From an uncultured Omnitrophica bacterium (lineage in GTDB: Bacteria > Omnitrophota > Gorgyraeia > JACQQV01), in the NCBI GenBank assembly GCA_947085655.1, contig CAMTXH010000022.1, positions 2,556 to 66,555 on the forward strand: a stretch of 64,000 nucleotides of DNA. Direction: 5' to 3'. Within the stretch, counting starts at the first letter, position 1. Each line of letters begins with the position of its first letter. The notes under the pieces were generated by a model. That model had not been told where the DNA came from. It saw only the letters and a list, made by a program, of their open reading frames with translations, and did not search any database. The position numbers and the translations under genes were made by a program. Positions 1 through 64,000 of this stretch are shown piece by piece.

Positions 1-410
1 GCTCCCCGGTTATCCTTCTTTCCCGAGCGGGCCATCGCCTGTTTTTTGTTTTCCGTGGTCAGGACTCCGAAAGCAATCGGGATGCCGGAACGGAGGGCCA
101 CTTCCGAAACCCCCCGCGAAGCGATGGTTGCGACATACTCAAAATGGGGGGTCTCCCCCCGGATGACCGCACCGAGTGCAACAAGGGCATCATACCTTTT
201 TTTGGCCGTCATCCAGAGACAGGCGGCCGGAATCTCCACCGCGCCCGGCACCCAAACCACATCAATCCGCGAATCGGGGACCCTGTGAGAGCGGAGTGCG
301 GCAAGGCACCCCTCCAGCAATCGCCCTGTAATCGTCTCGTGGAACCGGGAAACGACCACACCGACCCGCTTGCCTGTACCCTTCGGTGCCGCTCTCAGAA
401 TTCGGGCCAT
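1..410 (-). CDS. ribH: 6,7-dimethyl-8-ribityllumazine synthase (RibH), partial; the C-terminus runs off the window edge
   Basis: Manual minus-strand translation from the ATG at 410 gives MARILRAAPKGTGKRVGVVVSRFHETITGRLLEG...GAVIRGETPHFEYVA..., typical of lumazine synthase. It lies directly downstream of ribBA. Not in the ORF track because it is truncated. Confidence 0.75.
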   Translation of the reverse strand, partial: MARILRAAPKGTGKRVGVVVSRFHETITGRLLEGCLAALRSHRVPDSRIDVVWVPGAVEIPAACLWMTAKKRYDALVALGAVIRGETPHFEYVATIASRGVSEVALRSGIPIAFGVLTTENKKQAMARSGKKDNRG

Positions 411-412
411 CG

Positions 413-1612
413 CTACATCTCCGCCGTCAGCACATGGCCCAATTTTTCTTTTTTGGCCTTGAGGTATTTCTTGTTGAGAGAAGTGGGGGTGATTTCAATC
501 GGAATCCGGTCCACCACCCGGAGTTTGTACCCTTCGAGTCCCACGATCTTTTTGGGATTATTGGTGAGAAGCCGGATTTCCCGCAGGCCCAAATCCGCCA
601 GAATCTGGGCGCCGATGCCGTAATGGCGGAGGTCCGGCTTAAAGCCGAGCGCCTGATTCGCGTCGACGGTGTCGAGCCCCTTTTCCTGAAGGACGTAGGC
701 GCGGAGTTTATTGATGAGACCGATGCCGCGGCCCTCCTGACGCATGTAAAGAATCACGCCGCGGCCTTCGCTTTGAATCATCCGCATCGACTGCTCCAGC
801 TGCTCGCCGCAGTCGCAACGGCTCGAATGGAAGACATCCCCTGTCAGACACTCCGAATGGACCCGGACGAGGACCGGTCCCTTGGCGATGTTTCCGAGGA
901 CAAGAGCCAGATGGTATTCGCTGTCCACGGTCGATTCGTAAGCATGGAGCCGGAAGTGGCCAAAACGGGTCGGGAGGTCCGCCGCGAGTGTTTTCCGGAC
1001 GAGTTTTTCAAAGCGTCTGCGGTATTCAATCAGATCTTGGATGGTTCCGATTTTGAGACGATGGGTCTTGGCAAATTTCAAGAGTTCCTGCGTCCGGGCA
1101 ATCCCTCCGTCCGGCAATGCCACGCGGCAAATCAAACCGGCCGGAAAAAGGCCCGCCATCCTCGCCAGATCCACGCACGCCTCTGTGTGGCCGGCCCGGA
1201 CCAGCACACCTCCCGGCTTTGCTCCGAGCGGCAGCACCGGTCCTGTCCGCTCGAGTCCCTCCGGAGAGGTCTTCGGATGAATCAATGCCCGAATCGTTCT
1301 GAGATGGTCCTGAAAAGGGACCTTTCGACGAAGCGCTTTTTTTGTCTTTACGGAAACGGTCCAGGCCGCCTCCAACACACTCCGGCTTTTTTCTCTGAGA
1401 GGGATGCCCAATTCCGAAAGACGGTGGGATTCCATCGGCATGCAGAGGGGTCCGCGCCCGTGCGATGTCATAAACTGAAGCGTCTTCCGGGTGACGGAGG
1501 AAGCGGTCGTCACAAAATCTCCCTCGTTCTCCGGCTCACCGTCATCCAAAAGGATGACGATCTGACCCCGCTTCAGCGATTTGAGAATTTCTGGGATAGA
1601 ATGAAAGGGCAT
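413..1612 (-). CDS. ribBA: Bifunctional 3,4-dihydroxy-2-butanone-4-phosphate synthase / GTP cyclohydrolase II
   Basis: 399-aa ORF. The N-terminal DHBP synthase region (RGQIVILLDDGEPENEGDFV) and the C-terminal GTP cyclohydrolase II region (VRVHSECLTGDVFHSSRCDCG) are both present. Confidence 0.9.
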   Translation of the reverse strand: MPFHSIPEILKSLKRGQIVILLDDGEPENEGDFVTTASSVTRKTLQFMTSHGRGPLCMPMESHRLSELGIPLREKSRSVLEAAWTVSVKTKKALRRKVPFQDHLRTIRALIHPKTSPEGLERTGPVLPLGAKPGGVLVRAGHTEACVDLARMAGLFPAGLICRVALPDGGIARTQELLKFAKTHRLKIGTIQDLIEYRRRFEKLVRKTLAADLPTRFGHFRLHAYESTVDSEYHLALVLGNIAKGPVLVRVHSECLTGDVFHSSRCDCGEQLEQSMRMIQSEGRGVILYMRQEGRGIGLINKLRAYVLQEKGLDTVDANQALGFKPDLRHYGIGAQILADLGLREIRLLTNNPKKIVGLEGYKLRVVDRIPIEITPTSLNKKYLKAKKEKLGHVLTAEM

Positions 1613-1895
1613 CGGTTTCCTTTATCCCGCCACCTACAAGGTGGCGGGATATTTTCGGCCTTATGGCCTCAAATAAAAACCCCGATTCTCTTTCGGGGAT
1701 TTGTGAATAGAGTCCACCCTCCTGGGCAGACCCCTTCTTTTCTCTCTTCTTGCACCCCGCACCCTTCGCTTGCCCTGAACCTGAACAAAGCAAATGGTTC
1801 AGGGCTACGCTCAGCTGCGGGGGTCGCGGGCTTGTCCGCCTTTGGCGGGCTTACCGCCGATGGGGAATTCCACCCACCCCCGAAGAGAAATTCTC
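1613..1895 (-). promoter_or_regulatory. FMN riboswitch (RFN element) in the ribBA 5' leader; aptamer ~1738-1895, expression-platform hairpin 1624-1650
   Basis: The minus-strand transcript reads CTCTTCGGGGGTGGGTGGAATTCCCCATCGGCGGTAAGCCCGCCAAAGGCGGACAAGCCCGCGACCCC...GGTTCAGGGCAAGCGAAGGGTGCGGGGTGCAAGAAGAGAG. This matches the conserved RFN core (CTTCGGGGcAGGGTGaAATTCCCgACCGGCGGTA ... AGCCCGCGA ... GGATGGGAGAAGG) with a closing P1 CTCTTC/GAAGAG. A perfect hairpin CCCGCCACC-ttgtag-GGTGGCGGG follows, just before the RBS and ATG. Confidence 0.65.
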
Positions 1896-2022
1896 TTTCA
1901 TCATAGGTCAAATAGGGGAAATTGTCAAGGGGCTCTCCCGTAGCTCACCAAATTTACTGTAACTCTTTTTTTATTAAAGCCTTATATTAATACCATAACC
2001 TCAAAGAAATGGGGGTCTTACC

Positions 2023-2051
2023 TTGACTTTGCAGAGGGGGTATGGTATACT
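2023..2051 (+). promoter_or_regulatory. Sigma-70-type promoter (TTGACT - 17 nt - TATACT)
   Basis: Near-consensus -35 TTGACT (2023-2028), a 17-nt spacer, and -10 TATACT (2046-2051). It is positioned to drive the riboswitch-pilin transcript. Confidence 0.5.
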
Positions 2052-2068
2052 TTCACTGAAGGCGAAAA

Positions 2069-2160
2069 AGGCACACTCGGGGAAACCCGAGGTCGCAAAG
2101 CCACGGGTCTACAAATACGGTGCGATAACACCGTTTTCACGATCGCCAGGCTACCGACCT
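2069..2160 (+). promoter_or_regulatory. Candidate c-di-GMP-I (GEMM) riboswitch aptamer
   Basis: GGCACACUCGGGGAAACCCGAG-GUCGCAAAGCCACGGGUCU...ACGGUGCGAUAACACCGU...GCCAGGCUACCGA resembles the GEMM consensus (GGCAAAC, P2 hairpin with GAAA tetraloop, GGACGCAAAGCC junction, P3 hairpin, GCGGGGUUACCGA). There is a GNRA-capped P2, and P3 has a receptor-like internal loop. Confidence 0.6.
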
Positions 2161-2175
2161 CAATGGAATTTTCAA

Positions 2176-2212
2176 GCTGTCTCTCGTGTTGGTAGCGTGA
2201 GGCAGCTTTTTT
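2176..2212 (+). terminator. Intrinsic terminator / riboswitch expression platform upstream of the pilin-like gene
   Basis: Hairpin GCTGTCTC(2176-2183)...GAGGCAGC(2199-2206) with one G-U pair, followed by TTTTTT (2207-2212). It sits ~37 nt before the ATG at 2249. Confidence 0.6.
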
Positions 2213-2248
2213 ATTTGCACCCAAAGAAAAGAGATTTAAAAAGAAAAA

Positions 2249-3667
2249 ATGAGAACCCTTTTAAAGAAAAACGGCTGGGGTCTTATCGAGATGCTGACGG
2301 CGGTCGCCCTGATTGCCCTATTGGTTGTGTTGTCTCTTCCGGTTCTCTCCAGGGTGATGGCGAATATGAGAGATCAAAGCGCCATTGCCTCCCTCTGGGC
2401 CATCCTTGAGGCACAGAAAAGCTACCGGGATGCCCAGACCCCGACGACTTATGCGAATACCATAGGAGATCTTGTAAATGACGAGTATCTTTCGGGAAAA
2501 TTTCTCAACGATTCTTCCTATGAGTACCGGCTTTCTGCCACATCGAACACCTTCACAGCAGAGGTGGTTCGGGATGGAATCATCCTTGCCTCAATCAGCC
2601 ACATTGGAAACCTCACGTATGGAGGAGGGGGCGCAGAGGACGGAGGCAGTGGAGGTGGCGACGGCGGGGGAGGGAGGGGAGGGGGGGAGCAAATCTCTTG
2701 TCCCTATCTTTACATCTGGAACGGCTTTGCCTTTGTCAAAGAAAATGACCTGAATCCTGGAGGAGACATCGAGAGAGGGTTGGGAGAATATACCGATTTT
2801 TATCTCCTCATGAAAAAGGTTGTCCCTCAAAGGAACCAATATCTTTTCCAAATCAGGGAAGAAGTGGAGGAGATCAGCTGGATCAACGCGGTCAGACTTG
2901 TTTCCATCGACCACCCCCGCTCGGTCCAGGTGGCTCCAAGCCCTGAAGGTGTGATTTGGACTTATCGGGAAAAAGATCTTCAAAAGCCCCTCTCGGTCTA
3001 CACGGACAAGGGAGAAGATGCGGCGCCTCTTCTCAGCGATGTGGGAAAGCGTTTCTATCATGGCCGGGCCGGGAACTACCTGATAGTGAACTTTGGGGAA
3101 GTCAGGGATCTTGAAAACGGCGTCAGACTCATTATGAGCGCCGATCCCATGATGATACCGGAAAAGAGCATCCATCTCTTCGCCTGGGTGGAGGAAAGAC
3201 GGTGGATTCCTGTCGCCCAAATTCATCCTCATGAGAAATGGGACCGGTGGGCAGTAGACCTGACAGAGATTGCGAGGAAAAGAAAGGGGCAGGCGCTTCT
3301 CTTGAAATTCGCTCTGACAGACGAGCATCGAATCGACTTTGCCATGCTCGACACTTCCCCTCAAGCGGAGGTTTTCGTCCGGGAGGTCCCTCCGCTCACC
3401 ATGCACCATTCGCGGAGAGGAGATGTCTCGGAGGCGTTGAAAAAGACAGACCAGGAAGTCACGGAATTGGTGAAAGAGGACACCCTGACCTTGACATTCA
3501 AGCGGACCCCTCTCCAAGGAGAGGCGAGAGACTTCCTTTTTGTCTCCACAGCCAGTTACAAGCCCCTCCCTCCTTCCCTGGGAGGTCTCCCCCAGAGGGA
3601 AAAGGAATTTCTTCTCTTTGATGCCGTGCGACGGTTCTTTTCACAAAAGGGAGAACAGCCCCTTTAA
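2249..3667 (+). CDS. Type IV pilin-like / pseudopilin-like protein with a Gly-rich linker and a large (~300 aa) C-terminal domain of unknown function
   Basis: N-terminus MRTLLKKNG|WGLIEMLTAVALIALLVV looks like a class III (prepilin) signal: Gly then cleavage, Glu at +5, hydrophobic helix. A Gly/Asp low-complexity linker (GGGGAEDGGSGGGDGGGGRGGGE) is followed by a long C-terminal domain with no motif I recognise. Confidence 0.7.
   Translation: MRTLLKKNGWGLIEMLTAVALIALLVVLSLPVLSRVMANMRDQSAIASLWAILEAQKSYRDAQTPTTYANTIGDLVNDEYLSGKFLNDSSYEYRLSATSNTFTAEVVRDGIILASISHIGNLTYGGGGAEDGGSGGGDGGGGRGGGEQISCPYLYIWNGFAFVKENDLNPGGDIERGLGEYTDFYLLMKKVVPQRNQYLFQIREEVEEISWINAVRLVSIDHPRSVQVAPSPEGVIWTYREKDLQKPLSVYTDKGEDAAPLLSDVGKRFYHGRAGNYLIVNFGEVRDLENGVRLIMSADPMMIPEKSIHLFAWVEERRWIPVAQIHPHEKWDRWAVDLTEIARKRKGQALLLKFALTDEHRIDFAMLDTSPQAEVFVREVPPLTMHHSRRGDVSEALKKTDQEVTELVKEDTLTLTFKRTPLQGEARDFLFVSTASYKPLPPSLGGLPQREKEFLLFDAVRRFFSQKGEQPL
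2336..2461. repeat. 126-bp block identical at nucleotide level to 3770-3895 (copy 1, inside pilin-like gene 1)
   Basis: Direct comparison of the two stretches shows a perfect 126/126 match. Flanking sequence diverges on both sides. Confidence 0.9.
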
Positions 3668-3679
3668 GGCGCGTGAAAC

Positions 3680-4153
3680 ATGAAAGCGATCCTGAAACAA
3701 AATAAGGGAAAAAGTCTCGTCGAACTCTCAACGACGGTTGCCGTCATCGCCCTTTTGGTTGTTTTTTCCCTTCCGGTTCTCTCCAGGGTGATGGCGAATA
3801 TGAGAGATCAAAGCGCCATTGCCTCCCTCTGGGCCATCCTTGAGGCACAGAAAAGCTACCGGGATGCCCAGACCCCGACGACTTATGCGAATACCCTGGA
3901 AGACCTGATCGCCCAGGGATATCTGGACCGTCTCCCGAGTGACTATCGATATGTTCTCACCGCAACGGCCGATGCCTTCACTATCGAACTCTTAAGGGCA
4001 GGAGATACCCTGGCCACCATTGACCATAACGGGAATTTCTTCACGGGTGATGGGGGTGATGGGGGTGATGGGGGCGGTGGGGGTGATGGGGGTGATGGGG
4101 GCGGTGGGGAGATAAGCCTTGGGCATGAGCCTCCTATACAACCAAATCCATGA
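3680..4153 (+). CDS. Type IV pilin-like protein, short paralog of the upstream gene, ending in a GDG-repeat tail
   Basis: N-terminus MKAILKQNKG|KSLVELSTTVAVIALLVV has the prepilin-like Gly and Glu+5. Residues LPVLSRVMANMRDQSAIASLWAILEAQKSYRDAQTPTTYANT are identical to the upstream paralog. The C-terminus is GDGGDGGDGGGGGDGGDGGGGE. Confidence 0.7.
   Translation: MKAILKQNKGKSLVELSTTVAVIALLVVFSLPVLSRVMANMRDQSAIASLWAILEAQKSYRDAQTPTTYANTLEDLIAQGYLDRLPSDYRYVLTATADAFTIELLRAGDTLATIDHNGNFFTGDGGDGGDGGGGGDGGDGGGGEISLGHEPPIQPNP
3770..3895. repeat. 126-bp block identical to 2336-2461 (copy 2, inside pilin-like gene 2)
   Basis: Same as above. Confidence 0.9.
4046..4108. repeat. In-frame 9-bp tandem repeat (GGTGATGGG / GGCGGTGGG), 7 units, encoding Gly-Asp-Gly repeats
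   Basis: ggtgatggg x3, ggcggtggg, ggtgatggg x2, ggcggtggg. This is a slippage-prone simple sequence inside the CDS. Confidence 0.85.
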
Positions 4154-4192
4154 GATTGAGTTCAGTGCCTTCTCCTTTCTTTAGATCGATTC

Positions 4193-4221
4193 TTGAAAGT
4201 CCTTCCAAATTGTGCTATCCT
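4193..4221 (+). promoter_or_regulatory. Putative sigma-70 promoter (TTGAAA - 17 nt - TATCCT) for the GGDEF gene
   Basis: Sequence match only. The ATG at 4237 would give a very short leader. Confidence 0.4.
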
Positions 4222-4236
4222 CATCCCTGATCTTTC

Positions 4237-5967
4237 ATGCTCACTCTTTTCAAGCGTCCCAGCGTAAGATCCGTTTCCCTGATTGCCCTGGGAATCCTTC
4301 TGGTTTACGTCTTCTCCATCCGTCCGCTCACTCCTTTTGAAGCCCTCCAGTTCAGGATGCACGATTTCTTCTTTGTGAGCGCCCTAAAGGCGAAGCGTCC
4401 CCCTCCGGAACTGGATCAGATTGTTCTCGTGGCCCTGGATGACGAATCCTACACCAAGGTGAACGAACGCTGGCCCTGGGATCGCGCCGTCTACGCAGAA
4501 CTGGTCGAAAAACTTTCCCGTCAGAATCCGCGGTTGATCCTTTTGGATGTCGCTTTTGGGGGAGAACAGAACCCGGAAAGTGACACCCGCCTTGCCGCCG
4601 CCCTGGAAAAGGCGGGAAACGTCTTCATCGCTTATTATCTGGGGGATAATGGCAGACCGGTCTATCCTTTGGGGCGTTTTCGAAAAGCAAGTCTCGGCTC
4701 CGGATATGTCAACAAGCCTCTCGATGCCGATTTCAGTATCCGCCAGGCGCAACTCCTCCGCTGGACGGTTGACGGGGAGCTTCTCGACATGGCGCTGGAA
4801 CTAAAGGCCGCCTCCCACCTTTTTAGCGCCACGCCGGTCCCTTCCCGGGAGAAACAGATCATCCAGTTTCAAAAGAAGGAGGGGTCTCCTCCTCCACCTC
4901 TTCGCGGAACGGCTGTTCCGATTCCGGTCAGGAGGGATGGGACGGTCTTTCTGAATTACCAGGCCTCCCGTGAGGACTTTACGACCGTTCCGGCCTGGAA
5001 GGTCCTTGCGGAGGAAGTCCCCGAAGGGACTTTCAAAGACAAAATCGCCCTTTTTGGAATCACCAACCGGCTGATGCATGATATTCACCATTCCCCCCTC
5101 GGTTCCCTTCCGGGGGTCGTGATCTTTGCCAATCTCCTCCTCATGATTTTAAGCGGCGCTTATGTTTTTGAAGCGCCGCTTTGGGTCGACCTTTTCGTCC
5201 TCTCTTTTTTAGGGATGGCGACCGCCTACGCTACCTATCGGCTCACCCCCTGGCGGGGGTTCCTCTTTTTCTTCTACGCCGTCCTCTTCCTCCTCGGTGT
5301 CACCTTTTTCCTTTACCTCAAAAACATCCACTGGGATTTCGCCGGCACCCTCTTTGCAATGGTCTTCTGTTATCTGGGGATCACGTTTTACAAGTACTTT
5401 TGCGTTGTCCTTGAAAATGCGGCGCTCAAGGAGGAGGCCATCACGGACGGCCTCACGCAACTTTACACCTACCGCTATTTTGAATTGCGGCTCCGGAATG
5501 AATTCGAGCGGGCCAGCCGGTACCATGTCCCTCTTTCCCTTGTGTTTGTGGATGTGGACCACTTCAAAAGAATTAATGACACCTACGGACATGAGGAGGG
5601 AAACATCGTCCTCAGGGCAATCGCGGAGCTCCTCAGGAAACATTCCCGGCGGGTGGATCTGGTTGCCCGCTATGGGGGGGAGGAATTTTGCGTGATCCTA
5701 CCGCAGACAGAGCTGGAAGGGGCCGAGCACTATGCAGAGTTTCTCCGGAAAGCGGTTGAGGAAAGCCCCATTTCTCTCCGGGGGGGAGAAACGATCCGTG
5801 TCACCATCAGCTTGGGTGTTTCTTCCTATCCCCGTTTTCCCGTCACCTCAAGCGAGGAATTGGTCAAATTGACCGATCTGGGAGTCTACCAAGCCAAACA
5901 AACAGGCCGGAACCAGGTCTGCGTGGCGGGAAGCTCCTTCCTGAAAACCAAGGCGGAAAAACCTTAG
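4237..5967 (+). CDS. CHASE2 sensor domain-containing diguanylate cyclase (GGDEF)
   Basis: N-terminal signal/TM, then a CHASE2-like periplasmic region (VLVALDDESYTKVNERWPWDRAVYAELVEKL...LLDVAF). Several TM helices follow, then a C-terminal GGDEF domain with an intact RYGGEEF motif. Confidence 0.85.
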   Translation: MLTLFKRPSVRSVSLIALGILLVYVFSIRPLTPFEALQFRMHDFFFVSALKAKRPPPELDQIVLVALDDESYTKVNERWPWDRAVYAELVEKLSRQNPRLILLDVAFGGEQNPESDTRLAAALEKAGNVFIAYYLGDNGRPVYPLGRFRKASLGSGYVNKPLDADFSIRQAQLLRWTVDGELLDMALELKAASHLFSATPVPSREKQIIQFQKKEGSPPPPLRGTAVPIPVRRDGTVFLNYQASREDFTTVPAWKVLAEEVPEGTFKDKIALFGITNRLMHDIHHSPLGSLPGVVIFANLLLMILSGAYVFEAPLWVDLFVLSFLGMATAYATYRLTPWRGFLFFFYAVLFLLGVTFFLYLKNIHWDFAGTLFAMVFCYLGITFYKYFCVVLENAALKEEAITDGLTQLYTYRYFELRLRNEFERASRYHVPLSLVFVDVDHFKRINDTYGHEEGNIVLRAIAELLRKHSRRVDLVARYGGEEFCVILPQTELEGAEHYAEFLRKAVEESPISLRGGETIRVTISLGVSSYPRFPVTSSEELVKLTDLGVYQAKQTGRNQVCVAGSSFLKTKAEKP

Positions 5968-8900
5968 ACGGGTACCGCTTGTCTGGCCGACTCTTCGTCT
6001 TTGAATTTTGCGGAGACGATTTTGGAAACCCCGGTCTTTTCCATGGTGATGCCGTACATGACATCCGCCATGGTAATGGTCCGCTTGTTGTGGGTGACCA
6101 GGATGAACTGGCTCGACTTCAAAAATTCCTGAAGGACCGAGGTGAAACGGGCCACGTTGGAATCATCCAGGGGTGCATCAATCTCATCCAACACACAAAA
6201 AGGACTCGGTCTTTCCTTGAAGACGGCAAATAAAAGGGCGATGACGGTCATGGCCCTTTCCCCTCCCGAAAGGAGCGATACACTCTGGAGTTTCTTTCCG
6301 GGTGGGCAGGCAAGAATCTCGATGCCAGACTCTAAGACATCATTTTCATCCAGAAGGAGGAGTTCCGCTCTCCCGCCGCCGAAGAGGAGCCGGAAGTATT
6401 CCTGGAAGTTGGTCTGGATTTGCCGGAAGGTCGCCAGGAAAAGTTCCCGGGTTACCTTGTTGATTTTCTGAATCGCTTCATGAAGAGAAACTTTTGCTTT
6501 TTCCAGATCTTCCTTCTGCTGTGTGAGGAATTCAAACCGCTTTTTCAGCTCTTCATACTCCTCAATCGCAACCAGATTGACCGGGCCCATTCGCTCGAGT
6601 TTGATCCGAAGTCTCTCAATCTCGGGCTGGGCCGCCTCCGGGTCCACCGGCTCCCCCTCTTCCGATGAGTCGAGTTCCACCTTGTATGAAAGGCGGATCC
6701 GCTCCTCCAAAGACCTCACTTCATACTGGAGGTGCTGCTCTTTCATGGCGATTTCGTGCATCTGGTTGTTGAGCCCGTCCAGTCGGCTCTCCAACTCGGT
6801 GAGGCTGTTTTGGAAGGTGAGTTCCTCCGCAAGTTTTTCCTTCTGCTCCGCCTCCGCCCCTTCCAGCACCTTTTCGAGCTCCTCCGTTTCGATGAGAATC
6901 CCCTTCCCCTCCTCCTCCAGTCTCCGGATTTCCTCTGTCAGTTCCTGAATCCGCTGAATGCTCCTTTTGGTTTCCGCCTCTTTGGCCGCAATCAACGACT
7001 CTTTTTCGTTGAGGGTATTCTCTAAAAAGAGATGCGCCTTTTTCTTCTCTTCATGCCGTTTGGCGGCCGAATCGATGGTGGTCTTCACCTCTGCGATTTG
7101 AACGAGAGCCGTTTCTCGGTCTCTTTTTTTTGCTTCAATCAAACTTTGATGGCGGGTGAGTTCCTCCTGAAGCATCTGCTCTTCTTCTTCCACCTGCTTC
7201 AGCTCTTCCACTAAATTCTTCTCCCTGACTTCTAGATCTTGAAGTTGATCCCTCACCTCCTCCAATTCCAGCAAAACAAGCTTTTCTTCCTCCTGAATCC
7301 GTCTTTCTTCGGTCTGGATTCCTTCTAAGAGGTACTCCTGATTCGAAAGTTCCAGATCCTCTTTATGGCAAAGGTCAATTTTTTCCTGAAGAAGTTTCTC
7401 TTTTTCGGTCTTTTCCCTCTCAAGGGATTTTTCACGGCTGACCGCCTCACCAACTCTTTTCTCAAGCTGGGCAATTTCGTCCCGCAACGCGGCCACTTTT
7501 GCTTCGCGTCCGATAAGCCCTAGTTCCTCCGAGAGGGGACTGCCTCCGCTTAAAACCCCGCTCCGGTAACATTCTCCTTTGGGCGTGACATACGTTCTTC
7601 CCGATTGCGCCAATGGAATATCATCCAGTTTTTCGACGATCATCGCCTCCCCGAGAAGGGTGGAGAGAATCGGTTCAAGGTCGGGGGTGATGCTGATCTT
7701 TTCAAGGGCATTCCCGGTGACGGAACCCTTTCGGAAATGGGAAGCAACCAAAAAGGTGGCCCTCCCGAATCCGCCCGACTCCAGGTACCGGATTCCCTCC
7801 CGCGCGGTCCGGTCATCCGCCACCACAATCGCCTGCACCATCGGACCGAGAAGTTCTTCGATGGCCCGTTCATAGCCGGGAACCGCTTTCACGAGATTCG
7901 CCAGGATGCCGCGGCAGTTCCGGAAGGCCGGATTTTTCTCGGTTTCTTTTAAAAACGCCTTGGTCCCCTGGGAGAAACCTTCGTCGTTTTTTCTCGCCTC
8001 TTCGAGGAGTTCACACCGGGAAACGAGGGCGGCCAGTTTTTGATGTCCCTTCTGAATCTCCTTTCCGAGTTCGTCGTGCATCCGGCAAAGAGTCTCCAGT
8101 GTCTTTCCAAGTGTCTCTTTTTCCTCCTTAAGGACCTTTGACGTTTCCCGAACCTCCTGGGCGGTTCTCTCCGCAGTCTCCCGGCGGACCCGTACCTCGC
8201 CGTGTTCCCTCTCGGTTTCCTCTTTTTCGCGGAGGAGCCGCTGCTGGCGGGATGAGAGGGTGTGGTGTTCCGCCGTAAGCCGGTTCAGGTCATTTTTGAC
8301 CGTGGCATGGGCTTTGGCAATCTCAACGCGGTGAAGTTTCCCTTTGGCAATGGTCTCTTCGCTGCCGGCAACACTCTTTAAAATTTCCTGAAAGGAAAAC
8401 TCAAGGGAAACTAGGGTTGTCTTTTGGGCCTCCATTTCTTTCAGCGTCTCCTCGAAATCCTTTTGGGAGGCCTCCAGGTGCTTTCGGAAATTTTCCAGAT
8501 CCTGTTTGAGTTGATTTTTTTCCAGTTCGAGTCTTTCCCGCGCCGCGCCAAGTTCTTCAATCCGTTCCCGGTGAAGAAGGATCCGATCCGCTCCCTGCCG
8601 GCTCCTGGACAAAAGTTCCATCTTTCTTCCTTGGAGGGTATTCAGGGCCGATTCCGCCTCGGAGAGGTCTTGCCGGAGAGCCCGCAACTTCTCCAGGGAA
8701 TCCTCTTTTTCTTTTGAAAGGGCCTCCGCCTCCTTTTGAAGGGCAGTCTCTTTCTCGGAAAAGGACCGGAGTTCCGCTGTTAAGCGTCCCCGTTCAAGAC
8801 GCGCCACGCCCAACTCAAGGGCTTTTAACTTTTCGAAACCCTCCCGGTACCGCCTCGCTTTCTCCGCCTGCCGCTCCAGGGATCGGATCTGTCTTCCGAG

Positions 8901-9539
8901 TTCATTCAGGATATCGCTGACGCGGAGCAGATTCGCCTCGGTCTGCTCGAGTTTTCGGAGCGTCTCTTTCTTCTGACTCCGGAATTTCGTAATTCCGCTC
9001 GCCTCCTCAAAAAGATAGCGCCGCTCCTCCGGCCTGGCACTCAGGATTTCGTCGATTTTTCCCTGCGCCATGTGGGCGTAAGAGGTCTGGCCGAGTCCGG
9101 TCCCCATGACCAATTCCACCACATCCCGGAGGCGGACCGGCGTGTGATTAATCAGATATTCGCTTTCCCCGGAGCGGAAAAGGCGGCGGGTGATGGTGAC
9201 TTCATCATATTCAATCGGGAGGAGCTTTTTCTCGTTGGACAAGGTCAGGGAGACTTCCGCAAGACCCAGCGGCTCATCTTTTTGGGTGCCGTTGAAAATA
9301 ACATCTTCCATCCGGCCTCCCCGGAGATCCTTGGCGCTCTGTTCCCCGAGAACCCACCGGATGGCATCCGAAATGTTCGACTTGCCGCAGCCGTTCGGTC
9401 CCACAATGGCGGTGACCCCCGGCTCAAATTCAAGAAGGGTTCGATCCCGGAAGGACTTGAAACCGATGAGTTCAAGACGTTTGAAATGCATAGTGAAGGC
9501 ATTATAGCAAAGATTTGAATTTTTGTCAACTTTAAACAC
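5964..9539 (-). CDS. smc: Chromosome segregation protein SMC
   Basis: 1191 aa. N-terminal Walker A GPNGCGKSNISDAIRWVLGEQS, long coiled coils and a hinge, then C-terminal LSGGERAMTVIALLFA...LDEIDAPLD (signature motif and Walker B). Confidence 0.95.
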   Translation of the reverse strand: MFKVDKNSNLCYNAFTMHFKRLELIGFKSFRDRTLLEFEPGVTAIVGPNGCGKSNISDAIRWVLGEQSAKDLRGGRMEDVIFNGTQKDEPLGLAEVSLTLSNEKKLLPIEYDEVTITRRLFRSGESEYLINHTPVRLRDVVELVMGTGLGQTSYAHMAQGKIDEILSARPEERRYLFEEASGITKFRSQKKETLRKLEQTEANLLRVSDILNELGRQIRSLERQAEKARRYREGFEKLKALELGVARLERGRLTAELRSFSEKETALQKEAEALSKEKEDSLEKLRALRQDLSEAESALNTLQGRKMELLSRSRQGADRILLHRERIEELGAARERLELEKNQLKQDLENFRKHLEASQKDFEETLKEMEAQKTTLVSLEFSFQEILKSVAGSEETIAKGKLHRVEIAKAHATVKNDLNRLTAEHHTLSSRQQRLLREKEETEREHGEVRVRRETAERTAQEVRETSKVLKEEKETLGKTLETLCRMHDELGKEIQKGHQKLAALVSRCELLEEARKNDEGFSQGTKAFLKETEKNPAFRNCRGILANLVKAVPGYERAIEELLGPMVQAIVVADDRTAREGIRYLESGGFGRATFLVASHFRKGSVTGNALEKISITPDLEPILSTLLGEAMIVEKLDDIPLAQSGRTYVTPKGECYRSGVLSGGSPLSEELGLIGREAKVAALRDEIAQLEKRVGEAVSREKSLEREKTEKEKLLQEKIDLCHKEDLELSNQEYLLEGIQTEERRIQEEEKLVLLELEEVRDQLQDLEVREKNLVEELKQVEEEEQMLQEELTRHQSLIEAKKRDRETALVQIAEVKTTIDSAAKRHEEKKKAHLFLENTLNEKESLIAAKEAETKRSIQRIQELTEEIRRLEEEGKGILIETEELEKVLEGAEAEQKEKLAEELTFQNSLTELESRLDGLNNQMHEIAMKEQHLQYEVRSLEERIRLSYKVELDSSEEGEPVDPEAAQPEIERLRIKLERMGPVNLVAIEEYEELKKRFEFLTQQKEDLEKAKVSLHEAIQKINKVTRELFLATFRQIQTNFQEYFRLLFGGGRAELLLLDENDVLESGIEILACPPGKKLQSVSLLSGGERAMTVIALLFAVFKERPSPFCVLDEIDAPLDDSNVARFTSVLQEFLKSSQFILVTHNKRTITMADVMYGITMEKTGVSKIVSAKFKDEESARQAVPV

Positions 9540-9593
9540 AGTATTGGGTTAGGAAATGTCCATTTTTGTACACTTTTTGGGCCTCTTCCCTCC

Positions 9594-9622
9594 TTGACGG
9601 AATCCCCCGTTCGTGTTAGGAT
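9594..9622 (+). promoter_or_regulatory. Putative sigma-70 promoter (TTGACG - 17 nt - TAGGAT) upstream of the GT2 gene
   Basis: Sequence match in the smc/GT2 divergent intergenic region. Confidence 0.4.
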
Positions 9623-9636
9623 GACATCGGATTCTC

Positions 9637-10518
9637 ATGGACCTTTCCATCGTCATCCCTCACCGGAATCGGAAAGACGCACTCAGGCGATGCCTCGGTT
9701 CCATCCCGCTTGCAGCCGGTTCCCTGTCCTATGAGACGATTGTGGTGGACAACGGATCAAGGGATGGAAGCCAGGAGGTGATCCGTCGCACTTTCCCGAA
9801 GGTCCATCTCCTTCAAAACCAAAATAACGAAGGGTTCAGCCGGGCGGTGAACCAGGGGCTCCGGAAGGCGGCGGGAAATTATCTTCTCTGTCTTAATAAT
9901 GACACCTTTCTCTTCCCCAACAGTCTTGTCTGTCTTTTATCTTTCATGGAGATGCACCCGGACGCCGGGATCTCGGGCGGAAAAATCTTCAATCGGGACG
10001 GAACGATCCAGCCCTCGGCCCGCTCCTTCCCCCGCCTTGAAACGGCGCTCTTCAACCGCTCGTCTCTTGCCACCCGTTTTTTTCCGAATAATCCCCTTTC
10101 CCGACGCTACCTTCTAAGCGACTGGGATCGTTGTTCCGTCAGAGAAGTGGATTGGGTTTCGGGAAGTTTCCTGATGATCCGGCGTTCTGTCTTTGAAAAA
10201 GTCGGTTTTTTTGACGAGCGCTTCTTCCTCTATTGCGAAGATGTGGATTACTGCCGCCGGGCGAAGGAGATGGGGTTTCGGGTTTACTACGTCCCGGATT
10301 CCCATATCATCCACGAAACGTCCTACAGCGGAAAAGGACTCTCCACCCTTTTTTTCCATCACCAGAGCATGTACCGGTTTTACAAAAAACACTACTCCGG
10401 GAATTTTTTGCGGGACACCCTGATTCTGGGGGGCGTGACGCTTCGATTTTTGGTGGAGGCGGGATCGCTCCCGGGAAAGAGACTTTTTTGGAAGGTTCGT
10501 CATGACGCCGCTCCTTGA
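9637..10518 (+). CDS. Family 2 glycosyltransferase (rhamnosyl/GalNAc-transferase-like)
   Basis: LSIVIPHRNR...VVDNGSRDGS...FLYCEDVDYCRRA is a GT-A fold with DxD-like and ED motifs. Confidence 0.8.
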   Translation: MDLSIVIPHRNRKDALRRCLGSIPLAAGSLSYETIVVDNGSRDGSQEVIRRTFPKVHLLQNQNNEGFSRAVNQGLRKAAGNYLLCLNNDTFLFPNSLVCLLSFMEMHPDAGISGGKIFNRDGTIQPSARSFPRLETALFNRSSLATRFFPNNPLSRRYLLSDWDRCSVREVDWVSGSFLMIRRSVFEKVGFFDERFFLYCEDVDYCRRAKEMGFRVYYVPDSHIIHETSYSGKGLSTLFFHHQSMYRFYKKHYSGNFLRDTLILGGVTLRFLVEAGSLPGKRLFWKVRHDAAP

Positions 10519-11326
10519 AGTATCCGGCCTTTCTAAGACATTTTATCCGACGCCCCCTTTTCTGGATGTGCTGCGCGGCCGCTTCCAAAAAAAAGCGGTT
10601 CCTGTCCTCCTCGACCTTGCCTTAACCCTTCATGAGGGAGAGCTGTATTGTCTTATGGGAGCAAACGGCGCAGGCAAAACCACCCTCCTCAAAATCCTCT
10701 GCGGTTTAATCCTTCCCGACACGCAGCGACTCCGGCTCTGCGGGGAAGAGCTCCCTCCCGGCCATCCGCGTCTTCGGGCTTCCTTCGGTCTGGTGACGGG
10801 AGAGGAACAAAGTTTTTACGGACGCCTGACCGGGAGGCAGAACCTGGAGTTCTTTGCCACTTTTCAGGGTCTCCCCCCAAAAAGAATCCGGGAATCCATT
10901 GAGGCCCTCTGCGAACTTTTCCGGATGGAAAATTATCTGGACAAGCCCTTTTTTGCCTATTCCACCGGCATGAAACAGCGTCTTGGACTTTCCCGCGGCC
11001 TTTTAGGCGATCCGAAAATTCTCCTTTTGGATGAGCCAACGCGGAGTCTCGACCCTGCGGCAGCCGGAGAGTGGCACCATTTCCTCCGCGACATCCTTCT
11101 TGAAAAGGAGAAAAAAACAGTTCTTTATACCACCCATTCCCTGGAGGAGGCGGAGCATTTCTCAAGCAGGATCGGGATCCTCTGCGGGGGAAAAATCGTG
11201 GCGGAGGGGGATCTGGGGACACTCAAACGAAAGGCGCACCTTTCGGAGGAAGCCACCCTTTACGACATTTTCCAGAAAATGACAGAGGGGATAAACTGTG
11301 TTTCAGAAACTCCTTGCCCTCTTTAA
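10502..11326 (+). CDS. ABC transporter ATP-binding protein (ABC-2 export type)
   Basis: Walker A GANGAGKTTLLK, signature YSTGMKQRLGL, Walker B ILLLDEPTRSLD, H-loop TTHSLEEA. Confidence 0.85.
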   Translation: MTPLLEVSGLSKTFYPTPPFLDVLRGRFQKKAVPVLLDLALTLHEGELYCLMGANGAGKTTLLKILCGLILPDTQRLRLCGEELPPGHPRLRASFGLVTGEEQSFYGRLTGRQNLEFFATFQGLPPKRIRESIEALCELFRMENYLDKPFFAYSTGMKQRLGLSRGLLGDPKILLLDEPTRSLDPAAAGEWHHFLRDILLEKEKKTVLYTTHSLEEAEHFSSRIGILCGGKIVAEGDLGTLKRKAHLSEEATLYDIFQKMTEGINCVSETPCPL

Positions 11327-12104
11327 AAGAGATTTCTTCATCACCTCAAGTTACAAGGTCAGCTTCATGATGTATTGGATTCATGCGCTGGCCATCCTTC
11401 TCCCCTTTTTCTTCATCGGACGGATGTTCGAGACCAGAAGTTCGCCCCACCTCCTTGCCTACGGCGGGCATTACTTTGCCTTTGTTTTGATCGGTCTCGG
11501 AGCACGGCGCTACCTCTCGCATGCCCTGCACAGTCTGGCGGGGACGGTCGGTGAAGAGCGGGGCTTGGGAACTCTGGAAACGCTCCTCGCAAGCCCCACT
11601 TCTTCCAAGACGGTTTTTTTTCTTCTTTCGGTTCTGAGTGTTTTCTACGCGGTGCTGAACCTTTTGTTTTACCTTTCCCTTGGGATTGTTCTCTTCCGGG
11701 TCCCGTTTCCGCACGTCAATATCCCCGCGGCGGTTGTTGTTTTGTTTTTGACCACGCTCAATTTTTTCTCATTCGGTTTTTTGTCCGCCAGTTTCATTCT
11801 CGTTTTCAAAAAATCGAGTATCATCGAGCCCTTCTTCGAGGGATTCTCCAGTTTCTTAGGAGGCGTTTATTTCCCGATCACCCTCCTTCCGGACTGGCTC
11901 GAGCGGGTGTCGGCCTTCATTCCGATGACGTATGTTTTGAGGGCACTGCGCCTTTCTCTTTTGAAGGGGGCGCCGTTGGGTACCCTCCAAGGGGACCTGG
12001 CCGCCCTTCTTCTTTTGACAGCGGTCCTCTTCCCGGTCAGTCTTTGGACCTTCGGAAAAGCGCTCCAGAAAGCGAAAAAGGACGGGAGTCTGGTCCACGA
12101 TTGA
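11298..12104 (+). CDS. ABC-2 family transporter permease
   Basis: 268 aa with about 6 predicted TM helices. It overlaps the ATPase gene end, as expected for a two-gene ABC-2 exporter. Confidence 0.7.
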   Translation: MFQKLLALFKRDFFITSSYKVSFMMYWIHALAILLPFFFIGRMFETRSSPHLLAYGGHYFAFVLIGLGARRYLSHALHSLAGTVGEERGLGTLETLLASPTSSKTVFFLLSVLSVFYAVLNLLFYLSLGIVLFRVPFPHVNIPAAVVVLFLTTLNFFSFGFLSASFILVFKKSSIIEPFFEGFSSFLGGVYFPITLLPDWLERVSAFIPMTYVLRALRLSLLKGAPLGTLQGDLAALLLLTAVLFPVSLWTFGKALQKAKKDGSLVHD

Positions 12105-12239
12105 TCGGTTGCTCTATGCCGGAATCTCCCATCGTGATATAATAGAGAAAAATGAAGTGGTACATTTACTTTTCTTTGACGAGGCCGATTATTTTATGAA
12201 AACGATTTTGAAAACAATGGGCAACCTAAAGGAGGCGAC

Positions 12240-13511
12240 ATGATCGAAAGAGTCGAGCGTCTGGGAGAGGAAGTGGAGAGCCAGTGGAAAAAAGAGGGAT
12301 ACGCCAAGGAGGCCTTTTCAGGAATCGCCCTTCGCGCCCTCCAAAAAAGCGGTATTCACCGCCATTTCTCGGTCGAAGAAGTTCTGCACTGGCTTGGAGC
12401 GCAAAAAGAGATCCCCGCACAGTTAAGCATGGAAAGAGACACCTTCGGGCAACCCCCCATCACCCTCTTCCGCCGTGACCGGTTTGTGATTGACATTTAC
12501 TTCTGGGTCACCTCCGCCAGCACCATTCACTCTCACACGTTCCAGGGTGCTTTTACGGTCCTTCAGGGAAAAAAACTTCAATGCCATTATGATTTCCGGA
12601 TCCGCGAAAATATCGAGGAGAATATCCTGATCGGCGATTTCTCCTTGGAGAAGGCGGTTTTCCTGAAGGAAGGAGATATCCAGGATATCGAATATGGAGC
12701 GAATCGGCCCACCCTGACCCATCAGGTGTTTCAAATCACCCAACCGGCCGTTACGCTCCTGGTCCGGTCACTCAATCCGGAAAAGACCAATTATATCTAT
12801 TTAAAGCCCCATCTCGGCTACCGGGAATTCCGTAACTTTACCCCCCTTGAGAGAAAACAGTTGGACACGTTGGAGATGCTCCATCGTATAAACCACCCCC
12901 TTGAAGACACCTTTTTAAAGTCCCTCATTTCAGAAATAGGAGATTATAAGGCGTTATTGTATCTCAAAGAGTTCTTTTTAGACACAGGGGACTGGCGTCG
13001 AATTCAGAAGGTTCTCGAAACCCTTCCCCGTTTCCGGAGGTGGGCCCCCTCCCTCGTGGAATCTTTTCGCACGATTGACGAGACAAGGGTCATGTGGACG
13101 AGTGTTTCCGGAGAAAAAGAAAGACTCCTGATGGGACTCCTTCACACCTTTGAGGAAAAAGAGAGCATCCTTCAGTTCGTGCGCCGTTATTTCCCGGAGG
13201 AAAACGCGGAGACCCTCATTTTGGAGGGACTAAAGAAGTTGATGGACCGGCAGGCCTTTCCCTTCGAATTGAACGAAACGGCCCTGGAGGTTTTGCGGCT
13301 CTCTCTTCGCGGCGATTCAGAGGAGGAAATCTGCCAGGAACTTTCAGACGCCTATCATCTCAAGAGTTCCGGGACACTCCGTCAAGAGGTGCGGGACATT
13401 CTCAACGAGATGCGCTCTAACGGACATCTCAAACCGCTCGTTTCCCCCTCGTCGACTTTTTCAGAAAAGAGACGATCCGGGCGTCCGGAACAAACGACAG
13501 TTCATAGATAG
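12240..13511 (+). CDS. Hypothetical protein with a possible cupin-like N-terminal region (IHSHTFQGAF...HYDF) and a helical C-terminal region
   Basis: 423-aa ORF with RBS AAAGGAGG 6 nt upstream and an extended -10 (TGaTATAAT) at ~12133-12143. I do not recognise a known family. It overlaps the 3' end of the HprK-like gene convergently by 83 bp. Confidence 0.5.
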   Translation: MIERVERLGEEVESQWKKEGYAKEAFSGIALRALQKSGIHRHFSVEEVLHWLGAQKEIPAQLSMERDTFGQPPITLFRRDRFVIDIYFWVTSASTIHSHTFQGAFTVLQGKKLQCHYDFRIRENIEENILIGDFSLEKAVFLKEGDIQDIEYGANRPTLTHQVFQITQPAVTLLVRSLNPEKTNYIYLKPHLGYREFRNFTPLERKQLDTLEMLHRINHPLEDTFLKSLISEIGDYKALLYLKEFFLDTGDWRRIQKVLETLPRFRRWAPSLVESFRTIDETRVMWTSVSGEKERLLMGLLHTFEEKESILQFVRRYFPEENAETLILEGLKKLMDRQAFPFELNETALEVLRLSLRGDSEEEICQELSDAYHLKSSGTLRQEVRDILNEMRSNGHLKPLVSPSSTFSEKRRSGRPEQTTVHR

Positions 13512-14337
13512 GAAAAGAGGAACAAAGCGTCAGGACAAACTCTGCCAAAAAAGAGTCTGCCTCCAGAGCCCAGGAAATGGGGGGAACTTCCAACAGGAAC
13601 CGTCTCAAAGACTCCTGGAGCGCGAGGCGCCTCAGTTGATTTTTCTTGCCATGGGCTAAGAAAAAGATTCCCCTCAAGGGCGTCCCCTCTGTGAGAGAGA
13701 AAAAGGGAAAAGGTTCGCAAGGAGGGGTTCCGTAAATCCGGGGTCCCCCCTTCCTTTTACAAACCACCATCAGGTCATCCCCCAAGACAGAAATGGTTCT
13801 ATCCTGGTAAAGCAGTTTGGAGAGGGTGCTCTTCCCTGCGCCTCCGGGGCCGACAAAGAGGTATCCCCTTCCCTGATAAGAAACACCTGCTGCGTGGAGG
13901 AAAAATCCGACCCGCTTTAGGAGCAAAAGATGGGCAAGGAGGAGCTGGAGATAAAGCCACATCAGATGAAAAGGAAGTTCCTTTTCTTTTTCCGATCCCA
14001 AAAAGATCTTTACTTCTTTGAAGGAGGAGTCCAGAAGAAGGGCTTTGGGGATACTGTCCACGATGGGGCGCGGGTAGCTCATTCGGATCTCCCTTGCCAA
14101 GGCATGGGGGTCGGTTTGGATCAGGAACCCCTGCGGGATCCGGTAAAATTGATAGGTCTTCCCGTTTCGGTAAAAAAGGTCTTTCCTTTTGAAATGGGGG
14201 GGGTCGGAAAACAAGATGCGGGCAGAAAGTTGGGGATTCTTGCGGCTCAAAAAAGGGAAAAGGGCACGCTGGAGGGTTAGCCGGGGAGCTGTGACAGAGA
14301 GCGGGATCCCTCCGATCTCTAAGAAAACCTCTTGCAT
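13429..14337 (-). CDS. HPr kinase/phosphorylase C-terminal-domain-like P-loop kinase (HprK-related kinase family)
   Basis: LHAAGVSYQGRGYLFVGPGGAGKSTLSKLL...ISVLGDDLMVV matches the Hpr_kinase_C P-loop core. There is no HprK N-terminal domain and no PTS context. Confidence 0.75.
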   Translation of the reverse strand: MQEVFLEIGGIPLSVTAPRLTLQRALFPFLSRKNPQLSARILFSDPPHFKRKDLFYRNGKTYQFYRIPQGFLIQTDPHALAREIRMSYPRPIVDSIPKALLLDSSFKEVKIFLGSEKEKELPFHLMWLYLQLLLAHLLLLKRVGFFLHAAGVSYQGRGYLFVGPGGAGKSTLSKLLYQDRTISVLGDDLMVVCKRKGGPRIYGTPPCEPFPFFSLTEGTPLRGIFFLAHGKKNQLRRLALQESLRRFLLEVPPISWALEADSFLAEFVLTLCSSFPIYELSFVPDARIVSFLKKSTRGKRAV

Positions 14338-14381
14338 GGGGACCTACTTCTGCTCAAGCGGCTCCCTTCGTTTAGGACCCA

Positions 14382-14525
14382 CTAACCGCACCTGAACTCG
14401 GGAATTTGTGGGGGCGTGAATCCAACGGAAGGGTCTTTCATCTCAACACGGCGAAGGATCGGTTTTTTATAACGCCTTTTGGGCGGCCCTTCTTTTTTGG
14501 CACTGGGTTTCTTCTTTTTCGCCAT
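14382..14525 (-). CDS. Unannotated small ORF: 46-aa highly basic peptide, a candidate precursor/substrate peptide
   Basis: Manual translation gives MAKKKKPSAKKEGPPKRRYKKPILRRVEMKDPSVGFTPPQIPEFRCG ending in TAG. A strong RBS GGAGGT lies 4-5 nt upstream of the ATG. It fits exactly into the 213-bp gap between the oxygenase-like and kinase-like genes. It is below the length cutoff of the ORF track. Confidence 0.5.
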   Translation of the reverse strand: MAKKKKPSAKKEGPPKRRYKKPILRRVEMKDPSVGFTPPQIPEFRCG

Positions 14526-14550
14526 CGTCACCTCCGGTTCATATTTCTTT

Positions 14551-15297
14551 TTATCGTATCAAAGGGGAAAAACGCTTGGCAAGAGAAATATTCGTGGTGG
14601 TCCGGAACCAAAAGACGCTGGAGTAGCGGCCGGGGTTTTGAAGGGGTGTCCGAATCTTTCCGATTCCGTGTAAAAATTCCCGTTTGACCTTCATGACAAG
14701 AAGTTTGTTGAAACCGGGGGTCACCCGAACGCGCGGCCTTGTCCAGTCCCCCAGATAAAGAGACCCCCCCGCCTCCCTCCTCCATCCTTTCGTTGCATAA
14801 TAGACCACGGTGAGGTGATGCTGGCTGTCAGTGTGAGGATTCTCCCAATCACCGGGGCCCATCCGTTTATGGTGCCCTCCGGTATAGCGAAGGGGCCTTG
14901 CGAATCCTGCCAACGCTGAAAGGTATCTTGAAAAATAACTCGAGAGGAAAAGAGTTTCGATCAAACGCCCCAGGACAAACCCTCTCCTCTCAAGGAGTTC
15001 CCACCGCCCTTCCCACTTACCCTGAACATGCTGCTCCCAGGCAGGGGACCACCGGTGAAGGCCGAAATCATCGTGCATCACCTTCCTCGGAGCGGATTGA
15101 AGTTCTTCATACCAAGTTTCGGCAATCTCGGGGTTCAGAAAACCGGGAAGGAAAATATAAGGAATGGGCCTTGAAGGTCTTTGAAAGGTCTCCCTGAGCT
15201 CCCGAAGAGTCCCTCTCCCTCGCCAACGGGGTGAAACAGACGCTTTGAAAAGGGCTTCTTCGTCCGAGGCCTTCCGGAGAAGGACAGAAACTTTCAT
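14551..15297 (-). CDS. 2OG-Fe(II) oxygenase superfamily protein (prolyl-4-hydroxylase/PhyH-like)
   Basis: Candidate facial triad HTD (NPHTDSQHH) and downstream His (REFLHGIG). Gly-rich strand GGSLYLGDW and an RYSS (R-x-S) 2OG-binding-like motif are present. Its start overlaps the PqqD-like stop by 4 nt. Confidence 0.55.
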   Translation of the reverse strand: MKVSVLLRKASDEEALFKASVSPRWRGRGTLRELRETFQRPSRPIPYIFLPGFLNPEIAETWYEELQSAPRKVMHDDFGLHRWSPAWEQHVQGKWEGRWELLERRGFVLGRLIETLFLSSYFSRYLSALAGFARPLRYTGGHHKRMGPGDWENPHTDSQHHLTVVYYATKGWRREAGGSLYLGDWTRPRVRVTPGFNKLLVMKVKREFLHGIGKIRTPLQNPGRYSSVFWFRTTTNISLAKRFSPLIR

Positions 15298-15587
15298 CGG
15301 GATCGCTGAATCAATCCCTCTTTTTTCAGGTCGTTTAAAAAAGAAAAGATTTCTTTTTGAACCCGTGATTCGAGAGTGTCAAATTCTTCGGCGATGGTCT
15401 TCACAATTCCCTGGCAGAGTCTCTGGCCATCCAAGAGTTCCCAAACGCGGCTCCCGACCTCCTCCACAAAATAAAACGGGCGGGTTTTGACCTGCTTGGG
15501 ACTGGTGGGGAGGAGGATAGACTCCCCTTTGATCCTCCGGTAAACCACGTCGGGATTTCGTTTGAAACGGTCATTGGGCTGAACCAT
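15294..15587 (-). CDS. PqqD family protein (RiPP recognition element-like peptide chaperone)
   Basis: 97 aa. RNPDVVYRRIKGESILL...FYFVEEVGSRVWELLDGQRLCQGIVKTIAEEFD matches the PqqD family pattern. RBS AGGAGG is 6 nt upstream. Confidence 0.8.
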   Translation of the reverse strand: MVQPNDRFKRNPDVVYRRIKGESILLPTSPKQVKTRPFYFVEEVGSRVWELLDGQRLCQGIVKTIAEEFDTLESRVQKEIFSFLNDLKKEGLIQRSR

Positions 15588-15621
15588 CTTACCTCCTTCT
15601 GATTTTCTGTCCCCCGTCTCC

Positions 15622-17199
15622 TTGACGACCTCTCACGCCTCTGTTAAACTGAATGGAGTGAAAAGACCCTTCCTCCTTTTTGTTCCGATCCTTCTCCTCG
15701 CCGTCTTCCTTCAATTCTTCCAGTTGGGAGAAAGGAGTCTCTGGGAAGACGAGGCCCAAGTCGCCTTAAAAGGGGAGTGGGACACCATTACGATCCTCGA
15801 CTACCAGAAAAATTTCCTTTTCAATATTATCTTATCAACTTGGACTCGCCTTGGCAAGAGCGAAGCTTGGCTACGAATTCCGTCGGTGCTCTTTGCCCTC
15901 TTTTCCCTGATCGCCTTCTACGAAGTCGGAAGGCGCCTCTTTTCTGAAAAAACGGCGCAAGTGGCCGTTCTCCTTCTTGCCCTCTCTCCCTTTTTCCTCC
16001 TTGAATCCCGGCAGGTCAAGATGTACAGTCTCGCCCTTCTATGTTCCCTCCTCAGTTTTTATTTCCTCCTTCTTTATCTGGAGAAAGGCCGCAGCGGAAC
16101 GCTCCTCGCCCATATCGGCATCTCCCTCATGGCCCTCTTCACTCATTACATGTTTTTCTTTTTTCTGCCCCTTGAACTCCTCTGGCTCTGGATCGCCACA
16201 AAAAAGAGGCGGGCTCTCTTAAAACGTTACCTCCTCGCCTGGTTTTTTCCCCTTCTTCTTTTCCTGGCGTCCATCAAACCTTTTTGGCGTCATTTGGAAA
16301 GTTTTTACTCGCTCTATCTCGATTCCGGCACCCCGATTTTGTTTACATTCCCTTTCGGGGCGGCCGGGAGAGCGGCCTTTCTCTATTATCTCTTGACAGT
16401 AGGGCCGACCTTCTTTCCGTGGAACTACGTCTGGGCCGGCGCCGGATGCCTTCTTCCGCTTATTGTCTTTTTTCAAATCTTCAGAAAACCGAGGCAGTGG
16501 CCTTTCCTGTGGATATTCCTTGCTTTCGTGTTTCCCGTTCTCCTCCTGTCTTTATTCCGGAATATGCAACCCCGGCACCTGTTCATCGCCCTCCCCTTTT
16601 ACGCTCTCGCCTTGAGCGCCGGGCTTTCGCAGCTTCGACCCCTGATAAGGGCCCTTGCCCTTTCGGGCATCCTTCTTATTCAAACAGTCGGCGTGGCCAA
16701 CTATTTTACCGGCCGTCAGTATATCTTCATCGCTCATCTGGAACCCTACCGTGAAATTGTTGACCTCGTCCAAAAAAACTTTCTACCGGGAGACCTTCTT
16801 TTTTATTCCCAGGACATCCCCTCCTTTGAGTTTTACTTCTACAAGTATTTTGAAAAAAAAGGGCCGAGGCGGAGACTTCACTGGATTGACAAGGAGGAGA
16901 GAATCCGGCGGTGGCGCCTGGAAGACCTGAATCAAAAAGTTCTCAAGGGAGTCAAGCGGATCTGGTTCATTGAAAGGCCACCCGGTCAAACGGTGGCAAC
17001 CATTCCTCTCTCAGATCCCGAGGCCCTCTACCGGGAAAATCTTGCGTTCAGGGCCATCCTGGACGGACGTTTCAAGCGGCTCGGTCGGTGGGGTTTTCTG
17101 AAGGATCCCGACATCCGGAAAAAGGAGAAATTCCTCAAGAAATTCTATCTGGAAGAGAGGATTACCGTCTCCCTCTACGACGTGACCGCCCCGCCATAG
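15622..17199 (+). CDS. GT-C fold membrane glycosyltransferase (family 39 / ArnT / PMT-like)
   Basis: Polytopic membrane protein. N-terminal FQLGERSLWEDEA...LFNIILSTWTRLGKSEAWLRIPSVLF resembles ArnT/PMT_2 family starts. The true start may be the GTG at 15658 (MKRPFLLF...). Confidence 0.7.
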   Translation: MTTSHASVKLNGVKRPFLLFVPILLLAVFLQFFQLGERSLWEDEAQVALKGEWDTITILDYQKNFLFNIILSTWTRLGKSEAWLRIPSVLFALFSLIAFYEVGRRLFSEKTAQVAVLLLALSPFFLLESRQVKMYSLALLCSLLSFYFLLLYLEKGRSGTLLAHIGISLMALFTHYMFFFFLPLELLWLWIATKKRRALLKRYLLAWFFPLLLFLASIKPFWRHLESFYSLYLDSGTPILFTFPFGAAGRAAFLYYLLTVGPTFFPWNYVWAGAGCLLPLIVFFQIFRKPRQWPFLWIFLAFVFPVLLLSLFRNMQPRHLFIALPFYALALSAGLSQLRPLIRALALSGILLIQTVGVANYFTGRQYIFIAHLEPYREIVDLVQKNFLPGDLLFYSQDIPSFEFYFYKYFEKKGPRRRLHWIDKEERIRRWRLEDLNQKVLKGVKRIWFIERPPGQTVATIPLSDPEALYRENLAFRAILDGRFKRLGRWGFLKDPDIRKKEKFLKKFYLEERITVSLYDVTAPP

Positions 17200-17204
17200 A
17201 AACA

Positions 17205-19094
17205 CTACGTCCCTTTTTCCGCCTTCTCCCCTTCGGGATAATACTTCCGGTAGCGGTAGTAATACGAAGAGCTCGGTTCCACTTCTATCGCCCGAATGTC
17301 GTTAAAGACCACCCCCAGAAGTTTTGCCTGGGCCGTGTCCAGCTGGGTCTTGGCCCGCTTGAGGGCATTCCGGGCCGTCCGTCCGGATTGGTATACGAGG
17401 ACAATTCCGTCCAGCTTTGGGGCAAGGATCAGGGTGTCGGTGACCGGAAGAACCGGGGGGCAATCGAAAATCAAAAAGTCAAATTGCGTTCTCAACGTCC
17501 GGATCAGTTCCTCCATCTCATGAGAAGCAAGAAGTTCGGGCGGGTTCGGAGGAAGATGTCCGGAGGTCATGAAATTGAGATAGCCGAGATGGGGGCTTTT
17601 CAAAGCCTCCTGCCATTTGACGTCGGCGACCAGAAGGTCTGATACGTTTTTGAGCGCCTGCTCATAAGAGACCGTTTTGGTCAGCACTTCAAAGAGTCCC
17701 GGTGTCCGTTCAAGGCCGAAGATTTCGTGAATCATGGGACGACGGAAGTCCACGTCGATCAGGAGGGTCTTTTTCCCCATTTGGGCGGAGGCGACCGCCA
17801 GATTCGCGCAGGTCAATGTCTTTCCCTCCCGGGGACCCGTGCTGGAGAGGGCAATGGCGAGCTGCTGCTTCTGGGGAAGGACCGAATAGATGGAAGTCCG
17901 GAGGGTATGGTACGATTCCGCCTCCGGAGAGCGGGGATCAAACTGGGTAACGAGTCGATACCGGGTCTCAGTCAATTTTTTTTCCTCACCCCCGATTCTC
18001 GGAAAAAGGGAAAACCGTTTTTTCTCCGCGGTATCGACCATATGGGGGATCATTCCCAACACCCCCACCCCCAGAAATGATTCGATATCTTCCACCACAC
18101 CGATGGAGGTATCCAGCGCCTCCTTAAAAAACGCGGCGATAAATCCGAGGAGAAGTCCCGAGCAGATTGCCAATACCATGCTCACCTTCTGATCTGTCTG
18201 TAGAGAAATGGAAGGAGGGGAGGCGTGTTCAAGGATGCGGACATTTCCTACATTTCCCGACTCCTCAATCCGCGACTCATTATACTTCTGCTTGAGCTGT
18301 GACACCAGATCTTGATTATCCCGGCGTTCCTTGGTAAGCCGAGAGGAAGTCAGCTCTTCCTCCGGGAGTTGTTTGAGTTTTTCCCCTGCAGAGGCAATTT
18401 GCTGGTTCAACCGCTCCACCTCCGGATGCTTTTCCGTGGCCCGGGCCAAGAGGTCTTCCCGTTTAAGCTCAAGGGCCATGACCGAACTCCTGATGTCTGC
18501 CACCTGATCCGCAAGGGGAGATCCTTCTTTAAACTGCCTCAACGCCTCTTCCGACTTGAACAAACGTTCTTCGGCTTTTTTCAATTCCTCCTCGATAAAG
18601 ACACGGACCGCTCTTTTTTCGCGGCCGGTCTCTTCAAGGTTGTACGCCACGTAGGCCTTGGCAACCGCATCCGCAATCGGTTTAGTCTCCTCGGCATTCG
18701 GACCGGTAACCGTGATTCGAATCACATTGGTATCCCCAATCTGAAGTGCGCTGACTTTTCTCTGAATTCCATGAACAATGTCTTCCCGTTCGAGGAGATC
18801 CGTGACCCCTCCCAGCCGGCCCAGCGCCTCAGCCGCCTTTTCCGCCACCGGGAAACTTTTGATGATTTCCAGCTGCGACTGGATCAGGTTCCCCAAAGCA
18901 TACGCATACCCCTCCCCGATGACCGGGACTCGCTGGATGAATTTGACTTTGAGATTGGATTGGTAGACCGGCTTCTGAGAAGAAATGAAATAATAGGAAA
19001 TCCCGATCACCATGCAGAAGATGATGAAGATGGTCACCTTCCGCTTCCGGAAAATCCGGTAATAATCCCGCAGATTCAGTTCATATTCTGCCAT
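17205..19094 (-). CDS. Polysaccharide chain-length determinant / bacterial tyrosine autokinase (Wzc/ExoP-like BY-kinase)
   Basis: N-terminal Wzz-like domain with TM helices and coiled coil. C-terminal P-loop domain (GPREGKTLTCANLAVASAQMGKKTLLIDVDFRRP) and a Tyr-rich tail SSSYYYRYRKYY. Confidence 0.85.
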   Translation of the reverse strand: MAEYELNLRDYYRIFRKRKVTIFIIFCMVIGISYYFISSQKPVYQSNLKVKFIQRVPVIGEGYAYALGNLIQSQLEIIKSFPVAEKAAEALGRLGGVTDLLEREDIVHGIQRKVSALQIGDTNVIRITVTGPNAEETKPIADAVAKAYVAYNLEETGREKRAVRVFIEEELKKAEERLFKSEEALRQFKEGSPLADQVADIRSSVMALELKREDLLARATEKHPEVERLNQQIASAGEKLKQLPEEELTSSRLTKERRDNQDLVSQLKQKYNESRIEESGNVGNVRILEHASPPSISLQTDQKVSMVLAICSGLLLGFIAAFFKEALDTSIGVVEDIESFLGVGVLGMIPHMVDTAEKKRFSLFPRIGGEEKKLTETRYRLVTQFDPRSPEAESYHTLRTSIYSVLPQKQQLAIALSSTGPREGKTLTCANLAVASAQMGKKTLLIDVDFRRPMIHEIFGLERTPGLFEVLTKTVSYEQALKNVSDLLVADVKWQEALKSPHLGYLNFMTSGHLPPNPPELLASHEMEELIRTLRTQFDFLIFDCPPVLPVTDTLILAPKLDGIVLVYQSGRTARNALKRAKTQLDTAQAKLLGVVFNDIRAIEVEPSSSYYYRYRKYYPEGEKAEKGT

Positions 19095-19096
19095 TT

Positions 19097-20146
19097 TTAC
19101 TCCTGAGTGATTTCGGAAACGTCAACGGGTCTTTTGATGTGTACGAGCGGTTCCTGCGCCAGGTCAATCCGCTTGATCTCCGAGAGGCGGTTTCCGCTTC
19201 CGTCCAGATAGATGTCGAGGACTGGAAGAAGCGGAAAGTTTTTGTTGACCTTCACCACCCGGCCGATTTCCTTGGTGTTCAACTGCACATAACTTCCGAT
19301 CGGGTAAATGGAGAGCTCCCGAACCAAAGCCTTCAGAATCTGGATGAGACTCGCCTTGAATTGGCTCCCCATGGAATAGGCAATTAACTTCATCGCCTCA
19401 TCCGGCGCGTGCCGTTTCCGGTAAGGGGGGGAGTGGGTTAAGGCTTCATAAACATCCGCGATGGCGATGATCCCCCCGAATTCGGTCACCTGGTCCTCCC
19501 GGAGCCCCCTGGGATAGCTGGTACCGTCCAGCCGCTCATGCTGGTGGGAAATCGCATCCAGAATCACCCGGTCCAAATCTTTCATATTCTCGAGAACCTG
19601 AACGGTATAGATGGGGTGTTTTTTGACAATCTCCATCTCTTCATCGGAGAGAGAAGCCGCCTTTTCCGTGAGCGCTTTCGGAACCTTCGCCATTCCAAGG
19701 TCATGCACCAACGCGGCTAGACCCAGTTGTCGGAGTTCCCCGTCGTTCAAACGGAGGCCCATCCCGACCTTGATGGAAAAAATCGATACATTGACACTGT
19801 GGGGATAAAGATAGTCTTCTTCCGACCAAGAAAATGTCAAGGTCAGAAGGGATTCTCCCCCCATTTTCAAAACGGAGATGATCCGATCGATCACTTCCTG
19901 ACCTCCGGCAAGGTCCGGGATAGGTCCTTTCTCCGCTTCTTCGAATTTTTTCCGGATCCAGTTCAGCGCCTCCTGATAGAGGGCCACCTCGCCTGTCTGC
20001 ATTGGAGAGGGCAGGATCTTCTGAGAAATGGCAGGACTCGGAGGAAGCGAAAAAGGGGGAGCGATCTCGGGGGTCGCTTGCTCCTCTTTCGGCGGTGGGG
20101 CCTTTGGATTGCCGTCGGGTCCCAAGACATCCGAAAGCCGGACCAT
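19097..20146 (-). CDS. HD-GYP domain protein (putative c-di-GMP phosphodiesterase)
   Basis: ALVHDLGMAKVP (HD) ... HHERLDGTSYPRGL (GYP). Its start overlaps the upstream ATPase stop (TGATG). Confidence 0.85.
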   Translation of the reverse strand: MVRLSDVLGPDGNPKAPPPKEEQATPEIAPPFSLPPSPAISQKILPSPMQTGEVALYQEALNWIRKKFEEAEKGPIPDLAGGQEVIDRIISVLKMGGESLLTLTFSWSEEDYLYPHSVNVSIFSIKVGMGLRLNDGELRQLGLAALVHDLGMAKVPKALTEKAASLSDEEMEIVKKHPIYTVQVLENMKDLDRVILDAISHQHERLDGTSYPRGLREDQVTEFGGIIAIADVYEALTHSPPYRKRHAPDEAMKLIAYSMGSQFKASLIQILKALVRELSIYPIGSYVQLNTKEIGRVVKVNKNFPLLPVLDIYLDGSGNRLSEIKRIDLAQEPLVHIKRPVDVSEITQE

Positions 20147-20955
20147 CAGCCCTCTCCCTCGATGCTGGCCATCGCCTCTTCAACGATCTTGTTCGTCACC
20201 TCGTTGGCATGGTGGACATACCCTGTAAAAAGACTCATGTCACAAATTTGATTGATCCGGCGGGGAATCCCGCCCGTCGCCTGTGTGATCACCCGCAATG
20301 CCTCTTTGGTAAAGAGGGGTTCCTTCCGTCCCGCCACTTGAAGGCGACGGCTGATATAACCCTCGGTCTCCTCGGTGGTCAGAGGTCCCAGATGAAAGCG
20401 CATGGCGATCCGCTGGGCAAAGGCCTTGTTCATCGCCACCTGCTCCCGGAGTTCCGGCTGCCCAATCAAAAAAAGGGTGACCATGAATTTATCCTCCAAC
20501 TGGAAATTGAGGAGAAGACGGATCTCCTCGAAAATATCCGGGTTTTGAATCACATGGGCTTCGTCGATAATCACGACCGTTTCCCGGCCGTCCCGGAGAT
20601 TGTTCGCCAGGATCTCCTGCATCTGAAAAAGGACATCGCTTTTATGAAGCGGCGGATTCGTAACGCCGAGCCCGTACAGAATCATCCGGAGCATTTCAAG
20701 GGGATCGAGGCGCGGGTTGGTGATATAGGCGATCCGGTGTCCCGACTGTTGCAGTCCCCGGATGACCGCTCGGGTGAGAAGGGTCTTGCCGCACCCGAAA
20801 ACGCCCGTCATCATTCCGGCCCCTTTTCGGGTCTTCACCACATAATAGAGCCGCGTCAACCCTTCTTCATGCTGTTTGGAGAGATACAAAAAACGGGGAT
20901 CCGGCGTATTTTCAAACGGCGGCTCTGTCAGTCCCCAATGCGCTTCATACATGGC
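20146..20955 (-). CDS. GspA/ExeA-like AAA ATPase (PEP-CTERM/EPS-associated ATPase-like)
   Basis: Walker A GVFGCGKTLL and Walker B VVIIDEAHV. The ORF track extends it to 21030, but the likely start is MYEAHWGLTEPPF, which sits right after the FabL-like stop. Confidence 0.7.
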   Translation of the reverse strand, partial: AMYEAHWGLTEPPFENTPDPRFLYLSKQHEEGLTRLYYVVKTRKGAGMMTGVFGCGKTLLTRAVIRGLQQSGHRIAYITNPRLDPLEMLRMILYGLGVTNPPLHKSDVLFQMQEILANNLRDGRETVVIIDEAHVIQNPDIFEEIRLLLNFQLEDKFMVTLFLIGQPELREQVAMNKAFAQRIAMRFHLGPLTTEETEGYISRRLQVAGRKEPLFTKEALRVITQATGGIPRRINQICDMSLFTGYVHHANEVTNKIVEEAMASIEGEG

Positions 20956-20957
20956 CG

Positions 20958-21770
20958 TTACCCAATGATATCCTCTCCCCCGTCCACACCGATGACATTG
21001 CCGGTGACCCAATACGTTTCTTCCAGGCAAAGCACACTCACCGCTTGCGCTACATCCTTCGGTCTTGTGATCCGACCCATCGGATTGCGCGCCTTGGCGA
21101 TTTCAAGCATCTTGTCGCTTCCCGGAATCTTCCTGAGGGCCGGTGTATCAGTCACCCCTGCCCGGACACAGTTGGCGGTAATCCCAAGGGGTGCGAGTTC
21201 CAGTGCCAACTGCCGGATGTGCGATTCGAGCGCCGCCTTGGCTGCGGAGACCGCCCCGTAGGTCGGCCAGACCCGTGTCCCGCCGGAAGAAGTCATTGCA
21301 AAAATCCGGCTCCCCTTTCCGAGGAGTTTCCGCTCAACCATCTCCTGAACCCAATAGACAAGACTGTGCGCCATCACATCCACGGTCATCTCCATCTGCG
21401 GCTGGGTGAGGGCGCCGTTTTCCCCTTCGGCAAAATAGGGCTTTAATGTCCCGAAGGCGAGTGAGTGAAAAAAAACCCGGACATAAGGGGTGCGGGCTCC
21501 TTTCAACCTCTCCTGAACCGCATCAAGAACCTCTTTTCGCTTCTCAGGGTCTGCAGCGTTCACGTTGAAGAAAAGGGCCTTCCGCCCCTTGGTTTGGATC
21601 TCCTTGACAATCCGCTCCGCGTTCTCGAGAGTCTGCTTCCGGTCAAAATGGACACCGAAAATATCCATGCCCCTGCCTGAAAGCTCCAGGGCAAGGGCCT
21701 CTCCGAAGCCGCTGGAGGCCCCCAGAATCAGGGCCCATTCGTCTTGGTATTGGGGGGGCTTTAATGTCAT
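20958..21770 (-). CDS. Enoyl-[acyl-carrier-protein] reductase, FabL-like SDR
   Basis: SDR Rossmann LILGASSGFGEALA and catalytic YGAVSAAKAALESHIRQLALELAP (Y-x6-K, like FabL/FabI). It sits at the end of the fab cluster. Confidence 0.7.
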   Translation of the reverse strand: MTLKPPQYQDEWALILGASSGFGEALALELSGRGMDIFGVHFDRKQTLENAERIVKEIQTKGRKALFFNVNAADPEKRKEVLDAVQERLKGARTPYVRVFFHSLAFGTLKPYFAEGENGALTQPQMEMTVDVMAHSLVYWVQEMVERKLLGKGSRIFAMTSSGGTRVWPTYGAVSAAKAALESHIRQLALELAPLGITANCVRAGVTDTPALRKIPGSDKMLEIAKARNPMGRITRPKDVAQAVSVLCLEETYWVTGNVIGVDGGEDIIG

Positions 21771-21908
21771 CCCTTCTCCTTTTTCCAGAGGATTTCCTTA
21801 ACCCAAATCCGAATAATATGTTACCACAATGATTATACACCATTAAGACAAAAATGTCAACGATTTTGATTCTGGGGTGAAACAAAGAAATAAAGGAGGG
21901 AAAAGGGA

Positions 21909-23141
21909 CTAAACCCGCTTGAAGAGGAGTGTGGCGTTGTGGCCGCCGAAGCCGAAGGAGTTGGAAAGGACAAGGTCCACCTTGGCCTTCCGGGCCTTAT
22001 TCGGAACATAATCAAGGTCACAGTCCGGGTCCGGATGTTCATAGTTGATGGTTGGGTGGATAATCCCATCCCGAATCGTCAAAGCGCAGACCGCCGCCTC
22101 CACCCCTCCAGCAGCGCCCAAGGTATGTCCGGTCATGGACTTGGTGGAACTGATCGGAACTTTTTTTGCATGGTCTCCAAATACCTGCTTGATCGCCATT
22201 GTCTCGATCTTGTCATTGAGGGGGGTGGAGGTTCCGTGGGCATTGATATAATCGACCTCCTGAGGGGAAACTTTAGCACGGTTTAAGGCCTCCCGCATTG
22301 CCGAGGCAGCACCCATCCCATCCTCGGGAGGTGCGGTCATATGATACGCATCACCGGTCATCCCGTAGCCGACGATCTCACAGTAAATAGGGGCGCCCCG
22401 TTTCTTGGCCCGTTCATACGCTTCAAGAATCACAATCCCGGCTCCCTCCCCCATCACGAATCCGTCCCGTTCCTTGTCAAAAGGGCGGGAGGCCTTCTCC
22501 GGTGCATCATTCCGGGTGGAAAGCGCCTTCATGGCGCAAAAACCGCCGATCCCCATCGGGGTGATGCAACTTTCGGTCCCCCCCGCCACCATCACATCTG
22601 CATCCCCGCGCTGGATGATCTGATAAGCATCCCCGACCGCATGAGTCCCGGAAGCGCAGGCGGTCGCCACACAGGAATTTGGGCCCTTCAGACCCAGACT
22701 GATGGAGACCTGTCCAGGAGCCATGTTGACAATCAGCATCGGAATGAGAAAAGGGGAGATTTTTTTCGGCCCTTTCTCCAGAAGGACTTTGTGCTGTTCT
22801 TCGATAATATGGAGACTTCCGATGCCGGAGCCGAGGAGGACCCCGATCCGGGAGACATCTTCCTTGGAAAGGTCAAGTCCCGAATCCTGAACCGCCATCT
22901 TCGCCGCACAGACGGCAAACTGGACAAAGCGCTCCATCCGCCTCTGTTCCTTCGGAGAAATATCCGGGGAAGGGTCGAAATTCTTTGATTCTCCCGCAAT
23001 CCGGGACTCGAAGGAAGAGGCATCGAAGGAAGTCAAGGGGCCGATGCCGCTTTTTCCTTCAACGAGCGACTTCCAGAAACCCTGAACGGTGTTTCCGACG
23101 GGAGAGATAATGCCTAACCCCGTCACCACCACGCGATTCAT
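21909..23141 (-). CDS. fabF: 3-oxoacyl-[ACP] synthase II
   Basis: 410 aa. Active-site region [16 protein letters not shown] and conserved His motifs HGTSTPLND and TGHTLGAAG. Confidence 0.95.
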
Positions 23142-23168
23142 GCTTCGAACCTCCCGAATTATTTGAAA

Positions 23169-23196
23169 GGGCGTACCAGCAAATGCCGATACGCCC
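23169..23196 (-). terminator. Possible intrinsic terminator downstream of acpP
   Basis: Hairpin GGGCGTA...TACGCCC followed on the minus strand by TTTCAAAT. The U-tract is weak. Confidence 0.35.
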
Positions 23197-23225
23197 TATC
23201 GTATGACCAGATTTTTTAAATCGTC

Positions 23226-23465
23226 TTAACTACCTGTCGTTTTTTTCTCGATATACTTAACGGCATCATCAACCGTGATAATCTTCTCCGCATCCTCATC
23301 CGGAATCTCAATGCCGAATTCCTCTTCCAAAGCCATGACCAGTTCCACCGTATCCAAGGAATCCGCCCCCAGATCATTCACAAAGGATGCGCTCGGCACC
23401 ACCTCTTCCGGTTTTGCGCCCAGTTGCTCTACAATGATGGATTTGACCTTTTCTGCAGTGGACAT
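23226..23465 (-). CDS. acpP: Acyl carrier protein
   Basis: [27 protein letters not shown] contains the phosphopantetheine attachment site (DSLD). Confidence 0.95.
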
Positions 23466-23496
23466 CCTTCTTTTCCTCCCTTAAGTTGATTTTCTT

Positions 23497-24237
23497 TTAG
23501 GAAGTAACCATTCCCCCGTCGATCCGGATGACCTGACCGGTTAAATAACCGGACTCCTCCGAAACCAGAAAACGGACCAGCTCCGCGACCTCCCCTGCCT
23601 TTCCAAAGCGGCCGAGCGGAATCTCTGAAAGCATCTTTTCCTTCACCGACTCTGGAAGGGCCCCGGTCATGTCCGTTTCGATAAACCCTGGGGCAACCGC
23701 ATTACAGGTAATGCCTCGGGAGGCGAGCTCGCGGGCCACTGTTTTGGTTAAACCGATGAGGCCTGCCTTCGACGCCACATAGGCCGCCTGACCCGCATTC
23801 CCCCTGATCCCAACCACCGATGCGATATTCACGATCCGGCCGGCTCGTGCCCGGATCATCTCCTTGGCAACAAGCCGCGTCACCAAAAAAGCACCGGTCA
23901 AATTGGTTGCCAGCACCCGCTCCCAGTCCGATGGTCTCATCTGGATCAGAAGACTGTCGGAGGTGATGCCGGCATTGTTGACAAGTATATCAACCTTCCC
24001 AAATTTGTCAAGGGTTTTCTCCACAAGGGCTTCCACCTGTTTGGCATCAGAAACATCGGTCTTGGAAAGGAGAAAAGAGGCCTCCCCCTTCCCCATCTCT
24101 TCCTGGAGATGCTTGAGGGCTTCTTCGTTCCGGCCGCAGAGGGAGAGGGCGATTCCATCTTGGGCCAGCCGCTTGGCAATGGCAAGGCCGATTCCCCGGG
24201 TGGCCCCGGTGATGATAGCAACCCGCTTTTCGATCAT
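23497..24237 (-). CDS. fabG: 3-oxoacyl-[ACP] reductase
   Basis: AIITGATRGIGLAIA...NAGQAAYVASKAGLIGLTK (SDR, Y-x3-K). Confidence 0.9.
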   Translation of the reverse strand: MIEKRVAIITGATRGIGLAIAKRLAQDGIALSLCGRNEEALKHLQEEMGKGEASFLLSKTDVSDAKQVEALVEKTLDKFGKVDILVNNAGITSDSLLIQMRPSDWERVLATNLTGAFLVTRLVAKEMIRARAGRIVNIASVVGIRGNAGQAAYVASKAGLIGLTKTVARELASRGITCNAVAPGFIETDMTGALPESVKEKMLSEIPLGRFGKAGEVAELVRFLVSEESGYLTGQVIRIDGGMVTS

Positions 24238-25145
24238 GCCTCGATCTCCTGGGGGGATTCCAAATGAAAAACCTCTGTACCAGGATCAATCTTCCGGATC
24301 AGGCCGTTCAGAACCTTTCCCGGCCCGATTTCGGCAAATTGACGGATCCCCTTCCTCAAAAGAAAGCGGATGGACTCCTCCCAGAGGACCGGTTCGCTGA
24401 CCTGTCTCACCAGATTTTCACGGATTTTGTCAGGATCCTCCTCCTTTTGTGCGGTAACATTACTGATAAAGGGGATCTTCGGCTTTTTAAAAGGGAGGGT
24501 CGTGAGAGTCTTGGCCAGCTTCTCCCCCGCCCCCCTCATAAAGCGGGAATGAAAAGGGCCGCTCACGTCCAGCCGGATCGCCCGCCTGGCACCCGCTTCC
24601 TTCGCCAACTCGGTGATCCGGTCGATGTCTGAAAGGCGGCCGGAGACCACAATCTGACCGGGGCAGTTCAGGTTCGCCACTTCGGTGCCGCTTTTTTCGC
24701 ATAACGCTTTCACCTTGTCAAGTGAAAGTCCAAAGATGGCTGCAAGCGTTCCTGGGGTGGCGTTTGAGGCCTCTTCCATCAACCGGCCCCTCTCCCGAAC
24801 CGCCGCAAGGGCCGGTTCAAAGGAGAGAACACCTGCTGCCACCAAAGCGGTGTATTCCCCGAGACTCAAACCGCATGCCGCTTTCGGCTGATACCGGTCC
24901 CGCATCCGTTCGGAAAGAAAAAAAAGGGAGGCGATACTGGTCACAAAGATGGCCGGCTGGCTGTATTGGGTCCGGGTGAGTGTCTCTTGAGGGCCTTCAA
25001 AACAGAGTCGGGCAAGATCCATTTCCAAAAGGGCGTTCGCCTTTTCAAAGATTTCCCGCGCCTTCGGGAAACTTTCGTAGAGGACCCTCCCCATTCCCAC
25101 ATACTGGGCCCCCTGTCCGGGAAAAACAAAAGCGCAGGTCACCAT
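24234..25145 (-). CDS. fabD: Malonyl CoA-ACP transacylase
   Basis: FVFPGQGAQYVGMG...GLSLGEYTAL (GHSLGE-type active site). Confidence 0.9.
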   Translation of the reverse strand: MVTCAFVFPGQGAQYVGMGRVLYESFPKAREIFEKANALLEMDLARLCFEGPQETLTRTQYSQPAIFVTSIASLFFLSERMRDRYQPKAACGLSLGEYTALVAAGVLSFEPALAAVRERGRLMEEASNATPGTLAAIFGLSLDKVKALCEKSGTEVANLNCPGQIVVSGRLSDIDRITELAKEAGARRAIRLDVSGPFHSRFMRGAGEKLAKTLTTLPFKKPKIPFISNVTAQKEEDPDKIRENLVRQVSEPVLWEESIRFLLRKGIRQFAEIGPGKVLNGLIRKIDPGTEVFHLESPQEIEA

Positions 25146-26128
25146 TGAACCACACAGGAGCCCCAGACCACACCGCCGCCGAATGCGACAAGAACAACCA
25201 GATCCCCCTTCTTCACCCGGCCCTCTTCCACCGCTTCACACAGGGCGGTCACTGTGGAAGCGCTAGACATATTTCCGTAACGATCCAGGTTCAGATAAAC
25301 TTTCTCCATCGGGAAATGGAGTCGCTCACTCACCGCCTGAATGATCCGGACATTCGCCTGGTGCGGAATGAGACAGGCGATCTGGTCGGTGGTTAGATGG
25401 CAGTCTTGAAGGACCTTCTCCACCGATTCCGCCATGAGGCGGACGGCAAGTTTGAAAACCTCTCCCCCGTTCATCCGCATATAATGAAGGTCTTCCATCA
25501 ATGTTTTTTGACTGGCGGGAAAACGGGCCCCTCCGCCGGGGACCATCAAAAGTTCCCCATGTTCACCGGCCGAGCCGAGATGGGTGGTGAGGATGCCTCC
25601 TTCCTTCACCGGCGTCAGCACCGCCGCCCCTGCCCCGTCGCCGAATAAAACGCAGGTGGACCGGTCCTTCCAGTTGACGATGGTGGAGAGGGTTTCCGCG
25701 CCGATCACCAGGGCGTTCCGATAGACGCCGGTTGTGACAAACTGTTTTGCCACGGTGACCCCGTGAACAAACCCGGAACAGGCGGCCGACACATCGAAGC
25801 AGGCGGCCCGACGGGCGCCGATTTTATCCTGAACGATGCAACTCGTGGCCGGAAAGGGCATGTCCGGCGTAATGGTGGCCACGATCAATAGTTCAATGTC
25901 TTTGGGATCGATCTTGGCACGCTCGAGCGCCATCTGGGAAGCACGGGCTCCCAGATCGCTTGTCACCATCCCGTCCGATACAATCCTCCGTTCCCGGATG
26001 CCGGTCCGGCTGGTAATCCACTCGTCGGAGGTCTCCACTGTTTTTTCCAAATCCTGGTTGGTTAGGATTTTCTCCGGAAGATACTTCCCAAGCCCCGCAA
26101 AACCGACCCGCTGCCCCCCTGGTTTCAT
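25139..26128 (-). CDS. fabH: 3-oxoacyl-[ACP] synthase III
   Basis: AACSGFVHG (active-site Cys) ... HQANVRI ... GGGVVWGS. Confidence 0.9.
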   Translation of the reverse strand: MKPGGQRVGFAGLGKYLPEKILTNQDLEKTVETSDEWITSRTGIRERRIVSDGMVTSDLGARASQMALERAKIDPKDIELLIVATITPDMPFPATSCIVQDKIGARRAACFDVSAACSGFVHGVTVAKQFVTTGVYRNALVIGAETLSTIVNWKDRSTCVLFGDGAGAAVLTPVKEGGILTTHLGSAGEHGELLMVPGGGARFPASQKTLMEDLHYMRMNGGEVFKLAVRLMAESVEKVLQDCHLTTDQIACLIPHQANVRIIQAVSERLHFPMEKVYLNLDRYGNMSSASTVTALCEAVEEGRVKKGDLVVLVAFGGGVVWGSCVVQW

Positions 26129-26143
26129 TTTCCTCCCTGACTG

Positions 26144-27136
26144 TTACTTGATGATATCGTGGATCTGCTCGTTGATCCGGAACTTGACGAATTTCCCTGC
26201 CACCCGGATCGCATTTTTAATCGCCTTGGCGGAGGAGCCGCCGTGACAGATAATGCAAGTGCCGTTCACTCCCAATAGGGGTGCCCCGCCGTATTCGGTG
26301 TAATCGAGCCGCTTTTTGAGACGGAAAAGACTCGATTTGACAAGGAGTCCCCCCATCCGTATCAGGAATCCCCCCTTCAACAATTCCCGGCGCAAAAGGG
26401 TGTTGGTCGACTCGGCCAGCGACTCGGTCACTTTCAGCACCACATTTCCCACGAATCCGTCGCAAACCATCACATCCACCCGGCCGTTGAAAAGGTCCCT
26501 CCCTTCCACATTTCCGATGAAATTCAACGGACTTTTTTCAAGGAGCTGATGCGTCTCCTTCATGAAATCGGGTCCCTTGGATTCTTCCTCGCCGATGTTG
26601 AGGAGGCCGACCCGCGGATTCTCTTTATGAAGAATATTTTTGGCAAAGGTGGAGCCCATGACTCCGTATTGCAACAGATGCTCCGGTTTGGCGTCGATAT
26701 TGGCACCGATGTCAATCAGAACGGACGTCCCGTTCAGGGTCGGGTAGGCAATGGCGATGCCGGGTCGCGTGATCCCCTCCAACAGTCCCAAAGAAAGGGT
26801 GGCGGCCACCACCGCCGCACCGGTATGCCCGGCACTGACGAGCGCATCCGCCTCTTTTTTCCGGACAAGGTCTACCGCAACCATGATGGAGGAGTCGCGC
26901 TTCTTCCGGACGCTCATGGCCGGGGCCTCCTTCATCCCGACCACCTCCGCCGCATGCCGGATTTCCACCCGGTCCGGGACGTCGCGATGCTTGGAGAGTT
27001 CCTTCCGGAGGAGGTCCTCCCTGCCCACAAGAATCACCCGGATATCCGGAAACTCCTGCGCCGCCCGAACCGCCCCTTCCACCACGACGCGGGGAGCATG
27101 ATCTCCTCCCATCCCATCGAGTGCAACGGTAATCAC
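26144..27136 (-). CDS. plsX: Phosphate acyltransferase PlsX
   Basis: ITVALDGMGGDHAP is the PlsX N-terminal signature. The ORF track extends to 27259, overlapping rpmF. The likely start is the GTG at 27136, just after the rpmF stop. Confidence 0.85.
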   Translation of the reverse strand: MITVALDGMGGDHAPRVVVEGAVRAAQEFPDIRVILVGREDLLRKELSKHRDVPDRVEIRHAAEVVGMKEAPAMSVRKKRDSSIMVAVDLVRKKEADALVSAGHTGAAVVAATLSLGLLEGITRPGIAIAYPTLNGTSVLIDIGANIDAKPEHLLQYGVMGSTFAKNILHKENPRVGLLNIGEEESKGPDFMKETHQLLEKSPLNFIGNVEGRDLFNGRVDVMVCDGFVGNVVLKVTESLAESTNTLLRRELLKGGFLIRMGGLLVKSSLFRLKKRLDYTEYGGAPLLGVNGTCIICHGGSSAKAIKNAIRVAGKFVKFRINEQIHDIIK

Positions 27137-27138
27137 TT

Positions 27139-27354
27139 TCAGACGCTGACCTTCTTTTCCTTCTTTTCCTTCTTTGACTCGCCCATCCGGATGACCTCCC
27201 GGCCGGCATAATAGCCGCACGCCGGGCAGACCCGATGAGGCCTTTTCAGCGATCCGCATTGCGGACAGGGCGTCAGGGAGGAAACAACAATCCGATCGTG
27301 TGTCCTCCGTTTCGCCTGCCGCTGTCTGGAATGTCTTCTTTTTGGTAGTGCCAT
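27139..27354 (-). CDS. rpmF: 50S ribosomal protein L32
   Basis: MALPKRRHSRQRQAKRRTHD...CPQCGSLKRPHRVCPACGYY. Confidence 0.85.
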   Translation of the reverse strand: MALPKRRHSRQRQAKRRTHDRIVVSSLTPCPQCGSLKRPHRVCPACGYYAGREVIRMGESKKEKKEKKVSV

Positions 27355-27365
27355 CTTAAGACTCC

Positions 27366-27767
27366 CTAATGACCGCACACCCCTTCATTCAGATTCTGTC
27401 CGCACACCGAACAGATTCCCTTGCAATCTTCCCGGCAAAGAGGTTTCATCGGATACTCCAGAAGCACCTCCTGCCGGATGTCATCCGTCATATCCACGAC
27501 CTTCTCCTTCCCCACCGGGACCGATACTTCCCCTTCCTTCTGCAACGTTAATTCGTAAGACCGGAGACAGCGGCTGCAGACAAACTCGATCCGGCAGGAG
27601 AGGGAAAAATGGAACAAAAGATTCTGCTCGTCGAGAAAGAGACGGTAAGAAAGGGAAAGGGGCGAAACGACCTTTGCCTCTCCCGTATTCAGCTCATAGG
27701 GCTCGGGGCTCACTTCCTCGCTCGAGACAAGCCCGGTCTCCGGAATCTCACGAAGATAGATTTTCAT
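27366..27767 (-). CDS. YceD/DUF177 family protein (large-subunit rRNA accumulation protein)
   Basis: 133 aa with a C-terminal CxxC...CxxC cluster. It is in the conserved position upstream of rpmF-plsX. Confidence 0.7.
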   Translation of the reverse strand: MKIYLREIPETGLVSSEEVSPEPYELNTGEAKVVSPLSLSYRLFLDEQNLLFHFSLSCRIEFVCSRCLRSYELTLQKEGEVSVPVGKEKVVDMTDDIRQEVLLEYPMKPLCREDCKGICSVCGQNLNEGVCGH

Positions 27768-28254
27768 GTCCGGTGGTCTTGCGAAGTTTTTCCTTCAACC
27801 GTTCTTCGACGAAGGAAGGGATAAAGTCCGATAGTTTCGCTCCCAACGCCGCCGCCTCTTTGATGAGGCGCGAAGAAAGATACGCATAATTTTCAGACGG
27901 CATCAAAAAAATCGTTTCGATGTCGGCATTCAGCTTCCGGTTGGTGAGGGCCATCTGGGATTCATATTCAAAATCGGAAATCATCCGGAGTCCCCGGATG
28001 ACGACGGAGGCCTCTTTTTTCTGGACATAATCAACCACCAACCCGTCGAACGTTTCCACTTCGACCCCTTTGAGCGAACGGGTCGCTTCCTTCAGCATCG
28101 CCATCCGCTCGGAGGGCGTAAAAAGAGAATCTTTTCCGACGTTCCGGGCAACCGCGACCGTGAGCGTGTCAAAGATCCGAAGGGCCCGTTCGATCAGGTC
28201 CAGATGCCCGTAAGTCACAGGGTCAAAACTTCCCGGATAGACCGCACGTTTCAC
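27748..28254 (-). CDS. coaD: Phosphopantetheine adenylyltransferase
   Basis: AVYPGSFDPVTYGHLDLIERA (HxGH nucleotidyltransferase motif). Confidence 0.9.
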   Translation of the reverse strand: MKRAVYPGSFDPVTYGHLDLIERALRIFDTLTVAVARNVGKDSLFTPSERMAMLKEATRSLKGVEVETFDGLVVDYVQKKEASVVIRGLRMISDFEYESQMALTNRKLNADIETIFLMPSENYAYLSSRLIKEAAALGAKLSDFIPSFVEERLKEKLRKTTGHENLSS

Positions 28255-28263
28255 AACTCACCC

Positions 28264-28833
28264 TCATTCCGTAACCGATGTCTTCATTTGATAAAAAGAA
28301 AGGGATGTCTCCCCGTACCGCTTTTGCCGCCAGATGCTCAAGCACCCGATTTGAGGCGGCAAGGACTCTTTTCGGGGATGCCGAACGACCAGAATTGCGT
28401 TTCGGGTTAGTATATCACACTCCCCTATCCTCCGCAAGCATTTTGTTGTAACTTCTTTAAAATAAGGGGGATCCATGAATATCAGGTCAAACCGCTCCTT
28501 CTTTTTGGACAATTCCGAAAGGACTTTCAGGGCATTCTCATTCAGACAGACGGTTCGCCTTTCCCCTTTCAGTTTCAACAGGTTCTCCTTCAAGCAGTTG
28601 AGACACTTGGCGTCCCACTCGACAAAAGAGGCCTCTTTCGCGCCGCGGGAGAGTGCTTCGATACCGAGAGAACCGCTCCCGGCAAAAAGATCGAGTACCC
28701 GGCCTCCCTGAACAGAGGGACCGAGGATGTCAAACATCGACTTCTTCACCCTCTGCTGAGTCGGCCGGGAGCAAGCCGGATCCGGCACCTTCAATGTCAT
28801 CCCCCGCCATCTCCCGGCAATGACCTTGTTCAT
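28264..28833 (-). CDS. rsmD: 16S rRNA (guanine966-N2)-methyltransferase RsmD
   Basis: IAGRWRGMTLKVPD...RPTQQRVKKSMFDIL...LDLFAGSGSLGIEALSRGA...IFMDPPY. The likely start is MNKVIAG. Confidence 0.8.
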   Translation of the reverse strand: MNKVIAGRWRGMTLKVPDPACSRPTQQRVKKSMFDILGPSVQGGRVLDLFAGSGSLGIEALSRGAKEASFVEWDAKCLNCLKENLLKLKGERRTVCLNENALKVLSELSKKKERFDLIFMDPPYFKEVTTKCLRRIGECDILTRNAILVVRHPRKESLPPQIGCLSIWRQKRYGETSLSFYQMKTSVTE

Positions 28834-30956
28834 GCAGTGGCAATCCATTCGGAGGCTTCTTTGAACGTCTCGATGAATTTCATCCGGAGGACCCGATGGG
28901 CCGGATCGGAGAGAACAGGATCCTTTTCCAGAAGGCGGGTCGCCTCTTCTTTAGTCATTTCCAAAAGCCGGCGGTCACGGATGATGTTTCCGATTTTGAG
29001 TTCCGGGAGGCCGTGTTGCCGCTTCCCGAAGAATTCCCCCGGGCCTCGGAGGAGGAGGTCTTCCTCCGCAATCTCGAAACCGTCCTGTGTCCGGGAGAAA
29101 ACCAAAAGGCGTTTTCGCGCCTCCTCCGTCTTCGGTGTGGAGATGACGAAACAGGTGGAGCGGTGACTCCCCCGCCCGATCCGTCCGCGGAGTTGGTGGA
29201 GTTGGCTCAACCCAAAACGCTCCCCATGTTCGATCACCATGACCGTCGCATTCGGCACATCAATGCCGACCTCCACCACAATCGTGGAAACCAAAAGGGA
29301 AATCGACCCGTTCCGGAACTTCCGCATTAACATCTCTTTTTCGTCCGGTTTCATCCTCCCGTGCAGAAGACCGATCCGAAATTCGGGAAAGACATCCCGG
29401 AGATGCTCTGCCATCTCGGTCGCCGCCAAAAGATCGAGCCGTTCCGATTCTTCCACCAAGGGATAGACAACGTAGACCTGCCGGCCCTCGCGCAGTTGCT
29501 CCCGGAGAAACGCGTACACCTCCTCCCGCTTCTCCTCCTCCACCCATTGGGTCTCAACCGGCGAACGCCCCGGTGGCATCTCATCCAGAACCGAGACATC
29601 CAAATCTCCGTAAAGGGTGAGGGCCAGCGTTCTTGGAATCGGTGTCGCTGTCAAAACCAACACATCCGGATTCTCACCCTTCTGGCGAAGCCGGGCCCGC
29701 TGGACCACCCCGAATTTATGCTGCTCATCGATCACCGCGATGCCCAACTCCTTGAAACGGACCTTCTCCTCAATCAGGGCGTGCGTCCCAATCACCATGT
29801 CGAACCGCCCCTTTTCAATCTCCCGAAGGGTCCGCCGGTGTTCGGGAACGGAAAGCCCGCCGGTCAAATGACCCACCCGGATTCCGAGAGGCGCAAGAAT
29901 TTCTTTCAGGCGAAGGGTATGTTGTTCCGCCAGAATCTCAGTGGGAACCATCAGAGCCGCCTGATGCCCGTTTTTCACCGCCAGAATCATTGCGTAAAGG
30001 ACAACAAGGGTCTTGCCGGAACCGACATCCCCCTGCAACAGGCGATTCATCGGGACCGGCCCCTCCAGATCGCGGCGGATCTCCTCCATCACGCGGCGCT
30101 GGGCCCGGGTCAACGAGAAGGGAAAAAGATGCTCGAACGCCTCAAGGGGATAGCCGTTTCCCTGAACAGGCCTTTTTTTGGGAACGGCCCGGTTTTGTGT
30201 CCGTCGGAAGGCAACGCTCAAACCAAAAAGAAAGAACTCGTTGAAAACCAGTTTCCGCCGCGCGTCTTCCGTCTCCTCCAGGAGTTTCGGAAAATGAATT
30301 TTCCGGATCGCCTCCCGAAGCGGAAGGAGCCGATGGCGGTTTTGAATCGCTTCCGGAAGAGGATCCGCCATCCACCCCGCATACTGTTTCACCGCCTCGT
30401 ACAGAACCGTTCTCAATCCGCGCTGTGAAATGTCGGCGGTGAGAGGATAAATCGGGACGATCCGTCCCACATGCAAAAAGGAACTGGCCTGGTCCCCTTC
30501 TTCGACCCTTTCGTGTTCTGGTTGCGTCATCTGCAGCCCTTGAAAAGATTCCACCTTTCCATGGAGAATCACTTTTTGTCCCGCCGAAAAAAAATGTTTG
30601 AGATAGGGCTGGTGAAACCAAACCCCCTTCAAAGTCCCGGTCCCGTCCCCAAATACCACCTCCACCAGGGAAATGCCGCGCCTTTGACTCTTCCGCTCCG
30701 CGACGGTCAGAACCGCGCCGATCGTGGTCTGAACTTCACCCACCTTTAACGAGCCGATCGTTCCAAGCCGGGAGCGGTCCTCATAACGGCGGGGGAGCAT
30801 CATCAGAAGATCCGCAATCGTTTCAATCCCGAGACGGGAAAGGAGAGCCGCCCGCTTGGGTCCGACCCCTTTCAGGTACCGGACCGGAATCCGGTGGGGC
30901 TCTTTTTTCACTTGAAGTCGTCCCTGGAATGTGATAGACTTTTGCAACATGATCAT
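28830..30956 (-). CDS. recG: ATP-dependent DNA helicase RecG
   Basis: 708 aa. Wedge-domain N-terminus, helicase motifs GDVGSGKTLVV and VIDEQHKFGV, and a C-terminal helicase domain. Confidence 0.9.
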   Translation of the reverse strand: MIMLQKSITFQGRLQVKKEPHRIPVRYLKGVGPKRAALLSRLGIETIADLLMMLPRRYEDRSRLGTIGSLKVGEVQTTIGAVLTVAERKSQRRGISLVEVVFGDGTGTLKGVWFHQPYLKHFFSAGQKVILHGKVESFQGLQMTQPEHERVEEGDQASSFLHVGRIVPIYPLTADISQRGLRTVLYEAVKQYAGWMADPLPEAIQNRHRLLPLREAIRKIHFPKLLEETEDARRKLVFNEFFLFGLSVAFRRTQNRAVPKKRPVQGNGYPLEAFEHLFPFSLTRAQRRVMEEIRRDLEGPVPMNRLLQGDVGSGKTLVVLYAMILAVKNGHQAALMVPTEILAEQHTLRLKEILAPLGIRVGHLTGGLSVPEHRRTLREIEKGRFDMVIGTHALIEEKVRFKELGIAVIDEQHKFGVVQRARLRQKGENPDVLVLTATPIPRTLALTLYGDLDVSVLDEMPPGRSPVETQWVEEEKREEVYAFLREQLREGRQVYVVYPLVEESERLDLLAATEMAEHLRDVFPEFRIGLLHGRMKPDEKEMLMRKFRNGSISLLVSTIVVEVGIDVPNATVMVIEHGERFGLSQLHQLRGRIGRGSHRSTCFVISTPKTEEARKRLLVFSRTQDGFEIAEEDLLLRGPGEFFGKRQHGLPELKIGNIIRDRRLLEMTKEEATRLLEKDPVLSDPAHRVLRMKFIETFKEASEWIATA

Positions 30957-30994
30957 TCTATCCTATTATATCTCAACCGAAAGCGTAACTTAAG

Positions 30995-31246
30995 ATGCCA
31001 TACGTCTGCGAAATCTGCGGAAAAGGTCCTGTTGCGGGAAGAGCGATTGCCCGAAAGGGTCTGGCCAAGAAAAAAGGGGGGGTCGGCAAAAAGGTGACCG
31101 GAATTTCCCCGCGCCGTTTCCTCCCAAATCTTCAGAAGATTCGGGCCGATCTCCATGGTGTTCGAAAGACCCTCCGTATCTGCACGAAGTGCCTGAAGGC
31201 GGGCAAAGTTCAGAGGGCGAGCTTCAATCTGAAGCAGGCGGTTTAG
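30995..31246 (+). CDS. rpmB: 50S ribosomal protein L28
   Basis: MPYVCEICGKGPVAGRAIARKG...; small and basic, L28 N-terminal pattern. Confidence 0.85.
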   Translation: MPYVCEICGKGPVAGRAIARKGLAKKKGGVGKKVTGISPRRFLPNLQKIRADLHGVRKTLRICTKCLKAGKVQRASFNLKQAV

Positions 31247-32978
31247 AGGTCGAAAAGTCCTTCACCCGAAGCAGGATTCCTTTCCCGGTTCCCTCCGTCT
31301 GAATGACCGGCTGATAAACAAAATCGAGCGGCTCTCCCAGAAAAGGTTTCATCTCTTTTGCCAGTGTTGCCGGCAAAGATCCTAAAAGGACGGGACCTTT
31401 TTCCTGTCTCAGTTCCACACGGCATTCCTTTTCCTTCTGTGAGAGGTATTTGACCGCAACTCGCCGGGAAAGGAAAAGGGGGTCCGGGTTTCCGGTCCCG
31501 AACGGCTCAAGCTGTAAGAGCTCCTCCAAAAGATTGAGCGTGAGGGTCTCGAGCGGAATTTCCATATCCACGGAAAGAATCGGAACCAGATCTTCCCCGT
31601 CGAGTATTTGGGAGGCGATCCGGTTGAGAGATTCCCGGAACGGTTGGATCTCTTTCTTCCGGAGGGTCAGCCCGCAGGCGAAGGGATGGCCGCCGAATTC
31701 CTCCAGGTGCTTCCGACACCGGTCAAAAACGGCAGGGAGCGGAAACCCCTGGATGGAACGGGCGGAGCCGCGGCCGAGTTCGCCCGAAACCGCAATGACG
31801 ACGGTGGGACGGTAAAACCGGTTCAGAATCCGGGAGGCCACAATGCCGACCACGCCGGGATGCCATTTCGTATCTTCCAGAACGATGACCCGGTCGTTTT
31901 TGAAATTCACCTCCCGATCCACTTTCTGGAAGGCCTCTTTCAGCATCTGTCTTTCAATCCGGCGCCGCGTCTGATTCCCCTCCTCCAGTTGCCGGGCCAG
32001 CTCCTCCGCTTCCTCATCATCGTCCGTGAGAAGAAGTTTGAGGGCCGTCTCCGCCGAACCGAGCCGGCCGGAGGCATTGATCCTCGGGCTCACCGTAAAG
32101 ATGACGTCCCTCGGGGAAAGACTGTTTTTTCTGACCCGTCCCATCGCCAAAAGACGCCGCAGCCCCGGTTTCTTCCTACGCTCAAGCCGCTTCAATCCGT
32201 GATAGACGATGATCCGGTTTTCCCCGATCATCGGCACCACATCCGCAAGGGTTCCGATCGCAGCCAGATCCAGATGTTCCTGGACCCCTTCATTTTTTTC
32301 GGGAAAAAGGGCCTGCGTGATGCCGGCGGCCAATTTGTAGGAAACCCCCACTCCGGAAAGGTGCGGAAAGGGATAGCGGCATCCCTCTTGAAGAGGATTG
32401 ATGACTGCGTAGGCCTTCGGCAGTTCTTTTTTCGGAGGATGATGGTCGGTGAGGATGACATCCACGCCGAGACGTCCGAGATGATCCACCGCCCGATGCC
32501 CGGCAATCCCGGTGTCGACGCTGATCACGACATGGACGTCCTGCCGCCGGGCCTCGGTGAGAAAAGTAGTGTTCAGACCGTAACCGTCCTGCAGCCGGTT
32601 GGGAATATGATAAAGCGTCCGGAAACCGAGAGACCGGAACGTCCGAACCAAAAGAGAGGTCCCGGTGACACCATCTACATCGTAATCTCCCCAGACTAAA
32701 ACCGTCTCCCCATTTTTATGGGCGCGTCTCAACCGGGAGACCGCCTTATCCATATCCTTCATCAAAAAAGGATCCGGAGAAGCACCCAAATCGTGCGAGA
32801 GAAAAACACGGGCTTCCTCGGCGCTCCGGACACCCCGGTGAAGCAAAAGTTGAGCCGTCACAGGGTGGATATGGAGTGTTTCCTCAAGCTCTTTTCGTAA
32901 AAGCGGATCTGGAATTTTCAATTCCCACCGGCGGATCATGGCGTCGTAGGATTCATTTCGGACGGTGGCTCCAGGCAA
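31224..32978 (-). CDS. recJ: Single-stranded-DNA-specific exonuclease RecJ
   Basis: DHH motifs (VWGDYDVDGVTG, ILTDHHPP) and DHHA1 C-terminal region. Confidence 0.9.
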   Translation of the reverse strand: MPGATVRNESYDAMIRRWELKIPDPLLRKELEETLHIHPVTAQLLLHRGVRSAEEARVFLSHDLGASPDPFLMKDMDKAVSRLRRAHKNGETVLVWGDYDVDGVTGTSLLVRTFRSLGFRTLYHIPNRLQDGYGLNTTFLTEARRQDVHVVISVDTGIAGHRAVDHLGRLGVDVILTDHHPPKKELPKAYAVINPLQEGCRYPFPHLSGVGVSYKLAAGITQALFPEKNEGVQEHLDLAAIGTLADVVPMIGENRIIVYHGLKRLERRKKPGLRRLLAMGRVRKNSLSPRDVIFTVSPRINASGRLGSAETALKLLLTDDDEEAEELARQLEEGNQTRRRIERQMLKEAFQKVDREVNFKNDRVIVLEDTKWHPGVVGIVASRILNRFYRPTVVIAVSGELGRGSARSIQGFPLPAVFDRCRKHLEEFGGHPFACGLTLRKKEIQPFRESLNRIASQILDGEDLVPILSVDMEIPLETLTLNLLEELLQLEPFGTGNPDPLFLSRRVAVKYLSQKEKECRVELRQEKGPVLLGSLPATLAKEMKPFLGEPLDFVYQPVIQTEGTGKGILLRVKDFSTSKPPASD

Positions 32979-35121
32979 TCACAAGAGGGGTCGCGATATA
33001 GACGGTGGAATAAACACCGGAGAGGAATCCGACCAAAAGACTGAATGCAAAGGCGTTCATCACATGACCTCCGAAAAGAAGAAGGGCCACCACGGCCAAA
33101 AGGGCCGTCAAGGTGGTGAGAAGGGTCCGGGAGAGCGTCTGGTTGACGCTCGCGTTGACAATTTCGGTCAGGGTTGCCTTCCGCTCGGTCCTGAGTTTTT
33201 CCCGGATCCGATCGTAAATGACGATGGTATCGTTGATGGAATATCCTGCAATCGCCAGAATCGCCGCCAGCACCGTCAAATCGACAGCGCGATGGGTCAC
33301 CGCCAAAAAGCCGAGGGTGAACAGCACGTCGTGAAAAAGGGCCACAATACCGGCTGCGGCAAAGGCGACATTCTGAAACCGGACCCACACATAAATCAAA
33401 ATACCGGCCAGCGCATACAAAAGGGCAAGCGTGGCCTGCCGACGGAGCAGTTTTCCGACGGAAGGTCCCACCTTCTCAATTCGGCGGATGTCAAAGGGGT
33501 TATCCGGAAAATCCTTCTTGAATTGCGCCGCCACTATGTCCGCCGTCTCCCCGGCGGTCTTGACCAGAATCAACCGGTCTTCCTGAAAGTGCTGGAGATC
33601 GGCATCCGCAATCCCTCCCGCACGGAGCGACCCCCGGACCGTCTCAATGGGAATGTCTCTCTCAAACTGGTATTCCTGAATTTGACCCCCCGAAAAATCG
33701 ATTCCGTAGGCCTTCTCCCCCAGACTGAAAAAATAGACCATCCCCCCGATGATGCAAAAGAGGGAAAGGGCATAACAGAATTTCCGCTTTCCAATGAAGT
33801 CAATCCGGGTGGGGCGGATCAGTTGAAGCATCCGGAAAGAAGTGAGCCACTTCCACTGGAGGAGGGTATCGAAAATAACGCGTGTCACAAAAATGGCGGT
33901 GAACATGCTCGCCAGAATCCCTAAAGTCAGCGTCACGCCGAAGCCGCGGATCGGCCCGGAGCCGAACCAGAAAAGAAGGGCGGCTGCGATGAGCGTCGTG
34001 ACATTCGCATCCAGAATGGCGCTGAACGCCTTGTGATAGCCGGCGTGAAGCGCACTCCGGAGAGATTTTCCTTCGCGAAATTCCTCTCGGATCCGCTCGT
34101 AAATGAGCACATTGGCATCCACCGCCATCCCGACGGTCAGGATCATGCCTGCAATACCGGGAAGCGTCAGCGTCGCCTGAAGAAAAGCAAGGCCCGAGAG
34201 AATCAAAAGGAAATTGAAGAGGACTGCGAAACCCGCCACGAGTCCCGCAAAAAGATAATAGATCGACATAAAGACAAAGACGAGTCCTCCTCCGAGAAGA
34301 GACGCCCGGATTCCGGCTTCAATCGAATCTTTCCCAAGGAGGGGTCCCACCGTTCTCTCCTCTTCAATAACAAGGGGCGCCGGTAAGGCGCCTGCGCGCA
34401 GCACAATGGCCAAATCGGTTGCCTCCTCAACGCCGAAACGGCCCGTAATCTGGGCCCGGCCCGAAGGGATCCGCTCCTGAATCACCGGGGCCGACTGAAC
34501 CCTTCCGTCCAACACAATCGCAAGCCGTCTTCCGACGTTATCCCGGGTGATGCGTGAAAATTGCCGGGCTCCCTCCGCATTCAACTCCAAAGAGACGTAC
34601 GGCTCGTTGAAGCGGGTCTGGTCGAATGAGACACTGGCGGTCACAAGGGCATCCCCTGTGAGGGAGGGCTGTTTTTCAAGGAGAAGCTCCTCCCGCTCGT
34701 AAGGAACGGCCTCGTATTGTTCCGAAAGTTCCCCTCCCTTCAGCCGTTTCAAAAGTTCCGGATCCTCCGAAACAAGCCGGAACTCAAGGCGGGCGGTTCT
34801 TCCGATCAGGTCCAGGGCGCGCCTCCGGTCGGTGATGCCCGGCAGTTGAATCACAATGTCTTCCTTTCCCTGCCGGTGAATCACTGGTTCCCGGACCCCG
34901 AACTGGTCGATCCGGTTCCGGATAATTTCCAGGGCGCGCTCCGTGGCACCCTCCGCCTGATCAGGGGTGAGCCCGGAGGTATCCACCCGAAGGATCAGAT
35001 GCATCCCTCCCTGCAGGTCGAGTCCCAGATTAATCCGTTTCTTGGGCGGAATGATGCTGAGGACGGCTCCGGCGAGAATCAAAACGATGAGCAGTAGTTT
35101 CCATTGAAGGCGTCTATCCAT
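32953..35121 (-). CDS. secDF: Protein translocase subunit SecDF (fused)
   Basis: 722 aa with a large periplasmic domain and two 6-TM blocks characteristic of SecD and SecF. Confidence 0.85.
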   Translation of the reverse strand: MDRRLQWKLLLIVLILAGAVLSIIPPKKRINLGLDLQGGMHLILRVDTSGLTPDQAEGATERALEIIRNRIDQFGVREPVIHRQGKEDIVIQLPGITDRRRALDLIGRTARLEFRLVSEDPELLKRLKGGELSEQYEAVPYEREELLLEKQPSLTGDALVTASVSFDQTRFNEPYVSLELNAEGARQFSRITRDNVGRRLAIVLDGRVQSAPVIQERIPSGRAQITGRFGVEEATDLAIVLRAGALPAPLVIEEERTVGPLLGKDSIEAGIRASLLGGGLVFVFMSIYYLFAGLVAGFAVLFNFLLILSGLAFLQATLTLPGIAGMILTVGMAVDANVLIYERIREEFREGKSLRSALHAGYHKAFSAILDANVTTLIAAALLFWFGSGPIRGFGVTLTLGILASMFTAIFVTRVIFDTLLQWKWLTSFRMLQLIRPTRIDFIGKRKFCYALSLFCIIGGMVYFFSLGEKAYGIDFSGGQIQEYQFERDIPIETVRGSLRAGGIADADLQHFQEDRLILVKTAGETADIVAAQFKKDFPDNPFDIRRIEKVGPSVGKLLRRQATLALLYALAGILIYVWVRFQNVAFAAAGIVALFHDVLFTLGFLAVTHRAVDLTVLAAILAIAGYSINDTIVIYDRIREKLRTERKATLTEIVNASVNQTLSRTLLTTLTALLAVVALLLFGGHVMNAFAFSLLVGFLSGVYSTVYIATPLVIAWSHRPK

Positions 35122-35124
35122 CGG

Positions 35125-35442
35125 CTACTCCTCCTCCGGGCCATGCGATTTCTCAAGGCGGGCGATGGCATTCCGTTCGACTTCCACCTTGACATCTTCC
35201 GCGATCCTCAAAAGGACGCTTTTCTCCTTCAGCCCGACGACGGTTCCGTGAAGTCCGCCCCCGGTGACCACTTCGTCGTTTTTCTTGAGGTTTTGAATCA
35301 TTTTATCATGTTCACTCTGGCGTTTCCGCTGCGGGCGGATCAAAATAAAGTAAAAAATCAGGAACATCAGGATAATCGGAAAGAAGGAAAGAACGGCAGG
35401 CGGTTCCTGCCGGGCCTGCGCAAGCAGAATCAAACTCTTCAT
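35125..35442 (-). CDS. yajC: Preprotein translocase subunit YajC
   Basis: 105 aa, single TM, LIRPQRKRQSEHDKMIQNLKKNDEVVTGGGLHGTV. Confidence 0.8.
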   Translation of the reverse strand: MKSLILLAQARQEPPAVLSFFPIILMFLIFYFILIRPQRKRQSEHDKMIQNLKKNDEVVTGGGLHGTVVGLKEKSVLLRIAEDVKVEVERNAIARLEKSHGPEEE

Positions 35443-36608
35443 GAGGTTCTCCTTAATCGTGTGAGGGTTCCTTTTTTGAATGGTTCAAAGTTCTTTTTCC
35501 GAATCGCTTCCCGAGAGGCCTTCATGAGACCGAGGTAAAACCAGATATTGTGAAGTGTCGCAAGCCGCACCCCCAGAATCTCCTTTGACTTCAACAGATG
35601 ATGGAGATAGGCCCGGCTATACCCCCGGCAGGCGGGACAGGGGCATTCGCGCTCGATCGGCTCCGGGTCTTTCGCATAGGCAGCGTTCCGGAGATTCCGG
35701 ATCCCCTCCCCCGTAAAGACCTGGGCATTCCGTCCGTGCCGCGTCGGAAGAACGCAATCAAAAAAATCGATCCCAAGGGAAATTCCTTCCAAAAGGTCTT
35801 CCGGCGTCCCGACCCCCATCAAATAGCGGGGGCGGTCTTTGGGAAGCTGTCCGGTTGAAAGGGCGCACTGCTCCCACAAAAGGGGCGCCGGTTCTCCAAC
35901 GCCGAGTCCGCCGATGGCATAGCCGTCAAAGCCGATCTCCAGAAGCCGCTCACCGCATTGCCGACGGAGATTCGAGTCTGTTCCGCCCTGGACAATCCCG
36001 AAAAGAAACCGTCCCTGGGTCTTTCCCGCCTGAAAGGCCTCTTTGGAGCGACGGGCCCACCCGAGCGTCCGTTCCATGGCTTTGGCCGACGCCTCAAGGA
36101 GACTGGGATAACCGACGCATTCATCCAACACCATGACGATGTCGCTTCCCAAAAGGAGCTGGAATTGAACGATCCGCTCCGGTGTCAAAAACTGTTTGGA
36201 ACCGTCGATGTGGGATTGAAAGGAAAGCCCTTCATCGGTCACCCGCCGCAGTGGTGAAAGACTGAAGACCTGAAACCCACCGCTATCGGTCAGGATGGCC
36301 CCCTTCCAACGCATGAAGGAGTGCAGGGAGCCGGTCGCTTCAAAGACCTCCTCCCCCGGCCGAAGATAAAGATGATACGCATTGGAGAGAATAATTTGTG
36401 CCCCCGCCTCTTCCAATTCTTCGCTCGAAAGGGCCTTCACGGTCCCTTGAGTCCCGCACGGCATGAAGCAGGGGGTCTCCACCTCTCCGTGAGCCGTCCG
36501 GAGAAGACCGGCCCTCGCTTGGGAGGCCGGATCTTCCCCCAAAATCACAAACGCCCCTTCCGTTTTTTCCTTTTTGGTTTCCTCTCTCGAACCGATAATC
36601 TGTGTCAT
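35439..36608 (-). CDS. tgt: Queuine tRNA-ribosyltransferase
   Basis: TPCFMPCGTQGTVK...LYLMGVG...CPCPACRGYSRAYLHHL (Zn site). Confidence 0.9.
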   Translation of the reverse strand: MTQIIGSREETKKEKTEGAFVILGEDPASQARAGLLRTAHGEVETPCFMPCGTQGTVKALSSEELEEAGAQIILSNAYHLYLRPGEEVFEATGSLHSFMRWKGAILTDSGGFQVFSLSPLRRVTDEGLSFQSHIDGSKQFLTPERIVQFQLLLGSDIVMVLDECVGYPSLLEASAKAMERTLGWARRSKEAFQAGKTQGRFLFGIVQGGTDSNLRRQCGERLLEIGFDGYAIGGLGVGEPAPLLWEQCALSTGQLPKDRPRYLMGVGTPEDLLEGISLGIDFFDCVLPTRHGRNAQVFTGEGIRNLRNAAYAKDPEPIERECPCPACRGYSRAYLHHLLKSKEILGVRLATLHNIWFYLGLMKASREAIRKKNFEPFKKGTLTRLRRTS

Positions 36609-37621
36609 AGAATCAGCATCGCATCCCCGTAACTGTAGAACCGGTACCCTTTGCGGATCGCTTCTTCATAGGCCTGACGGATGAGCGGAAGCCCGGCGAA
36701 TGCCGCAACCAGCATCAAAAGGGACGATTTGGGAAGATGGAAATTGGTGAGAAGCGCATCCACTCCTTGAAACCGGTAAGGAGGGTAAATGAAAAGGTCG
36801 GTCCGTCCTTTCATCGGCCGGAAGGAGCCGCCATTCCCCAAAACAGTTTCAAGAACGCGGCAGGGGGTGGTGCCGACCGCCACAATCTCCCCTCCGTTTT
36901 CCCGGACCCGGTTTAACAAAGCAGCGCTTTTTGGAGAGATCTCAAAATACTCTTCATGGAGACGGTGTGTTTCAATCTGCTCCTTGCGGACCGGTTCAAA
37001 CGTCCCGTAGCCGACATGAAGGGTTGTCGGACAGAGAGTCACTCCCTTTTGCTCGATTTTCCGGAGGAGTCCCTTTGTGAAATGGAGACCGGCTGTGGGC
37101 GCCGCCGCCGCCCCTTCGGCTCTGGCATAAACCGTTTGATACCGGGAAAGATCGAGCCGGCCGGGAAGACGCCGGATGTAAGGAGGTAGAGGAACGGCTC
37201 CCCTTTTCTTCATCCACGTTTCAATCCCCTCTTTTTGAAAACGGATCCGCTTGACCGTGCCGTTTCCGCCGGTGAGAAAGGCGGTCCATCTTCCGAAAAA
37301 AAGAGGCGTCCCGATCCGGAGCCGCGACCCGGGGGAAAGAAGGGCCTCATATTCCCGGGGGGCGACGCGGCGCAAAAGGAGCGCCTCCATTTTTCCGCCG
37401 GTCGCTTTCCGTCCGAAAAGGCGCGCCCGCCTGACCCGTGTGTCGTTCAAAACGAGCGCATCCCCGGACCGAAGATAATCTAAGAGATCCCGGAAGGACC
37501 GGTGTTCCATTCTTTTTTGTTTCCGGTGGAGAACAAGAAGACGTGTGCCATCCCGCTTCTTAAGGGGGAATTGTGCGATTCGGTTTTGGGGAAGGATATA
37601 ATCAAAGTCAGATAGTTTCAT
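36605..37621 (-). CDS. queA: S-adenosylmethionine:tRNA ribosyltransferase-isomerase
   Basis: MKLSDFDYILPQNRIAQFPLKKRDGTRLLVL is the QueA N-terminal signature. Confidence 0.9.
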   Translation of the reverse strand: MKLSDFDYILPQNRIAQFPLKKRDGTRLLVLHRKQKRMEHRSFRDLLDYLRSGDALVLNDTRVRRARLFGRKATGGKMEALLLRRVAPREYEALLSPGSRLRIGTPLFFGRWTAFLTGGNGTVKRIRFQKEGIETWMKKRGAVPLPPYIRRLPGRLDLSRYQTVYARAEGAAAAPTAGLHFTKGLLRKIEQKGVTLCPTTLHVGYGTFEPVRKEQIETHRLHEEYFEISPKSAALLNRVRENGGEIVAVGTTPCRVLETVLGNGGSFRPMKGRTDLFIYPPYRFQGVDALLTNFHLPKSSLLMLVAAFAGLPLIRQAYEEAIRKGYRFYSYGDAMLIL

Positions 37622-37756
37622 CTTTTTCTTGGGACGTTTTCGAAAGTGTCCCGTGAATCAATTGTCACGCTAGGGACACTTTCAGATAGTTTCATCTTTT
37701 TCTTGGGACGTTTTCGAAAGTGTCCCGTGAATCAATTGTCACGCTAGGGACACTTT
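37609..37756. repeat. 74-bp perfect tandem duplication (2 copies) spanning the queA start codon and upstream region, each copy carrying a 22-bp imperfect palindrome GGGACGTTTTCGAAAGTGTCCC
   Basis: Copy 1 is 37609-37682 and copy 2 is 37683-37756, identical by eye. The palindromic motif sits at 37631-37652 and 37705-37726. An inverted, near-identical copy GGGACACTTTCTGAAAACGTCCC lies at 37747-37769. Confidence 0.85.
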
Positions 37757-37784
37757 CTGAAAACGTCCCTATTATACACGATGT

Positions 37785-38969
37785 TTACCGTTCGTTCCAC
37801 GGAATATTGGGGAGTTCTCGGATTTCGCTCCCGGGATAATAAAAAGAGAGGATTTTCTCAGCCGAAAATCCGAGGTGAGCCATCCCTAAAGCCCCCCACT
37901 GACAAAGCCCGACGCCGTGTCCCCACCCGTTTCCCTTCAGATGAACCCGCTCCCCTTCGACAGACGCGTCAAATTTGAGACTCCGGAGATCCACCGGACC
38001 GACGGCCAACCGGAAATGCGGCCCCGGAATGGCTGTTTTTCCTTTGTCATGCATGATGACAATCTGTTTTACCCTTCCGGAAAGGGTCCTTCCTTCCGTT
38101 TCAAATTTCTGGATGTTTCCGACCGGGATGCCAGAGCGACGGAGCCGAAAGGCAATGTCCTCCAGTGAAAAAGAACGCTCCCACCGATAAAAAGGGGAAA
38201 GGGTGCAGTAGGAACAGACAACCCCCTGAAGCGGAAAAAACCGCTCTTTCCAGAGAGTCGCCTCCTTCGCATCCTCCGTATGGCCGGCGCAGGTTGAGTG
38301 ATAAAAGGTCGGGAAAAGGGTTCCCTGATACGTCAATACCTGTCCCCGGGTCCGGTCTACCGCCAAGCGGGCCCGGCGTCTTTCTTTTTCACTTCCGCCG
38401 TAATGTTGGGAAAGAACCGAAGATTCCACGTCGTACTCCTTCTCCCGATTCTGCGTCTTTTTAAAGATGGCGTAGCTCCGGGCAAGGATCGCCTGAACTT
38501 CCAGCATCTCCTGCGGCCATTCGTGAGGAACTTCGTGGGGGAGAACACCGTACAGATACTTTTCAATCGAAAGTTGATTGACGACGAGAAATCCGCTTTC
38601 TTTCCGGATGATATCGAGGGTGCCGCGGAAATGATTTCCGTCCAGGGAGAGAGAGGCCTCCTGTTTCGAGATCACCCGAATGGCATCTGTTTTGATTAAC
38701 TCCTTTCCCATCCGGATCCCGTCCGGCTCTGCGGTCAGGACCGTTCCGAGATCACTTCCGTTTTGGAGAAATTCGTAGGGAAAGAGTTGATGAATCTCGT
38801 AAGGTCCTTCCGCTTTCACCCGGAGTTCTTTCTGATCCTTCGCGACCGCCACCCGTAAGAAACGGCTTGCGACCGGCGCCGGAGACTTCCCCATGGAAAG
38901 GGCGGACCCGTTCCCGATCAGTGAGGAAATCAGAAAGAAAAAGAGAAGTTTTTGAAGAAACCTCATTTT
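37785..38969 (-). CDS. SpoIID/LytB domain protein (amidase enhancer-like)
   Basis: C-terminal GNGWGHGVGLCQWGALGMA is the SpoIID/LytB signature. The likely start is MRFLQKLLFFFLISSL (signal peptide); the ORF track extends 17 codons further. Confidence 0.75.
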   Translation of the reverse strand, partial: KMRFLQKLLFFFLISSLIGNGSALSMGKSPAPVASRFLRVAVAKDQKELRVKAEGPYEIHQLFPYEFLQNGSDLGTVLTAEPDGIRMGKELIKTDAIRVISKQEASLSLDGNHFRGTLDIIRKESGFLVVNQLSIEKYLYGVLPHEVPHEWPQEMLEVQAILARSYAIFKKTQNREKEYDVESSVLSQHYGGSEKERRRARLAVDRTRGQVLTYQGTLFPTFYHSTCAGHTEDAKEATLWKERFFPLQGVVCSYCTLSPFYRWERSFSLEDIAFRLRRSGIPVGNIQKFETEGRTLSGRVKQIVIMHDKGKTAIPGPHFRLAVGPVDLRSLKFDASVEGERVHLKGNGWGHGVGLCQWGALGMAHLGFSAEKILSFYYPGSEIRELPNIPWNER

Positions 38970-39178
38970 CTCCCGAAAAGGGAAAAAAGGAGGGAAAAAA
39001 GAAGACTGACAAGGAGGCAAGTGGCAAGTGGAAAGTAAAACTGGACGTTTTTTTTCTCAATCACAATGTCGCCCGGCAGGTGTCCGAACCAGGGGATCTT
39101 ACTTCCCAGAAGAAGGACGCCTCCGATCAGAAGGAGCGCCCCGCCCAACATCAAAAAAAGCCGTCCCAGTTCCGTCAT
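38963..39178 (-). CDS. Small membrane protein (DUF2905-like)
   Basis: 71 aa with two TM segments and the motif IPWFGHLPGDI. Confidence 0.5.
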   Translation of the reverse strand: MTELGRLFLMLGGALLLIGGVLLLGSKIPWFGHLPGDIVIEKKNVQFYFPLATCLLVSLLFSLLFSLFGRK

Positions 39179-39183
39179 CCGCG

Positions 39184-40224
39184 TTACGTCTCCTGAAAAA
39201 GTTCCCGCTGCCTGGGCTTGGGGGCCGTCTTTTGAAAATGCTCGTACGCCCGGCGCGTCGCCTCCCTTCCGCGGGGAGTTCTTTTCAGAAAACCGCTTTT
39301 CAAAAGGAACGGCTCCACCACATCCACGAGGGTATCCGTTTCTTCATTTAAGGTGGCGGAGAGCGATTCGATGCCGACCGGTCCCCCGCCGTAAAAATCG
39401 ATGATCGCCCGAAGGACCCGACGGTCCATATCATCCAGTCCCGCTTCATCCACCCCAAGAGCCGAAAGGGCTTTTGCCACCACGGCCTGGGTGATTTTCC
39501 CCCCTTCCTTCACCTCTGCGTAATCTCGGACGCGCCGAAGAAGCCGGTTCGCGACGCGGGGAGTGCCCCTGGAGCGGCGGGCGATCTCCGAAGTCCCCTC
39601 TTCATCGATGGAGACATTCAAAATCTGGCTCGACCGTTTGATGATTTTGGCGATCTCCCCCGCTTCGTAAAAATTCAGATGGTAAAGAATCCCGAACCGT
39701 TCCCGGAGCGCCCCACTCAACAGACCCGACCGGGTAGTCGCCCCGATCAAGGTGAACCGTTTGAGATGAAACTTGATGGTCTTGGCATAGGGTCCTTTGT
39801 CGATGATAAAATCGATTTGGAAATCTTCCATCGCCGGGTAAAGAAATTCCTCCACCACCTTCGGCAGACGGTGAACCTCATCGATGAAAAAAATATCCCC
39901 GGGGGCAAGATTCGTGAGGATCCCGATGAGGTCACCCGGCCGGCTCAAGGCGGGACCGGAAGTCGCCGTAATCCGGTTTCCGGTGTGGTGGGCAATGATA
40001 TGGGCAAGACTCGTTTTTCCGAGTCCGGGAGGGCCTGAAAAGAGAAGGTGTTCCAGCGGCTCTTTCCGCTTCCGGGCCGCCTCCAGCGAAACTTTGAGGT
40101 TTTCCACCACTTCCTTCTGCCCCACAAATTCATCGATCCGGTTCGGCCGGAGCGAAAGATTCAGGATCCGATCCTCGTCCGCATCCTCTCCGGAAAGAAG
40201 CGGTTTTCTCTCGGGATTCGTCAT
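39184..40224 (-). CDS. ruvB: Holliday junction branch migration helicase RuvB
   Basis: [19 protein letters not shown], the AAA+ RuvB pattern. Confidence 0.95.
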
Positions 40225-40862
40225 TTCCTCACCAATGTCCGCTGGCGGTAGACTTCATTCAGCAGTTCCTCCGCATTTTTGGGATTCGGGAGTTTTCCGA
40301 GTGCTTCCTGAATCATCGCCTGCGCCTCCTGGCGTTTGTATTGGAGTTGCAAAAGCACTTCCAGCGCCTCCGCCGGAATGTCTCCTGCCGGAGACTTTTC
40401 AGGCAAAGGGGCCAGATGCTGATCCTGAACCAGCCCGAATTTGCCGACTTTCCCCTGAAGCTTGGCGATGATTTCTCTGGCGCGCTGGCTTCCGATGCCG
40501 GGAAGCGATTCCAAAAGCGACTGATCCCCTTCATCAATCGCCCTGGCAATCACGGAGATGGGGAGCGAAAGGGCCCGGCAGGCGGCCCGGGGGCCGACGC
40601 CGGAGACCGTAATGAATTTCTCAAAGAATTCCCGCTCAATTTCATTCAGAAATCCGATCAATACCGGAATGGCCCGGGAAGGGTCCATCTGGTGGTAATA
40701 AAACGTGACGAGACGGAGGGTGCTTCCTTCTTGGATCTGGTCCTGTTCGATGGACCGCATCACCGCTTTCGGGACAATCACCTCATACATCACCCCCTGA
40801 ACTTCCACCCAGACCCGGTCCTCCTTTTTTTTCCGGAGGGTCCCCGAAAGATGGACAATCAT
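40221..40862 (-). CDS. ruvA: Holliday junction DNA helicase RuvA
   Basis: MIVHLSGTL...[12 protein letters not shown]...[13 protein letters not shown] (HhH motifs). Confidence 0.9.
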
Positions 40863-41344
40863 CGAACATTCCCTTTCAGATAGATGTAACTCATGGCAAG
40901 GGCGAGGGCATCAAAGACATCCGTTTTTTGGGACGTTTCCTTGAGACGGAGGAGGGATTGAACCATTCCCTGCATCTGGGTTTTGGTGGCGTTTCCGTTT
41001 CCGGTGATCGCCTGTTTCACCCGTTTCGCCGGAAAGTGAACCACCGGCAGCTTCTCTTCCGAACAGACCGAGAGAAGAACGCCCCTTGCATGACCCATCA
41101 GGATGGCTGTGCGGGGATGCCGGGCATGGGCATAGAGTTCTTCCAGAATGACCACCTCCGGCCGGCAATGGTCAATCACTTCCTTGAGTCCGCGTCGGAG
41201 CGTGTTGAGTCTTTCTTCCAGAGGGTCTTGTCGGCGGGTGGAAAGGATGCCCCCTTCAATCAGTCGGAAGGAACGCCCTTCTGCGGTAATCGCCCCATAT
41301 CCGGTAGTGCCAAGTCCCGGATCCACTCCCAGAATCCGCATCAA
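40859..41344 (-). CDS. ruvC: Crossover junction endodeoxyribonuclease RuvC
   Basis: ILGVDPGLGTTGYGAI...VILEELY (catalytic D/E). Confidence 0.9.
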   Translation of the reverse strand: MMRILGVDPGLGTTGYGAITAEGRSFRLIEGGILSTRRQDPLEERLNTLRRGLKEVIDHCRPEVVILEELYAHARHPRTAILMGHARGVLLSVCSEEKLPVVHFPAKRVKQAITGNGNATKTQMQGMVQSLLRLKETSQKTDVFDALALAMSYIYLKGNVR

Positions 41345-41362
41345 CTCGCTCTTTTTTTCAAG

Positions 41363-42112
41363 CTAAGTCCCGGCTTCATTGAGAATCGTGTCCGGAATGT
41401 CAAAATTGGCGTACACATGCTGTACATCGTCGTGGTCTTCCAGACCTTCGACCAACTGAAGGAGCTGTTTGGCCGTTTCTCCTTCCACCTTCACGACGGA
41501 ACTCGGAAGTTTCGTAATCTCTGCACTCTGAAGTTTTAATTTGCGGCTTTCCAATACCTTCTTAAGTGACTCAAAAAAATGGGGGTCGCAGGTGACTTCG
41601 TACGCATTCTCGTCCGTCTTCAGATCCTCCGCGCCGTTTTCCAGGACGAGACCCATGAGCGTTTCTTCATCCACCGCGTCCCGGTCAATCAAAAAATACC
41701 CCTTCGTCTTGAAGATCCAGCCGACCGAGCCGCTGCCCCCTAAATTTCCGTTTTTCTTTGAAAAAAGATTCCGAATTTCTGCGGAGGTCCTGTTTTTATT
41801 ATCCGTCAGCACCTCTACCAGAATCGCCACGCCCCCCGGTCCGTATCCCTCGTACATGACCTCTTCGTAGGTGACGCCGGGGAGTTCGCCGGTTCCCTTC
41901 TTCACCGCCCGGTCCACATTGTCGCTCGGCATATTCGCCTGGCGGGCGCGGTCCAGGGCAAGCCGGAGTTTGGGGTTGGTCTCCACACTCCCGCCTCCCT
42001 CCCGTGCCGCAACCGTAATTTCCCGGATCAGCTTGGTGAAAAGTTTCCCCTTTTTGGCGTCCTGGGCCGCCTTCCGGTGCTTGGTGGTCGCCCATTTTGA
42101 ATGACCCGACAT
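41363..42112 (-). CDS. YebC/PmpR family DNA-binding transcriptional regulator
   Basis: MSGHSKWATTKHRKAAQDAKKGKLFTKL, the classic YebC N-terminus, in the conserved position upstream of ruvC. Confidence 0.9.
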   Translation of the reverse strand: MSGHSKWATTKHRKAAQDAKKGKLFTKLIREITVAAREGGGSVETNPKLRLALDRARQANMPSDNVDRAVKKGTGELPGVTYEEVMYEGYGPGGVAILVEVLTDNKNRTSAEIRNLFSKKNGNLGGSGSVGWIFKTKGYFLIDRDAVDEETLMGLVLENGAEDLKTDENAYEVTCDPHFFESLKKVLESRKLKLQSAEITKLPSSVVKVEGETAKQLLQLVEGLEDHDDVQHVYANFDIPDTILNEAGT

Positions 42113-42114
42113 CG

Positions 42115-44136
42115 TTATTTCTCCTCTACCGCCACCAGCTTCGCCTTCTGAATCACTTCCTGGCTCAACTTGTGCGGCACAATCTCATAATGAGAAAATT
42201 TCATGGTGTACGAACCCCGTCCGCCGGTCAGACTTTTCAAATCCGGCGCGTATTTCAGCATCTCCGCTAAGGGAACCTGGGCATGGAGCATTTCGCTTTT
42301 TCCCTTTGAATCCATGCCGATCACCTTTCCCCGCCGCGAGTTCAGATCCCCTGTGATCGCCCCCATGCAATCATTCGGGATTGTTACCTCCACATCCATG
42401 ATCGGCTCAAGAAGAACCGGTCCCGCTTCCGACACCGCCTTCTTCAAGGCCATGGAGCCGGCAATCTGAAACGCCAAGTCCGACGAATCCACCGGGTGGA
42501 AGGAGCCGTCGTCCAACGTCACCCTGACATCCACCAACGGGTAACCGGCCAACACTCCCTCGGTCATCGCCTGCCGGACCCCCTTTTCCACGGAAGGGAT
42601 ATAGTTCCGGGGAATCGATCCTCCAACGATTTGATCCACAAATTCAAAGTCGCCTCCGCGCGGGAGCGGTTCCACCTGAATCCAACAGTCGCCATACTGT
42701 CCGTGTCCACCGGTCTGCTTTTTGTATTTTCCCTGAACCCGGGCGGTCCGGCTGATGGTTTCCTTGTAGGCCACTTTCGGGGTGCCGACTTCCACCTCCA
42801 CCCCGAATCGGCTCTTCAGCCGTCCGATCATCACCTTGAGATGGAGATCCCCCATGCCGGAGACCAGGAGTTCTTTGGTCTGGGCGTCCCGGCCGACCTG
42901 AAACGTTTTATCCTCCGCCGCGAGTTTGCCGAGGGCATCCGAAATTTTGTCCTCGTCGGAACGGCTTTTCGGCTTCAGTGAGACAGAGATGGCCGGGTCC
43001 GGAAACGGAATTTCATCAAACAAAATTGGATGTTTCTCGTCGGCGAGGGAATCGCCCGTATGCGTCTCCTTGAGTTTCGCCACTCCCACAATGTCACCGA
43101 CAACCGCCTCATTTTGGGAAACAGCATCTTTCCCTTGAAGCAGGTAGATTTTCCCGATCCGTTCCTTCGTCTGGCGCGTGACATTGTAAAAGCCGGTGTC
43201 GGGACGGAGACTTCCCGAAAAAACCCGGAAGACCGAGAGCTGCCCCAGATAGGGATCCGCGATGGTCTTGAAAACCTGGGCGCTGAACGGTTCATTCGGA
43301 TCCGGTTTTCGGACGACCTCTTCTCCGGAAACCGGATCTTTCCCTCGAACCTCCCTGATATCCGAGGGCGAGGGAAGATACGCGACCATCACCTGAAGAA
43401 GAGACTTCACAGAGTCGCCAGCGGTGGAGGTGCCACAAAGGATCGGATAGACACCTCCTGAAAAGACGCCCTTTCGGACTCCTTTCTGGATTTCCGCCAT
43501 TTCAAGCGTCCCCTGATCAAGATATTTCTCTAAGAGAGCATCATCCTGCTCGGCGATTCCTTCCATCAGTTTCTCCCGCACCGCCTTGACCGCATCCGGA
43601 AGGGAATTTTCCTCGAGGAGAGGATAGACCCCTTTGAACGAGGGGCCTTCGCCATTTGGATATTGGACCGGAACGCAGTGACTTCCAAAGGCCTCTTGGA
43701 TCGCCTCGAAGACCTTGTTGAAACTGGCGTTTTCCCTGTCCATCTTATTGATGAAAAATAGCGTCGGGATCTTTCGGGAGGTGATCAGGTCCCAGGCCCT
43801 TTCCGTCCCTACCTCAAGGCCGGCCGCCGCATCCAAAACGAGGATCGCCCCATCTGCCGCATAGAGGGCGGAAAGGGTCTCGCTGAAGAAATCGGTGTAA
43901 CCGGGGGTATCGATCAAATGAAGCTGGCACCCCTCCCAGGAACAATGGAGGAGACTGGTATTGATGGAGATTTTTCGCTCCATCTCGTCCGGATGGTAAT
44001 CGCTGACAGTATTCCCCGCCGGAACCGACCCGAGCTTCTGGATCGTCCCCGCCTGGAAAAGACAGGCCTCGGCCACCGAGGTCTTCCCTGCTCCGGAATG
44101 GCCGAGGAGGATAACATTCCGAATCGCTTTGGTCAT
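42115..44136 (-). CDS. Elongation factor G family GTPase (EF-G paralog)
   Basis: G1 GHSGAGKTS, G3 DTPGYTDF and the five-domain EF-G architecture (673 aa). It is not in an rpsL-rpsG-fusA-tuf context, so it is probably a second copy. Confidence 0.8.
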   Translation of the reverse strand: MTKAIRNVILLGHSGAGKTSVAEACLFQAGTIQKLGSVPAGNTVSDYHPDEMERKISINTSLLHCSWEGCQLHLIDTPGYTDFFSETLSALYAADGAILVLDAAAGLEVGTERAWDLITSRKIPTLFFINKMDRENASFNKVFEAIQEAFGSHCVPVQYPNGEGPSFKGVYPLLEENSLPDAVKAVREKLMEGIAEQDDALLEKYLDQGTLEMAEIQKGVRKGVFSGGVYPILCGTSTAGDSVKSLLQVMVAYLPSPSDIREVRGKDPVSGEEVVRKPDPNEPFSAQVFKTIADPYLGQLSVFRVFSGSLRPDTGFYNVTRQTKERIGKIYLLQGKDAVSQNEAVVGDIVGVAKLKETHTGDSLADEKHPILFDEIPFPDPAISVSLKPKSRSDEDKISDALGKLAAEDKTFQVGRDAQTKELLVSGMGDLHLKVMIGRLKSRFGVEVEVGTPKVAYKETISRTARVQGKYKKQTGGHGQYGDCWIQVEPLPRGGDFEFVDQIVGGSIPRNYIPSVEKGVRQAMTEGVLAGYPLVDVRVTLDDGSFHPVDSSDLAFQIAGSMALKKAVSEAGPVLLEPIMDVEVTIPNDCMGAITGDLNSRRGKVIGMDSKGKSEMLHAQVPLAEMLKYAPDLKSLTGGRGSYTMKFSHYEIVPHKLSQEVIQKAKLVAVEEK

Positions 44137-44198
44137 AAGCCGATAGCCCTCTAGGACGTTACTATTACTATAAATGAAAGGAGGCGGGCTGTCAATGG

Positions 44199-44657
44199 CT
44201 AGCCGAGGAGGCGAAGGAGCTGAAGGCAGAGATTGGCATAAACCCCGGCCCCGACATCGTCCAGAAAGATGCCCCAGGCCCCCGGGAGCCGCTCCAGACG
44301 CTCCAAGGGGGGCACTTTGACCGAATCAAAAAAACGAAAGAGCGCGAATCCGATCACGAGGTACGGAATCCGGGGAGGGATCCAAAAAAGGGTGATCAGC
44401 ATCCCGAGAAACTCATCCATCACGATCCAGGTGGGGTCTTTCTCCGTTGTGGTCCGGAGGGCCTGGTGGGCTGACCAGCCGCCGAGCCCGCCGAAAAGAA
44501 GGAGCCCGACAAGATACCAGGAGGGTTTTTGGAGAAAAAAAAGATACAAAAAGACGGTGACGGCACTCGCAATCGTCCCGGGGAGAATCGGAGAGTAACC
44601 GATCCCGAAACCGCTGGCAAATAACCTACCCAGACGGCTGCTTTGAAGCTGTCCCAT
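44199..44657 (-). CDS. pgpA: Phosphatidylglycerophosphatase A
   Basis: GFGIGYSPILPGTIASAVTV...WIVMDEF is the PgpA family pattern. The start is uncertain. Confidence 0.7.
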   Translation of the reverse strand: MGQLQSSRLGRLFASGFGIGYSPILPGTIASAVTVFLYLFFLQKPSWYLVGLLLFGGLGGWSAHQALRTTTEKDPTWIVMDEFLGMLITLFWIPPRIPYLVIGFALFRFFDSVKVPPLERLERLPGAWGIFLDDVGAGVYANLCLQLLRLLG

Positions 44658-45198
44658 ACCAAAGATCCCTGTTTCGAACAAGATATCGGATTCCAGACCC
44701 CACGGTGACAAGGGCGGTAGTCAACATCACCCAGAAAACCGACGCCTCAAAAAAGGAATGGACTCCTCTTTCCTGAATCAGAAGGACGGACAAAATCCAT
44801 AGAACCGCCGTCATCTGGGTCGCTGTCTTATGTTTCCCCCGCCTCTCCGCTCCCAATACCTTCCCCTTGGAAAAAGCCAAAAGCCGGATGCCGGTAATCA
44901 AGAATTCCCGCACAACGATCAGAATGACCATCCAGGCAGGAACAAGATCCAGTTCCACGAACGCCAAAAAAGCGGAAAGAATGAGGATCTTATCCGCAAT
45001 CGGGTCCATCAGACGGCCGAAATCGGTGACCTCATTCCGACGGCGGGCAATCCGGCCGTCATAAAAATCGGTGAGGGAGGCGACCAAAAAAGTAAAAAGC
45101 GCAAGAAAGCGGTATCCGAAATCCCCCTTGAAAAGGAAGAACATGAAAAGAAAGGTGAGTGCGATTCTGGAGAGGGTCAGGACATTGGCAGAGGTCAC
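44626..45198 (-). CDS. pgsA: CDP-diacylglycerol--glycerol-3-phosphate 3-phosphatidyltransferase
   Basis: NVLTLSRIALTF...DFYDGRIARRRN (CDP-OH P-transferase D-x2-DG-x2-AR motif). The likely GTG start at 45198 overlaps the rimO stop (GTGA). Confidence 0.8.
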   Translation of the reverse strand: MTSANVLTLSRIALTFLFMFFLFKGDFGYRFLALFTFLVASLTDFYDGRIARRRNEVTDFGRLMDPIADKILILSAFLAFVELDLVPAWMVILIVVREFLITGIRLLAFSKGKVLGAERRGKHKTATQMTAVLWILSVLLIQERGVHSFFEASVFWVMLTTALVTVGSGIRYLVRNRDLWYGTASKQPSG

Positions 45199-46574
45199 AC
45201 CGCCTCTCCCACAAGGTCGTAATCGAGACTTTGTTGGACGAGAACGGAGACGATCTCGCCGGGGCGGAGAACTCCTTTTTTCTGCCCGTTCGTGCCGGAA
45301 GGAAATCGGACAAAGACCTGGCCGTCCACCTCTGGGGCATCTCCCTGCCTCCGCCCGATCCAAAGGGTTGGATCCTTCGCATCGGCTTCTTCCAGAAGCA
45401 CCTCCACGGTCTTTCCGACAAACCGTTCAAGCCGCTTTTTGGAAATCTCCCTCTGAAGCGTCATGACCTTGCGGTAACGCTCCCCCTTCAGTTCCTCCGG
45501 CAGGTGGTCCGGGAGCCTGTCCGCCTCTGTCCCTTCTTCCTTTGAAAAGATAAATGCGCCGAGACGATCAAATTGAATCTCCTCGATAAACTGAAGGAGT
45601 GTTTCGAAATCTTTCTCGTCTTCTCCGGGATAGCCGACCATTACGGAACTCCGCAAGGTCAATTCGGGAAGCGCCTCCCGGAGCTTCCCGAAGATGGACC
45701 GCATCTGGTTTTGGGTACATTCCCGTTTCATGGAAAAAAGAATTTTGTCGCTTGCGTGCTGAATCGGAATGTCAATATAGGAACAGATGTTTTGTTCGGT
45801 TTGAAAGACCTCGATCAATTCGTCGGTGAAGTGGGCCGGATGAAGATAGAGGACCCGGATCCAGGGAATTTTCCCGAAACGGGACAAACCCCTCAACAGT
45901 TTGGGCAGTTTCTTTTTCCCGTAATGCCTCAGTCCGTAGAGACTCGTGTCCTGCCCGATGAGGTTCAGTTCTTTCAGCGGACGCGTCTCCGATAGACGCC
46001 GCGCTTCCTCCAGGATCGATTCAAGGGATCGTTCGCGGTAGCCCCCCTTGATCTTGGGAATGATACAGAAACGGCAGCTGTTGAGGCACCCTTCGGAGAT
46101 TTTCAGATAGGCGGTGTAGGGGGGTGTGAGGGAAAACCGCGGGGTATCCCCGTCCACTAGAAATCGGGGGTGGGGCCAGTGATTCGGGAGAAAGGTCACC
46201 CCTTTGGAAAGACGGTCGATCACCTCCACAATGCGGGCCTGTTCTCCGGAGCCGAGAAAGGCGTCCACTTCCGGAAGCTCTTTGGAAAGTTCGCCCTGAT
46301 ACCGCTGGGGAAGGCATCCGCTCACCACGATTTTTTGGATTCTTCCCTTCCGTTTCCATTCGGCCGCCTCCAAAATCGCTTCGGTCGATTCTTCCACCGC
46401 CTCCCGGATAAAGCCGCAGGTATTAATGAGGAGAATCTCCGCCTTTTCGGGCCGGAGGGTGATTTCATACTGGTGCTGACGCAAAAGTCCGAGCATCGCC
46501 TCCAAGTCCACCAGGTTCCGGGCGCACCCGAGTCCGACAAAACCGATCTTCACTCCGCTTCCTCCAGTTTCCAC
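45195..46574 (-). CDS. rimO: Ribosomal protein S12 methylthiotransferase RimO
   Basis: KIGFVGLGCARN (MTTase N-term), radical-SAM CLNSCRFCIIP, C-terminal TRAM. Confidence 0.85.
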   Translation of the reverse strand: METGGSGVKIGFVGLGCARNLVDLEAMLGLLRQHQYEITLRPEKAEILLINTCGFIREAVEESTEAILEAAEWKRKGRIQKIVVSGCLPQRYQGELSKELPEVDAFLGSGEQARIVEVIDRLSKGVTFLPNHWPHPRFLVDGDTPRFSLTPPYTAYLKISEGCLNSCRFCIIPKIKGGYRERSLESILEEARRLSETRPLKELNLIGQDTSLYGLRHYGKKKLPKLLRGLSRFGKIPWIRVLYLHPAHFTDELIEVFQTEQNICSYIDIPIQHASDKILFSMKRECTQNQMRSIFGKLREALPELTLRSSVMVGYPGEDEKDFETLLQFIEEIQFDRLGAFIFSKEEGTEADRLPDHLPEELKGERYRKVMTLQREISKKRLERFVGKTVEVLLEEADAKDPTLWIGRRQGDAPEVDGQVFVRFPSGTNGQKKGVLRPGEIVSVLVQQSLDYDLVGEAV

Positions 46575-47257
46575 CCTTCCCGCGTCATCACGATTTTTTC
46601 AAGCGGTCTTCCCTTCCTTCCCGGCACGCCGAGCGACTTCCGATTCAAATTCACGTGAACCGCTCCCCCATCGGTCAAAGAGAGGACGAATTGCCGATCG
46701 GAGGTCCAGCTCTCTTCTTTACCCTTGGCCAGGAGCCCCTGGTACATCAGTCGTCCATCCGCATGGACCGTGACCCAGGTATTGTCCCGGGCATGCAGTT
46801 TGAGTGTCAGCAGCCCCTTTTCAGGAATCCGGAAAGGATAAGGGGTAATCACCCCTTTCTGGAGAACCACGTGGGAAAGTCTGATTCTCGAAATGCCGAT
46901 GCCGGTCAGAAAGAGGGCGCCGACAATCGCAATGGCGAGCAGAAGCCGTCCGGCCCAAGGCAAAAGAGCCGGCTCTTCCTCCTGTGAAGCGACTTCCAAC
47001 AAACTGGGGGGGGCCGCGCTGAACTTCGGCACTTGGGCTAGATATTCATGGATGAGTTCCTCCCCGTTCAATCCGACGAGGGAGGCGTAGCTTTTTAGAA
47101 ACCCCTTGATGTAGACCGGATGCAACTCTTCCTGCCCCCGGTCTTCTTCAATCGCCTCAACGATTCTGGGATGAATTTTCGTCTTCTGACTGACCTGCTC
47201 GATGGAGAGCTGTTTTTTTTCGCGTGCCTTTTTCAGCCGCGTTCCGATGGATGACAT
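46550..47257 (-). CDS. Helix-turn-helix domain membrane protein (RodZ-like)
   Basis: N-terminal XRE-type HTH (IGTRLKKAREKKQLSIEQVSQKTKIHPRIVEAIE) followed by a TM segment. Confidence 0.55.
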   Translation of the reverse strand: MSSIGTRLKKAREKKQLSIEQVSQKTKIHPRIVEAIEEDRGQEELHPVYIKGFLKSYASLVGLNGEELIHEYLAQVPKFSAAPPSLLEVASQEEEPALLPWAGRLLLAIAIVGALFLTGIGISRIRLSHVVLQKGVITPYPFRIPEKGLLTLKLHARDNTWVTVHADGRLMYQGLLAKGKEESWTSDRQFVLSLTDGGAVHVNLNRKSLGVPGRKGRPLEKIVMTREGWKLEEAE

Positions 47258-47260
47258 GGG

Positions 47261-49483
47261 TTACTCCTCCGCAGGCCTCTCCCCGGCGGAACCGCCTTTT
47301 TCGGAGGCATCCACGAGAATCTCTCTCGGTTTGCTTCCCCGGTAGGGGCCGACGATGCCGTCCTGTTCCATCATATCGATGAGGCGGGCCGCCCGGCTGT
47401 ACCCGAGACCGAAACGGCGTTGGAGGACAGAAACCGAAGCATGCCGGGTTTCCAGCACCGTTCGAACCGCCTCTTCGTAAAGTTCGTCTTTGGAGGAAGA
47501 GGCTCCCATCCGCTTCTCCTGCTCCTGGAGAATCCCCTCATGGTAGGAGGGTTTCTGCTGGGAACGGATCGCTTCGCTGATTCGCTCAATTTCCTGATCC
47601 TGGATAAACGCCCCCTGGGCCCGAATCGGTTTGGCCACTCCCGGTTTCAAAAAGAGCATGTCTCCCTTCCCGACCAGTTTGTCGGCTCCCCCCATATCGA
47701 GAACGGTCCGCGAATCGACCTTTGAAGCGACCTTGAAAGAGATCCGTGCAGGAAAGTTCGCCTTAATCACACCGGTCAGGACATCCACAGAGGGGCGCTG
47801 GGTCGCCAACACCATATGGATGCCGACCGCCCGGGAAAGTTGCGCCAACCGTGTAATCGCCGTCTCCACTTCTTGCGGCACAACCATCATCAGATCCGCC
47901 AGTTCATCGATCACCACCACCAGATACGGAAGGGCTTCGAAGGCCTCCCCTTCCGGGAAGGTCTCTTTTTGAGAGATCCTCTCATTGTATTGTTGGATGT
48001 TGCGGGCACCCATTTTGGCGAGGAGTTGATAACGGGACTCCATTTCCTGCACAACCCATGCCAAAGCCCCCTTGACTTTTTTCGGATCGGTAAGAACCGG
48101 GGTTAAAAGATGTGGAAGATGGTTGAAGAGGGCCAATTCCACCATCTTCGGGTCCACCATCATAAATTTGAGTTCGTCCGGCGAGGCATTGAAAAGGAGA
48201 CTTGCGATGATGGTATTGATGCAGACGGTCTTTCCGGAGCCGGTCGTCCCGGCAATCAAAAGATGCGGCATGTCAACCAGATCCGCCACCAAGGGCCGGC
48301 CGCCGGTGTCCTTCCCAAGGGCAAGGGTTAATTTCGAGGGACTCTCACGGAATTCTTGTGATTCAAGGACCTCCTTTAAATAGACGAAGGTCATCTGGGT
48401 GTTGGGGACCTCGACGCCGACAGCCGATTTCCCCGGAATCGGTGCGATGATCCGGACGCTGGGGGCTTTCATGACAAGGGCGATGTCATCCGAAAGGGCG
48501 GTAATCCTGATGACCTTGACGCCGGGAGCCGGCTGCAATTCGTAGCGGGTAATCACCGGCCCCGGTTCAACGCTGATCACCTTCACTTCGATCCCAAAAT
48601 CCCGCAGCGTCTCCTCCAGGATGCGGGAATTCCCCTCAAGACTCTCCCGAATCTGCCGGTCCTTAAGGGGCGGGGGAGGATTCAAAAGATCGAGGGAAGG
48701 AAGTTGATAGTCACCACTTTTTTGAAGTTGTCTCTCCGCTGCCGGTTTTAGAACCCCTTTCTCCTTTTCGGCCCTCGGTTTGGGAGTGAGAATCCGGAGG
48801 GGACGGATCGGTTTCAGTTCCTCTAACTCCGGCTCAAATTTCACTTTCGGTTTTGATTCTAGAGCGAATCGATCCGGCTCCGGTGGCCATTCCCGCTGGA
48901 TCCTCACTTTTGGCTTTGGGCGTCGGGCAAAAGGGACGACAAGAGCCGAACCCCCTTTCCGGAAGAGCCGAAAAAGGGAAAGGAAAAAGGGATCTAGCCG
49001 GAGGTTTGCCGACAGAATCAGACAAATCAAAAAGATTGCACCGAGTACCACTACACTCCCCGGGGTTCTTAAATATTTCCGGAGAAAATCGGAGATGAAA
49101 AGCCCGAGAAGCCCTCCCACTTTGAACCGGGTCGGCTCGCTCCCGAAGGTAAGGAGACTTAAAAGAGAGGCGGTGGAGAGAAAAAGAATCATTCCGCCCC
49201 AGAGACGGATCGAGAGGAATTTTTGGTCCTTGCCGAAAAACTTAAGTCCTCCCCAGACGCCGACCATGGTCGGGATGAGAAAGGCGGTCCAGCCGAAGAG
49301 AAAAATGAGCCCCCCTCCCACGGCGGCGCCGATCGGTCCGGCCCAGTTTCGGGGGGGAACTTGGGGTGAAGAAGTATAGAGGGAAAGATCCGAAGGACTG
49401 AAGGATGCCAGACTCAAAAAAAGGAGGAGACTGGTCGAAAAAAGAAAAATGCCCTCAACCTGTTTCCAGCGGTCTTCATGCAT
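47261..49483 (-). CDS. ftsK: DNA translocase FtsK
   Basis: N-terminal TM helices, a Pro/Lys-rich linker, motor domain Walker A GTTGSGKTV, and a C-terminal gamma winged-helix domain. Confidence 0.9.
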   Translation of the reverse strand: MHEDRWKQVEGIFLFSTSLLLFLSLASFSPSDLSLYTSSPQVPPRNWAGPIGAAVGGGLIFLFGWTAFLIPTMVGVWGGLKFFGKDQKFLSIRLWGGMILFLSTASLLSLLTFGSEPTRFKVGGLLGLFISDFLRKYLRTPGSVVVLGAIFLICLILSANLRLDPFFLSLFRLFRKGGSALVVPFARRPKPKVRIQREWPPEPDRFALESKPKVKFEPELEELKPIRPLRILTPKPRAEKEKGVLKPAAERQLQKSGDYQLPSLDLLNPPPPLKDRQIRESLEGNSRILEETLRDFGIEVKVISVEPGPVITRYELQPAPGVKVIRITALSDDIALVMKAPSVRIIAPIPGKSAVGVEVPNTQMTFVYLKEVLESQEFRESPSKLTLALGKDTGGRPLVADLVDMPHLLIAGTTGSGKTVCINTIIASLLFNASPDELKFMMVDPKMVELALFNHLPHLLTPVLTDPKKVKGALAWVVQEMESRYQLLAKMGARNIQQYNERISQKETFPEGEAFEALPYLVVVIDELADLMMVVPQEVETAITRLAQLSRAVGIHMVLATQRPSVDVLTGVIKANFPARISFKVASKVDSRTVLDMGGADKLVGKGDMLFLKPGVAKPIRAQGAFIQDQEIERISEAIRSQQKPSYHEGILQEQEKRMGASSSKDELYEEAVRTVLETRHASVSVLQRRFGLGYSRAARLIDMMEQDGIVGPYRGSKPREILVDASEKGGSAGERPAEE

Positions 49484-49485
49484 CG

Positions 49486-50250
49486 CTATCCGGACATCCC
49501 AAGTGTCAAAAGACCCACCGCCACCAAATAAAGACTAAAGAAAGAAAGTTTTCGCCTCTCGACGACCCGCTCCAACGCCGAGAGGGCTAACATCCCAACC
49601 CCCATCGCAAGGCCTCCTCCAATGAGGAAATGGGGCATTTCTCTGCCAAGGAAGGCGACTTCGCCGGAGCTTCCCTGGCCAAAGAGTTTGTAACAAAAAC
49701 CGCCCAGAACGGCCGGGAACAAAAGGAGAAAAGAAAATTCGACCGCCCGTTTTCCCTCGAGGCCGAGGAGAAGTCCTGTCGCGATCGTCATCCCGCTTCG
49801 AGAAATACCCGGAACAAGGGCGATACCCTGACTGATACCAATGAGAAGAGCCGACCAGCCGTTCAGTTCCCGCTTCCTTCCTGCTTGGAATCGTTCCCCG
49901 ACCCAGAGCCAGACAGCGGTGATCAGGAATCCCCCTCCGACCGCTTTCGGTTCCCGGAAAAGTTGCTCTAGCGCCCCTCCCCAGAAAAGTCCCCCGAACA
50001 CGGCCGGCACGGTCCCAATGACCAGAAATCCGAGTTGCCGAAATTCTTGAAAGAGACGAAGAATCCGTCGCCAATAGAAAATGCCTACCGCGCCGAGCGA
50101 TCCGACATGAAGCCAAAGATCAAAAAGGAGTCTTGGCTCCTGGAACCCGAAGAGGCCGTGGAGGAGCACCAGATGCCCGGAACTGGAAATCGGAAGAAAC
50201 TCGGTGACGCCTTGCACCACCCCCGAAGAGGCGGCTTCGCCAAGCGTCAT
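49486..50250 (-). CDS. uppP: Undecaprenyl-diphosphatase
   Basis: VVQGVTEFLPISSSGHL...PGISRSGMTI is the BacA/UppP signature. Confidence 0.85.
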   Translation of the reverse strand: MTLGEAASSGVVQGVTEFLPISSSGHLVLLHGLFGFQEPRLLFDLWLHVGSLGAVGIFYWRRILRLFQEFRQLGFLVIGTVPAVFGGLFWGGALEQLFREPKAVGGGFLITAVWLWVGERFQAGRKRELNGWSALLIGISQGIALVPGISRSGMTIATGLLLGLEGKRAVEFSFLLLFPAVLGGFCYKLFGQGSSGEVAFLGREMPHFLIGGGLAMGVGMLALSALERVVERRKLSFFSLYLVAVGLLTLGMSG

Positions 50251-50302
50251 GGTTCGCTTCGCTTCGCTCGCTCACCATCGATCCTGAGCGGAGTCGAAGG
50301 GA

Positions 50303-52447
50303 TCATCGCGCGTCCTTGCGCGCGGGTCTTGGGCGATGAGGACGTTTGGAAGGAGAGGAAGGGGGTCTATCATCCGAAAGCTTCATGCTGAGATTCACGC
50401 GTCCCTGCGGATCAATTTCGATCACCTTGACCTGGACTTCATCGCCGACCTTGACCACATCCTCCACCTTTTCAACGTACCGATCGGCCAGTTCCGAAAT
50501 ATGAATCAGCCCCTCCTTTCCAGGCAGGACTTCGCAGAAAGCACCAAAAGCCATCAGTCGTTTAATCTTGCCGCTGTAAATTTTCCCGACTTCCACCTCT
50601 TCGGTGAGGCGCTTGACGATATCCACCGCCTTTTCGGAGGCCTGGGGATCGTTGGAGGCGATCAGAACGGTGCCGTCGTCTTCAATATCGATGGAGACGC
50701 CGGTTTCCTGGATGATCTTGCGGATCATCTTTCCGCCGGGACCGACCACCTCCCGAATTTTATCGGGATTAATCTTGAGGGTTGTGATGCGGGGGGCATA
50801 CTGGGAAAGGGTCGTCTTGGGTTCGGCGATGACCTGGGTCATTTTGGCCAACACATTCAACCGCGCCTCACGGGCCTGGGTCAGGGCGGTTTTAAAAATT
50901 TCGAGTGTCAGCCCTTCGACGATCTTCACATCCATCTGAAAGGCGGTAATGCCCTCCCGGGTCCCTGCCACCTTGAAATCCATATCCCCGAAGTGATCTT
51001 CCAAACCGTCGATGTCAGTCAGGACAACCCACTTTTTCCCCTCCCGAACCAGCCCCATTGCGATCCCTGCGACGGGTGCTTTGATCGGAACTCCCGCATC
51101 CATGAGCGCCAGGGCACCCGCGCAAACAGAGGCCATGCTGGAGGAACCGTTTGACTCCAGGATATCCGACACGACACGGACGGTGTAGGGAAACTCCTCC
51201 TTGGGCGGCATGAGGGGTTTTAGCGCCCTCTCTGCCAAGGCCCCGTGGCCGATTTCCCGCCGGCCGGGTCCTCGAACCGGTCGCACCTCTCCGACGCTGA
51301 ACGGCGGAAAGTTGTAGTGCAACATAAAATTTTTGAACGTTTCGCCTTCCAAGGCATCGATCATCTGTTCATCGGCAGTGGTTCCCAGAGTGGTGGTGGC
51401 CAGACTCTGGGTCTGACCCCGCGTGAATAGCCCCGAGCCGTGGGTCCGGGGAAGGACTCCCACTTCACAGGTGATCGGCCGAATCTCCTGAAAATGTCTT
51501 CCGTCAACCCGTTTCCCTTTTTCAAGGATAAACTGCCGGACCACCCCCTGCTCCAAACCGGAAAGGACTTCTTTCACATCCGATTCTGTCACCGTCCCGT
51601 CTTCCTTGACAAATTTTTCAACCAAGGAACTCACCAGTCTTCCCAGCTCCTCCTCCTGCTTTTCCTTGGGGTCGATTTTGAGGAGTTGTTCAATCTCTCC
51701 TCTCACCAAAGAGGCGACATTCGTCTTCAGGGTTTCGTCCACCTGACGGGGAACAAAAATCGTCTTCTGCCTCCCCAGTTTCCGAACCATCTCCTCCTGG
51801 AGCTGGATAATGGCCTGGGCCTGTTCGGAGCCAAACTGGACCGCTTCCAAGAGAAGTTCTTCAGGAATCTGCGTAGCGCCCGCTTCGACCATCAGAATGC
51901 CGCGCCGGGATGCGGAAATGACCAGATCCAACGACGAGGTGTCCAGTTCTGCGTAGGTTGGATTAATCACCCATTGGTCGGCCAACCGTCCGACCCGAAG
52001 ACTCCCCAGCGGTTCGGAAAAAGGAATGCTGGAAATCATAAGCGACGCGGAGGCCCCGATCATCGCCAGGACATCCGGGTCATAGACCCCGTCGTGGGAT
52101 AGGACCATTCCCATGACCTGAACCTCATGAGCAAACCCCTTTGGAAAGAGGGGCCGGATCGGGCGGTCCATCAACCGGGCGGTCAGGATTTCCTTCTCGC
52201 TGGGGCGGCCTTCCCGCTTAAAAAAACCGCCGGGAATTTTCCCGGCGGCGTAGGTCTTCTCCTGGTATTCGACCGTTAGAGGAAAAAAGTCGGCCTCCTT
52301 CTTGGCTTCGGGGGTCATGCAGGACGTAACCAACACCACGGTCCCACCGTATTGCACCGTGCAGGCACCGTCCGCCTGTTTGGCCATTTTGCCAACTTCG
52401 AGAATCAGTTCTTCACGACCGAGTGGTATGCTGAATTTTTCTGACAT
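50303..52447 (-). CDS. pnp: Polyribonucleotide nucleotidyltransferase (PNPase)
   Basis: 714 aa with two RNase PH domains, KH and S1 (GKIYSGKIKRLMAFGAFCEVLPGKEGLIHISE). Confidence 0.95.
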   Translation of the reverse strand: MSEKFSIPLGREELILEVGKMAKQADGACTVQYGGTVVLVTSCMTPEAKKEADFFPLTVEYQEKTYAAGKIPGGFFKREGRPSEKEILTARLMDRPIRPLFPKGFAHEVQVMGMVLSHDGVYDPDVLAMIGASASLMISSIPFSEPLGSLRVGRLADQWVINPTYAELDTSSLDLVISASRRGILMVEAGATQIPEELLLEAVQFGSEQAQAIIQLQEEMVRKLGRQKTIFVPRQVDETLKTNVASLVRGEIEQLLKIDPKEKQEEELGRLVSSLVEKFVKEDGTVTESDVKEVLSGLEQGVVRQFILEKGKRVDGRHFQEIRPITCEVGVLPRTHGSGLFTRGQTQSLATTTLGTTADEQMIDALEGETFKNFMLHYNFPPFSVGEVRPVRGPGRREIGHGALAERALKPLMPPKEEFPYTVRVVSDILESNGSSSMASVCAGALALMDAGVPIKAPVAGIAMGLVREGKKWVVLTDIDGLEDHFGDMDFKVAGTREGITAFQMDVKIVEGLTLEIFKTALTQAREARLNVLAKMTQVIAEPKTTLSQYAPRITTLKINPDKIREVVGPGGKMIRKIIQETGVSIDIEDDGTVLIASNDPQASEKAVDIVKRLTEEVEVGKIYSGKIKRLMAFGAFCEVLPGKEGLIHISELADRYVEKVEDVVKVGDEVQVKVIEIDPQGRVNLSMKLSDDRPPSSPSKRPHRPRPARKDAR

Positions 52448-52480
52448 GGTAGAGGTATCCTAAGAGGTTTCGGACCCGCC

Positions 52481-52750
52481 CTACTTCCGGAGATCCAATT
52501 TCTTCACGATGTTTTGATACGACGTTTCATCTTCCCGTTTCAGGTACTGTAACAGGGTTCTGCGCTGGCTGACCAGTTTCAGAAGACCCCGTCGGGAATG
52601 ATGGTCCTTCTTGTGAACCTTAAAATGCTCCGTCAAATTATTGATCCGCTCAGTCAGGATCGCAATCTGAACGGCGCAGGATCCGGTGTCCGTTTCGTGT
52701 TGGCGGAATTCCGAAACGAGAGTACCCTTTCGCTCCTTCGTAATTGACAT
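52481..52750 (-). CDS. rpsO: 30S ribosomal protein S15
   Basis: MSITKERK...[43 protein letters not shown]. The ORF track adds 11 upstream codons. Confidence 0.9.
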
Positions 52751-52799
52751 CCCATAACCCCTTTCTAACTTTTGAGTATACACGTCCTTGAAAAAAGTG

Positions 52800-54161
52800 T
52801 CAAGACTCTTGCCGTTCCCACTTCAAAAACGATCCTAAAAGAAAAAGGGCGGTCGGCCCGATGGGGAGGAGGATTCTCAAGAAACTGTCATCCACATTCA
52901 TCACCCAACGCACATCCAGAGGATGGATAATGTAGATGAAGATGTAAAGAGTAACCGGCAAAAGAACCGCCAAAAACAAAAGAAGGATCGGGGGCTTGAG
53001 GAGTCTCCGCCAATAGAGAAGACCGAAACAAAAAAGGGCCGGCCAGAGGAGATTCCACCGGATGCAATCGGTCATTTTAAGCGCCAGTGTCTTGAAAATG
53101 AGGGAGAACCGGGCTTTCTGCGTCCCGATCACCTGCCACTGAAGCTGCGGTAAAAACTCGGAAAGGATCCTGTGCTCTTTCAGAAAAAGCCACCAGGGCA
53201 AAAGGAGAAGGAGGGGGATCGAAAGAAGTGGGATTTCCCGGAGGAATTGCTTTTTCTCCCCTTTCGGGAGGAGCCACAGGCGGGCCGTTCCGAAAAGGAA
53301 GGCATTGATAAGAAACAGAACCTGTCCTTCATTTTTTGTCCAGGCCTCCCCTGTCGAAAAAAGGAGAGCGATCCAAAGGTCCTCCCGGGCTCCGCGCCTG
53401 GCCCAAAAGTAAAAGGAGAGGGTGGCGCCGGTATGGTAAAAGGCCATCGGCAGCTCCGCATAGGCCCGCAGGGTGTAGTCCAGAAGGAGGGGAAGGGTTG
53501 CGAGGTGTGCCGTCAGAATAAAACTCTCCGTCCGGCTCTTTTCACGCCGGGTGCCTCCCCAAAAAACAGCCAAAAGGGCACCATAAAACAAGGGAAAAAG
53601 GAGCCGGACCTTTTCTTCATCCAACGCTCCGATCCCGAGATAGACCCAGCTCTCCGCCAAAGGGAGAAGCAGGGGATAATCTTTATGGGCAAACGCATTG
53701 ACGGGGTTGGTAAAGAAAGAAAGATCGACGCTTTCGGCGAGGAAAAAGGCCTTTGCCTTGAGTCCCCAGATGGACCAGGCATCCCAAAAATCGTAATAAC
53801 TCAAGGGAAAGGTCAGCGCCTCAATCCAGAGATAGATAAAAATGAAAAGAAGAAAAAGGAGAATGGACCTTTCGACGGAGTTAAACGGTTCCCTTTTCGA
53901 GGTGGGAGCTCTTCCCTTCCTCCGTCGGAGAAACGAACTCAGAAAAAGAATACCCCACGGAAGGGAGAGGATCCAGGGATTCCAGGAAATGCCGAGAAGC
54001 GAGGCGTAAAAGAGCTGGATCGTCCAGATCACCCATCCGATCCCGAAGGCAAAAGCGATGCTTTCCGCCTTTGAAAAAAGGGGGGGGCGTTTCATCCAAA
54101 GACGAAAAAAGGTCGCCCCGGTGAGAAAAACCGGAAGGAGCGAAAATCCGAAGCGGAGCAT
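52800..54161 (-). CDS. Polytopic membrane protein, possible GT-C-type glycosyltransferase or O-antigen-ligase-like
   Basis: 453 aa with about 12 TM helices. Its position next to a DPM-synthase-like GT2 suggests a polyprenyl-phosphate-sugar-dependent transferase. No firm motif. Confidence 0.4.
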
Positions 54162-54610
54162 CAGGGTCTTCTCCGTTTCAAGAGAACCACATCCTCACTT
54201 AAACGGACCAGGGGCTCAAAGCCCTCCTCTTCAAACGGAGCATGGTAAACGAGGAGATAGTCCACCGACTCCTCCGGCCAGTTTCCTTCCCAATAAACCC
54301 TTCGGGGATAAAGGAGGTAGGCCATCTTCTGCTGGTCATGGGAAAGGAAAAAGTTGGGGGAATGGCGGGTGAAAAGCCGCCGAGGAACGTGGGGGCTGTT
54401 GTAAAAAAAAAGAGAAGCATTGATGGGGAGGTGGCGCTCGCATGCCTTGGCCGCCGCGAACAGATCGTCATCCAGAAGACGCTGCTTCGCCTCCAGGTCC
54501 ATCCCCCACAGTTTCGGGTAGACAGACAAACTGAAACGGACCGCCTGAAAAAGGATCGATGCAAAGAGCAAAAACCAAAGCGTTGTCAGAAGGAGGGTCC
54601 ATTTCCTCAT
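54161..54610 (-). CDS. Hypothetical protein with an N-terminal TM anchor
   Basis: 149-aa ORF with start/stop overlaps to both neighbours (an operon pattern). Confidence 0.4.
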   Translation of the reverse strand: MRKWTLLLTTLWFLLFASILFQAVRFSLSVYPKLWGMDLEAKQRLLDDDLFAAAKACERHLPINASLFFYNSPHVPRRLFTRHSPNFFLSHDQQKMAYLLYPRRVYWEGNWPEESVDYLLVYHAPFEEEGFEPLVRLSEDVVLLKRRRP

Positions 54611-55341
54611 CGAAACTGCGCAATCTTCACAAAGGTATATCGGTGCACCAGAAATTTCACCAGTGTCCAGAGAATCCCGAAGCCGTAAACGACGCTTCGC
54701 CAGAAAGAAATCGTGGAGGCCTCCTCAAAATAGCGGGTTTTGATCGGGATCTCTTCGATCCGGAAATGGTGGAGGAGAAGTTGAACGATGATTTCGGTGT
54801 CGAAAACAAAACCGTCGGAATTCTTGTGAAACAAAACCCCTTCGAGGGCTCTTCGACTGTAAGCCCGGAAACCGGAGTGGTATTCGGTCAGGTACGTCGA
54901 GAGAACGACATTTTCGACGGCGGTGAGAAGGATGTTGGCGTTATGCTTCCAAAGGGGCATCCCGCCCTCCAAGGCCCCTCCCTTCATCATCCGCGAACCG
55001 AAGACCGCATCCGCTCTTCCCTCCAGAATCGGTTCAATCAGTTCCGGAACGACCTTCGGATCGTACTGATAGTCCGGATGAAGCATGACAACCAGATCCG
55101 CGCCGCGCAAGAGCGCTTCCCGGTAACAGGTTTTTTGGTTGGCGCCGTAACCGAAGTTTTTGGGGTGGATGAGAACCAAAAGCCCGAGTCCTCTGGCAAT
55201 CGAAACCGTCTCATCGCGGCTTGAGTCATCCACCAGGATGATCTCGTCCGCCACCCCTTTTGGGATATCCCGAACGGTTCTTTCCAGCGTCTTGGCCGCA
55301 TTGTACGCCGGAAGAACGATCGTGACCTTAGGTTTTTTCAC
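54607..55341 (-). CDS. Polyprenol-phosphate glycosyltransferase (GT2; DPM1/ArnC/GtrB-like)
   Basis: VTIVLPAYNAAKTL...LVDDSSRDET...ANQKTCY..., a GT-A domain with a C-terminal TM hairpin. Confidence 0.8.
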   Translation of the reverse strand: MKKPKVTIVLPAYNAAKTLERTVRDIPKGVADEIILVDDSSRDETVSIARGLGLLVLIHPKNFGYGANQKTCYREALLRGADLVVMLHPDYQYDPKVVPELIEPILEGRADAVFGSRMMKGGALEGGMPLWKHNANILLTAVENVVLSTYLTEYHSGFRAYSRRALEGVLFHKNSDGFVFDTEIIVQLLLHHFRIEEIPIKTRYFEEASTISFWRSVVYGFGILWTLVKFLVHRYTFVKIAQFR

Positions 55342-55344
55342 GCC

Positions 55345-56253
55345 TCACCCCTTTCTTGCGATCAATTCGATCTGGTCTGAGAAATTGATGTTGACTTCCC
55401 GGGGACCCAGCCGGAAAAGCCGGACCCAAGGCGCAAATCCCGCCCCGAGGAGAGGGTTCATGGCTGCCACCCGTTTGAGAAGGGATTGAACCGTAAAAAT
55501 CCGCCGGTAAGACCGCTTGGCCGCTATCCTGAAACCAAGCTCCTCCAAAAGAGCCGGGAGGGTCTTCCAGGAAAAATAGACCAGATGTTCCATCCGGTAC
55601 CCCCACCAGCGGTTTCCCAAGAGACGCGCGGCGAGACTCCCGACGTCGGGGGTGCTGAGATAAAGGACGCCGCTTTTCTTCAGGAGCCGGTGGCTCTCCG
55701 AAAGGGCCGATTTCGGGTCGGTGAGATGTTCCAACGTATCGATGAGGGTAATGACATCGAACCTTTCCGATGAAAGGTCTGCTTTTTCCAACGTCCCTCC
55801 GAAAATACAAGGACCCAATGTCTCTTCCGCAATCCGGCGGGCCCAGGCGGAAGGTTCGATCCCCCCCACCTCCCATCCGCGCCGTTTGGCCACCTCCAGG
55901 AAAAAGCCGGCGAAACAGCCGATATCCAGAAGCCGTCCCTTCGGGGAAACGCTTTCGATCCAGTCGAGGCTCCTTTCGGCCATCCTCTGCCGAACCGCCT
56001 TTTCCTCCAGATACGTCTCATCCGCCATCTCTTCGTAAAGTAAACGGAGCTCGTCCTCGGAAGGAAACGGATGAACAGAGACAATGCCGCACCTCCGGCA
56101 CCGGACCAATGCCCGGGCTCGTCCGTATCGGGCCCGAGTAATGGAATGACCGGTCACCGGCATAAAGCTTCCCTGCTTCCGGTAAAGGCCAAGGCCGCCT
56201 CCCCGACAGACAGGACAGACCCTGGCAAAATGTTCAGGAGTTCTTGTCTTCAA
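55345..56253 (-). CDS. Class I SAM-dependent methyltransferase with an N-terminal Zn-ribbon
   Basis: CPVCRGG...CRRCG, then LLDIGCFAGFFLEVAKRRGWEVGGIEPS (motif I) and FDVITLIDTLEHL. The ORF track extends to 56703 inside the DUF2079 gene; a TTG start near 56253 with a GGAGAG RBS is more plausible. Confidence 0.5.
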   Translation of the reverse strand: MKTRTPEHFARVCPVCRGGGLGLYRKQGSFMPVTGHSITRARYGRARALVRCRRCGIVSVHPFPSEDELRLLYEEMADETYLEEKAVRQRMAERSLDWIESVSPKGRLLDIGCFAGFFLEVAKRRGWEVGGIEPSAWARRIAEETLGPCIFGGTLEKADLSSERFDVITLIDTLEHLTDPKSALSESHRLLKKSGVLYLSTPDVGSLAARLLGNRWWGYRMEHLVYFSWKTLPALLEELGFRIAAKRSYRRIFTVQSLLKRVAAMNPLLGAGFAPWVRLFRLGPREVNINFSDQIELIARKG

Positions 56254-58093
56254 TGACAAACTCTCCAAGATCCACGAGTGGAAAAAGACTTCCCTCCCTC
56301 TCATCCACCCAGTAAAGAACAACAGACCAGGTCGCCCCGGAAAAATCCGATTCCGGAAAGACCAACCGATAGTGCTCCGTGATCCGTTCGCCCGGTTGCC
56401 ACCGGTCCGTGGGATAGAGCCGGTAAAGAAACGGGTGATAATGGCGCCGGATTTTTTTCTGTTTTGCCTCCACCATTTCAAAAAGAATCCCGTACCGTCG
56501 GGAGGGGGTGTGCCGGCAAACCCATTCAAAAGTGAGCGGGAGCGCTTCGCCTGAAGGGAGTGTCCGGGATGCCGCCGTCCAACGGAAAAGACCGAGAGCC
56601 CCGTCCGGGTCCTCCGCCGCAAGGTCCGGCGTCCCGTTTTTTCGCTCCACCCAAAAAAGCGGGGTCCCTTTCGCGTCCTTTTCAAAAAGGACCAAATCCT
56701 CAAATGCCAAAACCGGCTGAAAGTTCCTTTCTTCGAGAAAGCGGCGGGCCGATTCGTCCGAATCCTCCCGGGAAAAACCGACGTGGGTCAGCGGATCGTT
56801 CCAATCCACGAGGAGATATGGAAGCGTCTCGGGGAAAGCATACGGTCTTTTGGAAAGGGTGTAGGTTCCCGTGTAAACGTGGTGAAATGAATAGAGCTCC
56901 CGCCGGTTCACCAGATGCGGAAGAAATTCAAACGTCGCCATGACCGGCGCCGTCGGAGGAAGACGCCGGATTAAAATATCCCTTTTGGCATCCAAAACAT
57001 CGGGCCAGGCCTCCTCCATCACTCCCGAAAGCCGAAAATGGGGACCGGCCCAAACATTGACGATCAGGGTCATTGAAAAAAGAAGGCCCCAGATGACCTT
57101 GACAGAAAGACGTCCTATCAGCCGTTTTCCGCCGTGAATCGCGGCGTAAAACAAAAGGGGGATGAAGAGGGCCCCGTAATGGTAGTTCAGGAGATGTTGG
57201 GTTCGACGCTGGGAAAGGAGATGTTCCATGAAAAAGGGGAGGCTCAAAACGAAACTTTTCGGATCAAGGAGTGGGAAAAAAGCCAAAGGAGCCAGAAGCT
57301 GCATCACCATCTGTTTCCGGAGAGGCCCCTCGAAAAGGAGGGAAAGTGTCTTCAAAGGATGCGTCACGATAAATCGGAGGGCGTCGGGAAGATTTTCTCC
57401 CAGATGGGAATAGAGAAGGGAAAAATTGATGGTCTCCGGGTTCAGTCTCGGCATGAACCAGAAGACCACGAAGACAAAAGTGGTCCCCCCGATGAAAAAA
57501 GGGAAAAAAGACCACCGCCATCCCCTCCTCTTCAACAGGGCCAGGACTCCGATCATCATCACCGCCAGAGACACGTCTTCCTGACAGAGCAGGGCGAGTG
57601 CCGCAAAGATCCAAAAGGAAAGGGACCGCTCCCGCTCAAACGCATCGAGTGCCCCGAGTAAAAAAAAGACCCCGAGCGCCACAGGATGAAATTCGAAAAG
57701 ACTCACATATCCGAGGGCGGGGTAAAAAAGATAGGAAAAGGCAAAGATCAAAGGAGACGGTTCCGGCAGGTGCCGCTCGGCGATCCGATAGACAAAGTGC
57801 GCCCCCCCTCCCAGAAAAAGAGTCTGGAGAAAAAGAAGCGTGACAGGGCTTGGAAAAACCGCATAGAGGGGAAGAATCAAAAAAAGAATCGGAACAAAAT
57901 GGTTCCCGAGGAGAGGAATGCCCAAGAGGGAGCTTTCGAAAGAGCCGTGAAGGATATTCCAGAGTCCTTGGGCATAGACGGCAAGGTCAAAATCATGGAA
58001 GGCGTACGAACGGTACTTCAGAGCGTTGAGGCCAAAAAAAAGGCAGCCGTAGAGGCCGATCAGCCCCCATAAAAAGCGTTTCGCGTTGGTCAC
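56234..58093 (-). CDS. DUF2079-like integral membrane protein (putative membrane glycosyltransferase)
   Basis: 619 aa; N-terminal LKYRSYAFHDFDLAVYAQGLWNILHG and a multi-TM layout typical of the DUF2079 family. Confidence 0.55.
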   Translation of the reverse strand: MTNAKRFLWGLIGLYGCLFFGLNALKYRSYAFHDFDLAVYAQGLWNILHGSFESSLLGIPLLGNHFVPILFLILPLYAVFPSPVTLLFLQTLFLGGGAHFVYRIAERHLPEPSPLIFAFSYLFYPALGYVSLFEFHPVALGVFFLLGALDAFERERSLSFWIFAALALLCQEDVSLAVMMIGVLALLKRRGWRWSFFPFFIGGTTFVFVVFWFMPRLNPETINFSLLYSHLGENLPDALRFIVTHPLKTLSLLFEGPLRKQMVMQLLAPLAFFPLLDPKSFVLSLPFFMEHLLSQRRTQHLLNYHYGALFIPLLFYAAIHGGKRLIGRLSVKVIWGLLFSMTLIVNVWAGPHFRLSGVMEEAWPDVLDAKRDILIRRLPPTAPVMATFEFLPHLVNRRELYSFHHVYTGTYTLSKRPYAFPETLPYLLVDWNDPLTHVGFSREDSDESARRFLEERNFQPVLAFEDLVLFEKDAKGTPLFWVERKNGTPDLAAEDPDGALGLFRWTAASRTLPSGEALPLTFEWVCRHTPSRRYGILFEMVEAKQKKIRRHYHPFLYRLYPTDRWQPGERITEHYRLVFPESDFSGATWSVVLYWVDEREGSLFPLVDLGEFVIEDKNS

Positions 58094-58110
58094 AGAATAC
58101 CATTTAGAGA

Positions 58111-58504
58111 CAGTAGAGTAGACCTGTAAGCCGAGTTCTGTCCTCCGCCACGATTCATGGCGGAGAGGCGGTCATCTCTCTTGTCCCGGTGTTGCCACCG
58201 GGCTCCAGCGACCATACCCACCTCGCCTCCCGTGTCTGGGATTCGGACGGGCCGCCCTTCATTCCTTAGGAACAGGCAGAGGTCTATTGGGTCTTGCTCC
58301 GCGTAGAGATTGCCCGTTTCACCTCCCCGCCAGAGAACTGCGGCGGGGAACTCGTCTCTGTTGCTCTAATCCTTCCGTCCGCCAAGATTCGCGGCGGACG
58401 GAGGCGGGTGTTACCCGCTACGCTGCCCTCCGGAGCTCGGACTTTCCTCCCGCTCCGCCACACATCGTGGCGGATGGCGGGCGACCGCCAGGTCTACTCT
58501 ACAG
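58111..58504 (-). ncRNA. rnpB: RNase P RNA (bacterial type A)
   Basis: The minus strand contains AGGAAAGTCCGAGCTCCGGAGGGCAGCGTAGCGGGTAACACCCGCC (P4/GGAAAGUCCGGGCUCC-type core) and ACAGAACTCGGCTTACAGGTCTACTCTACTG at the 3' end. The P1 helix is CAGTAGAGTAGACCTG / CAGGTCTACTCTACAG. Confidence 0.8.
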
Positions 58505-58936
58505 TTTCATGCTGTTAATCGCCTGATTGGCCAGTCGATCTGCCCGGCGGTTTTCACGGCGTGGAAGATGCTGAATGCTGAAATGATTGAAATGTTTAAT
58601 CAGAACAAGGGCTTGATCATGAAGAAGTTTGAGATGCGTTTCCTTCACCCGATACCGGCCTTGCAGTTGACGTGCCAACAGTTCGCTGTCGGTATAGACG
58701 TTGAGCCGTTTCACCTTTTGAATGAGCGCTTCCTGAAGTCCGTAGATGAGTGCAGTATATTCCGCCACATTGTTGGTTGTCTCGCCAATGTATTTCCCGA
58801 ATTCACGGAGAGTTCCGTCGTGACCGTCGCAGAGGACCACGCCGACGCCGGCCGGGCCCGGGTTCCCCCGCGCCGCCCCGTCAATATAAAGGGAGAGTGC
58901 TTCTTTCCCGATGCTTTCAAACAGATCGTCCGTCAT
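58499..58936 (-). CDS. rnhA: Ribonuclease HI
   Basis: YIDGAARGNPGPAGVGVV...NNVAEYTALIYGL...VYTDSELL...NRRADRLAN (DEDD catalytic residues). Confidence 0.85.
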   Translation of the reverse strand: MTDDLFESIGKEALSLYIDGAARGNPGPAGVGVVLCDGHDGTLREFGKYIGETTNNVAEYTALIYGLQEALIQKVKRLNVYTDSELLARQLQGRYRVKETHLKLLHDQALVLIKHFNHFSIQHLPRRENRRADRLANQAINSMKL

Positions 58937-59664
58937 CCCCCTTCACCCCGATCATAGAGAATCCGCGAACAGTTTTCGCACATCACCCATTTCTCCTGAA
59001 GCCGAACCTCGTTGATCCTCTGGGGCGGAAGATTCATGTTGCAACCGCCGCAGCCATCTCCTCTCACCGGTACGAGCGCCAATCCCCCTTTGGCAGCCAG
59101 AATCCGGTCGTATTGTTCAAACAGTTTCCGCTCCAGTTCTGGAATAATCTCCTCACGACTCTCTTTCAAAGACTTGAGTTCCCTCTCAATGGCGATAACC
59201 TCTTCTGCGATCCGCTTTTCCTGCTGTTTCAGTTCCGCCTCCTCTGCCTCAAGGCTCTGTCTCAGGCGGCTCACCTCTCGTTTCTTCTGATCCACTTCAT
59301 CCATCATCTGAAGAATTTCTTCTTCCAAGACGGAATTATCCGCTTTGAGCGTCTCGATTTCCTTCTGAAGCGACTGATATTCCTTGTTGGTTTTTACCTG
59401 ATAGAGCTGGGTCTGATATTTTTTGACGTTCCCTTCTTTTGTCTCAAGGTCGATTTCTTTCTCTTTCCGTTTCATTTGAAGAGCCGTCAAAGCTTTTTCC
59501 GCCTCGGTCAACTCGGTTTTTCTTTCATCGCGCTTCTTTCGGTATTGCTCCAGAAGACGGGGTTTCTCACCCTTCTCCTTCATCAGGCCATACCGCTTTC
59601 CGTCGATTTCCTGAAGCCGGAGAAGCGATCCGAGCTGTTCTCCAATGGTTCTCGTGGAAGACAT
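58933..59664 (-). CDS. Coiled-coil zinc-ribbon domain protein (COG1579-like)
   Basis: Long heptad-rich coiled coil and a C-terminal CGGCNMNL...CENC zinc ribbon. Confidence 0.6.
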   Translation of the reverse strand: MSSTRTIGEQLGSLLRLQEIDGKRYGLMKEKGEKPRLLEQYRKKRDERKTELTEAEKALTALQMKRKEKEIDLETKEGNVKKYQTQLYQVKTNKEYQSLQKEIETLKADNSVLEEEILQMMDEVDQKKREVSRLRQSLEAEEAELKQQEKRIAEEVIAIERELKSLKESREEIIPELERKLFEQYDRILAAKGGLALVPVRGDGCGGCNMNLPPQRINEVRLQEKWVMCENCSRILYDRGEGG

Positions 59665-59708
59665 TACACCTTACACCTTTCGCCTGACACTGCTTTAATG
59701 GTGGGCGC

Positions 59709-59785
59709 AATAGGGCTCGAACCTATGACCTCTGCGATGTGAACGCAGCGCTCTAACCAACTGAGCTATGCGCCCCTATGGGCCC
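59709..59785 (-). tRNA. tRNA-Val (anticodon CAC), CCA encoded
   Basis: GGGCGCATAGCTCAGTTGGTTAGAGCGCTGCGTTCACATCGCAGAGGTCATAGGTTCGAGCCCTATTGCGCCCACCA folds as a cloverleaf with a perfect 7-bp acceptor stem, a T-loop TTCGAGC and anticodon loop TTCACAT. Confidence 0.85.
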
Positions 59786-59929
59786 ACCATGATTCGCTCC
59801 TCGCCGGGGGCCCAGCCCCGGCTGCGGGCGGCCTGACTCACTGACGCTGCTCCCATAAGGTCGCGGCTTTTCATCCACTGGATGCGCTCGTCAGGCTTCG
59901 AATCCTGGGAAACGGGCCAGGTACGATCA

Positions 59930-60001
59930 TGGGCCCACCAGGATTCGAACCTGGGACCAAGAGATTATGAGTCTCCTGCTCTACCGCTGAGCTATGGGCC
60001 C
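59930..60001 (-). tRNA. tRNA-Met (anticodon CAT; elongator Met or tRNA-Ile2 lysidine-type), no encoded CCA
   Basis: GGGCCCATAGCTCAGCGGTAGAGCAGGAGACTCATAATCTCTTGGTCCCAGGTTCGAATCCTGGTGGGCCCA has a 7-bp acceptor stem, an anticodon loop CTCATAA and a T-loop TTCGAAT. Confidence 0.8.
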
Positions 60002-60080
60002 CTAAAAACGGTGTCGGGTGTAGGGTGTGTGGTGTTAGGTCAGTCCCTTCCACCTAACACCTGACACCATGCACCGCATT

Positions 60081-60116
60081 AAAAAGGCCGCCGGTCTATT
60101 ATAGCACACGGCGGCC
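60081..60116 (-). terminator. Intrinsic terminator downstream of rpoD
   Basis: On the minus strand: GGCCGCCG-loop-CGGCGGCC followed by TTTTT. Confidence 0.55.
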
Positions 60117-60146
60117 TCAAGGAACCCCGCTCACTCAAGCGGTAAT

Positions 60147-61775
60147 TCAATACTCCTTCTCCTCGCTGTAGCGAAGGTCGAGGAAATTCTTCAGTTGCCG
60201 GCTCCGGGTGGGATGGCGGAGTTTCCGGAGGGCCTTGGCTTCAATCTGCCGGACCCGCTCCCGCGTCACATTGAAGAGAGCGCCCACCTCTTCCAGGGTT
60301 CGCGGATAACCGTCCGTAATGCCAAACCGGAGCATCAAGACCCTTTTCTCCCGATCCGTCAGCGTTTCCAGGACAGACTCCATCTGCTCCCGAAGCAACG
60401 AATAGGTTGTCGCGCTCGAGGGAGAAATGGCCCGCTTGTCTTCGATGAAATCCCCGAAATGGGTATCCCCTTCATCCCCGATCGGCGTCTGAAGCGAAAT
60501 CGGTTCCTGGGCGATCTTCAGGATACCCCGGATTTTTTCCACTGGCATTTCCATCTCCCGCGCAATCTCTTCGGGCGTCGGCTCCTTCCCGTTTTCCTGA
60601 ACGAGCGCCCGGGAGACCCGGAGAAGTTTGTTGATCGCCTCGGTCATGTGAACCGGAATTCGGATCGTCCGTGCCTGATCCGCAATGGACCGCGTAATCG
60701 CCTGCCGGATCCACCAAGTCGCATACGTGGAAAACTTGTAGCCCCGGCGCCACTCAAATTTCTCGACCGCCTTCATCAGTCCGATGTTTCCCTCCTGAAT
60801 CAGGTCAAGGAAGGAGAGGCCCCGGTTCGTGTATTTCTTGGCAATGCTCACCACCAACCGGAGATTCGCCTCGACCAGCGCTTTCTTTTCCCGGTTGAAA
60901 CGGCTCTCGCGCCGCTTGATGGTGGCGATCTCTTCCTTCAAAGCATCCAGCGAAGAGCTGAATTCCTGGAGGAACCGCTTCTTTTTCCGCTCCAATTTCT
61001 GAATCTGACCCCGGACTTTCCTTCGGCGCATCCGCTCCATTTCCTGATCGAAGCGGGTCAAGTGTCTGAGACTCTCTTTGATCTTGGAGGTCATCTCTTC
61101 CACGAAGGAAACGGTGAGGTTCAGTTCAAAAAGAATGGGAACCGCCTTCGCCGTGGTTCGGGTACTTTTCAGCTTCCGGGAAAGGCCTTGAAGCCGCCGA
61201 AGCGTCTTAATCCGGTCTTCCTTAAGGTCCTCATTGATGACATCCTCGGGGCTGACTTCTTCCTTCAGGATGCTGGCCACATGCTCCAAGACGTGCTTTC
61301 GGGCGAATTTTGAGGAAAAAACCGCCTCCCGGTATTTGATCTCCGCCTGTTCAATCCGCTTGGCAAGTTTGATCTCCTCTTCCCGGGTGAGGAGCGAGAT
61401 CTGTCCCATTTGACGGAGGTACATCCGGACCGGGTCGTCCATCTGGGTGGTGTGGAGATCGATTTCCTCTTCTGGTTCGACCGGCACCGGTTTCTCTTCC
61501 TCCTGGACAGGAGGTTTCTTTTCTTCCTCTTCCTCGGGTTCGGGGGGTTTGGTTTCCTCCTTGGAAGCGACATCGTCGACGATCTGGATATTCTCACCTT
61601 CCAGAATGGAAAGGACCTCATCGATCTGGCCCGAAGAGACCACTTCCTCCGGCAGGATATGGTTTACCTCGTCATAGGTCAGTTGACCCTTTTCCTTGCC
61701 GATAGCAATGAGTTTGTCGATATGCAGTTGTACCATTTTTTTGGTGTCTACACCCATGCCGTCATTCCCTTTCAA
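60147..61775 (-). CDS. rpoD: RNA polymerase sigma factor RpoD (sigma-70)
   Basis: Acidic region 1.1, then region 2 [52 protein letters not shown], and a region 4.2 HTH. Confidence 0.95.
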
Positions 61776-63520
61776 GATACGCCCTGCTTTCTGACAGCTT
61801 GAAATTCCGCCATCAGGGCCTCAAGCTGTGTCTGGTCCCGAACGCTCTCCGCCCGTTTGATTTTCGCCTCGAGCGAAGCGAGCAGGCGGTTCCGACTCTC
61901 CATTCGAATTTTCTGAATACAATCGTTCAAGGCCTTCTCTTTTTCCTCCTCCAACAGTTCCACCGATAAAGCGAACTCGGAGAAAAATCCCTTTCCTGCA
62001 ATTTCATGGAATTCCGTAGCCAACCGCGAAAGACCTCTCAACTCTCCATTCTCAAACCGTTCATACAACGTTTGCAACATCTTCTGAGAGCGACCGTCCG
62101 AGAGGCGCTCCGGCGTCAACCGTTCTTTGGTAAAAGAGATCCATTTCGCATCATCCAAAAGAATTCTCAAAAGCATCGCCTCCGCCGGCGGGAGGGTCGC
62201 CTGCTCCCTCCGAAGGGGAATTTCCCTTTCCCTCACCACGCCTTTGAGCCGCTTGAGCTCTAAAAGAAGATCCTCCTCCCGGACGGCGAGACTTTCCGCC
62301 AACTCCTTCAGATAAGCCGAGCGGAGAATCGCATTTTCAATCCGGGCGATGCTCGGGAGAATCTCCTGGCAGGCGCGCGATTTTCCCTCTGGCGTCTTCA
62401 GCGAAAATTTCCGCGCCAGAGACTCCAGCCGGTAGGGGATCAGCGGCTTTGCCTCTTCCACCATTTTCAAAAAGGCCTCCGCTCCCCGTTTCCGGACAAA
62501 GGCATCCGGATCTTCTCCCGGGAGCGTGACCATTCTGACCGAAAGATCCCCTTCCAAAAATAGATCCAGACCCCTCAGACTCGCCGCCTCACCGGCCTTG
62601 TCCGGATCAAAGACCACGACCACTTCCCGGGCGTACCGTTTCAGCAGCCGGACCTGATCCCGGGTGAGACTCGTGCCGAGGGTGGCAACGACCTGCGGGA
62701 TTCCCGACTGATAGAGGGCGATGAGATCCAGGTATCCCTCCACCAAAATCACCGACTCTTTTTCCCGAATCCACTTCCCGGAATGGACCAACCCGTAAAG
62801 TTCCCGCCCTTTGAAAAAGATCTCTGTTTCCGGCGAATTGAGATACTTGGGTTCCCCCTGATCCAAAACCCGGCCTCCGAAACCGAGGATCCGTCCTTTC
62901 ACATTGGCAATCGGAAAGAGGATCCGGTTCCGGAAACGGTCCCGGAAACTCCCATCCTCCCCCTTCAGAATCAAACCTGCCCGGAGAAGGGTCTGTTCCG
63001 AGAATCCCTTGGCCTTCGCCACCTTCAAAAATTCTTGAAAACCGGCAGGGGCATACCCGATCTGAAAGAGCGCTTCCGTTTTCGAATCCAATCCCCGGCT
63101 GACAAGGTACCGTCTTGCGTTTTCTCCCTGGGGCCCTAACAAAGTGTTCCGATAAAAGGCCTGGGCCAACGCATTCGCTTCGTAGAGCTGCGCACTTTCA
63201 GAACTCCGCTTCTCCGAAGCAGGATCCTGCTTCGGCAGCGGAATCCCTGCCTTTTCTGCCAAAGAGCGGACCGCATCCAGAAAGGTGACCCGCTCGGTCT
63301 TCATCACGAACTGAAAAACATCCCCTCCCTCCCCGCAGCCGAAGCAGTGAAAAATCTGCTTTTCGGGACTCACCATGAAAGAGGGGGTTTTCTCATGGTG
63401 AAACGGACAAAGGGCACGGAAGTTCCGCCCTGCCCGCTTGAGAGGGAGTTGCGCTGAGACCAGCTCAACGATATCCACCCGCTCTTGAATTTGCTCCAAT
63501 GTCTCCTGGGGGATACTCAC
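61772..63520 (-). CDS. dnaG: DNA primase
   Basis: Zn finger [29 protein letters not shown] and [15 protein letters not shown]...DPDKAG. It has the 4-nt overlap with rpoD typical of the dnaG-rpoD operon. Confidence 0.9.
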
Positions 63521-63567
63521 GCAGTCGTCACTCCGGCATCTTTCGAGGAGGGAATAGAGGTATTACA

Positions 63568-63966
63568 CTACAGAGATTTGACCGTCTCAATGACAAAATT
63601 ATCTGAAAGCCGGTGGATGGCCTGATAAAGATGCTTCCCTCCCTCTAAAAGAGAAGGGACCAGAAACGATTTGGCCTGGATGCTTTCCGCCACATATCCC
63701 TCGCTGCTGAATGCCAAAGTCAGAACCACCAAAAACAGGACCACCAGGCATCCTCGCAAAACACCGACACAGCCGCCGGCAAGCCGTGGCCACCACCCGA
63801 TCGTCTGACCCGAGAAAAGTCTGACAAAAAGGAGCCGCAGAATCAACGTAGCACTATAAACCATTGCAAGAAGCGCCAGAAAGCTGATCACTTCGGACTC
63901 CTGAAGCGGAAGGGCGCTTTTTTCTGAAAGTGCGGCTCCCCATTGGCGGAATTGCGTCACCGCCAA
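63568..63966 (-). CDS. CvpA-like small membrane protein, possibly partial at the window edge
   Basis: 132 aa with 3-4 TM helices. This is a tentative family call. Confidence 0.4.
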   Translation of the reverse strand: MAVTQFRQWGAALSEKSALPLQESEVISFLALLAMVYSATLILRLLFVRLFSGQTIGWWPRLAGGCVGVLRGCLVVLFLVVLTLAFSSEGYVAESIQAKSFLVPSLLEGGKHLYQAIHRLSDNFVIETVKSL

Positions 63967-64000
63967 GAAAATACCGAGGGAAAACCCGGCTAATTTGAAC

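Follow-up and report, generated by a model that had tools for sequence, protein, structure and literature searches.

The 5′ leader of a pilin-like operon in the analyzed window, a 64,000-nt stretch of an uncultured Omnitrophica contig, carries a genuine but ordinary class I c-di-GMP riboswitch with its own promoter and terminator, for which c-di-GMP binding is predicted. It is likely to be a canonical riboswitch of this class that acts as a transcription-termination OFF switch. The coordinates of the features are listed in Table 1.

Table 1. Features of the riboswitch leader, the downstream operon and a further c-di-GMP-related gene (window coordinates).
Feature	Position	Strand	Description or basis
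Sigma-70-type promoter	2023-2051	+	-35 TTGACT 2023-2028, 17-nt spacer, TG-extended -10 TATACT 2046-2051
c-di-GMP-I (GEMM-I) aptamer	2061-2159	+	Rfam matches, covariation
P1	2061-2064 with 2155-2159	+	part of aptamer
P2	2071-2096	+	GAAA tetraloop 2082-2085
GAAA-capped hairpin	2076-2091	+	tetraloop 2082-2085
GUCGCAAAGCC junction	2092-2102	+	read from the sequence
P3 (second hairpin)	2099-2152	+	part of aptamer
Distal P3	2110-2140	+	Rfam alignment, comparison with relatives
Putative antiterminator 5′ strand	2147-2158	+	aptamer P3 3′ base, C92, P1 3′ strand
Intrinsic terminator	2174-2216	+	stem 2174-2186 with 2196-2208, one U-U mismatch
Putative antiterminator 3′ strand	2188-2199	+	terminator loop and top 4 nt of terminator 3′ strand
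First pilin-like gene, 472 aa	2249-3667	+	modular type IV pilin-like protein
Second pilin-like gene, 157 aa	3680-4153	+	same N-terminal pilin domain, Gly-rich tail
CHASE2-GGDEF diguanylate cyclase gene	4237-5967	+	domain matches
HD-GYP-type protein (HD_5 domain)	19097-20146	-	domain match

The near-consensus promoter TTGACT-17-TATACT described in the initial annotation could be located, with 10 of 12 positions in agreement with the consensus and the additional TG present. In five related loci, L036, L037 and L038 among them, the hexamers are kept and the spacer is divergent. From this promoter, transcription would be expected to start at about position 2058-2059. The 128-aa ORF at 2023-2409, which had been regarded as spurious, exists only mechanically: its TTG ‘start’ coincides with the 5′ half of the -35 hexamer and lies 5′ of the site near 2058 where transcription is likely to begin. 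It crosses the aptamer and the terminator and runs into the pilin gene in a different reading frame.

The Rfam covariance-model search that had been proposed for the leader was positive above the curated thresholds, both for the full-length and for the 5′-truncated element. The stretch 2061-2159 (+) matches RF03167 with 61.8 bits (gathering score 59, E = 3.6e-12), and a second family of the Rfam c-di-GMP-I clan also reaches its own threshold at this position. For the 5′-truncated stretch 2079-2158, from which the 5′ quarter is removed, RF01051 reached 40.7 bits at a gathering score of 35. The GNRA-capped hairpin, the junction and the second hairpin, from which a GEMM element had been recognized, are all present.

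The ligand-site positions were mapped by the 27-nt G-to-A spacing of Vc2, Vc1 and Bc1 (PMC4744006, PMC11218506), which is the same in the window, and the numbering of the binding-site bases was taken from PMC4744006, PMC6140456 and PMC11218506. The ligand-contacting bases are canonical, with G2070, A2097 and C2154 corresponding to G20, A47 and C92 of Vc2. The interhelix pair C2094-G2145, the equivalent of C44-G83, is a Watson-Crick pair with both bases intact; C2094 is located 3 nt before A2097 and G2145 9 nt before C2154, offsets that equal those of Vc2 (PMC4744006). The distal P3 contains an additional hairpin (2117-2122 with 2129-2134), which is absent in the relatives, and the Rfam alignment shows an insert of 22 nt here, at low posterior probability. 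In type 1 aptamers, the GNRA tetraloop of P2 docks into a receptor in P3; the corresponding region reads UCUACA/CACGA in the window, compared to CUAAg/uAuGa in the consensus and UCUAAA/GAUGA in the relatives, and P3 of the window contains a C2104-A2148 mismatch.

The plain minimum free energy (MFE) fold of the leader alone does not give the GEMM fold and contains a GAGGUCG/CGACCUC helix (2089-2095 with 2155-2161) in place of P1 and the base of P2. This helix was rejected because only 4 bp of it are left in L001. As the fold constrained by Rfam lies only 1.5 kcal/mol above the MFE, the folding energies do not point to a stable leader structure lacking P2 and P3, which had been named as an argument against a GEMM element.

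Three metagenome relatives (L001, L036 and L038) contain the same promoter, aptamer, terminator and pilin-like gene. On RF01051, L001, which is 5′-truncated to the same extent as the shortened window element, scored 54.5 bits, and the two full-length relatives scored 73.9 and 77.6 bits. Across the four loci, 94.8% of the aptamer pair cells are paired, compared to at most 48% in slid controls. In total, six aptamer pairs show compensatory changes on both sides, a number matched by only 3 of 500 shuffles. Five of these belong to P2, which is 100% paired, and one to P3 (97.5% paired); P1 is poorly conserved with 66.7% of the cells paired. Furthermore, the 18 nt at 2141-2158, which form the aptamer 3′ strand, are identical in L001. 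Because the conservation set comprises four sequences of one narrow lineage, the conservation could partly reflect kinship. The initial GEMM interpretation of the leader is backed by the model matches, the covariation in P2 and P3, the conserved layout and the three relatives.

Among the four copies, that of the window is the most eroded with respect to the C-A mismatch, the altered tetraloop receptor and a weaker antiterminator. In a further locus, L037, the aptamer is deleted outright, and the promoter and a terminator remnant are retained. A scan of genome contigs for the conserved 18-mer GATCGCCAGGCTACCGAC resulted in 33 matches, all of them fortuitous and located in coding regions of unrelated genomes with high GC content. 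Likewise, a metagenome scan with a gapped aptamer pattern resulted in one chance match (L035), which is not a riboswitch.

The strong intrinsic terminator expected after the aptamer is present, with a hairpin energy of -19.1 kcal/mol and a tail of U6 at 2207-2212 followed by A and UUU. In all four loci, the terminator hairpins have energies of -18 to -21 kcal/mol and are followed by U6-7, and the stems are maintained in the relatives through compensatory changes. The conserved terminator loop UGUUGGUAG (2187-2195) is complementary to the aptamer 3′ strand. This yields a putative antiterminator of 9 bp (2150-2158 with 2188-2196), with two further pairs between 2147-2148 and 2198-2199. The window, L001 and L038 agree in all nine bases of the loop, and the one base changed in L036 keeps the pairing. 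The adjoining stem and linker sequences vary among the loci. For the counting of terminator and antiterminator pairs anchored coordinates were used; MAFFT placed the window terminator one base off.

In all four loci, the loop pairs with the aptamer 3′ strand over 9-10 bp, and all four substitutions preserve the pairing. Within the antiterminator core, every change affects only one side of a pair and converts G-U into Watson-Crick pairs or vice versa. A random 10-mer attains such complementarity with p ~0.0013. The three relatives have an additional 5-bp extension into the terminator 3′ strand, with one compensatory change from U-A to C-G, and in the window 3 of these 5 pairs are lost; the antiterminator of L036 and that of L038 have 15 bp. 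The antiterminator duplex energy is -18.9 kcal/mol in the window vs. -22 to -24 kcal/mol in the relatives. When the nascent transcript is folded up to 15 nt past the loop start, its MFE structure contains 9/9 antiterminator pairs in each of the four loci. Once the RNA is full-length, the terminator conformer is favored over the antiterminator conformer by 0.4 to 6.8 kcal/mol (6.8 kcal/mol in the window); the exception is L001, in which the two are within 0.4 kcal/mol of each other.

The initial annotation had suggested that the stems of P1 and the terminator might be mutually exclusive. This direct competition was rejected, since P1 ends at 2159 and the terminator begins at 2174, leaving 15 nt between them; a competition would take place via the antiterminator instead. 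Judged by the bases they share, it is the antiterminator and the ligand-bound aptamer fold that are mutually exclusive.

The genes named in the initial annotation were found as described: the terminator is followed by a pilin-like gene, the downstream GGDEF cyclase is a CHASE2-GGDEF protein, and the HD-GYP protein at 19.1 kb has an HD_5 domain. A second pilin-like gene begins 13 nt after the first. In the 472-aa protein, a class III signal-type N-terminus (KKNG/WGLIE) is followed by a pilin domain and a Gly-rich linker, and the C-terminal part is an unnamed module of about 290 aa with 1,287 representative homologues. A class III signal peptide, E at +5 and a hydrophobic N-terminal helix, as expected for pilins, are present at KKNG/WGLIEMLTAVALIALLVV and NKG/KSLVELSTTVAVIALLVV. 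The NCBIfam pilin N-terminal matches are weak (E ~1e-4), and the relatives match N_methyl. An AlphaFold2 model of the 472-aa protein, calculated with a two-sequence alignment, is unusable due to its mean pLDDT of 40.2; the long N-terminal helix was predicted with low confidence.

Between the pilin genes and the CHASE2-GGDEF gene no terminator was detected, and the cyclase could in part be transcribed on its own from a weak promoter-like site in front of it (4193-4221). In all four loci whose sequence extends far enough downstream (the window, L001, L037 and L038), a CHASE2 gene comes after the pilin-like gene, and in both loci with a complete CHASE2 gene a full CHASE2-GGDEF cyclase is encoded.

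The proposed layout of a ligand-controlled termination switch (promoter, aptamer, terminator and pilin gene) is present and conserved in the relatives, and a response to the ligand is predicted from it. Transcription would begin at about 2058 from the strong sigma-70-type promoter, and the aptamer (2061-2159) would then fold. In the absence of ligand, the aptamer 3′ strand 2147-2158, which comprises the P3 base, the ligand-pairing C2154 and the 3′ side of P1, would pair with 2188-2199 once this stretch is transcribed. As this antiterminator would enclose the terminator 5′ strand, the terminator could not close, and RNA polymerase would read through into the pilin genes and probably also into the CHASE2-GGDEF cyclase gene. 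With c-di-GMP bound, the 3′ strand would be locked in the aptamer and the terminator 2174-2208 with its U6 would form. Since the pairing of the loop with the aptamer excludes the ligand-bound fold, we infer an OFF switch with termination at about 2212 in the presence of c-di-GMP. In Clostridioides difficile, the class I c-di-GMP riboswitches that are functional also act as termination OFF switches (PMC6366702). Due to the higher stability of the terminator conformer in the full-length RNA, the model needs kinetic control. If the cyclase is co-transcribed, the switch would exert negative feedback on c-di-GMP synthesis.

The copy in the window may have eroded into a non-responsive element, either by loose ligand binding or by a too weak antiterminator, and would then be a constitutive attenuator that is mostly OFF at any c-di-GMP level. 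This would fit its 40.7 bits in the 5′-truncated search vs. 54.5 bits for the equally truncated L001 (73.9-77.6 bits for the full-length relatives), the C-A mismatch, altered tetraloop-receptor motif and extra hairpin in P3, as well as the lost antiterminator extension and the terminator conformer favored by 6.8 kcal/mol. In addition, L037 demonstrates that the lineage can drop the aptamer and retain the promoter and a terminator remnant, and non-responsive c-di-GMP-I riboswitches are known, namely Bc1 (PMC11218506) and 5 of 16 in C. difficile (PMC6366702). However, neither the ligand-contacting bases nor the C44-G83 interhelix pair is altered, and the full-length match is still above the curated thresholds. 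The 9-bp antiterminator core is likewise intact and is seen in the nascent-transcript MFE, and the 18-nt aptamer 3′ strand is the same as that of L001; a loss of function is considered rather unlikely.

Less probable still is an ON switch, in which c-di-GMP would keep the terminator from forming and switch the pilin operon on, as in C. difficile pilA1 or Bacillus thuringiensis Bc2, with positive feedback through the cyclase as a consequence. Adhesive pili are often up-regulated by c-di-GMP, ON switches occur among the class I riboswitches (Bc2, Vc1; PMC6366702), and, as long as no ligand is present, the terminator conformer has the lowest free energy. However, no aptamer strand overlaps the terminator 5′ strand (P1 end 2159, terminator start 2174), and the sole conserved alternative pairing uses 2147-2158 including C2154, which is required by the ligand-bound fold; the ligand would therefore free the terminator rather than block it. 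A specificity for another ligand, as a member of the c-di-GMP-I-GGC class or as a c-GAMP (GEMM-Ib) sensor, is highly improbable, although RF03167, the c-di-GMP-I-GGC family, is the top Rfam family for the full-length element (61.8 bits). Both variants were rejected because the ligand-contacting bases are canonical. At the sole differing binding-site column (CGC-G-AAgCc in RF03167 vs. CGC-A-AAgCc in RF01051), the window carries A2097 and not G at the A47-equivalent position, and the G20-equivalent position is G2070 and not the A that defines c-GAMP riboswitches (PMC6140456). Furthermore, the relatives and the truncated window element score best on RF01051, and a GGDEF cyclase is located in the operon.

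The annotation is corrected in that a regulatory RNA replaces the spurious 128-aa ORF, and a pilin-like operon of an uncultured lineage is placed in the c-di-GMP regulon. The knowledge of the c-di-GMP-I riboswitch class is unchanged by this element. Two aspects go slightly beyond routine: the CHASE2 gene after the pilin gene in all four visible loci, a conserved linkage that suggests a feedback circuit, and the modularity of the regulated pilins with their uncharacterized C-terminal surface module. A wider joint reading is put forward only tentatively: the OFF switch might close a homeostatic loop via its own CHASE2-GGDEF cyclase, co-regulate an undescribed modular type IV pilin family and use an unusual platform with the terminator loop as antiterminator. 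Its members would possibly share a conserved pilin domain with Gly-rich linker and differ in swappable C-terminal modules: a Hint autoprocessing domain in some, the widespread, unnamed surface module (about 290 aa) in others, or no module at all.

Compared to the c-di-GMP-I riboswitches (GEMM-I, RF01051) and their representative Vc2 of Vibrio cholerae, the window element has the same three-helix junction, the GAAA tetraloop of P2 and the CGCAAAGC junction. It also has the equivalents of G20, A47 and C92 and the C44-G83 pair, passes the covariance model and, like known GEMM-I elements, is located in the 5′ leader before a pilus or surface gene. In contrast to Vc2 and GEMM-I, its P3 has an extra distal hairpin, a diverged tetraloop-receptor motif and one C-A mismatch, and its P1 is short and poorly conserved. 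Unlike Vc2, it has U for A just before C44 (GGUCGC vs. GGACGC).

With Cd1 (Cdi-1-3) and further class I riboswitches of C. difficile, the element shares the aptamer class, the intrinsic terminator and the OFF logic, which was demonstrated for Cd1 (PMC6366702) and is presumed for the window. The target in the window is a pilin-like and cyclase operon, whereas Cd1-type targets are flagellar genes; the C. difficile pilin gene pilA1 is controlled by a class II ON switch, in contrast to the class I element of the pilin operon described here. Other than in Cd1, the terminator loop and the top of the terminator 3′ strand serve as the putative antiterminator 3′ strand, which places the 5′ strand of the terminator within the loop of the antiterminator.

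The likeness to c-di-GMP-I-GGC (RF03167) comprises the GAAAAAGGCA 5′ junction, the modelled P1 and the top score of 61.8 bits, whereas the RF03167 consensus has a G where the window and canonical c-di-GMP-I riboswitches carry an A (A2097). The ‘GGC’ in the family name, which goes back to Weinberg et al. (2017), we take to denote positions 20, 47 and 92. The c-GAMP riboswitch (GEMM-Ib, e.g., Geobacter Gs1761) has the same fold as the window element. Riboswitches for c-GAMP are mostly ON switches and are often found before pilin or cytochrome genes, using terminators. The window element differs from GEMM-Ib at position 20, which is an A in the latter (PMC6140456) and G2070 in the window.

When the whole window was scanned against Rfam with curated thresholds, a full-length match to clan CL00126 was obtained, reported as RF03167 (c-di-GMP-I-GGC) with 61.8 bits (gathering score 59, E = 3.6e-12); a second family of the clan, also above its own threshold, was hidden through clan competition. 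In a separate search of 2079-2240, which holds the aptamer minus its 5′ quarter, RF01051 (canonical c-di-GMP-I) was the best family with 40.7 bits (gathering score 35). The covariance-model search called for in the initial annotation, which had proposed a c-di-GMP-I (GEMM) riboswitch ahead of a pilin-like operon, is thus positive; the finding is correct and its interpretation is supported. The riboswitch class is well known and this copy is detectable by a standard Rfam scan. No second GEMM-like element was found within the 64-kb window, with E values up to 1 allowed.

In Vc2, the Vibrio cholerae prototype, c-di-GMP is contacted by G20, A47 and C92, and the interhelix pair C44-G83 is conserved universally (PMC4744006, PMC6140456, PMC5888326). 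In Vc2, Vc1 and Bc1, G20 and A47 flank helix P2 at a distance of 27 nt (PMC4744006, PMC11218506). P2 of the window is flanked by G2070 and A2097, also 27 nt apart, with C2094 located 3 nt 5′ of A2097; C2154 is located past the 3′ end of P3, 9 nt from the more 5′ G2145, a spacing as in Vc2. The two family consensuses are separated by a single binding-site column (CGC-G-AAgCc in RF03167 versus CGC-A-AAgCc in RF01051), at which the window carries A. Based on the bases equivalent to G20, A47 and C92, the element is classified from its sequence as a canonical G/A/C c-di-GMP-I aptamer. The GGC variant was rejected due to the A where its consensus has G, and a c-GAMP sensor because A is required there at position 20 (PMC6140456), the equivalent of which is G2070.

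Features of the riboswitch leader and its surroundings
Feature	Position	Strand	Remark
ribBA	413-1612	-	fused DHBP synthase / GTP cyclohydrolase II
FMN riboswitch	1740-1891	-	promoter 1928-1900 (-)
-35 TTGACT	2023-2028	+	sigma-70-type promoter
-10 TATACT, TG extended	2046-2051	+	17-nt spacer to -35
c-di-GMP-I aptamer	2061-2159	+	
Hairpin CUCGGG-GAAA-CCCGAG	2076-2091	+	
Junction GUCGCAAAGCC	2092-2102	+	
Second long hairpin (P3)	2099-2152	+	
Terminator stem	2174-2186 with 2196-2208	+	hairpin energy -19.1 kcal/mol
Terminator U6 tract	2207-2212	+	
First pilin-like gene	2249-3667	+	ATG at 2249
Second pilin-like gene	3680-4153	+	13 nt after first
CHASE2-GGDEF cyclase	4237-5967	+	84 nt after second pilin-like gene
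HD_5 protein	19097-20146	-	

The promoter, GNRA-capped hairpin, junction, second hairpin, terminator and pilin-like gene of the initial annotation are all present in the sequence. The promoter matches the sigma-70-type consensus at 10 of 12 positions, and transcription likely starts at a purine at 2058-2059, 2-3 nt 5′ of the structured element. The 128-aa ORF at 2023-2409, already regarded as spurious, is a purely mechanical call: the TTG taken as its “start” belongs to the -35 hexamer, and the ORF runs across aptamer and terminator into the pilin gene, which is read in a different frame.

The 472-aa product of the first gene is rare, as a search of 5.8 billion proteins returned only itself, the orthologue P0002 (56% identical) and P0003, which shares the pilin domain only. 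Two additional relatives, P0005 and P0006, were found with the 157-aa paralogue as query; DNA-pattern scans of sequence collections added nothing to these relatives. The contigs of the related proteins yielded four loci. The promoter hexamers are kept in every full-length locus and the spacer varies freely. In the alignment of the window, L001, L036 and L038, 94.8% of the aptamer pair cells hold standard pairs and six pairs changed on both sides (five in P2, one in P3); 3 of 500 shuffles reached the observed covariation and slid controls paired at ≤48%. P1 is poorly conserved (66.7% of cells paired).

Related metagenome loci and folding energies (kcal/mol) of the two conformers
Locus	RF01051 match	Terminator conformer	Antiterminator conformer	Arrangement
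Window		-55.5	-48.7	
L001	54.5 bits, aptamer cut by contig end	-42.1	-42.5	terminator, then pilin, CHASE2-GGDEF, small pilin
L036	73.9 bits	-43.7	-40.1	divergent FMN riboswitch and ribBA upstream
L037	none, aptamer deleted			same promoter, terminator remnant; CHASE2 gene downstream
L038	77.6 bits	-52.5	-48.8	divergent FMN riboswitch upstream, CHASE2 gene downstream

L037 is a natural riboswitch-loss variant with the entire aptamer deleted: at 897-1040 the promoter CTTGATTTT...TGGTATACT is kept, as are the pilin and CHASE2 genes, and the terminator remnant is GCTCGCTGTGGGTAGCGGCGAGGC followed by T7. In L036, the public gene call for P0005 (1771-2409) is another ORF running across the leader, as its GTG start lies within the terminator of the riboswitch (VAVGQFFYVSS...); the true start codon is ATG 1843, preceded by an AGGAG Shine-Dalgarno sequence.

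With P1 ending at 2159 and the terminator beginning at 2174, the direct competition between both stems that the initial annotation had asked about is not possible. The 3′ strand of the aptamer is complementary to the terminator loop UGUUGGUAG (2187-2195), whose sequence the window shares with L001 and L038, and from which L036 deviates at one base. In the window the putative antiterminator formed by this pairing comprises 9 bp (2150-2158 with 2188-2196) and further pairs of 2147-2148 with 2198-2199; in the relatives, a 10-bp core is followed by a 2-nt bulge and five extra pairs into the terminator 3′ strand. All four substitutions in the core preserve pairing, the extension holds one compensatory change (U-A to C-G), and the stem around the loop is kept via compensatory and one-sided changes; the linker of the four loci (7-23 nt) is not alignable. 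A random 10-mer gives 9 contiguous pairs with a 23-nt stretch at p ~0.0013.

Because the antiterminator takes up the base of P3, the C92 equivalent and the 3′ side of P1, it is not compatible with the ligand-bound fold. Nor is it compatible with the terminator: both use the top of the terminator 3′ strand, and the terminator 5′ strand sits within the loop that the antiterminator closes; by geometry, the two would coexist only as a pseudoknot whose crossing loop has zero length. For nascent transcripts ending 15 nt past the loop start, the minimum free energy structure contains 9/9 core pairs in all four loci, and as soon as the 3′ strand is complete, the terminator conformer has the same or a lower energy. 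This design points to a kinetically controlled OFF switch: in ligand-free RNA the antiterminator would form first and allow read-through, and in ligand-locked RNA the terminator would be left free to form.

It is rather unlikely that the window's copy is eroded or locked off. On this side are, compared with the relatives, a C2104-A2148 mismatch in P3, an extra distal hairpin (2117-2134), an altered tetraloop-receptor motif (UCUACA/CACGA versus UCUAAA/GAUGA), the loss of 3/5 extension pairs and a weaker antiterminator duplex (-18.9 versus -22 to -24 kcal/mol), as well as the aptamer deletion in L037 and published non-responsive c-di-GMP-I riboswitches (PMC11218506, PMC6366702).

The first product of the operon under the proposed OFF switch combines a type IV pilin-like N-terminus (KKNG|WGLIE) and the hydrophobic helix after it with a conserved pilin domain, which contains EAQKSYRDAQTPTTYAN, and a Gly-rich linker. 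Its C-terminal module of ~290 aa (residues 148-472, window 2690-3664) opens with a conserved SCPYLYxWNG motif, has no Pfam match and looks like an undescribed domain family. Most of its 1,287 representative homologues (E <= 1e-3) form the very C-terminal end of large surface or secreted proteins that also contain HYR, PKD, Peptidase_C25, FG-GAP, laminin-G (LamG), TSP3 or beta-helix domains, and one lies in another N_methyl pilin. After the linker, paralogues and orthologues have a Hint domain or nothing. P0003 (L038 412-1260) and P0005 (L036 1843-2409) combine this pilin domain and the Gly-rich linker with a Hint (intein or hedgehog-type autoprocessing) domain, which begins at a conserved Ser-Cys. 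An autoprocessing module at the C-terminus is unusual for a pilin and could mean that the protein is cleaved or modified at this end. The two pilin-like genes of the window are nearly identical over ~70 codons (2249-2470, 3680-3900; VLSLPVLSRVMANMRDQSAIASLWAILEAQKSYRDAQTPTTYANT) down to the DNA, including the same minus-strand terminator-like hairpins at 2445-2424 and 3879-3858, which suggests recent duplication or gene conversion.

The GGDEF cyclase described downstream is a CHASE2-GGDEF protein, and L001, L037 and L038 likewise have a CHASE2 gene after the pilin gene. No terminator was detected in the 84-nt gap before the cyclase gene of the window; a weak promoter-like site is located at 4193-4221. 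If pilin and cyclase genes are co-transcribed, an OFF switch would result in negative feedback on c-di-GMP synthesis. The HD-GYP protein noted at 19.1 kb is real and carries an HD_5 domain; at 17205-21030 (-) it lies between an exopolysaccharide-type Wzz/GNVR/P-loop chain-length-determinant tyrosine-kinase-like protein and an AAA_22 ATPase. This region may be a c-di-GMP-linked exopolysaccharide locus. Glycosyltransferase genes are located at 9.6-12 kb. No pilus-assembly genes were found within the window, and its remaining genes are housekeeping. Divergent from the c-di-GMP riboswitch, an FMN riboswitch precedes ribBA; with 47.7 bits (E ~1e-7 to 5e-10) it is below the gathering score of 66.2 and was therefore missed by the threshold scan. 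L036, with a homologous element of 73.4 bits, and L038, with a truncated one, have the same arrangement, with the back-to-back leaders conserved as a pair.

The same OFF logic was demonstrated experimentally for class I c-di-GMP riboswitches of C. difficile (PMC6366702). The direction of a switch is not transferable across species by assumption (PMC6366702), so what was shown in C. difficile is, for the window, a direction that we infer.

Follow-up and report, generated by a model that had tools for sequence, protein, structure and literature searches.

A 126-nt identical tract in two tandem pilin-like genes of an uncultured Omnitrophota bacterium and its probable origin by gene conversion

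Introduction

Two adjacent pilin-like genes of an uncultured Omnitrophota bacterium are perfectly identical over a short internal block and divergent around it. Is this block the trace of a single past recombination event, or is it the working site of a system that varies the pilin? The question was raised by an earlier note on this DNA, which saw in the block either recent gene conversion or an active recombination cassette, and likened it to pilin antigenic or phase variation, in which a constant N-terminal module would be combined with variable C-terminal cassettes. The locus lies in a stretch of 64 kb, analysed as a whole and called hereafter the window. The host phylum, Omnitrophota, is known almost solely from metagenome assemblies.

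Results

Two tandem genes share a block of 126 identical nucleotides

The coding features of the locus are the following.

2249..3667, + strand: gene 1, open reading frame for a 472-aa modular pilin-like protein (leader and helix, pilin head, linker, beta-domain)
2336..2461, + strand: putative conversion tract, gene 1 copy, codons 30-71 (126/126 identity, permutation P<5e-6)
2621-2686, + strand: Gly linker of gene 1, between pilin head and beta-domain
2687..3664, + strand: C-terminal module of gene 1, an all-beta domain of an uncharacterised family (about 300 aa, then a terminal helix)
3680..4153, + strand: gene 2, open reading frame for a 157-aa short pilin-like protein (pilin module, Gly/Asp linker, short tail)
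3770..3895, + strand: putative conversion tract, gene 2 copy, codons 31-72 (126/126 identity)
4045..4109, + strand: 9-nt tandem repeat GGGTGATGG, 7.2 copies (TRF), encoding the Gly/Asp linker of gene 2

The two genes run in the same direction and are complete, each with a start codon and a prepilin-like leader, and gene 2 starts 12 nt past the stop codon of gene 1. The perfect identity reported in the earlier note was confirmed within the window at 126 of 126 nt, and the match is maximal, with no extra base on either side. A repeat search returned the block as the core of a 193-nt direct repeat of 89% identity, with a spacing of 1434 nt. The search for further copies, also proposed in that note, was run over about 76 kb of contig and no third copy was present: no 14-mer from the block occurs again on either strand of the window, and no 16-mer of it occurs in the left extension of 2.3 kb (L003) or the right extension of 9.5 kb (L091).

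The codon alignment of the two pilin modules comprises 119 codons, with 107 differences in 357 nt. Nucleotide identity between the genes is 63% in the 5' flank of the block (38% at third positions) and 48% in the 3' flank (27% at third positions), and the NG86 dS was incalculable for either flank, the synonymous sites being saturated. The corresponding amino acid identities are 59% in the 5' flank, 100% in the block and 44% in the 3' flank. When the variable sites were permuted, 0 of 200,000 permutations gave a run as long as the block (P<5e-6), and the test, done once with all sites and once with third positions alone, returned the same P. The earlier note had described everything before and after the block as diverged, and the parts behind it as completely different. 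The divergence is real on both sides, but the second description goes too far: the pilin heads that follow the block are homologous, with the 44% amino acid identity given above, and each leads into a Gly-rich linker.

A constraint on the nucleotides themselves (RNA structure, sRNA target, or regulatory site in coding sequence) could in principle keep such a block identical, the more so as it is the most conserved segment of the protein family and a small hairpin-like element is predicted within it, on the minus strand. Between species, however, the same 42 codons show 67-79% nucleotide identity, and 33-62% at third positions; 28 to 33 codons of the block encode the same amino acid, and 10 to 20 among them are identical as codons. 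The block differs from every known relative by 21-33% of its nucleotides, and orthologs differ at 38-67% of its third positions with the protein motif kept. The constraint therefore bears on the protein, not on DNA or RNA. On this free synonymous variation between species we rejected a nucleotide-level constraint, which is highly improbable. Nor is an identical tract a general property of such gene pairs, since the paralog pairs of two related loci (L008 and L001) are 71-75% identical and have no exact tract. Saturated flanks around a tract with zero differences, taken with the free synonymous variation of relatives, argue that the identity results from recent conversion, and this proposal of the earlier note is thus supported.

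The repeat is found in independent data sets

As the sequence comes from a metagenome-assembled genome, a chimeric or collapsed assembly might have made the repeat. A second NCBI assembly, 99.97% identical, nevertheless has the same arrangement and an identical copy of the gene 1 protein; three of the four SNPs between the assemblies fall in the gene 2 linker repeat, at 4066, 4084 and 4086. Logan contigs from two further runs (L089 and L090) both start at 3866 and take in the last 30 nt of the tract, as expected at a true repeat. An overlap of 30 nt is what an assembly graph of k=31 would leave when halting at a repeat, the value of k being our assumption. Besides, identical in-frame tracts within two separate ORFs are not something that assemblers generate, and an artefact is scarcely credible. 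The repeat is present in four data sets, that is two assemblies, plus two runs consistent with it. The earlier note had also proposed to compare strains or metagenome reads for alternative junctions; the second assembly shows the same arrangement, and the two Logan contigs, neither of which spans the repeat, are compatible with it.

An identical core between divergent flanks is also formally compatible with a mosaic involving an external donor: gene 2 may be a very recent duplicate of the gene 1 pilin module, or the converse, whose two flanks were later exchanged for divergent alleles of other strains, or the two genes may have taken the block from a third sequence. A related species does co-occur in one sample, run ERR3478686 yielding both L001 and L090. 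Such a history would however take at least two independent exchanges with precise in-frame ends, versus one for internal conversion. Gene 1 and gene 2 are mutual closest relatives in all three segments, their flanks being closer to each other than to any family member, and a specific 3-residue deletion is common to their pilin heads, which argues that both flanks are native paralogs. The block itself has no near match among known relatives, all of which differ from it by the 21-33% noted above. We consider an external donor unlikely.

Both genes encode pilin-like proteins

In both proteins a short hydrophilic leader ends in Gly and gives way to a hydrophobic stretch of about 20 residues that has Glu at +5, as in class III leaders. 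The leader of gene 1 reads MRTLLKKNG, then WGLIEMLTAVALIALLVV; that of gene 2 reads MKAILKQNKG, then KSLVELSTTVAVIALLVV. Once matured, the pilins are predicted to have W and K at +1, which is non-canonical (Phe or Met would be expected); the leader junctions of relatives read G|FTLID, G|WTLPE and G|FTLAE. Both proteins remain below threshold for the N-methylation motif models of Pfam (PF07963, no match) and TIGRFAM (TIGR02532). Searches of NCBIfam gave sub-threshold matches only, of 14-23 bits, to the PilA, ComGC, ComGE and XpsH models, and sub-threshold matches were also obtained to the GspG model. Homology links the pilin module to canonical GFTLVEIM pilins in L008.

The AF2 model of gene 2, of moderate confidence (pLDDT 72.8, from a shallow alignment of eight sequences), consists of a helix (residues 12-63) and a four-stranded sheet (residues 90-122), with a core pLDDT of 80-91. 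This is the arrangement of the pilin fold, an N-terminal helix of about 50 residues on a four-stranded antiparallel sheet. The top Foldseek match, and the only meaningful fold match in the PDB, is Thermus thermophilus PilA4 (6xxd_A; probability 1.00, TM 0.56/0.69). Gene 2 thus models as a type IV pilin fold. We infer that both proteins are processed by a prepilin peptidase and co-assembled in one type-4 filament.

The earlier note took gene 2 for a truncated, linker-only variant of gene 1. This is broadly right: gene 2 is made up of a pilin module with a Gly/Asp linker and a short tail behind it. In gene 1, the C-terminal domain of about 326 aa is the sole part without counterpart in gene 2.

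Gene 1 carries a widespread beta-domain

That C-terminal domain (aa 147-472) has 1300 representative homologs at E<=1e-3. Most of these are non-pilin multidomain proteins with HYR, PKD, Peptidase_C25, FG-GAP, Laminin_G_3 or beta-helix domains; other pilin fusions carry it as well (P0009, P0012, P0015 and P0018). It has no match in Pfam and no sequence match in the PDB. Its AF2 model reaches a pLDDT of 91 and a pTM of 0.85, and fold comparison gave only weak matches of beta-sandwich or CBM-like type. The module, two beta-sandwiches in about 320 aa, probably binds a ligand. Gene 1 is thus built as a modular pilin: a pilin module, a linker and a module that is not specific to pili.

In related genomes, the orthologous locus shows the pilin module fused to this beta domain, to a Hint domain or to nothing; the gene 1 ortholog P0002 is 56% identical. 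The same pilin module bearing different C-terminal modules across genomes argues that, as judged from sequence, the modularity is evolutionary and not programmed. The idea of a constant pilin module with variable C-terminal modules therefore holds on the evolutionary scale, and is not supported as a description of a switching system. A scan of GTDB species representatives found no pilin module. The closest Omnitrophota representatives, identified via RibBA, are without the locus, or have contigs that stop just before it, and several related MAG contigs end where it would lie. When full-length gene 1, its pilin module and its C-domain were used in word-index searches of proteins, two to three matches came back each time and obvious relatives were missed; the search with the gene 2 module even missed gene 1 despite 42 identical residues, so that they give no basis for claims of absence.

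The tract lies in the conserved part of the pilin module

At the protein level, the block corresponds to residues 30-71 of gene 1, that is the C-terminal half of the long helix and the invariant motif QKSYRDAQTPTTYAN, and the variable head regions are still divergent. It is therefore not a constant N-terminal module, as had been supposed, since what it covers is the second half of the helix and QKSYRDAQTPTTYAN.

We propose that the locus is a small operon for two tandem paralogous type IV pilin-like subunits, in which the 126-nt identity is a single, recent and short tract of non-allelic gene conversion. This explanation is, as a whole, quite probable. Gene 2 would descend from a tandem duplication of the pilin module specific to this lineage, and the duplicates would then have diverged until synonymous sites were saturated. 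General homologous recombination would later have copied one paralog onto the other across the segment in which they were already most similar, namely the second half of helix alpha-1 with the invariant motif QKSYRDAQTPTTYAN, over at most 126 nt and with no dedicated machinery. On the shared filament, gene 1 would display its beta module, and conversion would preserve identity in the segment that serves the assembly of both. The two proteins may co-assemble, and may be under selection for this identity; a neutral one-off event explains the data equally well. As a side effect, the 126-nt direct repeat would now allow RecA-dependent recombination to delete or duplicate the 1434-nt unit, and no product of such an event was seen in the two assemblies or in the protein collection.

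The same repeat might instead be the recombination site of a cassette or switch system, similar to Neisseria pilE/pilS or working as a deletion/duplication toggle, with recurrent conversion perhaps stimulated by G-quadruplexes. A perfect direct repeat of 126 nt is long enough for RecA-dependent crossing-over, and crossing-over within the block would give in-frame chimeras. The window contains eight G-quadruplex (G4) motifs, three of which map to the DNA that encodes the two linkers, 150-205 nt downstream of the respective block, the gene 2 linker repeat (4045..4109) being among the matches of the G4 regex. The exchange of C-terminal modules across species, and the related MAG contigs that break off where the locus would lie, may be read in the same way.

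Several observations speak against it. A cassette system consists of an expression locus and several silent, promoterless, 5'-truncated copies; here the copies are two in number, both are complete genes, and silent cassettes are absent from about 76 kb of contig. The exchanged tract is not a variable region bounded by short conserved stretches, it lies in the conserved part of the protein. The neighbouring genes include no recombinase, invertase or reverse transcriptase, and the arrangement is constant in the two assemblies and compatible with the two further runs. The three proteins predicted from crossing-over in the block gave no exact match in a collection of 15 billion proteins, which is a weak negative. 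Finally, the G-rich runs are simply explained by poly-Gly coding. The block is thus very improbable as a programmed recombination site, and the active cassette, or antigenic or phase variation, of the earlier note is not supported: no silent copy lies in about 76 kb, the tract is conserved where a variable one was expected, and no recombinant junction appears in the two assemblies. Two specific systems were rejected on similar observations: a diversity-generating retroelement (TR/VR), the repeats being 100% identical and no reverse transcriptase lying among the annotated neighbours, and an invertase or shufflon.

In its most elaborate form, the toggle would have recurrent conversion keep the 126-nt repeat identical as a crossover site at the population level, with the G4 linkers promoting both the toggle and module swapping; we give this little credence. 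If it were true, RecA-dependent deletion would remove the adhesin module and place the cargo-less pilin directly behind the riboswitch described below, duplication would restore the module, and the G4-capable linker DNA at module boundaries would also promote the swapping of C-terminal modules at the orthologous locus in related Omnitrophota.

A predicted c-di-GMP riboswitch precedes the pilin genes

The features that flank the two genes are the following.

2023..2051, + strand: sigma-70-like promoter, TTGACT-17 nt-TATACT with TG extension, 10/12 consensus matches (consensus match only)
2061..2159, + strand: predicted riboswitch aptamer of c-di-GMP-I type (GEMM-I clan) in the gene 1 leader, Rfam RF03167
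2174..2214, + strand: predicted intrinsic terminator, hairpin then U tract, from a terminator scan (expression platform)
4237..5967, + strand: CHASE2-GGDEF diguanylate cyclase with GGEEF and RxxD motifs (Pfam, E=1e-45 and 7.6e-45)

The aptamer matches RF03167 with 61.8 bits (E=3.6e-12), above the gathering score of 59, and so scores as a c-di-GMP-I riboswitch of clan CL00126. Orthologous leaders in four related loci (L001, L002, L005 and L007) match RF01051 or RF03167, with 77.6, 54.5 and 39 bits on the former (gathering score 35) and 60.8 bits on the latter. The GGC variant that RF03167 represents could be ruled out specifically: the discriminating position reads A, not G, in the CGC[A/G]AAGC segment (CGCAAAGC), a mismatch to RF03167 and equal to the RF01051 consensus, as in canonical c-di-GMP-I. 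We take the GGC variant to be defined by G replacing the intercalating A (A47 of Vc2).

The terminator hairpin lies 15 nt past the aptamer, so that a terminator is coupled to the aptamer as in an expression platform. Its folding energy is -19.1 kcal/mol (RNAfold), and that of a competing duplex with the 3' strand of the aptamer is -20.3 kcal/mol. Terminator and candidate antiterminator are similar in energy, and the folding is compatible with either an ON or an OFF switch; the candidate antiterminator would give an OFF switch.

Genes 1 and 2 are probably co-transcribed from the sigma-70-like promoter, through the riboswitch with its terminator. A similar promoter motif is found upstream of the orthologous gene in L004. 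Between gene 2 and the cyclase gene no terminator is predicted, and a weak promoter-like site lies at 4193-4221. A CHASE2-GGDEF cyclase gene also adjoins the pilin gene or genes in five related loci (L001, L002, L004, L005 and L007). Transcription would respond to c-di-GMP, from this neighbouring cyclase among other sources.

Just past the right edge of the window, about 60 kb from the pilin genes, the contig carries a complete T2SS cluster (GspF, G, H, J, K, L-like, M, C, D), and filament assembly may possibly proceed through this T2SS-type machinery. No prepilin peptidase gene was seen in the contig sequence examined.

Discussion

Short conversion tracts between tandem paralogs belong to textbook genome evolution, and this one opens no new question; the concerted evolution of tufA and tufB is another case. 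The locus does serve as a reminder that perfect identity within pilin paralogs is, alone, no evidence for antigenic variation.

The locus may be compared with the pilE/pilS system of Neisseria. The two systems have in common pilin genes, RecA-type conversion between paralogous pilin sequences, and G4-capable DNA nearby. Neisseria possesses many promoterless, 5'-truncated silent cassettes, and what conversion replaces there are variable regions; the G4 of that system, with an associated sRNA, is found upstream of pilE. Here, in contrast, there are two complete genes of the expressed type, the converted region is a conserved one, and the G4 motifs are Gly-linker codons.

A parallel is offered by the lpl cluster of Staphylococcus aureus, an example of non-allelic gene conversion or recombination at the conserved central region of tandem paralogs (Tsuru and Kobayashi 2008, PMC2568036). 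In both cases tandem, co-oriented, surface-related paralogs have variable 5' and 3' parts around a conserved nucleotide stretch, and in lpl the conserved stretch inside each ORF can act as a homologous recombination site (PMC2568036). The Omnitrophota locus differs from that cluster (PMC2568036) in having two genes only, without a strain series that shows shuffling, a single perfect block of 126 nt, and pilin-like proteins instead of lipoproteins.

The architecture of gene 1 fits the concept of modular pilins (Raynaud et al. 2021, PMC8179133), exemplified by Streptococcus sanguinis PilB (vWA module) and PilC (lectin module) and by ETEC CofB. In these type IV pilins, too, a small pilin module at the N-terminus is tied by a short or flexible linker to a bulky module also found in non-pilin proteins, and the filament is predicted to present them for ligand binding (PMC8179133). 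Unlike in the published cases (PMC8179133), the extra module of gene 1 lacks both a Pfam or InterPro-type signature and a solved relative, the leader departs from the canonical form, a cargo-less paralog lies directly downstream, and the host is an uncultured Omnitrophota bacterium. The cargo belongs to a large, widespread and completely uncharacterised family of extracellular beta-domains, which counts about 1300 representative clusters and has neither a Pfam model nor a solved structure, yet a confident predicted fold. Within one locus, a single pilin carrier has had its cargo modules exchanged, a Hint/intein-like domain included.

Control of a pilin gene by c-di-GMP has a precedent in Clostridioides difficile, where the class II riboswitch Cdi-2-4 controls pilA1 (PMC6366702). 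As there, a c-di-GMP-sensing leader and a transcription terminator are predicted here directly upstream of a pilin gene; unlike Cdi-2-4 (PMC6366702), the predicted aptamer is of class I (GEMM-I clan). The succession of riboswitch, pilin gene and diguanylate cyclase gene is hereby documented as a module conserved in a clade of uncultured Omnitrophota.

A 126-nt tract shared by two tandem pilin-like genes

The repeated block lies in frame inside two adjacent, co-oriented ORFs:

2249–3667, gene 1, ORF of 472 aa, modular pilin-like
3680–4153, gene 2, ORF of 157 aa, short pilin-like paralog, separated from gene 1 by 12 nt
2336–2461 and 3770–3895, the two copies of the block

All 126 positions match, as the earlier note had observed, and the identity breaks off at the very next base at both ends. 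An independent repeat scan returned a direct repeat of 193 nt, 89% identical and with a spacing of 1434 nt, of which the block is the core. When the pilin modules of both genes were aligned by codon (119 codons), 107 nucleotide differences were counted, every one outside the block. Identity in the 5' flank was 63% for nucleotides, 38% for third positions and 59% for amino acids, and in the 3' flank 48%, 27% and 44%, respectively; within the block it was 100% by every measure. Nei-Gojobori dS was incalculable in both flanks, due to saturation. No run as long as the block appeared in 200,000 permutations of the variable sites, whether all sites or third positions alone were used (P<5e-6). Such a tract inside saturated flanks supports the recent gene conversion proposed in the earlier note.

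No part of the protein family is more conserved than that encoded by the block, within which QKSYRDAQTPTTYAN is invariant across all relatives. A constraint on the nucleotide sequence could keep two copies identical. Between species, however, the 42 codons of the block share only 67–79% of nucleotides and 33–62% of third positions, and among the 28–33 codons that specify the same amino acid only 10–20 are identical as codons. This rules out constraint at the nucleotide level almost beyond doubt; as judged from these comparisons, conservation of the block acts on the protein only.

The repeat might also have been produced by the assembly. A second NCBI assembly, GCA_964374045.1 (L003), has the same arrangement, with 99.97% identity over 14 kb. 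Logan contigs from two other runs, ERR4904391 and ERR3478686, both begin at position 3866 and take in precisely the last 30 nt of the block, as fits a graph of k=31 (an assumed value) halting at a true repeat. An assembly artefact can therefore be dismissed with near certainty.

Evolution of the pair

In relatives, the orthologous site is occupied by a single pilin-module gene with one of three fusion states: a beta domain 62% identical to that of gene 1 (metagenomic locus L001), a Hint/intein-like domain (L002, L005 and L007), or no partner (L004). The tandem pair was found only in the window's genome, in several data sets. Genes 1 and 2 are mutually closest before, within and after the block (59, 100 and 44% amino acid identity, versus at most 41, 76 and 35% to others) and have a 3-residue deletion in common. 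These alignments suggest that the pilin module was duplicated in tandem in this lineage only, that the copies diverged for a long time, and that a conversion no longer than 126 nt took place recently; a mosaic with sequence from an external donor is unlikely. Other paralog pairs, in L008 and L001, are 71–75% identical and contain no exact tract, so the block is an event and not a property of such pairs.

The pilin-Hint fusions (L002 412–1260, L005 4033–4848, L007 5965–6816) have a Gly/Pro linker, and their Hint domains show the PT-HINT and intein N- and C-terminal motifs, with Cys at the start and HN at the end. This incidental lead suggests an autoprocessing pilin. In three of the closest Omnitrophota MAGs, the contig ends 120–270 nt upstream of ribBA, at the expected pilin site (L009 1–268, L010 1–120, L015 1–155); repeats or strain variability may break assemblies there.

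Mechanism

The tract is probably the outcome of a single RecA-type event of non-allelic gene conversion, which began where the tandem paralogs were most alike. The closest mechanistic analogue is the lpl cluster of S. aureus, in which recombination occurs at the conserved central region of tandem paralogs (PMC2568036). Gene conversion could keep an assembly segment the same in both proteins, to the benefit of co-polymerisation.

The earlier note had also envisaged an active cassette, in the manner of pilin antigenic or phase variation, and silent copies of the block to be searched for. This is very unlikely. Further 14-mers of the block were absent from the 64-kb window on both strands, as were 16-mers from the 2.3 kb to its left (L003) and the 9.5 kb to its right (L091, the extension of the same contig). 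Moreover, the tract coincides with the conserved region of the protein, no recombinase was found nearby, neither the second assembly nor the Logan contigs revealed alternative junctions, and none of the proteins that recombination would produce is on record. The earlier reading is thus partly supported, for gene conversion but not for a variation system. A Neisseria-type system was rejected, neither of the two defining features tested here, silent copies (in about 76 kb) and exchange of variable regions, being found. Through the repeat, the 1434-nt unit might now be deleted or duplicated, and G4-capable Gly-linker DNA might favour recombination.

The pilin module and gene 2

Both N-termini resemble a class III prepilin signal: the basic leader has Gly as its last residue, the stretch behind it is hydrophobic, and position +5 is Glu. 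Position +1 is non-canonical in both (W and K). Neither protein attains the Pfam or TIGRFAM N-methyl threshold, and only sub-threshold matches to PilA, ComGC, ComGE and XpsH models were obtained. Leaders of the relatives are canonical (G|FTL...), and L008, a more distant metagenomic relative, has a pair of ordinary GFTLVEIM pilins with the AQTPTTYA motif in common.

For gene 2, AlphaFold with an alignment of 8 rows gave a model (pLDDT 72.8, core 80–91) with an N-terminal helix of 52 residues, a second, short helix and a four-stranded sheet, after which comes a disordered Gly/Asp tail. Only one PDB match of this model was meaningful, Thermus thermophilus PilA4, a type IV pilin (6xxd_A, probability 1.00, TM 0.56/0.69). 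Mapped onto the model, the block spans the second (C-terminal) half of alpha-1 and the first part of the alpha-beta loop. Gene 2 has the pilin carrier of gene 1 but no cargo.

Its Gly/Asp linker is encoded by a 9-nt (Gly-Asp-Gly) tandem repeat (4045–4109). Only 4 SNPs separate the window from the other assembly over 14 kb, and three of them (4066, 4084 and 4086) fall in this repeat, where a unit of one type becomes one of the other (D to G); the two Logan contigs have the non-window allele. The window contains eight canonical G-quadruplex motifs, and three of these lie in Gly-linker coding stretches of the two genes (2666–2687, 4045–4074 and 4079–4109, +), on the coding strand, 150–205 nt downstream of each block copy.

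The cargo domain of gene 1

The pilin head of gene 1 is followed by a Gly-rich linker and then by a C-terminal domain of 326 aa (2687–3664) with no Pfam match. An exhaustive HMMER search gave 1300 representative homologs at E<=1e-3, 94 of them at E<=1e-30, mostly C-terminal in large extracellular multidomain proteins, together with HYR, PKD, Peptidase_C25, FG-GAP, Laminin_G_3, TSP_3 and beta-helix domains. Several other pilin fusions carry it (proteins P0009, P0012, P0015 and P0018). Its AF2 model is all-beta and confident (pLDDT 91, pTM 0.85, 27-row alignment). Foldseek against PDB and BFVD revealed weak similarity to beta-sandwich, CBM and jelly-roll modules (TM <=0.33), and a profile search of PDB sequences found nothing. 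Conserved residues include C5, P6, W11, G13, N20, D37, Y39, H76, W173, W185 and D255, plus several His/Asp. This large uncharacterised beta-domain family, without Pfam model or solved relative, is an incidental lead.

Since the domain occurs in many extracellular multidomain proteins and follows a pilin module and linker, gene 1 fits the modular pilin design, with an uncharacterised cargo module. The closest analogues in protein design are S. sanguinis PilB/PilC and ETEC CofB (PMC8179133).

Locus context and regulation

The host is an Omnitrophota bacterium, its RibBA being 69% and 66% identical to those of Ca. Omnitrophota MAGs, versus 53–59% for the next matches. Around the pair are found:

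upstream of the pilin operon (−), riboflavin operon with a divergent FMN riboswitch
2023–2051, sigma-70-like promoter, TTGACT-17-TATACT
2061–2159, c-di-GMP-I-clan aptamer, Rfam 61.8 bits versus gathering 59
2174–2214, intrinsic terminator, from terminator scan and folding
4237–5967, CHASE2-GGDEF diguanylate cyclase downstream of gene 2, GGEEF and RxxD motifs intact

The best Rfam model for the aptamer was the 'GGC' variant. The variant-distinguishing column, placed by Vc2 numbering, reads A as in canonical c-di-GMP-I, so c-di-GMP is the predicted ligand. A candidate antiterminator, which in this folding would give an OFF switch, is a duplex of the aptamer 3' strand with the terminator region (−20.3 kcal/mol, versus −19.1 for the terminator). 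The closest regulatory analogue, C. difficile pilA1, is controlled by a riboswitch of class II, an ON switch (PMC6366702), whereas the window aptamer belongs to the c-di-GMP-I clan.

The order rib operon, riboswitch, pilin gene, CHASE2-GGDEF, SMC is kept in six related metagenomic loci, with the riboswitch detected in four. No terminator was predicted between gene 2 and the cyclase gene. If they are co-transcribed, a c-di-GMP riboswitch would govern a c-di-GMP synthase, an arrangement that is rare according to the literature. The three-part module of riboswitch, pilin-like gene(s) (2249–4153) and CHASE2-GGDEF, seen also in L001, L002, L004, L005 and L007, is a further incidental lead in Omnitrophota.

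From 9 to 50 kb in the window, no pilus-machinery genes were found. A complete T2SS cluster begins just past its right edge on the same contig and is a candidate assembly machinery for the pilin-like proteins. It adjoins cvpA and dnaG (L091 1–9222, ~64.3–73.5 kb in window-equivalent coordinates) and comprises GspF, G, H, a small pilin-like gene, J-like, K, PilM/N-type L, M, an AAA_22 protein, C and secretin D.

The FMN riboswitch upstream of the ribBA operon (1740–1891, −; L005 3481–3659, L006 4051–4245, L007 5346–5497) matched over its full length at 47.7–58 bits, below the Rfam gathering threshold of 66.2 in all clade members; default annotation would miss this divergent aptamer. An HD_5 (HD-GYP-like) protein (19097–20146, −) is a possible c-di-GMP phosphodiesterase, and the adjoining gene (17205–19094, −) encodes a GNVR/AAA_31 tyrosine-kinase-like polysaccharide co-polymerase, a further c-di-GMP/surface-polymer context. 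RNase P RNA class A (58111–58500, −, 189 bits) and two tRNA genes (59702–59775 and 59930–60001, both −) were also located.

Follow-up and report, generated by a model that had tools for sequence, protein, structure and literature searches.

Linear polyphosphorylated peptides (LPP) of Bacillota combine a YxxP leader with a discrete RRE and an HprK-like kinase—which polyphosphorylates Ser3—and that are encoded in capsule loci (Popov et al., Nat Commun 2026, PMC13381572). In the LPP and the paeninodin systems, RiPP precursors are phosphorylated by HprK-type kinases in a setting that depends on an RRE, and the discrete RREs of lasso peptides and LPP recognise the leader motif [Y/W]xxPx[L/V/I/F/A] (PMC13381572). 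LPP is the closest described system to the cassette analysed here, which lies within a 64-kb stretch of DNA from an uncultured lineage (hereafter the window); the cassette is, however, not an LPP member. Both systems have a Y-x-x-P-x-[L/V] leader, a discrete PqqD-type RRE, and an HprK-type kinase, and both lack a macrolactam cyclase. Likewise, both show a conserved N-terminus next to a highly variable C-terminus and are found in a glycosyltransferase-rich polysaccharide biosynthesis locus. The phosphorylated Ser3 of LppA and T37 of the peptide described here even share the same Tyr+18 spacing, although a hydroxyl at Tyr+18 is not conserved among the cassette peptides. On the contrary, the SpI (SipW-like) peptidase LppS, the NTP transferase LppN, and the MsbA-like exporter LppD of LPP are missing, and the cassette bears an ABC-2 exporter, a cupin–RRE fusion, a 2OG oxygenase, and PMT_2 instead, three of its enzymes having no counterpart in LPP clusters; among the window genes scanned, no signal peptidase, NTP transferase, MsbA-type pump, or radical SAM enzyme belongs to the cassette. 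From the LPP consensus YxxPxVLxHQxIxFETxxS only YxxPx[L] is common to both, the remainder VLxHQxIxFETxxS being absent here. Finally, tails comprise 7–16 aa compared with about 45 aa in LPP, and the host does not belong to Bacillota.

Two further systems bear resemblance. Paeninodin-type phosphorylated lasso peptides share with this cassette the lasso-PqqD-type RRE, a precursor-directed HprK-like kinase, and a [Y/W]xxP leader, but their cyclase and B2 protease have no counterpart here and the C-terminal residue is not Ser. A cyclase or B2 protease was found neither among the scanned ORFs of the 64-kb window nor in related loci, and this is therefore not a lasso cluster. The SynChlorMet systems (ScmC/ScmD plus radical SAM/SPASM) are related through the kinase, which falls into Pfam ScmC and has ScmC as its top NCBIfam match, and through the RRE, which matches ScmD. 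These scores are far below the cut-offs (34.7 bits against 125 for ScmC and 27.9 bits against 100 for ScmD), the cassette has no radical SAM/SPASM genes ScmE/ScmF, and its tails are not Cys-rich. Hence, it is not SynChlorMet in the curated sense; no named NCBIfam family has a curated cut-off that the kinase or the RRE reaches. Remoter relatives of the kinase (L013/L014 and L016) do adjoin radical SAM genes, together with peptides carrying a Y-K-K-P-x-L leader.

Judged from its gene content, the cassette is an RRE- and kinase-dependent linear RiPP type with a differing enzyme set, and it would extend the linear, kinase-dependent RiPPs by a precursor family and an enzyme set beyond Bacillota. 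At its center, we consider it highly probable that a small ORF encodes the precursor peptide of a RiPP; which of its residues are modified is a prediction. Table 1 collects the features of the locus.

Table 1 Features of the cassette in the window and precursor peptides of related loci
Feature	Position	Strand	Basis
GT2 glycosyltransferase	9637..10518	+	PF00535, E = 1.5e-24
ABC ATPase (10502-11326) and ABC-2 permease (11298-12104), putative exporter	10502..12104	+	Pfam, NCBIfam
423-aa protein: thiol-dioxygenase-like 3-His cupin, helical linker, C-terminal RRE	12240..13511	+	Structure model and PqqD domain
HprK/ScmC-type P-loop kinase, 302 aa	13429..14337	-	Pfam ScmC (PF27840)
Precursor peptide gene, 47 aa + stop	14382..14525	-	Translation; 8 further distinct homologues; leader dN/dS
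Hypervariable putative core FTPPQIPEFRCG, codons 36-47	14385..14420	-	pN ~ pS
Strain-variable block, codons 40-43	14397..14408	-	QIPE here, TFPD in five other assemblies
Junction motif P-S-V-G, codons 32-35	14421..14432	-	P-x-[V/I]-G between leader and tail
Predicted RRE-binding motif Y-K-K-P-I-L, codons 19-24	14454..14471	-	Y[KRE][KR]P[ILV]L in all relatives
Shine-Dalgarno GGAGG	14531..14535	-	5 nt before peptide ATG, read from sequence
2OG-Fe(II) oxygenase, prolyl-4-hydroxylase-like, 248 aa	14551..15297	-	PF13640, E = 8e-8
Promoter-like site TTGCCA-18-TACGAT with TG	14553..14582	-	Putative; consensus scan only
Discrete PqqD-type RiPP recognition element, 97 aa	15294..15587	-	PF05402, E = 1.3e-10
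PMT_2 (GT-C) membrane glycosyltransferase	15622..17199	+	PF13231, E = 1.8e-13; divergent from operon
L012 peptide MTMRKKKKPAVKKGTPSKKRYEKPILRRVEMRDPAVGLAAPPQFMCG			
L006 peptide MIKKKTSQTKRENPRRKRYKRPILRRVEMKVPSIGFTSPTFEID			
L009 peptide MTRKRTSPDKKKLQAKKHYKRPLLRRVEVKTPSIGMTQQTTY			
L010 peptide MTRTEKKAATASKKNAQAKKRYKKPLLRRVEMTIPYVGFTAPKTIDPPTSGV			
L175 peptide MRKKKAPGTKKETSRKKRYKKPVLRRMEMKVPYVGFARTSPDICL			
L011/L095 peptide MMKQKENRAKKREFRKKRYRKPLLQRLNVEITPLATVQAGGPPPLTV			
L096 peptide MKKRKNKPKKKYEKPVLQKIALEQTATAGEVTPPFTV			

The ORF runs on the minus strand from an ATG at 14525-14523 to a TAG at 14384-14382 and encodes the product MAKKKKPSAKKEGPPKRRYKKPILRRVEMKDPSVGFTPPQIPEFRCG. It lies 25 nt past the stop of the oxygenase gene and 44 nt ahead of the ATG of the kinase gene. 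In the same minus-strand operon, the PqqD gene shares 4 nt with the oxygenase gene, and the only real gap is the one filled by the ORF—just as the initial annotation had described it. That annotation had also noted a strong ribosome-binding site, an extremely basic composition, and a Pro-rich stretch of 17 C-terminal residues ending in Cys-Gly, all of which are borne out: the GGAGG sits at a spacing typed in Table 1, 15 Lys and Arg stand against 4 Asp and Glu with a pI of 10.6, and the stretch contains 5 Pro before its Cys-Gly end. Its length of 46 aa, on the other hand, has to be corrected, as translation gives 47 residues. The description as unannotated applies to the missing name but not to the gene call, since gene callers had already called both the exact 47-aa product (P0248 in the public protein collection) and its allele (P0001). 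An ORF of such size alone is no evidence of a gene, given that 145 ORFs of 30 aa or longer overlap the surrounding 14 kb. No second precursor copy is present in the window or in its relatives. Within the 3' end of the oxygenase gene, immediately 5' of the peptide's ribosome-binding site, a promoter-like site can be recognised.

Queried against 5.8 billion proteins, the peptide returns a single match, P0001, which is the same 47 aa save Q40T, I41F, and E43D and stems from assemblies with 99.9% identity to the window. Distant loci were found via the flanking oxygenase and kinase genes, not via the peptide; there are 86 kinase relatives, and a metagenome scan contributed 80 more kinase loci. Eight further distinct homologous small ORFs emerged, each directly upstream of an ScmC kinase gene, and in every close-clade locus a small ORF lies directly 5' of the kinase. 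Several of these had been missed by gene finders. As the locus shows, a gene cluster's key element can be an ORF under the usual 60-aa cut-off. A GGAG(G) is placed 5–9 nt upstream in all eight aligned homologous ORFs, and within the close clade the peptide alignments score 15–21 standard deviations over shuffles. The upstream gene order varies between PqqD–oxygenase in the window and oxygenase–PqqD in L006 and L009, but the peptide always abuts the kinase.

On the codon level, the 35 codons of the leader show a pN of 0.16–0.37 against a pS of 0.5–0.8 (Nei–Gojobori), corresponding to a dN/dS of about 0.1–0.3 with saturated synonymous sites. The contrast is sharper for the 13-codon motif RYKKPILRRVEMK, with a pN of 0.03–0.14 against a pS of 0.3–1.0 in the close clade, whereas in the tail pN and pS are about equal at 0.5–0.6. 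Purifying selection acts on the first ~35 residues, and the last 7–16 vary freely. Since the leader amino acids are kept while synonymous sites are saturated, the reading frame is conserved at the protein level. Two of the checks that the initial annotation had suggested—homologous small ORFs beside the kinase and the PqqD recognition protein, and codon conservation—both come out in favor of a gene, and on this comparative sequence evidence the small ORF is a real, conserved one.

The peptide is laid out as ~18 Lys/Arg-rich residues, followed by the recognition motif, P-x-[V/I]-G, and the tail, with a pI of 10–11.4 across the family. The leader motif extends in the family to Y-[K/R/E]-[K/R]-P-[I/L/V]-L-R-R-[V/M]-E-[M/V], and can also be written as [R/H]Y[K/E][K/R]P[I/L/V]LRR. 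Its segment Y19-K-K-P22-I-L24 fits the RRE-bound motif [Y/W]xxPx[L/V/I/F/A] by sequence match. Hereby, the basic N-terminal half, which had been called leader-like, is seen to be a conserved leader bearing a YxxPxL recognition motif. At the junction, the close clade displays PSVG, PAVG, PSIG, and PYVG, and L013 displays PDIG. Beyond this point the tails differ in both length and sequence. The core of the window peptide holds T37 (14415-14417) and C46 (14388-14390). No hydroxyl residue is shared by all the peptides. Position Y+18 is Thr in five peptides and Ala in L012 and L175—overall Thr, Ala, or Val, never Ser—and the L012 tail contains neither Ser nor Thr. Cys is found in four of the nine cassette peptides (window, L001, L012, and L175). 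In L009, the oxygenase is present and the tail has no Pro.

Taken as a whole, this is the arrangement of RiPP precursors in general: an ORF beside modifying enzymes and an RRE, a conserved leader with a variable core, and a motif of the RRE-binding type. That the peptide might be the substrate of the flanking enzymes had been proposed from the start, and the adjacency to kinase and PqqD genes, the YxxPxL leader, and the hypervariable tail now lend comparative support to this proposal. Other explanations of the same ORF have to be weighed against it. It could be the precursor of a lasso peptide, cleaved before G35, in which the Gly amine and E43 close a 9-residue macrolactam ring followed by a 4-residue tail. 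The discrete RRE, whose top NCBIfam match is a lasso PqqD chaperone, and the YxxPxL-type leader would agree with this, as would an acidic residue that is number 8 or 9 in the window, L001, L006, and L010 when one counts from the conserved Gly; but L009 and L012 lack any acidic residue beyond this Gly, the penultimate leader residue would be Ser, Ala, or Tyr and not Thr, and an asparagine-synthetase-like cyclase or a transglutaminase-like B2 is found neither among the scanned ORFs of the 64-kb window nor in related loci. A 4-residue tail is moreover too short for lasso threading. We regard a lasso precursor as very improbable. Equally little credence is due to a scaffold for a small cofactor-like product comparable to PQQ or mycofactocin, from which the C-terminal residues would be cut out and glycosylated. 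In its favor, there is a PqqD-type chaperone, the C-terminus is short, and the top NCBIfam match of the GT2 is MftF, albeit partial and far under the cut-off. Yet the cassette has neither a radical SAM enzyme nor a peptidase, and the C-terminus, which is expected to be conserved in a cofactor precursor, is the most variable part here.

Two explanations dispense with a RiPP altogether. A free-standing small basic protein, nucleic-acid-binding or ribosomal-protein-like, might be hydroxylated by the adjacent oxygenase, much as dedicated 2OG oxygenases act on ribosomal proteins, in line with the pI and with the assignment of this enzyme to the prolyl-hydroxylase-like 2OG families PF13640 and PF13661, which include ribosomal prolyl hydroxylases. 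Such a protein is hard to reconcile with a hypervariable C-terminus, unfit for a structural or nucleic-acid-binding role, with a motif of the RRE-binding type, and with a peptide that stays with kinase and RRE where the oxygenase is missing. It has no relatives outside the cassette either, given the one match among 5.8 billion proteins. The idea of a ribosomal-protein-like or histone-tail-like hydroxylation target, voiced in the initial annotation, is for the same lack of outside relatives and of C-terminal conservation not upheld, and we hold a protein of this kind to be highly unlikely. The region could also be the 5' leader of the kinase only, as an attenuator or regulatory uORF with a product that is functionless in itself. 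That it precedes the kinase start by 44 nt and that the kinase itself has a weak ribosome-binding site is compatible with this, but the leader amino acids are conserved at saturated synonymous sites, the ORF keeps its position while the upstream gene order changes, and RNA folding of the region is no better than that of shuffled sequence (z = +0.16). Codon-level conservation largely refutes a mere 5' UTR or attenuator—the case that had been named as fatal to the peptide—and leaves it an exceedingly small chance. The RiPP precursor thus remains the preferred reading, and the enzymes around it can be considered in this light.

Within the operon, the discrete RRE has lasso_PqqD_Bac as its top NCBIfam match (E = 1.7e-11, under the cut-off). 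The kinase retains the kinase fold, a Walker A motif, and GDD. For the oxygenase, sequence comparison with the PDB gives weak matches to prolyl 4-hydroxylases, and the catalytic residues are intact, H155-x-D157, H210, and R224 being invariant in four orthologues. It occurs in 4 clusters among 5.8 billion proteins, the three others being 45–50% identical, which marks the cassette as very rare; an oxygenase-only scan of genome contigs yielded 132 pattern matches, of which none was confirmed. The oxygenase is an accessory cassette member: the 6.3-kb contig L010 lacks it, and in L011 a DUF6445 protein lies near its place. This DUF6445 protein has no significant similarity to the window oxygenase, and equivalence is therefore not claimed.

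Convergent to the operon, a plus-strand gene encodes a 423-aa protein with a second recognition domain; PqqD Pfam matches are found both in the discrete RRE and in the C-terminus of this protein, and similarity to TfuB1, TbiB1, and PqqD likewise marks recognition domains. Against PDB sequences, the 423-aa protein gives a single weak match, to TfuB1, and no Pfam or NCBIfam model matches its N-terminal domain. A structure model from 58 relatives (pLDDT 92.1) has a cupin fold with a 3-His site, formed by H97, H99, and H161, which are invariant in the cupin family alignment. The modelled N-terminus resembles thiol dioxygenases. Known thiol dioxygenases—cysteine dioxygenase, 3-mercaptopropionate and mercaptosuccinate dioxygenases, plant cysteine oxidases, and ADO—are 12–18% identical to the cupin; unlike in these, the cupin domain is fused to an RRE here, and five of the nine associated peptides are Cys-free. 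The cupin–RRE family comprises 1,591 representative clusters (E <= 1e-3) and includes fusions to JmjC, LanC-like, and methyltransferase domains. No characterised member is contained in the library searched, and a literature search found no work on a thiol or cysteine dioxygenase with a RiPP, on a cupin with an RRE, or on "SynChlorMet." With the peptide described here, this large uncharacterised enzyme family would gain a defined 47-aa substrate for testing.

The locus scan with the cupin–RRE protein used a 13-sequence alignment, the 58-protein alignment being too diverse. In 79 cupin–RRE genome loci, a strict regular expression for peptide-like ORFs gave one spurious match and a leader HMM nothing below E = 1; kinase and PqqD are also present in only one of these loci (L016). 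The enzyme family thus reaches much further than the peptide family. The cupin–RRE gene is kept beside Cys-free peptides in L006, L010, and L011, and acidobacterial members adjoin Cys-free QPSPG-repeat peptides, so thiol oxidation cannot be the general function of the cupin. By a loose likeness to these acidobacterial repeats, its target may be the conserved P-x-[V/I]-G.

On the outer flanks of the cassette, the ABC ATPase and ABC-2 permease are conserved in L006 and L011/L095 with 61–73% identity, and the GT2 reaches 67% identity in L011/L095. PMT_2 is a neighbor in L010, L008, L007, L011, and L006, i.e., in every locus reaching far enough. The conserved set hence consists of RRE, peptide, kinase, cupin–RRE, ABC-2, GT2, and PMT_2. 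The 423-aa cupin–RRE protein, the PMT_2 glycosyltransferase, and the ABC-2/GT2 genes had not been noticed as partners in the initial annotation. PMT_2 and GT2 could also serve the surrounding exopolysaccharide locus and not the peptide.

From these elements, a possible course of biosynthesis can be sketched. The Lys/Arg-rich residues 1–18 precede the docking motif Y19-x-x-P22-x-L24, which would bind to the PqqD-type protein and probably also to the second, cupin-fused recognition domain; each enzyme could therefore reach the same leader. The P-loop kinase is predicted to phosphorylate a hydroxyl near the leader/core junction, and T37 is the best candidate because its position at Tyr+18 corresponds to the spacing of the phosphorylated Ser3 in LPP peptides. 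The 2OG oxygenase might hydroxylate a residue in the Pro-rich tail, and the 3-His cupin might carry out an O2-dependent oxidation, for which Cys46 is the only thiol available in the window peptide and would be converted to a sulfinic acid. Export would proceed through the ABC-2 transporter, with GT2 and PMT_2 possibly glycosylating the product on the outside of the membrane. Without a cyclase, the product would stay linear; as no leader peptidase occurs among the genes scanned, the leader may stay on or be cut by a host enzyme. We tentatively raise the possibility—with somewhat more doubt than conviction—that the cupin–RRE protein is the signature enzyme of a new RiPP class, joined here by the HprK-type kinase, the prolyl-hydroxylase-like oxygenase, and the GT-C glycosyltransferase, whose exported product would be linear, cationic, oxidised, phosphorylated, and glycosylated, with a short tail subject to diversifying selection between strains.

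Such diversification is visible in closely related genomes. Five assemblies are 99.9% identical to the window, and all differences lie within 1.4 kb at the cassette. Compared with L001, the window shows 12 mismatches in 20,144 aligned bases, all within 14397-15790. Five of these 12 fall into peptide codons 40–43 and are all nonsynonymous; nowhere in the region is differentiation thus stronger than in the peptide core. Ten coding changes, again all nonsynonymous, separate the two: next to the three peptide substitutions already given for P0001, these lead to R75G in PqqD, S20F in the oxygenase, and L18A and T57A in PMT_2. This pattern fits selection on the core or its exchange, and from the swap of the tail on the strain level, an extracellular function in antagonism or recognition may be suspected. 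The replacement of four core codons in otherwise identical genomes offers a natural experiment on RiPP core diversification. The four other assemblies bear the TFPD core too, carry the other variants in mixed combinations, and differ at 3 additional synonymous sites.

The cupin-RRE protein encoded in the cassette combines a thiol-dioxygenase-like 3-His cupin with a fused RRE, and belongs to a large family of 1,591 representative clusters (E <= 1e-3). No model in Pfam or NCBIfam covers its catalytic domain, and family members also occur fused to JmjC, LanC-like, leucine carboxyl methyltransferase and TPR domains. Only one of the 79 genome loci with the family also carries the kinase gene—the deltaproteobacterial locus L016—which combines both with three radical SAM genes and a PqqD protein. 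A peptide with the leader type of the window precursor was looked for at this locus, and none was detected.

In MAGs of Acidobacteriota, the cupin-RRE gene is directly followed by a small ORF (four loci in the table), whose product bears an acidic leader, RIEDLPASDxEL, and then QPSPG(G)-type repeats, and is free of Cys. In one of these loci (L024), the pair has unrelated housekeeping genes as neighbors (CobN, Rieske/cytochrome b) and thus resembles an independent module of two genes. At the wider ScmC loci, Cys-rich peptides with a related leader are found upstream of ScmC-type kinase genes (L097, L098, L100, L108, L113, L114, L126 and L153). They take the form ..Y-x-K-P-x-[LI]..V-x-L-x-P-E-E-A-V-L-G-A-C-K.., frequently end in GS at the C terminus, and in L113 are present as two tandem copies.

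Features of the window and of related loci (L-numbers)
Feature	Position	Strand	Remark
c-di-GMP-I-GGC riboswitch	2061-2159	+	61.8 bits; gathering score 59
CHASE2-GGDEF diguanylate cyclase gene	4237-5967		
Cupin-RRE	12240-13511	+	relatives P0092-P0241; loci L016-L094
Wzz/GNVR tyrosine autokinase	17205-19094	-	
HD_5 phosphohydrolase	19097-20146	-	
AAA_22 ATPase	20146-21030	-	
RNase P RNA class A, tRNA-Val(CAC), tRNA-Met(CAT)	58111-58500 and 59699-60001	-	RNase P RNA 189 bits
Cupin-RRE and ScmC kinase locus	L016 3721-9304		Deltaproteobacteria MAG JACQMB010000035.1
Small ORF 3' of cupin-RRE gene	L018 1565-1834	+	Acidobacteriota MAG
Small ORF 3' of cupin-RRE gene	L019 6307-6498	+	Acidobacteriota MAG
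Small ORF 3' of cupin-RRE gene	L021 6380-6643	+	Acidobacteriota MAG
Small ORF 3' of cupin-RRE gene	L024 6398-6664	+	Acidobacteriota MAG

The cassette is flanked by exopolysaccharide-type genes on the minus strand (17205-21030)—surroundings that resemble the polysaccharide context reported for clusters of the linear polyphosphorylated peptides of Bacillota. When the window is aligned with five assemblies that are nearly identical to it (L001-L005), every sequence difference falls within 1.4 kb (14397-15790), where the variants occur in mixed haplotype combinations, whereas the other 8-19 kb of each alignment are identical.

Downstream of the c-di-GMP riboswitch lies a 472-aa ORF (2249-3667) with no match in Pfam. 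Housekeeping genes make up most of the remaining ORFs scanned in other parts of the window; even EF-G, one of these, lacks a named relative at 90% identity. They comprise a fab/plsX operon, SMC, RecG, RecJ, SecDF, EF-G, FtsK, PNPase, RpoD and DnaG.
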